Of a stretch of 24,000 bases of DNA, positions 1 to 24,000 are shown piece by piece. This stretch comes from Clostridiales bacterium Firm_18 (lineage in GTDB: Bacteria > Bacillota > Clostridia > Monoglobales > Firm-18). The stretch's first letter is position 1. Every line of letters begins with the position of its first letter. The stretch covers positions 62,913 through 86,912 of the forward strand of contig LVAX01000072.1 of NCBI GenBank assembly GCA_001604215.1. Reading direction: 5' to 3'. The notes under the pieces were generated by a model, which was not told the origin of the DNA, searched no databases, and saw only the letters and a program-made list of their open reading frames with translations. Both the position numbers and the translations under genes were made by a program.

Positions 1-3000
1 GAAAGCTATGTAATTTGTTGCGCGGCAGCCGCCTCCTGTTTGCGAAATAATTATAGAGGTGCTGTCAGGGGGATATTTGCCCGACAGCAGGGCATTTATC
101 AGCTGCCCCGTTACAATTATGGAAGGGTAACAGGCATCGTTGTTAACATATTTTAAGCCCGTCTCAACATCTTCGGGCGTTACCTTATCGAGAAGCACCG
201 TGTTGTATCCGTTGGCATGGAAAGCACTTTCAAGCAGCGTGAAATGCAGAGGGCTCATTTGTGGGAAAATTATCGTATGGGTGTTTTTCATATCCTTTGT
301 AAATACTTTTCGCACAAGCCGGTAGCTTTTTGTTTGCTTTGAGGCAAAGCCGTACTCGGCGCGCGTATTAATAGCCGCGATAAGCGAGCGAATCCTGACC
401 CTTGCGGTTCCAAGGCTTGATATTTCGTCAATTTTAAGCACGGTATAAAGCTTCCCGCATGACGATAGTATTTCATGAACCTGGTCCGTTGTAACCGCAT
501 CAAGACCGCAGCCGAAGGAATTGAGCTGGACAAGCTCCAAATCCGGGCTGTGTGTTACATATTCCGCAGCCTGATAAAGCCTTGTATGATAGGTCCATTG
601 GTCAACCACCCTGATTGGCCGATTAAGCCTTCCGAGATGCGAAATGCTGTCCTCCGTCATGACTGCGAATCCGAGTGAATTTATCATGTGCGCCAGCCCG
701 TGGTTTATTTCCGGATCCACATGGTAAGGCCTTCCTGCCAGAACAATTGCTTTTTTATTGTTTGCTTTAAGCCATGAGAGGGTTTCCTCACCTTTCCTGC
801 GTATATCGTTTTTGTACCGCTCAAATTCCGCAAATGCCGCCCTTGAAGCTCTTTTAATTTCGTTTCGGGTTATGCCGAATCGCTTTAGGGTTATGTACAT
901 TTGGCGGTCAAAGGCTTTTTTATCTTCAAGCGTCAGGAAAGGCCGGAGCAGTGTTACTCCGTTTTCCCTTAATTGGTCTATGTTGTTGAATATAACATCC
1001 GGGTAAGAGGTTACTATAGGACAGTTATAATGGTTTTGTGCTTCGTGGTATTCCTTTTGTTCATACGGGACGCAAGGATAAAAAATTACTTTAATACCCT
1101 TGTCGATAAGGTCGACAATATGCCCGTGAGCCAACTTCGCAGGATAACATACGCTTTCACTCGGTATTGTATCCATTCCTTTTTTGTATAGCTTGCTGTT
1201 GCTTCTTACGGATATATGTACAGAAAATCCGAGCTCGGTAAAAAAGGTAAACCAAAGCGGGTAGTTTTCATACATGTTAAGTACCCGCGGAATGCCTATT
1301 ATGCCGCGCTTTGCTATGTCGGGATGAAGAGGCTTGTAGTCAAACAGCCTCCTGTATTTATAATCATATAAATTCGGCAGCGGCGATGTATTTGCTTTTA
1401 ATGCGCCGCTTCCTTTATCGCAGCGGTTGCCGGAAATAAAGCTTTTTCCGTTGGCAAAAACGGAAACCGTCAGCCGGCAGTTGTTGAAGCATTGCTTGCA
1501 GTGGGTATGCCTGGTAGTGGTGTTGAAGGAGTCAAGTTCGCTTGAATGTATCATTTCACATGCATCTTTTTTATTTATATGGCGTTCCTTTGCAATCAAA
1601 GCCGCACCGAAAGCGCCCATAATGCCCGCAATATCGGGGCGTATTGCATTTTTCCCTGTCAGCAGCTCAAAGCAGCGAAGCACCGAATCGTTGTTGAAGG
1701 TCCCTCCCTGCACAACTACCCTGTCGCCGATATAAGAAACATCCCTTAGCTTTATGACCTTGTAGAGAGCATTCCTTATTACGGAATAAGAAAGCCCGGC
1801 GCTTATATCCCCTATGGTTGCGCCTTCTTTTTGCGCCTGTTTGACGCGTGAATTCATAAATACCGTACAGCGTGTCCCCAAATCCACCGGCTCGGAGGCA
1901 AACAACGCTTCGTCGGCAAAACGTGAAGATTTCATCCCAAGCGACTGGGCGAAAGTTTGTATAAACGACCCGCAGCCGGATGAGCAAGCCTCGTTAAGCA
2001 TTATATCCTGTATAAAACCGTTTTTTATTTTCATGCATTTCATGTCCTGGCCGCCGATATCAATAATAAAATCCACCCCGGGACAGAAAAATTCCGCAGC
2101 CTTGTAATGCGCGATTGTTTCTATTTCGCCTTCGGGTATGTTAAAGGCGGCTTTTATAAGCTCTTCGCCATAGCCGGTGGCGCAGGCGTTAGCAATATAT
2201 GCGTTTTCCGGCAGCTGTGAATATAACTCTTTTAAGATTTTTATGCCGCACCCCAGGGGATTTCCTTCGTTGAATAAATATCGGGAAAATAAAAGCTTGC
2301 CTTCCTTGTCGATGAGCGCGGCTTTTATTGTGGTGGAGCCAACGTCAATGCCAAAGAAAAGCTCTCCCTGTGCCGATGACAGCTCGCCTTTTTCAACGGC
2401 GTTTTTATTATGGCGCTGTTTAAATTCTTTATATTCGTCCTCGTTTTTAAACAAAGGCCTGATACGCGGTATTTCCGTCTGAACGGCACCCGCGTTTTTT
2501 ATTTTGTCCGCAAGGCCTGAAAGAGACAGCGGATTTCCGCCCGACATTTCCGCCGCTCCGATTGCAACGAAAAGCTGGGAATTGTCCGGGTGAATGAAAC
2601 TGTTTTCACTTTCGCAAAGCGTTTCTTCAAATTGCTTGCGCAGCTGGGGCAAAAAATGCAAAGGTCCGCCTAAAAAAACTATCTTTCCTTTGATTTTGCG
2701 CCCTTGCGCCAAGCCGCTTATGGTTTGCGTAACAACGGATTGGAATATCGATGCGGCAATGTCTTCTTTAGGAACCCCTTCGTTAAGCAGGGGCTGGACG
2801 TCGGATTTTGCGAAAACGCCGCATCGGGCGGCAATAGGATATAATGTGGTATGGCGCGCTGCAAGCTCGTTAAGTCCAATTGCGTCCGTTTTAAGGAGGG
2901 AAGCCATCTGGTCGATAAAAGCGCCCGTTCCGCCCGCACATGTGCCGTTCATTCTTTGTTCAATGCCGGTAGAAAAATAAAGTATTTTTGCATCCTCTCC

Positions 3001-3312
3001 GCCAAGTTCTATTACAACATCCGCGTCGGGTACAAATACCTTAACCGCTGCTTTGGTGGCGATAACTTCCTGTACAAAAGGGATACCGAGAGCTCCGGCC
3101 AAAAGGAGGCCGCCCGAGCCTGTTATGGAAGGAGTTACATTAATATCCGGGTACTTTTCGGCCGCCGAGCGCAGGAGGTTGTTCACTGTCATTTTTATAT
3201 CCGAAAAATGGCGGGTGTAATTGCTGTATATAATATTATGCTCATCATCAGTTATAACAATCTTTACGGTTGTCGAACCTACATCTATTCCAAGACGATA
3301 AAGGCTATCCAA
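1..3312 (-). CDS. CoA-substrate-specific enzyme activase / acyl-CoA dehydratase activase-related protein. It has two BcrAD/BadFG-type ATPase domains plus an HgdB/DUF2229-like C-terminal region. The N-terminus is present; the C-terminus runs off the window (partial, at least 1104 aa).
   Basis: Hand translation of the reverse strand. The start is TTG at 3312-3310, preceded by GGGAGG (3325-3320). The N-terminus reads (M)DSLYRLGIDVGSTTVKIVITDDE, with GIDVGSTT at 3291-3268. A second in-frame GIDVGSTT lies at 2352-2329. The last 20 codons in the window (60-1) read TSIIISQTGGGCRATNYIAF. No ORF in this frame appears in the track, which fits one open frame running off the edge; the track also omits edge-truncated mutS. 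Confidence 0.8.
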   Translation of the reverse strand, partial: MDSLYRLGIDVGSTTVKIVITDDEHNIIYSNYTRHFSDIKMTVNNLLRSAAEKYPDINVTPSITGSGGLLLAGALGIPFVQEVIATKAAVKVFVPDADVVIELGGEDAKILYFSTGIEQRMNGTCAGGTGAFIDQMASLLKTDAIGLNELAARHTTLYPIAARCGVFAKSDVQPLLNEGVPKEDIAASIFQSVVTQTISGLAQGRKIKGKIVFLGGPLHFLPQLRKQFEETLCESENSFIHPDNSQLFVAIGAAEMSGGNPLSLSGLADKIKNAGAVQTEIPRIRPLFKNEDEYKEFKQRHNKNAVEKGELSSAQGELFFGIDVGSTTIKAALIDKEGKLLFSRYLFNEGNPLGCGIKILKELYSQLPENAYIANACATGYGEELIKAAFNIPEGEIETIAHYKAAEFFCPGVDFIIDIGGQDMKCMKIKNGFIQDIMLNEACSSGCGSFIQTFAQSLGMKSSRFADEALFASEPVDLGTRCTVFMNSRVKQAQKEGATIGDISAGLSYSVIRNALYKVIKLRDVSYIGDRVVVQGGTFNNDSVLRCFELLTGKNAIRPDIAGIMGAFGAALIAKERHINKKDACEMIHSSELDSFNTTTRHTHCKQCFNNCRLTVSVFANGKSFISGNRCDKGSGALKANTSPLPNLYDYKYRRLFDYKPLHPDIAKRGIIGIPRVLNMYENYPLWFTFFTELGFSVHISVRSNSKLYKKGMDTIPSESVCYPAKLAHGHIVDLIDKGIKVIFYPCVPYEQKEYHEAQNHYNCPIVTSYPDVIFNNIDQLRENGVTLLRPFLTLEDKKAFDRQMYITLKRFGITRNEIKRASRAAFAEFERYKNDIRRKGEETLSWLKANNKKAIVLAGRPYHVDPEINHGLAHMINSLGFAVMTEDSISHLGRLNRPIRVVDQWTYHTRLYQAAEYVTHSPDLELVQLNSFGCGLDAVTTDQVHEILSSCGKLYTVLKIDEISSLGTARVRIRSLIAAINTRAEYGFASKQTKSYRLVRKVFTKDMKNTHTIIFPQMSPLHFTLLESAFHANGYNTVLLDKVTPEDVETGLKYVNNDACYPSIIVTGQLINALLSGKYPPDSTSIIISQTGGGCRATNYIAF

Positions 3313-3349
3313 GAGTATTCCTCCCAAAATGATTATGCAATTGTATTTA

Positions 3350-3378
3350 ATTATACTATTTTTATTATTTATTGGCAA
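3350..3378 (-). promoter_or_regulatory. Sigma-A type promoter for the activase gene (TTGCCA-17-TATAAT on the minus strand)
   Basis: The reverse complement of 3378-3373 is TTGCCA. The spacer is 17 nt. The reverse complement of 3355-3350 is TATAAT. The site lies about 40 nt upstream of the TTG start. Confidence 0.5.
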
Positions 3379-3443
3379 GCTTTATTACTTAAAATGTTTA
3401 TTGCATAGAAATGTTAAAAAATGTATTGATATTTATTGCTTAA

Positions 3444-5911
<2,468 letters not shown>

Positions 5912-5952
5912 TTTTACTATATTAAAAAAATACTACTTTTGTGTAACAATTA

Positions 5953-5981
5953 TTGATAATAGCCTGTCTTGGTGTTAAAAT
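5953..5981 (+). promoter_or_regulatory. Sigma-A type promoter (TTGATA-17-TAAAAT with an extended -10 TGT)
   Basis: TTGATA lies at 5953-5958, followed by a 17-nt spacer ending in TGT, then TAAAAT at 5976-5981. The site is upstream of the secreted-protein gene. Confidence 0.45.
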
Positions 5982-6019
5982 AATATTATAGAATATAACA
6001 CGGGAAAGATGTGTTGCGC

Positions 6020-8065
6020 ATGAAAAGCAAAGTTATATCTTTGGTGCTTGCTGCCATTTTCTTTTTAACGGTTTTTGCGCATGCGAAAACCGATGATATC
6101 GCCTCTGTTGCTTTGTCCGTCAAAAAGAAGCTTGATATACCCTCCAACTACACCGATTTTCACAGCGAATTGGAGCAAAATGAAAAAGGCAGGCTGATTC
6201 GTCTGTCCTGGAGCGGAGATACCGCCGGAAACGAAAGAGGAGGCCGCATTGAGGCAATAGTTGACGAATTGGGAAGGATTATATATTATAACCATTATGA
6301 ATACGGAAATTATGAGGGCGACTATAAGCTGTCCGGCATAGATTATAACGCAGCGGTTAAAATAGCGGAAAAATTTTTAGTAAAAGTTTGTCCCGAATTT
6401 GCCTTAAGTTTAAAGCCGCTGCATGTCGAAAATTACATAGAAAGAAACTACAACAATTACATGGTTCGTTTTGTTAGATATGAAAATGACGTTCCGTTTT
6501 ATAACAATTATGCTATTGTTGCAATTAATGCGCATAATGAAAAGACCTCGGAGCTGATGGTGGAATGGGATGACATAGATAAATTCCCTCGGCCTGTCGG
6601 GGTTTTGCCCGTTTCCAAAGCGAAAGAGCGTTTTAAAGAAAAAATCGGAATAAGGATTGCATATTACAATAATAATCAAAATTCGGTATCATTGTTATAC
6701 GGTGTCCGCGAAGCTGGGAGGGAATATATAAACGCTTTTACGGGCGATGTTACCGATACCAATATTATTGCAGGCAGGTTTGCGGCTGTTTACTCCGAAT
6801 ACGAAAAAAGTATCAGCCATGCCCAAAGGTTTGAAGCGGCAGCAATGCCGGACGGCTTAATGCCCCCGGCGCAGGCGGCGGATGCGGTCAGGCGATTTTT
6901 GCAAGCGGAAGGCGAGCTGCCTTTAAGCAGTATCAGCCGGACGGCGGACACAGAGGGCAACTATTATTATAATATCGGGCTTTTAAATAAAGGTGTTAAA
7001 TCAAATATTGAAATAAACGCGAAAACAGCCGAAATAACAGGATACTATAAAGATGAAGAATACAGCGAGCTTGGAATTATAAGCGAAGATAAAGCTTGTG
7101 ATATTGCCGCCCAGTTTGCAAAAAGAGCGGCCTTAGATAAGTTTAATTCATGCTTTGAAGCTGAAAGAAGAAAAGTCCGGTCGCAGTTTGGCGGTTATAA
7201 TTATCGTTTTGTGTTCTGGAGAAATGTCAAGGGTTTGCAATACAAAGACAACGGTATTTTGATAGACGTATGCGCCGCAACCGGTGAAGTATTAATGTAT
7301 TCGTGCAATTGGGAAGAAAGGGATTTTCCCTCCGAAGCCAATGTTATATCTGCGGGAAGCGCTTATGACGAACTGTTTGACAAGGCGGGATTTGAGCTTA
7401 TGTATGTGCCTGTCAGCCGTTCAAAGCTTAAAATACCGGCATCCGCAAGAGATGCTGAAGTCAGGCTTGTTTACAGCTTCAGACAAGGGAAGCCCCTTTA
7501 TGTAAATGCGTCAACAGGCGGGCTGTGTTACTCCGATTCAACGCCTTACAGCGACAGTATCGGCGGGGCATATGAGGATATAAAAGGGCACCCTTCGGAA
7601 AAATTCATAAAAATATTGCTTGGTGCCAAAATTTTTGAGCAGTCGGAGTTTTTCCGCCCCGATGACAATATAACGCAGGCCGATTATTTAAAATGGATAT
7701 ACCGTGCGGTAAGAAAATATTCGCCGGATACCGAGACACTGTATGGCACCATGTATTATCTGAATGTTTTAAATGAAGGCGAGCGGTCCGATAATGGAAG
7801 CATTGTGTTTGAAGATGCTGTTAAATTCATTATTCGCCTGCTTGGTTATACCGATGTGGCTGAGCTTAGCGATACATATAAAACCGGATTTATTGACGAA
7901 GGCATGATAACGCCCGGTTTGGTTGGTTATGCGGCAATTGCCCAAGGCCTGGGGATAGTAAAAGGCAATGCATTTTTGCCGAAAAGATATGTAACGAGGG
8001 CAACGGCGGCGGAAATAATTTATAACGTGCTGACAAGCGAGCAAAACGGAAAGGCGGAGAAATAA
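6020..8065 (+). CDS. Secreted cell-envelope protein with a signal peptide, several PepSY/YpeB-like repeats and a C-terminal pair of SLH-like domains
   Basis: The signal peptide is MKSKVISLVLAAIFFLTVFAHA followed by KTDD. Recurrent PepSY-style segment ends are present (GRIIYYNHY, AEITGYYKD, GEVLMYSCNW). The C-terminus has SLH-like motifs (YEDIKGHPSEKFIKILLGAKIF...ITQADYLKWIYRAV and LGIVKGNAFLPKRYVTRATAAEIIYNVL). ATG 6020 lies 11 nt after GGGAAAG and is preferred over the track's GTG at 6011. Confidence 0.7.
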   Translation: MKSKVISLVLAAIFFLTVFAHAKTDDIASVALSVKKKLDIPSNYTDFHSELEQNEKGRLIRLSWSGDTAGNERGGRIEAIVDELGRIIYYNHYEYGNYEGDYKLSGIDYNAAVKIAEKFLVKVCPEFALSLKPLHVENYIERNYNNYMVRFVRYENDVPFYNNYAIVAINAHNEKTSELMVEWDDIDKFPRPVGVLPVSKAKERFKEKIGIRIAYYNNNQNSVSLLYGVREAGREYINAFTGDVTDTNIIAGRFAAVYSEYEKSISHAQRFEAAAMPDGLMPPAQAADAVRRFLQAEGELPLSSISRTADTEGNYYYNIGLLNKGVKSNIEINAKTAEITGYYKDEEYSELGIISEDKACDIAAQFAKRAALDKFNSCFEAERRKVRSQFGGYNYRFVFWRNVKGLQYKDNGILIDVCAATGEVLMYSCNWEERDFPSEANVISAGSAYDELFDKAGFELMYVPVSRSKLKIPASARDAEVRLVYSFRQGKPLYVNASTGGLCYSDSTPYSDSIGGAYEDIKGHPSEKFIKILLGAKIFEQSEFFRPDDNITQADYLKWIYRAVRKYSPDTETLYGTMYYLNVLNEGERSDNGSIVFEDAVKFIIRLLGYTDVAELSDTYKTGFIDEGMITPGLVGYAAIAQGLGIVKGNAFLPKRYVTRATAAEIIYNVLTSEQNGKAEK

Positions 8066-9508
8066 TTGTTTAAAAACCTTACACTTCTTGCGGATTTTTA
8101 TGAATTCACGATGGCAAACGGGTATTTTGAGCAGGGAATAGGCGAAGAAATAGCTTACTTTGACATGTACTTCAGAAAAATACCCGATGGCGGCGGTTTT
8201 GCCGTTTTTGCCGGGCTTGATCAAGTGATAGATTATCTTAACAACCTTAAGTTCACAGACTCGGATATTGAATTCCTGCGGTCGAAAAAATGCTTTGGGG
8301 AAGGTTTTTTACAATATCTGAAGAACTTTAAATTTGAATGTGACGTATGGGCGGCGGAGGAGGGCACTCCTGTTTTTCCGAACGAGCCCCTTGTGATTGT
8401 TCGCGGCCCGGTTATCCAGGCCCAGCTTATAGAAACGATGCTTTTGCTGACAATAAACCACCAATCCCTTATCGCAACAAAGGCAAACAGGATTGTACGT
8501 GCCGCCCAAGGGAAAGCGGTGCTGGAGTTTGGTTCGCGCCGGGCACATGGCAGCGACGGTGCCGTTTACGGCGCCCGCGCCGCATATATAGGCGGCTGCA
8601 ATGGAACGGCGTGTACAATAGCCGATAAACAATTCGGCATACCCGCGGCAGGAACAATGGCACATAGCTGGGTTCAGCTATTCCCCGACGAATATTCCGC
8701 GTTTTGCGCTTATGCCCGTGTGTTTCCCGATGATTGCGTACTTTTGGTTGATACCTATAATGTTTTAAAATCGGGAATTCCGAACGCGATAAAGGTTCAT
8801 AACGATATATTAAAACCCCTCGGAAAACGCCTTAAAGGGATAAGGATTGACAGCGGCGATATAACATATTTGTCAAAAAAAGCGCGAAAAATGCTCGACG
8901 ATGCGGGAATGAGCGATTGCAATATTATTGCCACAAATTCGCTGGATGAATATATTATAAGGGAAATGCTTATCCAAGGGGCATGCGTTGACGTTTTCGG
9001 GGTAGGCGAGCGTCTTATAACTTCACGTTCGGAGCCTGTTTTCGGCGGGGTCTATAAACTTGCCGCAATAGAAAAGGGAAACGAAATCATCCCCAAAATA
9101 AAGCTGTCCGAAAATGTATCTAAAATTACAACCCCCGGCTTTAAAAATTTGTTTCGCCTTTTCGGGGAGGACAACCGCGCAATAGCCGACGTTATTACCT
9201 TACACGATGAAATAATAGACAGCTTGTCACCGTATACAATATTTCATCCTGAACACACATGGAAAAAACGTGTTTTGAAAAGCTTTACCGCCGTGCCGCT
9301 TTTGAAAAAAGTTTTTGATAAGGGAAAATGTATCTATGATTCCCCGCCTTTGTATGAAATACAAAAAGGCTGCCAAAACAAAATCGACAGCCTTTGGGAT
9401 GAGGTTAAGCGTTTTGAAAATCCGCATGAGTATTATGTGGATTTATCAAAGCCGCTTTGGGATATGAAACAGCGGCTTTTAAACGAATACCAAACTATTT
9501 CAAATTAA
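8066..9508 (+). CDS. pncB: Nicotinate phosphoribosyltransferase
   Basis: The 480-aa protein begins (M)FKNLTLLADFYEFTMANGYF, the NAPRTase N-terminal signature. The internal sequence GTMAHSWVQLF is also present. The TTG start lies directly after the upstream stop, with GGCGGAG upstream. Confidence 0.9.
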   Translation: MFKNLTLLADFYEFTMANGYFEQGIGEEIAYFDMYFRKIPDGGGFAVFAGLDQVIDYLNNLKFTDSDIEFLRSKKCFGEGFLQYLKNFKFECDVWAAEEGTPVFPNEPLVIVRGPVIQAQLIETMLLLTINHQSLIATKANRIVRAAQGKAVLEFGSRRAHGSDGAVYGARAAYIGGCNGTACTIADKQFGIPAAGTMAHSWVQLFPDEYSAFCAYARVFPDDCVLLVDTYNVLKSGIPNAIKVHNDILKPLGKRLKGIRIDSGDITYLSKKARKMLDDAGMSDCNIIATNSLDEYIIREMLIQGACVDVFGVGERLITSRSEPVFGGVYKLAAIEKGNEIIPKIKLSENVSKITTPGFKNLFRLFGEDNRAIADVITLHDEIIDSLSPYTIFHPEHTWKKRVLKSFTAVPLLKKVFDKGKCIYDSPPLYEIQKGCQNKIDSLWDEVKRFENPHEYYVDLSKPLWDMKQRLLNEYQTISN

Positions 9509-10784
9509 ATACTTTATTGATTTTTTCAATTTCGTCATCGCTTATTTTAACAATATTCCCCAATTGTTTTGCCGCAATTATGGCCTTTGCGCTGTATTCG
9601 GCAACCTCTAAACGGTCAAACGCGTTTATTAAGGAAGTGCCCGCAACAATAACACAGTCGTTTTCAACCAATACAACGGGGGAAGAAAGGCTGATTTCGT
9701 CTGCCGTCATTTTCGGTTGCATAAAGCTTGAGCCGAACGGCAGTTTTTTTACATCACGAAGCATTATATAGCTTTCGGGAATTATCCTTGAATCAAATTT
9801 TGCGTCACATACGGAAAAAGCCATAATATTCGGCGGATGGGCGATAATAACGGAATTAATATCCGGGTTTTTCTCGTATATGTATTTATGCAAAAGAACG
9901 GAGCGGCTCGGGTTTTTGCCCTGTTCTTTTTTTTCGTTTTCTATCCTTACTATATCCTCAGGACGCATATACTTCCTGTCAACACCGTACGGAGTTATTA
10001 TAAACGCACCGTCACTGAGTCGCATTGAAAAAGTTCCTTGGGTGCTTGTAAAAAGCTCCTGATGGTAAGAACGGGAAATAAGCGCGCTCATTTGCGAGCG
10101 TGCGCCCCTTTCTTCGCTGGAGTATTTATCGGCGGTAAACTCTTCAAGGCAGGCATTGTTTTTTTTGCGTGAAATTTCAATTTTCTCTTCATTCAGCGGC
10201 TTTGGCTTATCGAGCATCCGGGCGTTTATTTCAAGCCTTGCGCAAAAATCAAGTGTTTCGAATGCCATAAATGCGCTGAATATGTCGGTGTGCCCGACAA
10301 CTACTCCGTGGTTTTCAAGCATAACGGTTCTGACACCCGTATCAAACACCTTTGCTATTGCTAAGCCAAGTTCGGCGCTGCCGGGAACATCATAATCCGC
10401 CATTTTTACCTCGCCGCAAATGATATCCGCATTGGGGATCAGCATTGTATCAGGAATTTTTCTCACTATGCTGAAACTAAGCAAGGCAGGCGGATGTGCA
10501 TGCAAAACAGCTTTTATATCCGGCCTTCTTTTGTAAAGGATACTGTGAAAGGGCCATTCGCTTGACGGCCTGTGCTGGCCTGTGATTTCTCCGCTTTGTG
10601 ATACCCTGACAATATCCTCACGGGTCAGCGAGCCCTTATCAACACCGGCCGGAGTAATCCAGATATCGCCGTTATCATCAAGTACCGAAAGGTTTCCTCC
10701 CGACGTCGTAGTCATTTTGTAGCCGTAAATCCTTTCCATTACGGTGACAAGCTGATCGGCGGGGTGCATTAAATCAAATCTCAT
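9495..10784 (-). CDS. Class II aldolase/adducin-family protein with two tandem aldolase-II domains in one 429-aa chain
   Basis: The N-terminal half contains TSGGNLS, PSSEWPFHSILY, HAHPP and LENHGVVVGH, the class II aldolase/epimerase metal-site pattern. The C-terminal half repeats the fold as PSRSVLLHKYIY, IIAHPP and VENDCVIVAG. The RBS GGGAGGA (10798-10792) precedes ATG 10784. Confidence 0.85.
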   Translation of the reverse strand: MRFDLMHPADQLVTVMERIYGYKMTTTSGGNLSVLDDNGDIWITPAGVDKGSLTREDIVRVSQSGEITGQHRPSSEWPFHSILYKRRPDIKAVLHAHPPALLSFSIVRKIPDTMLIPNADIICGEVKMADYDVPGSAELGLAIAKVFDTGVRTVMLENHGVVVGHTDIFSAFMAFETLDFCARLEINARMLDKPKPLNEEKIEISRKKNNACLEEFTADKYSSEERGARSQMSALISRSYHQELFTSTQGTFSMRLSDGAFIITPYGVDRKYMRPEDIVRIENEKKEQGKNPSRSVLLHKYIYEKNPDINSVIIAHPPNIMAFSVCDAKFDSRIIPESYIMLRDVKKLPFGSSFMQPKMTADEISLSSPVVLVENDCVIVAGTSLINAFDRLEVAEYSAKAIIAAKQLGNIVKISDDEIEKINKVFNLK

Positions 10785-10805
10785 ATGTAATTCCTCCCAG
10801 ATATT

Positions 10806-10835
10806 ATTGTATTATATTTTAAACCCGGTTGTCAA
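10806..10835 (-). promoter_or_regulatory. Candidate sigma-A promoter for the aldolase gene (TTGACA-18-TACAAT on the minus strand)
   Basis: The reverse complement of 10835-10830 is TTGACA. The spacer is 18 nt. The reverse complement of 10811-10806 is TACAAT. The site lies just downstream of the uvsE stop. The implied 5' UTR is very short. Confidence 0.35.
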
Positions 10836-10853
10836 TAGGGTAGATAGTATTTG

Positions 10854-11807
10854 TCATAATTTTATGGTTGATGAATCTATTATTTCAAAGTTGCTTTTTT
10901 TAAGTTTATCTGTCAAATCAAAAAGTGCATTGTCCTTTTCTTTGGCTTCGAGCATTATATCAAAATCCAAATCTACCTCTTTTGCTATTTTTAAAAAAGA
11001 GATGAAGTCGCCCTCGTCTATATAATCGGCGTGACTGCGAAGATTTTTTTGACTTTTGGGAGATGAAAAATGTATTTTGGGTATATCACCGTTCCATGTT
11101 TCAAAAGCAGCATGCAAAAGCCTTGCGTCAGTCTGCCCGCCGGTGCATCTTTCATGGTGTACGTCAAGCACCATGGGTATCTTAAGCTCGGAGCATATTG
11201 CCAAAACGTCCTTTGCACAAAATGATTTATCGTCATTTTCCAATGCAATGTGTTTTTGAATATCACAGGGCAGCTTTGAAAAGTTATCCGCAAACCGTTT
11301 GACAGATAACGCCTTTGTGGTGTACAGTCCTCCGACATGCAGTATCAAGGAGTAATTTTTACACTCAAGATTTGCGGCTTTGAATATTTTCGAATGATAA
11401 ATTAAATCATCCATTGATTTTGCAAAAACTTCTTTGTTAGGTGTGTTAATTACCGTAAAATGGTCCGGATGGGCGCTTATCCGGAAGTTATTTTCAACAA
11501 CGCATGCTCCAAGCTGCCTAAATTCGTCCTGTAATTCGCCTTCCCAATCCCAATCGGCTCCGGGATATGTTGCAAGCGGGATAAGCTTTGAGGTAAGACG
11601 ATATACGTGTATATTGTACGCTTGGTTGTAGCGTAATATCCGCAGGGTGTTTATTAGGTTTTGCTTTGCTTTTTTATAAAGCCGTGCTTTTTTGCCTTCC
11701 TCGGTGAGACTGTTGTATGTTTTTGCCGTGACGGTATTTGATGGGGAGCAGTCTTTGAGGTTTTTTGTCATTGCCACATATCCGAGCCTTATAATCAAAA
11801 TTATCAC
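10854..11807 (-). CDS. uvsE: UV DNA damage endonuclease (UvsE/UVDE)
   Basis: The protein aligns by eye to UvsE as I recall the Bacillus sequence: RLGYVAM, RISAHPDHFTVINTP, ILHVGG, LENDDKSF, DVHHE and HFSSPKS...RSHADYI. The track start is GTG at 11807. TTG at 11798, preceded by AGGGTGA, would give (M)IIRLGYV and may be the true start. Confidence 0.9.
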   Translation of the reverse strand: MIILIIRLGYVAMTKNLKDCSPSNTVTAKTYNSLTEEGKKARLYKKAKQNLINTLRILRYNQAYNIHVYRLTSKLIPLATYPGADWDWEGELQDEFRQLGACVVENNFRISAHPDHFTVINTPNKEVFAKSMDDLIYHSKIFKAANLECKNYSLILHVGGLYTTKALSVKRFADNFSKLPCDIQKHIALENDDKSFCAKDVLAICSELKIPMVLDVHHERCTGGQTDARLLHAAFETWNGDIPKIHFSSPKSQKNLRSHADYIDEGDFISFLKIAKEVDLDFDIMLEAKEKDNALFDLTDKLKKSNFEIIDSSTIKL

Positions 11808-11846
11808 CCTGAAAGATATTATATCCCAATTATCCTTTGCATACGC

Positions 11847-11894
11847 ATATTAGATTGCGCAAAATTAAAAATATTAGATTGCGCAAAATTAAAA
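11847..11894. repeat. Perfect tandem direct repeat, 2 x 24 bp (ATATTAGATTGCGCAAAATTAAAA), each unit carrying the palindrome TTGCGCAA
   Basis: Positions 11847-11870 and 11871-11894 are identical by direct reading. The repeat lies in the divergent spacer between uvsE and the 126-aa ORF and ends 6 nt before the -35 element of the ORF promoter. Confidence 0.9.
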
Positions 11895-11900
11895 ATATAA

Positions 11901-11929
11901 TTGCATTTTGTCATATTGTGGTATATAAT
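11901..11929 (+). promoter_or_regulatory. Sigma-A type promoter for the 126-aa ORF (TTGCAT-17-TATAAT)
   Basis: TTGCAT lies at 11901-11906, followed by a 17-nt spacer, then TATAAT at 11924-11929. Confidence 0.55.
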
Positions 11930-11964
11930 ATAGAAGTTGAATTTGCGGTGGAGTGTGATTTAGT

Positions 11965-12345
11965 TTGAGCAAGTCCAAAGGGGATAATATATTTGTTGTT
12001 GCGAAGTATAGACCTGAAATAAATCAAATATTAAATATTGATTTACCATGCTCAGACGTATATCAATCACATGGATTGGAAATACATATGCGCAAACGAA
12101 AGCACTTTAAATGTATTCCTTATTTAAAAAATATTTCTGAGATTATTGAAAATCCGGATTATGTGGGATTAAATCCTTCGGAAAAAAACAGTGTGGAATT
12201 GGTTAAAGCATATGATATAAATATATTAGTTGCGGTGAAGCTTGATATAAAAAATGATTATTTGTATGTTGCTTCAATGTACAGTCTTAGTAAAAGCAAG
12301 TTAGAGCGCAGAATAAAAGGTAAACGATTAAAAAAGTTTAAGTAA
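11965..12345 (+). CDS. Orphan small basic protein (126 aa), possibly a PBECR-like (Barnase/EndoU/ColicinE5-D/RelE fold) RNase
   Basis: The TTG start lies 11 nt after GGTGGAG (11947-11953). The protein has a His-rich segment (SHGLEIHMRKRKHF), then IPYLKNISEIIENPDYVGLNPSEKNSVELVKAY..ILVAVKLDIKNDYLYVASMYSL and a Lys/Arg-rich tail. This pattern matches my recollection of stand-alone PBECR-type proteins of Firmicutes and phages. The family assignment has not been verified. Confidence 0.6.
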   Translation: MSKSKGDNIFVVAKYRPEINQILNIDLPCSDVYQSHGLEIHMRKRKHFKCIPYLKNISEIIENPDYVGLNPSEKNSVELVKAYDINILVAVKLDIKNDYLYVASMYSLSKSKLERRIKGKRLKKFK

Positions 12346-12349
12346 AGTA

Positions 12350-12378
12350 TTGACATTTATATGCTATGAGTGTATAAT
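12350..12378 (+). promoter_or_regulatory. Consensus sigma-A promoter (TTGACA-17-TATAAT) driving the downstream structured RNA
   Basis: TTGACA lies at 12350-12355, 5 nt after the ORF stop codon. A 17-nt spacer follows, then TATAAT at 12373-12378. Confidence 0.6.
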
Positions 12379-12384
12379 ATAATA

Positions 12385-12540
12385 GTAATAGGATATAGTA
12401 TTAGCGGATTGTTGAGGTTCGGAAATGGTTCCCGACGCACTTAACTGAATGTTAAGTACCTGAGATGCAGGATACACCGCCCTGCCAACAATCCATGATT
12501 AAATTAAGGACACCTCAATAATATGGGGTGTCTTTTTTTT
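12385..12540 (+). ncRNA. Unclassified structured small RNA of about 150 nt, with a four-helix junction core and an intrinsic terminator
   Basis: The RNA is bounded by a consensus promoter and a strong terminator. The hand fold gives four helices:
- P1: GGAUUGUUG (12406-12414) pairs with CAACAAUCC (12486-12494).
- P2: 12419-12435 (UCGGAA/UUC-CCGA with a one-base bulge).
- P3: ACUUAAC (12439-12445) pairs with GUUAAGU (12451-12457).
- P4: GCAGG (12468-12472) pairs with CCUGC (12481-12485).
There is no long ORF. The 5' end is inferred from the -10 position. Confidence 0.5.
12509..12540 (+). terminator. Rho-independent terminator
   Basis: GACACCUC (12509-12516) pairs with GGGGUGUC (12525-12532) as 8 bp including one G-U pair. 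The loop is 8 nt. A run of 8 T follows at 12533-12540. Confidence 0.8.
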
Positions 12541-12574
12541 AAAAGCACTCTATGCCTTTTAAAGGAAACTGGTA

Positions 12575-12594
12575 TTATATATTGCAATATATAA
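12575..12594. promoter_or_regulatory. 20-bp perfect palindrome (TTATATATTGCAATATATAA); candidate operator upstream of the uvrB promoter
   Basis: Direct reading shows all 10 pairs around the G12584/C12585 centre are complementary. The palindrome ends 24 nt upstream of the uvrB -35 element. Its AT-richness lowers its significance. Confidence 0.35.
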
Positions 12595-12618
12595 ATACAA
12601 ATTTTTTATGCAAATATA

Positions 12619-12647
12619 TTGAAAATTAAAATTATATTATGTATAAT
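12619..12647 (+). promoter_or_regulatory. Sigma-A type promoter for uvrBA (TTGAAA-17-TATAAT)
   Basis: TTGAAA lies at 12619-12624, followed by a 17-nt spacer, then TATAAT at 12642-12647. The site is about 55 nt upstream of ATG 12701. Confidence 0.5.
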
Positions 12648-12700
12648 AAAACAATGGTCGAATAAAAAACGTGAATTTTTACGGGAACGGAAGATGGTGC

Positions 12701-14662
12701 ATGGACTTTAAGGTAGTATCCGAGTACAAACCCAAGGGCGACCAGCCCAAAGCAATAGAAATGCTTTCAAACGGACTGAATGCGGGAAAAAGGGCACAGA
12801 CACTGCTTGGGGTAACCGGAAGCGGAAAGACCTTTACAATTGCAAATGTTATAGAGCGTGTGCAAAAGCCCACTCTTGTTTTGGCACATAACAAGACGCT
12901 TGCGGCACAGCTTTGCAGCGAATTTAAAGAATTTTTTCCGCATAATGCGGTTGAGTATTTTGTCAGCTATTATGACTACTACCAGCCGGAGGCTTATATA
13001 CCCTCCTCCGACACATATATCGAAAAGGACTCGTCCATTAACGATGAAATAGACAAGCTTCGCCATTCCGCTACTTTTTCTCTTTTTGAAAGAAGAGACG
13101 TTATAATAGTCGCAAGCGTAAGCTGTATTTACGGGCTCGGTGATCCGGACGATTATAAAAACCTTGTTATTTCTCTGCGCAGCGGCAATGTGTATGACAG
13201 GGACGAAGTGCTGAGAAAGCTTATAGAAATCCAGTATGAAAGAAACGATATTAATTTTACAAGGGGAAAATTTCGTGTCAGGGGCGATGTTGTGGAAATT
13301 TTCCCCGCTAACCAGTCGGAAAGGGCTGTGAGAGTTGAATTTTTCGGGGACGAGGTTGACCGTATAACGGAGATAGATACCGTAACGGGAGAAATAATAG
13401 GAATAAGAAATCACGTTGCAATATATCCGAGTTCCCATTATGTAACAACCAAGGACAAGATGAAAAGGGCAATAGAAGAAATAAAAAAGGAGCTTGAGGA
13501 GCGTGAGAAATATTTTAGCAGCAGGGGAATGCTTATTGAGGCTCAAAGGATAAAGGAACGCACCAACTATGATATTGAGATGCTTGAGGAAACCGGCTTT
13601 TGCCAGGGCATAGAAAACTACTCGAGAATAATAAGCGGACGTGCTCCGGGAAGCGCACCATATACGCTTATGGATTATTTCCCGGATGATTATTTGCTGG
13701 TAATAGACGAATCACATGTAACGGTACCGCAGGTTCGTGCCATGTACAACGGTGACAGGGCAAGAAAAGACAATCTTGTAAGCTATGGCTTTCGTTTGCC
13801 CTCCGCATACGATAACCGTCCGCTTAATTTTAAAGAATTTGAGGAAAGAATCAACCAGGTGATATTTGTAAGCGCAACCCCCGCCGATTATGAAAAAAGC
13901 AATTCCGCCCAGATTGTGGAACAGGTAATACGGCCTACCGGTCTTGTCGACCCTGCTGTGATTGTTCGCCCCGTTAAAGGGCAGATTGACGATTTGTACG
14001 GTGAAATTATGCACACCGTTGAACGGGGAGAACGTGTTTTGATTACAACACTTACTAAAAAAATGGCGGAGGATTTAACCGATTATTTTGAGCAAATGGG
14101 TGTAAAGGTCAGATACTTGCATTCGGATATTGATACGATAGAACGCATGGAAATAATACGGGATTTAAGGCTGGGCGTATTTGACGTACTTATAGGTATT
14201 AATTTGTTAAGAGAAGGTTTGGACTTGCCCGAGGTATCGCTTGTTGCTATACTCGATGCCGACAAGGAAGGGTTTTTGCGCAGCGAAACCTCGCTTATTC
14301 AAACAATCGGAAGAGCGGCTCGCAACAGAGAGGGCAAGGTTGTTATGTATGCAGATACTATAACGCCAAGCATGGAGCGTGCAATCGAAGAAACGAACAG
14401 GCGCAGGCAGCTTCAAATCAGTTATAACGAGAAGCACGGAATTACTCCGAAATCCATAACAAAATCGGTGCGTGATATTATAGAAGCAACCAAACAGGAA
14501 AAGGAAGAAAAGAAGAAAGCCGAAAAGGCTTTAAATATTGCTGAAGAAATTGAAAAGCTTACCGATGAAATGCGGCTTGCCGCGTATGATTTAAGATTTG
14601 AGCAGGCTGCCCGTTTAAGGGACAGAATAAGAGAACTTGAAAAGGAGCTCGGCAATGGATAA
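12701..14662 (+). CDS. uvrB: Excinuclease ABC subunit B
   Basis: The protein begins [22 protein letters not shown]. It has the Walker A motif [10 protein letters not shown], helicase motifs, and a C-terminal UVR domain ([17 protein letters not shown]). The track start at GTG 12671 adds 10 non-homologous residues, so ATG 12701 is preferred. Confidence 0.97.
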
Positions 14663-17486
14663 GATAATAATCAAGGGAGCAAGAGAGCATAATTTAAAAA
14701 ATATAGATGTTGTAATACCCCGGGATAAGCTGGTGGTAATAACCGGACTTAGCGGTTCGGGCAAATCGTCCCTTGCTTTTGACACAATTTATGCGGAGGG
14801 GCAAAGACGTTATATCGAATCGCTTTCCTCTTATGCGCGTATGTTTTTGGGAAGAATGGACAAGCCGGATGTGGACTACATCGAAGGCTTGTCCCCCGCC
14901 ATTTCTATTGACCAAAAGACAACAAGCAAAAACCCGCGTTCAACCGTCGGTACCGTTACCGAAATATATGACTATTTAAGGCTGCTGTACGCCCGCATAG
15001 GCATACCTCACTGCCCAAACTGCGGCAGGGAAATAAAACAGCAAACCATTGACCAAATTACAGACAGTATTATGCGCCTTAAGGAGGGTACAAGAATTCA
15101 AATTTTGTCCCCTGTTGTAAGAGGGAAAAAAGGGGAGCATGCAAAGGTTTTTGAGGATGCCAAAAAAAGCGGATTTGTGCGGCTGCGTGTTGACGGGAAT
15201 ATATACGATGTGTCGGAGGATATCAAGCTTGAAAAGACAAAAAAGCACAACATAGAAATTATCGTTGACAGGCTTATAGTTAAAGACGGCATAAATGCCC
15301 GCCTTACCGATTCGCTGGAAACCGCAATGCGGCAAGCTGGTGGACTTGTAATAGCGGAACTTGTGGAAAAGGGTGAAGAGCTTGTTTTCAGCCAGGAATA
15401 TGCCTGCCATGAATGCGGAATAAGTGTTGAAGAGCTTAGCCCGCGTATGTTTTCCTTTAACAGCCCGTTCGGAGCATGCCCCACATGTACCGGGCTTGGC
15501 TTTCAAATGAAGGTTGATGTGGATCTTGTAATTCCGAACAAAAACAAATCCTTAAATGAAGGGGCAATTAACGTAAGCGGCTGGAACAGCGCAGCAAAGG
15601 ACAGCATGTGCGCAATGTATTTTAAAGGGCTATCGGAGCATTACGGCTTCGGCCTTGATACGCCAGTGAAGGATTTGCCCGAAGAAGCCTTGAACGCACT
15701 GCTTTTCGGTACGGGAGGAAAAAAGATAAAATTCCTTTTCGAACGTTCATACGGAAACGGCTCATACCTTTCGGCTTTTGAGGGTGTTATCAATAATCTG
15801 GAGCGACGGTATCGGGAAACCAATTCCGATTGGATGAAAATGGAGATTGAAAGTTATATGACAAGCAATACCTGTCCCGATTGCAACGGGGCAAGGCTTA
15901 AAAAGGAAGTTCTGGCGGTAACGGTCGGTGGAAGGAATATTGACGAAGTTACGCATATGAGTATTTCAAGCGCGGCCGGATTTTTCAGGAACCTTTCGCT
16001 TACCGAAAAAGAAAAAGCAATAGCACACCAGGTACTTAAAGAAATAAACGAGCGTTTAGGTTTTTTGGAAAACGTCGGGCTTAATTATTTAACACTTTCA
16101 CGCCCGGCAGGAACCCTTTCCGGCGGGGAAGCGCAAAGAATCCGGCTTGCAACCCAAATAGGCTCTTCGCTGATGGGTGTGCTTTATATACTTGACGAGC
16201 CGAGTATCGGTCTTCACCAGCGGGATAATTCAAAACTGATTTCGGCGTTGAAGCGGCTGAGAGATTTGGGCAATACACTGATTGTTGTGGAGCATGATGC
16301 GGAAACTATGCATGAGGCAGACCATATAATAGATATCGGTCCTGGCGCCGGTGTAAACGGCGGGAAGATTGTTGCCCAGGGAAGTATTGATGAAATTAAA
16401 AAATGCGATACTTCCGAAACAGGTCTTTATCTGAGCGGGAAAAAGAAAATCGAGATACCCCAAAAAAGAAGGAAAGGCAACGGCAAAAGCTTGAAAGTAA
16501 TTAGGGCGCGTGAGAATAATTTAAAAAACATTGACGTTACTTTGCCTCTCGGAACGTTTGCTTGCGTTACGGGAGTATCGGGCAGCGGCAAATCCTCCCT
16601 TGTAAACGAAATATTGTACAAGCGCCTTGCAAACGAGCTTAACGGTGCAAAAAAGAAAACAGGACGGCATGACGATATAATAGGGATTGACAATCTGGAT
16701 AAGGTTATTAATATTGACCAGTCCCCGATAGGCAGAACCCCCCGTTCAAACCCGGCAACCTATACCGGCCTTTTCGGTGAAATCAGGGATTTGTTTGCTT
16801 CTACCAACGAAGCGAAGATGAGAGGCTACCGGGCCGGCAGGTTCAGCTTTAACGTAAAGGGAGGCAGATGCGAGGCATGCGAGGGTGACGGAATAATTAA
16901 AATCGAAATGCATTTTCTGCCCGATGTTTATGTGCCTTGCGAGGTGTGCAAGGGAAAAAGGTATAACAGGGAAACACTTGAAGTTCATTACAAAGGCAAA
17001 AATATTGATGACGTTCTTAACATGACGGTTGACGAGGGCCTTGAGTTTTTTGAAAACCTGCCGAGAATATACAGAAAGCTCAAAACCCTGCATGAAGTAG
17101 GGCTGGGTTATATAAAGATAGGGCAGCCGTCCACAACCTTGTCGGGCGGGGAAGCACAGCGTGTAAAACTTGCAACCGAGCTTTCAAAGAAAAGTACGGG
17201 CAAAACGGTATATATACTTGACGAACCTACAACCGGCCTTCATGCCGCAGATGTCCACCGTTTGATTGATGTCCTTCAAATGCTGGTTGATGGTGGGAAC
17301 ACGGTTGTGGTAATCGAACATAACCTTGATGTAATAAAGGTTGCGGATTACATTGTCGATTTAGGACCGGAGGGCGGAGACGGAGGAGGCCATGTTGTGG
17401 CAGCCGGAACTCCGGAGCAGGTGGCAAAATGCAGTGCATCTTATACCGGGCGTTATTTGAAGGATTGCCTTGACAACAATAGGTAA
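14655..17486 (+). CDS. uvrA: Excinuclease ABC subunit A
   Basis: The protein begins [17 protein letters not shown]. It has two ABC ATPase modules ([23 protein letters not shown] and [16 protein letters not shown], with LSGGEAQR twice) and zinc-finger Cys pairs. It overlaps the uvrB stop by 8 nt. Confidence 0.97.
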
Positions 17487-17498
17487 ATATAATAAAAT
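17470..17498 (+). promoter_or_regulatory. Candidate sigma-A promoter for proS (TTGACA-17-TAAAAT), overlapping the uvrA 3' end
   Basis: TTGACA lies at 17470-17475, inside the last uvrA codons. A 17-nt spacer follows, then TAAAAT at 17493-17498. Confidence 0.4.
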
Positions 17499-17532
17499 AT
17501 TCATAGTTTTTATGTTAAGGGGATGACTATTT

Positions 17533-18966
17533 TTGGCAGATCAGAAAAAATTTGTTGAAGAAATAACATCAAGAGACGTTGATTTCGCAAAATGGTATAC
17601 GGACATAGTTAAAAAAGCCGAATTAATCGAATATTCAAGTGTAAAGGGCTGCATGGTAATACGCCCGGCCGGTTATGCTATATGGGAGAACATTCAAAAA
17701 AATCTTGACGCGCGTTTTAAGGCGACCGGACATCAAAATGTATATATGCCCATGTTTATTCCCGAGGGGCTGCTGCAAAAGGAAAAGGACCATGTGGAAG
17801 GCTTTGCTCCGGAGGTTGCATGGGTTACTCACGGCGGCGACCAGAAGCTTGCGGAGAGGCTTTGCGTGCGGCCTACCTCCGAAACGCTTTTTTGCGAGCA
17901 TTATGCAAACATTATTCATTCATATCGTGATTTGCCCAAATTATACAATCAATGGTGCAGTGTTGTAAGATGGGAAAAAACTACCCGTCCTTTTTTACGC
18001 TCGCTGGAGTTCTTGTGGCAGGAGGGGCATACGGCACACGCAACCGAGGAGGACGCCCGTGAAGAAACAATAAAAATGCTTAATGTTTACGCCGACTTTT
18101 GCGAAGAAGCCCTTGCGATTCCCGTTATCAAAGGGCAAAAAACCGAAAAGGAAAAGTTTGCCGGAGCGGTTGAAACATACACAATAGAAAGCCTTATGCA
18201 TGACGGCAAAGCTCTTCAATCGGGTACCACGCATTATTTCGGGGACGGCTTTGCCCGGGCATTCGGTATCAGATATTCCGACAAGGACAATAACCTTCAA
18301 TATGTTCATCAAACCTCATGGGGCGTTTCCACCAGGCTTATCGGGGCGATTATCATGGTGCACGGTGATGACAGCGGCCTTGTTTTGCCGCCTGTTATAG
18401 CGCCCGTTCAGGTTGTTGTAATTCCCGTAGCCATGCATAAGGAAGGTGTCCTGGAAAAAGCACGCATAGTTGCATCAAGACTTGACGGTTTGCGCACAGT
18501 ACTGGACGATTCGGACAATTCCCCGGGCTGGAAATTTTCCGAGCATGAGATGAAGGGGGTTCCCCTTCGCATTGAAATAGGGCCTAAGGATATTGAAAAA
18601 AACCAAGCCGTTTTGGTACGGAGGGACACCCGCGAAAAAATATTCGTTTCTCTTGAAAATATTGAAACAGAGGCTTCAAGGCTTCTTGATAAAATACAAA
18701 GCGACATGCTATCACGCGCAAAGGAGATGCTTTTGTCTCACATCTATGATGTGGCTGACTTTGAAGAGCTTTGCAGGCAATCCTCCGAGAAAGCCGGGTT
18801 TTTCAGAGCCATGTGGTGCGGTGACGGCAGGTGTGAAGAAAAAATAAAAGAAGAAGCCGGCCTTTCGTCCAGGTGTATTCCTTTTGAGCAAAAGCAGATT
18901 TCGGATAAATGCATTTGCTGCGGAGCACCGGCCAAAAAGATGGTATATTGGGGAAAAGCATACTGA
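17533..18966 (+). CDS. proS: Prolyl-tRNA synthetase, archaeal/eukaryote-like type (no INS editing domain; C-terminal Cys-containing domain ending in Tyr)
   Basis: The 477-aa protein begins (M)[51 protein letters not shown], which is class IIa ProRS. The C-terminus is [18 protein letters not shown]. The TTG start lies 9 nt after AAGGGGA. Confidence 0.95.
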
Positions 18967-19661
18967 TGGATTATAAGATACACCGGTTTGACGAGGTAGA
19001 CTCAACAAATTCTTTGCTTAAGAAGGGTAATTACCCTGTCGGCTCGGTTGCCGTTGCAAAAATCCAGACAAAAGGGCGCGGCAGAGGAGGACGAAGTTTC
19101 TCCTCACCGGCGGGCGGACTTTATATGAGCTGTGTTCTCGGCTTTGACAGTGTAGATCAGGCATTATTTGTTCCGATAACCGCCGCCGTGGCCGTAAGGA
19201 ATGTATTATCCCAGTATGTCGAATGCAAAATCAAGTGGCCTAACGATATTGTAACGGACGGCAAAAAGCTGTGCGGCATACTGGCGGAGTCCTACTTAGA
19301 CAAAATTATATTGGGAATAGGGGTAAATGTTAATATCGAGCCGGAATATTTTAAAAGCAACGGCCTTAGTTATGCCACTTCCCTTTACTTACAATCGGGA
19401 AAAAACCATTCCGTAGAAGAGATTATGACGAATATTTTAAATAATTTAAACAGCAAAACAGATAAAGTGGAAATACTAAAGGAATATAAGCAGCACTGCA
19501 TTACCCTCGGCAAAAAAATAAGGGTAATTCAAGGCACCAGAGAATATGACGCAGAGGCTGTTGACTTGACTGAAAACGGAGAGCTTATGGTAAACAGGGA
19601 CGGCAAATTGATTGTAATAAACTCAGGTATTGTATCGGTCAGGGGAAGTGAATATATATGA
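18966..19661 (+). CDS. birA: Biotin--[acetyl-CoA-carboxylase] ligase, group I (no N-terminal HTH repressor domain)
   Basis: The protein begins [16 protein letters not shown] and contains the biotin-ligase motifs KGRGRGGRSFSSPAGGLYMS and KWPNDI. The start ATG overlaps the proS TGA stop by one nucleotide (TGATG). The track start at 18909 lies inside proS and is an over-extension. Confidence 0.9.
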   Translation: MDYKIHRFDEVDSTNSLLKKGNYPVGSVAVAKIQTKGRGRGGRSFSSPAGGLYMSCVLGFDSVDQALFVPITAAVAVRNVLSQYVECKIKWPNDIVTDGKKLCGILAESYLDKIILGIGVNVNIEPEYFKSNGLSYATSLYLQSGKNHSVEEIMTNILNNLNSKTDKVEILKEYKQHCITLGKKIRVIQGTREYDAEAVDLTENGELMVNRDGKLIVINSGIVSVRGSEYI

Positions 19662-20470
19662 TAAATACAATTAATTTTCCCGGTTTGGGGATATATTTAA
19701 ATATAAAAAGGGTTGCTTTCACGGTGGGCATCAGGGAAATTTATTGGTATGGCATAATAATCGGCATAGGGCTTTTACTTGCTGTTATAGTTGCCAATGC
19801 TTTGGCAAAACGTGAGGGACTGCCGGTGGAGTCTATAACCGATATTGCGCTTATATCCACGCCCGTTTCCATTATCTTTGCAAGGCTTTATTTTGTATTT
19901 TGGAACTGGAAGGATTACAGCGGCAATTTTGCTGATATTATAAACATACGAAAGGGCGGCCTTGCAATTTACGGAGCAATAATCGGCGGGGTTTTAATGT
20001 CGTATATTTATTGCAGGGTAAAGAAAACAGATGTAAAAAAGGTTTTTGACGTTGGTTCTTACGGGCTTTTGACCGGGCAGATAATCGGACGCTGGGGCAA
20101 TTTTGTCAATGCGGAGGCGTACGGAAGCGAAACGTCGCTGCCGTGGCGCATGGAGCTTTACAGCAGTGAGCTTGGAAGGTTTATAAGCGTTCATCCTACT
20201 TTTTTATATGAAAGTCTATGGAATTTAGCGGGCCTTGTGGGCCTTTTGATTTACCGTAAAAGAAAAAAATTTGACGGCGAATTGTTTTTGATATATGTTG
20301 CATGGTATGGAATCGGAAGGTCATGGATTGAACAGCTCAGGGTGGATTCCCTGCCGTATGAGGCAAACTTTAAGGTCTCGCAAATATTTGCAATTATCAC
20401 TGCCGTTTTGGCAATTGCTTTGATAATCTATAAAAGGCTTCTTTGCGGCGGTCAAAAAGAAAAGTCATAA
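19658..20470 (+). CDS. lgt: Prolipoprotein diacylglyceryl transferase
   Basis: The 270-aa polytopic membrane protein contains the Lgt signature GRWGNFVNAEAYG. An ATGA overlap with birA is present. Confidence 0.93.
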   Translation: MINTINFPGLGIYLNIKRVAFTVGIREIYWYGIIIGIGLLLAVIVANALAKREGLPVESITDIALISTPVSIIFARLYFVFWNWKDYSGNFADIINIRKGGLAIYGAIIGGVLMSYIYCRVKKTDVKKVFDVGSYGLLTGQIIGRWGNFVNAEAYGSETSLPWRMELYSSELGRFISVHPTFLYESLWNLAGLVGLLIYRKRKKFDGELFLIYVAWYGIGRSWIEQLRVDSLPYEANFKVSQIFAIITAVLAIALIIYKRLLCGGQKEKS

Positions 20471-20520
20471 CATCTCGCCCCGCGAGGGAAAGCGAAGGTG
20501 GATTCATTCCGCCGGAGCGC

Positions 20521-20547
20521 GAAATTGCGCGAAAGTCGCGCAATTTC
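20521..20547. other. Perfect 11-bp GC-rich hairpin (GAAATTGCGCG-AAAGT-CGCGCAATTTC) without a flanking T-tract
   Basis: Direct reading gives arms at 20521-20531 and 20537-20547 with a 5-nt loop. It lies in the convergent lgt/tRNA-Gly spacer. GGTGGATT (20497-20504) is complementary to AATCCACC (20566-20573) and could enclose it. Confidence 0.6.
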
Positions 20548-20556
20548 CTATAAGTC

Positions 20557-20591
20557 AAAAAAAATAATCCACCGGATAAAACCGATGGATT
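20557..20591 (-). terminator. Rho-independent terminator of tRNA-Gly
   Basis: On the minus strand, AAUCCAUCGG pairs with CCGGUGGAUU (10 bp including one U-G pair) around a 6-nt loop. This is followed by A and then 8 U, corresponding to the plus-strand A-run at 20557-20564. The terminator starts 2 nt after the tRNA CCA end. Confidence 0.8.
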
Positions 20592-20593
20592 AT

Positions 20594-20668
20594 TGGAGCG
20601 GAAGACGAGATTCGAACTCGCGACTTTCACCTTGGCAAGGTGACACTCTACCACTGAGTCACTCCCGC
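20594..20668 (-). tRNA. tRNA-Gly (anticodon GCC), 75 nt with encoded CCA
   Basis: The reverse complement is GCGGGAGTGACTCAGTGGTAGAGTGTCACCTTGCCAAGGTGAAAGTCGCGAGTTCGAATCTCGTCTTCCGCTCCA. It has a 7-bp acceptor stem, a D-loop AGTGGTA, an anticodon loop TTGCCAA, a T-loop TTCGAAT, a U discriminator base and CCA. Confidence 0.97.
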
Positions 20669-20682
20669 ATTCTGCACATATA

Positions 20683-20711
20683 ATTATATAATAAATATAT
20701 TTTGTTGTCAA
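20683..20711 (-). promoter_or_regulatory. Consensus sigma-A promoter for tRNA-Gly (TTGACA-17-TATAAT on the minus strand)
   Basis: The reverse complement of 20711-20706 is TTGACA. The spacer is 17 nt. The reverse complement of 20688-20683 is TATAAT. The -10 element ends 14 nt before the mature tRNA 5' end. Confidence 0.65.
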
Positions 20712-20714
20712 GTA

Positions 20715-20743
20715 TTGTTATAGATAAATATTTATGATAGAAT
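20715..20743 (+). promoter_or_regulatory. Sigma-A type promoter for miaB (TTGTTA-17-TAGAAT with an extended -10 TGA), divergent from the tRNA promoter
   Basis: TTGTTA lies at 20715-20720, followed by a 17-nt spacer ending in TGA, then TAGAAT at 20738-20743. The track's ATG at 20734 lies inside this promoter. Confidence 0.45.
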
Positions 20744-20790
20744 TATATAAATATGAAACTAAAAAAAGCACTGGAATGTCCGAGGGATTT

Positions 20791-22143
20791 ATGTTGAACA
20801 AAACAGAGGAAGCAAAAATTAATAAGGAAGAGGCCGGCAGTACCCGGCCAAAAAAAGCACATGTTATAACTTACGGATGCAAGCAAAACGAAAATGATTC
20901 CGAAAAAATCCGGGGAATGCTTTCCGGGATGGGATATACAATTTGCACTATTGTTGATGAGGCCGATGTTGTTATTTTCAATACCTGCGCGGTACGGGAC
21001 AATGCCGAGCAAAGGGTATACGGCAATCTCGGTGCGCTGAGAGCCTTAAAGGATAAAAAGCCGGATGTTTTAATAGGCGTTTGCGGCTGTATGGCCCAGC
21101 AATCACATGTTGCCGAGCATATAAAAAAACGCTTTCCGTTTGTTGATTTTGTATTCGGAACACATGCCATTTCCCGATTCCCTCAGATATTACAAAACGC
21201 AAAAACAGAAAGAGTTTTTGATATTGACGATCGCGACAGTGAAATAACAGAGGGTATTCCTCACGACAGACCATCAATAGTTACTTCCACGGTATCGATA
21301 ATGTACGGATGTAATAATTTTTGTTCTTATTGTATAGTCCCCTATGTCAGAGGCAGGGAAAAAAGCAGGCAGCCGGAGGATATACTGCGCGAAGTGGAAA
21401 GCCTGGCCGCGCAGGGCTGCAAGGAAGTCACCCTTTTGGGGCAAAATGTTAATTCCTATTCCGCCCTTGATTTTGCAGACCTTCTGAATATGGTAAGCAA
21501 GATAGAAGGTATCCGGCGTATAAGGTTTATATCCTCACACCCCAAGGATTTGACGGACAAGCTTATAGATACCATGGCAACAAATCCGAAGGTGTGCAAG
21601 CAGCTTCATTTGCCGTTTCAGGCGGGAAGCAGCAAAGTTTTAAAGGATATGAACAGGGGCTATTCAAAAGAAGAATACTTAAGCTTAATAAAAAAGGTTA
21701 AAGAAAAAATTCCCTATATTGCCCTTACAAGCGATGTAATAGTAGGATTTCCTACGGAAACGCAGCAGGATTTTGAGGAAACGATAGAGGTTGTGTGCCG
21801 TGTGGAGTTTGACATGCTTTTTACATTTATATACTCCAAGAGGAAAGGAACCCCTGCGGAGCATATGGCTCCTGTTTTAGCGCCTGATGACGTTAAAAGA
21901 AATTTCGAGCGTTTGGTTGCGGTGCAAAACGAAATATCAGGCAGAAAAAACAAAGCGCTCGAGGGCAGCATTCAGGAAGTGCTGGTTGAGGGCACAAGCA
22001 AAAATAATGCAAATATGCTTACCGGACGCACCGACGGCGGAAAAATCGTTAATTTCCAAGGCGGCATAGAGCTTGTAGGTAAAATGGTAAATGTAAAGAT
22101 TACAAAATCCGCCACATGGTCGCTGATTGGAAGCGTTTTATAA
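20791..22143 (+). CDS. miaB: tRNA-i6A37 methylthiotransferase (radical SAM MTTase)
   Basis: The protein contains KKAHVITYGCKQNENDSE (the UPF0004 N-terminal domain), the radical-SAM motif CNNFCSYCIVPYVRG, and a C-terminal TRAM-like region. ATG 20791 follows GAGGGA. The alternative starts at 20734 and 20776 lack an RBS or overlap the promoter. Confidence 0.9.
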   Translation: MLNKTEEAKINKEEAGSTRPKKAHVITYGCKQNENDSEKIRGMLSGMGYTICTIVDEADVVIFNTCAVRDNAEQRVYGNLGALRALKDKKPDVLIGVCGCMAQQSHVAEHIKKRFPFVDFVFGTHAISRFPQILQNAKTERVFDIDDRDSEITEGIPHDRPSIVTSTVSIMYGCNNFCSYCIVPYVRGREKSRQPEDILREVESLAAQGCKEVTLLGQNVNSYSALDFADLLNMVSKIEGIRRIRFISSHPKDLTDKLIDTMATNPKVCKQLHLPFQAGSSKVLKDMNRGYSKEEYLSLIKKVKEKIPYIALTSDVIVGFPTETQQDFEETIEVVCRVEFDMLFTFIYSKRKGTPAEHMAPVLAPDDVKRNFERLVAVQNEISGRKNKALEGSIQEVLVEGTSKNNANMLTGRTDGGKIVNFQGGIELVGKMVNVKITKSATWSLIGSVL

Positions 22144-22181
22144 TAATGTTTTAAAAATAAAAAAAAGGAAAAGGTGTATTT

Positions 22182-22565
22182 ATGACTGTTGTTGAAAAAG
22201 CAAAGGAACTTGGTTTAATGTTGGCTCAAAGCAAAGAGTTTATTCGTATGAGAACTGCGGAGCAGGCACAGATTGCGGACCCGGAATCACAGCGCCTGCT
22301 GCAGGAATACAACGAAGCAAGGCGTGACCTTGTACAAAGAGCAAGCAGCGAAAATGTAACTCCTGAAGAATTGCAGCAGATAAGGGATGAAATGGAGAGC
22401 GAGCAGGAAAAGCTTAAAACCAATTCCGCCATTGCCGAGTATTTGAAAGCCGTATCGGATTTTAACAATCTGATGCAGGATGTTAATTCGGCCATTGCTT
22501 TTTATATTTCACCGGAAGGTTCTTGCGGCGGCGATTGCGGAGGCTGCGAGTGCGGCTGCCATTAA
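22182..22565 (+). CDS. ymcA: YlbF/YmcA-family protein (RicA/RicF-like) with a Cys-rich C-terminal tail
   Basis: The 127-aa helical protein begins MTVVEKAKELGLMLAQSKEFIRMRTAEQAQI, as in the YlbF/YmcA family. It sits between miaB and mutS, matching the B. subtilis order ymcB(miaB)-ymcA-(cotE)-mutS. The tail is GSCGGDCGGCECGCH. The RBS is AAGGAAAAGGTG. Confidence 0.65.
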   Translation: MTVVEKAKELGLMLAQSKEFIRMRTAEQAQIADPESQRLLQEYNEARRDLVQRASSENVTPEELQQIRDEMESEQEKLKTNSAIAEYLKAVSDFNNLMQDVNSAIAFYISPEGSCGGDCGGCECGCH

Positions 22566-22584
22566 AAAGGAGGACAAAAGCAGC

Positions 22585-24000
22585 GTGAATGGTCTTTCAC
22601 CTATGATGAGGCAGTATCTCGATATTAAGCAGCAGTATAAAGATACTATACTGTTTTTCAGGCTCGGTGATTTTTATGAAATGTTCTTTGAGGATGCGCT
22701 GACCGCGTCGAAGGAACTGGAGCTTACGCTGACAGGTCGTGATTGCGGCTTGGAGGAGCGTGCTCCGATGTGCGGTGTCCCGTACCACAGCGCTGAGCAA
22801 TATATCGATAAGCTGATTGAAAAAGGGTATAAAGTAGCCATTTGCGAGCAGGTTGAGGACCCGGCACTGGCAAAGGGCATAGTAAAACGTGATGTGCAAA
22901 GGGTTATAACCGCAGGTACTGTTACAAGCTCGGGTATTCTCGACGATAAAAAGAACAATTACCTGTGTTGTATATATTCGGGTAATCCTGCCGGTGTTGC
23001 TTTTGCGGATGTTACTACGGGAGACCTTTATGCAACCGAAATTGATTGCCGACAGGACAAAATTCTAAGTGAAATTTCGCGTTACGCTCCTGCCGAAATA
23101 ATATCGGACAGTGCGCTATGCAATAACTCCCGACTTATAAGCCTTATAAAAGAACGTTTTGGATGTGCGGTGTCCTGCACGGAGGACGGGTATTTTTCAT
23201 TAGACTTTGCCGAGGAAAAAATTAAGTCCCACTTTGAAAAAAGCATAAGCGAGCTGCCTCTTGCGGGACATCCTTCCGCTTGCGCAGCGGTTGGTGCCCT
23301 TTTGGAATATATTTATCAAACTCAAATGTGCCGCCTTTCAAATATTTTTGAAATTAATTATTATAACGGCGGGCAATTTTTAGATATTGATTTTTCCTCA
23401 AAGCGCAACTTGGAAATTTTATCAACAATCCGTGACAACAAGCGCAAAGGTTCCCTGATTTGGATAGTTGACGAAACAAGAACCTCAATGGGTGCAAGGA
23501 TGTTAAAAAGCTGGCTTGAAAAGCCGCTTGTCAGCTGCATACAAATACAAAAACGCCTGAGCGCGGTTGACGAGCTTGTCGGCAACACAATGCTGCGCGA
23601 GGAGCTTCGGGGCGAGCTGTCGTCAATCCAGGATATTGAACGCCTGCTTGGCAAGGTCATATCGGGCAGTGCAAACTGCCGTGATTTGCTTGCCCTTGGC
23701 AAGTCCCTTATACCCATTCCCGCAATATTAAACAATCTTCTGAACGTAAAATGCGAGCTTCTGCGCGAAATTACTGGGAAAATCGATCCACTTGAAGATA
23801 TATGCTCCGTACTAAACCGGGCCATTGTTGACAACCCGCCCTTTACCGTGCGCGAAGGGGGCATAATACGCGAAGGATATGACGAACAGGTGGATTTGCT
23901 TAGGAAAGCAATGAATGAAGGAAAGCAATGGATTGCAGAGCTTGAAGCACGGGAAAGGGAAAAGACCGGAATAAAGAATTTAAAAATAGGATACAATAAG
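22585..24000 (+). CDS. mutS: DNA mismatch repair protein MutS (N-terminal 472 codons; runs off the window)
   Basis: Hand translation from GTG 22585, which lies 10 nt after AAAGGAGGA. The product reads (M)NGLSPMMRQYLDIKQQYKDTILFFRLGDFYEMFFEDALTASKELELTLTGRD...MCGVPYHSAEQYIDKLIEKGYKVAICEQVEDP. The frame is open to 24000, ending in ...LKIGYNK. The gene is not in the ORF track because it is edge-truncated. Confidence 0.95.
   Translation, partial: MNGLSPMMRQYLDIKQQYKDTILFFRLGDFYEMFFEDALTASKELELTLTGRDCGLEERAPMCGVPYHSAEQYIDKLIEKGYKVAICEQVEDPALAKGIVKRDVQRVITAGTVTSSGILDDKKNNYLCCIYSGNPAGVAFADVTTGDLYATEIDCRQDKILSEISRYAPAEIISDSALCNNSRLISLIKERFGCAVSCTEDGYFSLDFAEEKIKSHFEKSISELPLAGHPSACAAVGALLEYIYQTQMCRLSNIFEINYYNGGQFLDIDFSSKRNLEILSTIRDNKRKGSLIWIVDETRTSMGARMLKSWLEKPLVSCIQIQKRLSAVDELVGNTMLREELRGELSSIQDIERLLGKVISGSANCRDLLALGKSLIPIPAILNNLLNVKCELLREITGKIDPLEDICSVLNRAIVDNPPFTVREGGIIREGYDEQVDLLRKAMNEGKQWIAELEAREREKTGIKNLKIGYNK

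What the first reader, a model, noticed from the sequence alone, without database searches (positions are those of the whole stretch)
12350..12540. Stand-alone structured RNA with its own consensus promoter and terminator, not assignable to a known RNA family
A perfect TTGACA-17-TATAAT promoter starts 5 nt after the stop codon of the 126-aa ORF. It drives a non-coding transcript of about 150 nt that ends in a strong intrinsic terminator: 8-bp stem at 12509-12532 followed by 8 T.

The core at 12406-12494 folds by hand into a compact four-helix junction. It is closed by a perfect 9-bp P1 helix. P4 abuts the 3' strand of P1, so the two could stack coaxially.

I could not match it to tRNA (wrong loops, no T-loop), 6S RNA, SRP RNA, a T-box, SAM-I, or the yybP or NiCo four-way-junction riboswitch consensus sequences as I remember them.

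Three readings are possible:
- A trans-acting sRNA.
- An RNA partner or antidote of the adjacent toxin-like protein. No terminator separates the two, so the RNA would also form the 3' UTR of that mRNA.
- A ligand- or damage-sensing leader of uvrBA. In that case, GAGGU at 12414-12418 can alternatively pair with ACCUC at 12512-12516 in the terminator 5' arm.

A 7-codon mini-ORF (MVPDALN, 12425-12448) with GAGG 7 nt upstream is embedded in P1/P2.
Basis: partly seen in the sequence, partly recalled or inferred. Interest (0 to 1): 0.7.

Follow-up and report, generated by a model that had tools for sequence, protein, structure and literature searches.

The report
Skipping-rope RNA beside a toxin-like RNase
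The structured RNA is real, but it belongs to a known orphan family (skipping-rope RNA, Rfam RF02924); the data here show it is the constant partner of a small toxin-like RNase gene, so it is most likely that toxin's RNA antidote.

Summary
Window 12350-12540 contains:
- a perfect TTGACA-17-TATAAT promoter;
- an 89-nt four-way-junction RNA at 12406-12494;
- a strong intrinsic terminator.

The claim that the RNA is "not assignable to a known RNA family" is wrong. Rfam assigns 12407-12493 to skipping-rope RNA (RF02924) at 68.4 bits against a gathering score of 36.7. This family was described in 2017 and its function is unknown.

Across 61 distinct homologues, P1, P3, P4 and a three-pair pseudoknot (12427-12429 with 12476-12478) covary.

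The upstream 126-aa ORF is a PBECR3 protein, a predicted BECR-fold RNase.

The linkage between protein and RNA is asymmetric:
- Starting from the protein, the RNA lies just downstream on the same strand in 119 of 121 informative loci (46/46 viral, 73/75 metagenomic), down to 30% protein identity. The two exceptions are a broken RNA and a truncated gene.
- Starting from the RNA, only about 59% of genomic copies and about 42% of viral copies have the protein.

No other neighbouring protein family is conserved. The RNA's own near-consensus promoter is present in 64 of 65 paired loci.

Best explanation (inferred, not shown): a type III-like toxin-antitoxin module in which the RNA is the antidote. 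The uvrB-leader and mini-ORF readings are rejected.

The parts
11965..12345 (+). 126-aa ORF encoding a PBECR3-family protein, a predicted BECR-fold endoRNase and the putative toxin. It starts at TTG, with GGAG at 11950-11953 upstream.
   Evidence: ORF. Pfam PF18812 PBECR3 at E = 2.7e-24 and 85.7 bits (cut-off 30). H41, K44, H47, P64, G68, E78, K81, Y101, K112 and R121 are invariant in 17 homologues. AlphaFold2 model has pLDDT 93.8. The best PDB fold matches are RelE/HigB/YoeB toxins, but all are weak (E >= 0.03).
12350..12378 (+). Dedicated sigma-70 promoter of the RNA: TTGACA, 17-nt spacer, TATAAT. The predicted transcription start is near 12385-12386.
   Evidence: Matches 12 of 12 positions. 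An equivalent promoter scoring at least 10 of 12, with its -10 element ending 27-36 nt before P1 in nearly all, is present in 64 of 65 protein-paired loci.
12406..12494 (+). Skipping-rope RNA core (RF02924). P1 is 12406-12414 with 12486-12494. P2 is 12417 and 12419-12422 with 12432-12436. P3 is 12438-12445 with 12451-12457, plus the closing pair C12438-G12462. P4 is 12467-12471 with 12481-12485.
   Evidence: Rfam 68.4 bits against a gathering score of 36.7. My own covariance model R1 gives 85.1 bits. Minimum-free-energy fold. Covariation on 61 sequences.
12427..12429 (+). 5' strand of the pseudoknot: GGU in the P2 loop.
   Evidence: Pairs with 12476-12478. The three pairs are 99.5% paired across 61 sequences, and the third pair covaries as U-A 42, C-G 14, U-G 4. 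Rfam reports a covariation-supported pseudoknot for RF02924 (PMC7779021).
12476..12478 (+). 3' strand of the pseudoknot: ACC in the P4 loop.
12506..12540 (+). Intrinsic terminator: a G+C-rich hairpin followed by 8 T. It would end both the RNA and the read-through toxin mRNA.
   Evidence: Weinberg et al. 2017 list a 3' terminator as a feature of the motif (PMC5737381).

Best explanation
Window 11965-12540 is a two-gene mobile module made of a small PBECR3 endoRNase and a skipping-rope RNA. [quoted passage not shown]

**Proposed mechanism**
- The RNase is the toxin.
- The pseudoknotted four-way-junction RNA binds the toxin directly and keeps it inactive, possibly as a mimic of its substrate.
- The RNA is supplied in excess. 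Every toxin mRNA reads through into one RNA copy, because there is no terminator between the two. A perfect consensus promoter, which in most homologous loci overlaps the 3' end of the toxin gene, adds many more copies.
- When transcription stops or the RNA is degraded (loss of the element, or phage takeover), the toxin is freed.
- RNA copies without the protein, which are frequent in phages, would act as stand-alone antidotes or decoys.

**What is shown**
- The identity and structure of the RNA.
- The protein family.
- The asymmetric linkage between the two.
- The conserved promoter.
- The absence of any conserved protein partner.

**What is inferred**
- Toxicity of the protein.
- RNase activity.
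- Direct RNA-protein binding.
- Neutralisation of the protein by the RNA.
For: 1. The RNA is a bona fide skipping-rope RNA with a covariation-supported fold and pseudoknot.
2. The neighbouring protein is PBECR3. This is a clade of the barnase/EndoU/colicin/RelE (BECR) RNase fold, which is typical of toxins (PMC5512222). Two His residues and several Lys/Arg/Glu residues are invariant.
3. Starting from the protein, the RNA is almost always present:
   - 46 of 46 IMG/VR loci with downstream sequence carry the RNA about 40-125 nt downstream on the same strand, down to 30% protein identity.
   - 73 of 75 informative metagenome loci carry it, 72 directly adjacent and one 2.3 kb away after an inserted gene. 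The two exceptions are a broken RNA and a truncated protein gene.
   - P0018, at 37% identity, also has it.
   - A Streptococcus suis prophage homologue at 39% identity is followed by the RNA 19 nt later, next to the att site.
4. Starting from the RNA, the protein is often absent:
   - 57 of 97 genomic loci have the protein.
   - 38 of 91 viral loci have it.
   - Four complete Enterocloster phage genomes carry the RNA with no detectable PBECR3.
   - "Toxin never alone, antidote often alone" is the pattern expected of a toxin-antitoxin pair.
5. Unbiased clustering of all neighbouring ORFs finds no other enriched family, so there is no candidate protein antitoxin or immunity gene.
6. A near-consensus promoter for the RNA is present in 64 of 65 paired loci.
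7. There is a precedent. Another 2017 orphan motif, abiF, was shown to be a type III-like RNA antitoxin of AbiF in C. difficile (10.1101/2025.04.15.648962).
Against: - No experiment bears on toxicity, binding or neutralisation.
- The RNA is much more conserved than the protein. It has 24 invariant and 16 nearly invariant positions while the protein drops to 30% identity. This is unlike known type III antitoxins, which diversify with their toxins, and it points to an additional constraint.
- The layout is unlike ToxIN. The RNA is usually single-copy rather than a repeat array, lies downstream rather than upstream of the toxin, and the toxin has a different fold.
- PADLOC, NCBIfam and PHROGs have no model for the protein.
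- The fold match to RelE-type toxins is below significance.
- An obligate RNA cofactor would also explain the near-100% protein-to-RNA linkage.
- Many loci in the viral and metagenome samples are near-identical copies, so the counts overstate the number of independent observations.
Confidence: 0.5

Rival explanations
1. The RNA is an obligate cofactor, scaffold or specificity subunit of PBECR3. The two form a ribonucleoprotein enzyme whose activity needs the RNA rather than being blocked by it.
For: The protein is essentially never found without the RNA. The RNA has the extreme conservation and tertiary pseudoknot typical of functional ribonucleoprotein RNAs. Weinberg et al. suggested a "biochemically challenging task" for the motif.
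Against: About 40-58% of RNA copies have no PBECR3 within several kb. Complete Enterocloster phage genomes carry the RNA without any detectable PBECR3. No BECR-fold RNase that needs an RNA cofactor came up in what I read here.
Confidence: 0.2
2. The RNA has a function of its own, for example a trans-acting small RNA or a mimic or decoy of a conserved cellular RNA that is useful to phages and hosts. PBECR3 would then be an accessory that processes it or has merely become linked to it.
For: Orphan copies are frequent and keep all conserved nucleotides. The RNA is more conserved than the protein. Rfam types the family as an sRNA.
Against: Only 19 of 48 orphan copies keep a good promoter, against 64 of 65 paired copies. 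The strict position and strand of the protein, always immediately upstream on the same strand, points to a functional unit. Nearly all conserved nucleotides sit in structure or junctions rather than in a long single-stranded seed.
Confidence: 0.2
3. The RNA is a cis-regulatory element. It would be either a ligand- or damage-sensing leader of uvrBA, or a 3'-UTR element that controls only the stability of the PBECR3 mRNA.
For: The RNA lies between the PBECR3 gene and uvrB. It is co-transcribed with the PBECR3 mRNA because no terminator intervenes.
Against: A strong terminator and a separate uvrB promoter follow the RNA. uvrB is not a recurrent neighbour. The proposed antiterminator pairing is not conserved. 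The RNA has its own conserved promoter. Weinberg et al. found the motif only rarely in 5' UTRs.
Confidence: 0.04

Closest known systems
skipping-rope RNA motif (Rfam RF02924; Weinberg et al. 2017, PMC5737381)
   Same: The match covers the full model at 68.4 bits. The shared features are the P1-P4 junction, the conserved GAGG, GGAAA and GAGAUG nucleotides, the pseudoknot, the 3' intrinsic terminator, and the association with a nearby protein gene.
   Different: Nothing essential. P3 is longer than the consensus (7 bp plus the closing pair), and there is one extra bulged U in P2, a variant also seen in L096. The 2017 main text does not name the associated protein. Here it is identified as PBECR3, and it is always upstream on the same strand.
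Type III toxin-antitoxin systems (ToxIN, CptIN, TenpIN; PMC3401426, PMC8860590)
   Same: A small endoRNase gene is tightly linked to, and co-transcribed with, a pseudoknot-forming non-coding RNA. There is no protein antitoxin. The modules occur on mobile elements and prophages. Phage-borne orphan RNA copies recall the phage pseudo-ToxI (this last point is from my own knowledge).
   Different: The toxin fold is BECR, not ToxN-like. The RNA is a single 80-90-nt four-way junction, not an array of 34-36-nt repeats. The RNA lies downstream of the toxin with its own promoter, rather than upstream with an attenuating terminator. Processing of the RNA by the toxin is unknown.
abiF motif RNA RCd22 with AbiF of Clostridioides difficile (10.1101/2025.04.15.648962)
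   Same: An orphan structured RNA motif linked to one protein family turned out to neutralise a prophage-encoded toxic protein by direct binding, in cis and in trans.
   Different: Both the protein family (Abi_2/AbiD/F, Cas13-related) and the RNA structure differ. In that system the RNA also down-regulates toxin expression.
RelE/HigB/YoeB and colicin D/E5 BECR-fold RNase toxins with protein antitoxins or immunity proteins
   Same: The protein is assigned to the same fold superfamily (Pfam PBECR3). The best structural neighbours of the model are RelE-type toxins.
   Different: Those toxins are neutralised by an adjacent protein. No conserved protein neighbour exists here.

Membership tests
skipping-rope RNA (RF02924) | Covariance-model score at or above Rfam's gathering threshold of 36.7 bits over the full model | tested here: met
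   68.4 bits, E = 8.2e-15, model positions 1-80 of 80, window 12407-12493 on the + strand.
skipping-rope RNA (RF02924) | P1 closing a junction of three hairpins, with conserved junction and loop nucleotides (GAGG, GGAAA, CGCAC, GAGAUG) | tested here: met
   Minimum-free-energy fold. All 24 columns that are invariant across 61 homologues are present in the window sequence. Covariation in P1, P3 and P4.
skipping-rope RNA (RF02924) | Pseudoknot with covariation support (PMC7779021, Fig. 3A) | tested here: met
   GGU at 12427-12429 pairs with ACC at 12476-12478. Cells are 99.5% paired, and the third pair covaries as U-A 42, C-G 14, U-G 4. I located the pseudoknot by covariation and could not compare it with the Rfam figure, which is not held.
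skipping-rope RNA (RF02924) | Rho-independent terminator at the 3' end (PMC5737381) | tested here: met
   Hairpin at 12506-12535 followed by 8 T.
skipping-rope RNA (RF02924) | Association with one specific protein encoded nearby (PMC5737381) | tested here: met
   A PBECR3 ORF ends 60 nt upstream of P1 in the window. The same arrangement is seen in 57 of 97 genomic loci found by the RNA and in 119 of 121 informative loci found by the protein. The supplement that names the 2017 protein could not be read.
Type III toxin-antitoxin (ToxIN/CptIN/TenpIN) | The toxin is an endoRNase of the ToxN-like superfamily | tested here: not met
   The protein matches Pfam PBECR3 and PBECR2 only. Structural neighbours are RelE-type.
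Type III toxin-antitoxin (ToxIN/CptIN/TenpIN) | The antitoxin is an array of short tandem RNA repeats upstream of the toxin gene, separated from it by a terminator | tested here: not met
   There is a single 89-nt structured RNA downstream of the ORF with its own promoter. Two or three RNA copies, tandem or flanking the gene, occur only occasionally (L048, L088, L093, L139, L154, L155).
Type III toxin-antitoxin (ToxIN/CptIN/TenpIN) | The RNA binds the toxin protein directly and neutralises it | not testable with these tools
   This needs toxicity-rescue and binding assays. Only the genomic linkage pattern is available.
Riboswitch or cis-regulatory leader | Located in the 5' UTR of a recurrent class of downstream genes, with an expression platform | tested here: not met
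   Downstream genes are unrelated across loci. A terminator and a separate uvrB promoter follow the RNA. The alternative pairing is not conserved.
tRNA or tmRNA | Cloverleaf recognised by ARAGORN or the Rfam tRNA model | tested here: not met
   The only tRNA in the window is tRNA-Gly(GCC) at 20594-20668.

The most novel reading that the evidence does not exclude
Skipping-rope RNA and PBECR3 together are a new, widespread family of RNA-antitoxin (type III-like) toxin-antitoxin or abortive-infection modules. It would be the first with a BECR-fold toxin and with a single, highly conserved, pseudoknotted four-way-junction RNA transcribed from its own promoter. The frequent protein-less copies in phages would be anti-toxin decoys. 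The RNA's extreme conservation would arise because it mimics the toxin's conserved cellular RNA target.
Probability: 0.4. Interest if true: 0.75.

Novelty: new member of a known kind. Interest (0 to 1): 0.5.

Why it matters

The family still has no known function. Its discoverers singled it out as a candidate for "sophisticated biochemical function".

The comparison made here turns that into a testable hypothesis:
- The partner protein is a predicted BECR RNase.
- The protein is essentially never found without the RNA, whereas the RNA is often found alone, especially in phages.
- No protein antidote is conserved nearby.

If the RNA does neutralise the RNase, three things follow:
- RNA-antitoxin systems would extend to a second, very large toxin superfamily.
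- An orphan RNA common in gut Clostridia and their phages would gain a function.
- There would be a compact RNA-protein pair available for structural work.

Tried and rejected
**Readings rejected**
- tRNA or tmRNA: ARAGORN finds none at this site.
- Other Rfam families: a permissive scan of 11700-12750 gave only sub-threshold noise, for example BSnc119 at 27 bits against 115 and GcvB at 21.5 against 42.
- uvrB leader or antiterminator: rejected.
- Mini-ORF MVPDALN: not conserved.

**Searches that found nothing**
- A second conserved neighbouring protein, such as a protein antitoxin or DUF3800. Clustering all ORFs in about 110 loci gave only PBECR3. The next cluster is an artefact: an ORF read antisense through the RNA itself. 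The remaining clusters are generic families such as ABC ATPases at variable distances.
- PBECR3 remnants beside orphan RNAs. Only two partial fragments were found, in L057 and L081, both cut by contig ends.
- PADLOC, NCBIfam, PHROGs and PDB sequence searches gave no hit for the protein.

**Weak or unavailable**
- Foldseek against the PDB gave only weak matches, all E >= 0.03. They are used only as consistent with the Pfam assignment.
- The supplement of Weinberg et al. 2017, which names the associated protein, is not held.
It was repeated with a narrower alignment.

**Noted but not used**
- The 24-nt tandem repeat upstream of the ORF is not a conserved operator. It is a duplication absent from a 99%-identical relative and from all other loci.
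- The P4 loop and stem share 9 nt (ACACCGCCC) with the universal 16S rRNA segment around position 1400. A 9-mer match somewhere in rRNA is expected about once by chance, and one of these positions covaries with the pseudoknot. I do not use it as evidence.

Full report
**1. The observation**

- The promoter scan finds TTGACA-17-TATAAT at 12350-12378, matching 12 of 12 positions. It starts 5 nt after the stop codon of the 126-aa ORF at 11965-12345.
- The only terminator-like site in 11700-12800 is the hairpin at 12506-12535, followed by eight T at 12533-12540.
- The minimum-free-energy fold of 12406-12494 gives a perfect 9-bp P1 closing three hairpins, with P4 directly abutting the 3' strand of P1. 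Energy is -28.6 kcal/mol, z = -3.0.
- The whole predicted transcript folds with z = -4.7.

**2. Identity of the RNA**

Rfam can.
- cmscan of the window at gathering thresholds reports skipping-rope RNA (RF02924) at 12407-12493 on the + strand. The score is 68.4 bits against a gathering score of 36.7, E = 8e-15, over the full model.
- The only other Rfam hit in the window is tRNA-Gly.
- A permissive scan of the region adds only noise.

What the literature says about the family:
- Skipping-rope was described by Weinberg et al. 2017 (PMC5737381). [quoted passage not shown]
- It is rarely found in 5' UTRs and showed no self-cleavage in vitro.
- No function was proposed.
- Rfam later noted a covariation-supported pseudoknot (PMC7779021).
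- The motif was also seen among phage non-coding RNAs (10.1101/2021.01.05.425417).
- I found no paper in the held library that gives it a function or links it to PBECR3.

**3. Structure tested on homologues**

A pattern built from the conserved core was scanned over one genome per species.
Eight are G+C-rich chance matches. The rest are clear homologues, mostly from Lachnospiraceae, Oscillospiraceae, Acutalibacteraceae and other Clostridia.

On a MAFFT alignment of 61 distinct sequences (A2, with the window as row 1):
- 24 columns are invariant and 16 are at least 90% conserved.
- For the Rfam-type structure plus a pseudoknot that I located by covariation, 94.6% of cells are standard pairs. 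Shuffles give 77.8%, and sliding the partners gives 34-47%.
- Sixteen pairs carry changes on both sides, chiefly in P1, P3 and P4.
- The pseudoknot joins GGU in the P2 loop (12427-12429) to ACC in the P4 loop (12476-12478). Its third pair covaries as U-A 42, C-G 14, U-G 4.
- P2 and the closing pair C12438-G12462 hardly vary, so they are neither supported nor contradicted.

**4. The neighbouring gene**

- The 126-aa ORF matches Pfam PBECR3 (PF18812, E = 2.7e-24) and, more weakly, PBECR2.
[quoted passage not shown] They occur solo or inside injected polyvalent proteins (PMC5512222).
- Homologues share invariant H41, K44, H47, P64, G68, E78, K81, Y101, K112 and R121. This is consistent with the His-based active site described for colicin-like BECR enzymes, including PBECR3 (10.64898/2026.08.28.747851).
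- An AlphaFold2 model is confident (pLDDT 93.8).
- Its best PDB neighbours are almost all RelE/HigB/YoeB/YafQ toxins, but at non-significant scores (E >= 0.03, TM 0.3-0.5). I treat this only as consistent with the Pfam assignment.
- PADLOC, NCBIfam, PHROGs and the PDB sequence search have nothing for the protein.
- The surrounding genes are uvdE on the minus strand upstream, and uvrB and uvrA downstream.

**5. Linkage, tested in both directions**

*Starting from the RNA*
- Of 97 genomic loci with at least 600 nt of upstream sequence, 57 have a PBECR3-like ORF of about 110-190 aa. It always lies immediately upstream and on the same strand.
- The median gap between its stop codon and P1 is 45 nt.
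- The other 40 loci have unrelated upstream genes, including glutamate dehydrogenase, GNAT acetyltransferases, and ParE or PemK toxins. They show no PBECR3 remnants.
- Clustering all ORFs from these loci finds PBECR3 in 58 loci. No other real family reaches more than 12 loci. The second-largest cluster is an artefactual ORF read antisense through the RNA.

*Starting from the protein*
- Viral contigs (IMG/VR): 48 loci have homologues at 30-53% identity. Two are cut by the contig end right after the gene. All 46 others have a hit to my covariance model R1 about 40-125 nt downstream on the same strand.
- Metagenome contigs: of 80 loci, 74 have the RNA. In one of these (L214) it lies 2.3 kb away after an inserted gene, and two RNA hits are cut by the contig end. 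Four further loci are cut before the RNA. One has an RNA that breaks off after P2 on a low-coverage contig. One has a truncated protein gene and no RNA.
- A 37%-identical relative found through the protein database is also followed by the RNA.
- In Streptococcus suis prophages, a 39%-identical homologue annotated "spbA protein" sits after the lysin at the prophage end. It is followed 19 nt later by a skipping-rope RNA scoring 70.3 bits, just before the att site.

*Viral contigs searched with the RNA pattern*
- The result was 38 paired copies, 53 orphans and 7 cut (12 and 28 distinct RNA cores for paired and orphan copies).
- Four complete Enterocloster phage genomes of about 100 kb carry the RNA, but tblastn finds no PBECR3 in them.

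*Summary and caveat*
- The protein implies the RNA in 119 of 121 informative loci, about 98%.
- The RNA implies the protein in roughly half of cases.
- Many viral and metagenome loci are near-identical, so these counts overstate the number of independent observations. The span of protein identities (30-55%) and hosts (Clostridia to Streptococcus) shows the linkage is old.

**6. Expression signals**

- In 64 of 65 paired loci, a promoter matching at least 10 of 12 consensus positions lies between the end of the ORF and the RNA, often overlapping the ORF's last codons. In nearly all of them its -10 element ends 27-36 nt before P1.
- Only 19 of 48 orphan copies have such a promoter.
- In the window the promoter is perfect, and no terminator separates the ORF from the RNA.
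- The RNA is therefore made both on the 3' end of the protein's mRNA and, presumably in much greater amount, on its own. The excess is an inference from promoter quality and has not been measured.

**7. Interpretation**

The pattern is as follows:
- a predicted toxin-fold RNase with an intact active-site signature;
- no conserved protein partner;
- an invariably linked, separately and strongly transcribed structured RNA;
- frequent RNA-only copies, especially in phages;
- location in prophage accessory regions and in scattered chromosomal sites.

This is what a toxin-antitoxin pair with an RNA antidote would produce, that is, a type III-like system.

A direct precedent exists. Another 2017 orphan motif, abiF, has been shown to be an RNA that binds and neutralises the AbiF toxin of a C. 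difficile prophage, in cis and in trans.

I put this explanation at about 0.5. None of its functional steps (toxicity, RNase activity, binding, neutralisation) is shown.

The module is not a member of the known type III families:
- the toxin fold differs;
- the RNA is not a repeat array;
- the gene order is reversed (see the membership table; type III features from PMC8860590 and PMC3401426).

The main unexplained point is that the RNA is far more conserved than the protein. A substrate-mimic antidote would explain this, and so would a cofactor role or an independent function. These two are the main rivals, at about 0.2 each.

**8. Rejected readings**

- *uvrBA leader.* The RNA is followed by a terminator, and uvrB has its own promoter at 12619-12647. 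uvrB is not a recurrent neighbour. The proposed GAGGU/ACCUC alternative pairing has no comparative support, with CCTC downstream in 14 of 111 loci.
- *Mini-ORF.* Its ATG is part of the conserved GGAAAUGG loop. It is replaced by AAG, AGG or ACG in 13 of 61 sequences, and the reading frame has no conserved length.

**9. Verdict**

- The headline claim is wrong, because the RNA belongs to a known family.
- The locus is a new member of that family.
- The value of the follow-up lies in the specific, testable hypothesis it gives for an RNA family that still has no assigned function.

Noticed in passing
window 11847-11894: A perfect tandem duplication of a 24-nt unit (ATATTAGATTGCGCAAAATTAAAA), each copy containing the palindrome TTGCGCAA. 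It lies in the divergent uvdE/PBECR3 intergenic region, just upstream of a TATAAT at 11924-11929. A 99%-identical relative (L253) has only one copy, and no other locus has the sequence. It therefore looks like a recent strain-level duplication rather than a conserved operator.
   Followed up: partly
window 10854-17486: The RNase/RNA module is wedged into a DNA-repair cluster: uvdE (10854-11807, minus strand), then uvrB (12671-14662) and uvrA (14637-17486) on the plus strand. The close relative L253 has the same arrangement. I did not test whether related genomes lack the module at this site, which would show it to be an insertion.
   Followed up: no
L274, L271, L301, L302 and related IMG/VR loci (RNA-relative coordinates -18 to about -230): In one group of related phages, an orphan skipping-rope RNA follows, 18 nt downstream, a 67-71-aa ORF with a sequence that looks to me like a ribbon-helix-helix protein (...VRVPKGKKAEI...SLNAFVNEAIDE...). 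This ORF itself follows an amidase-type lysin and a holin-like gene. The position matches that of the PBECR3+RNA pair in Streptococcus suis prophages, which lies after the lysin near att.
   Followed up: partly
L048, L088, L093, L139, L154, L155: Some loci carry two or three skipping-rope copies, either in tandem or flanking the PBECR3 gene. L088 has three within 600 nt, and L154 has two back to back. This is faintly reminiscent of type III antitoxin repeat arrays.
   Followed up: no
window 12474-12482: The P4 loop and 3' stem read ACACCGCCC. From my own knowledge, this is identical to 9 nt of the universally conserved 16S rRNA segment around position 1400 (GUACACACCGCCCGU). A 9-mer match somewhere in rRNA is expected about once by chance, and one of these positions covaries with the pseudoknot, so it is probably coincidence.
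   Followed up: no
L214:2855-5130: In one metagenome contig the PBECR3 gene and its RNA are separated by about 2.3 kb. The intervening sequence contains a gene with its own promoter-like sequence, apparently an insertion into the module.
   Followed up: no
window 20594-20668 (minus strand): tRNA-Gly(GCC), the only other Rfam or ARAGORN hit in the window.
   Followed up: no
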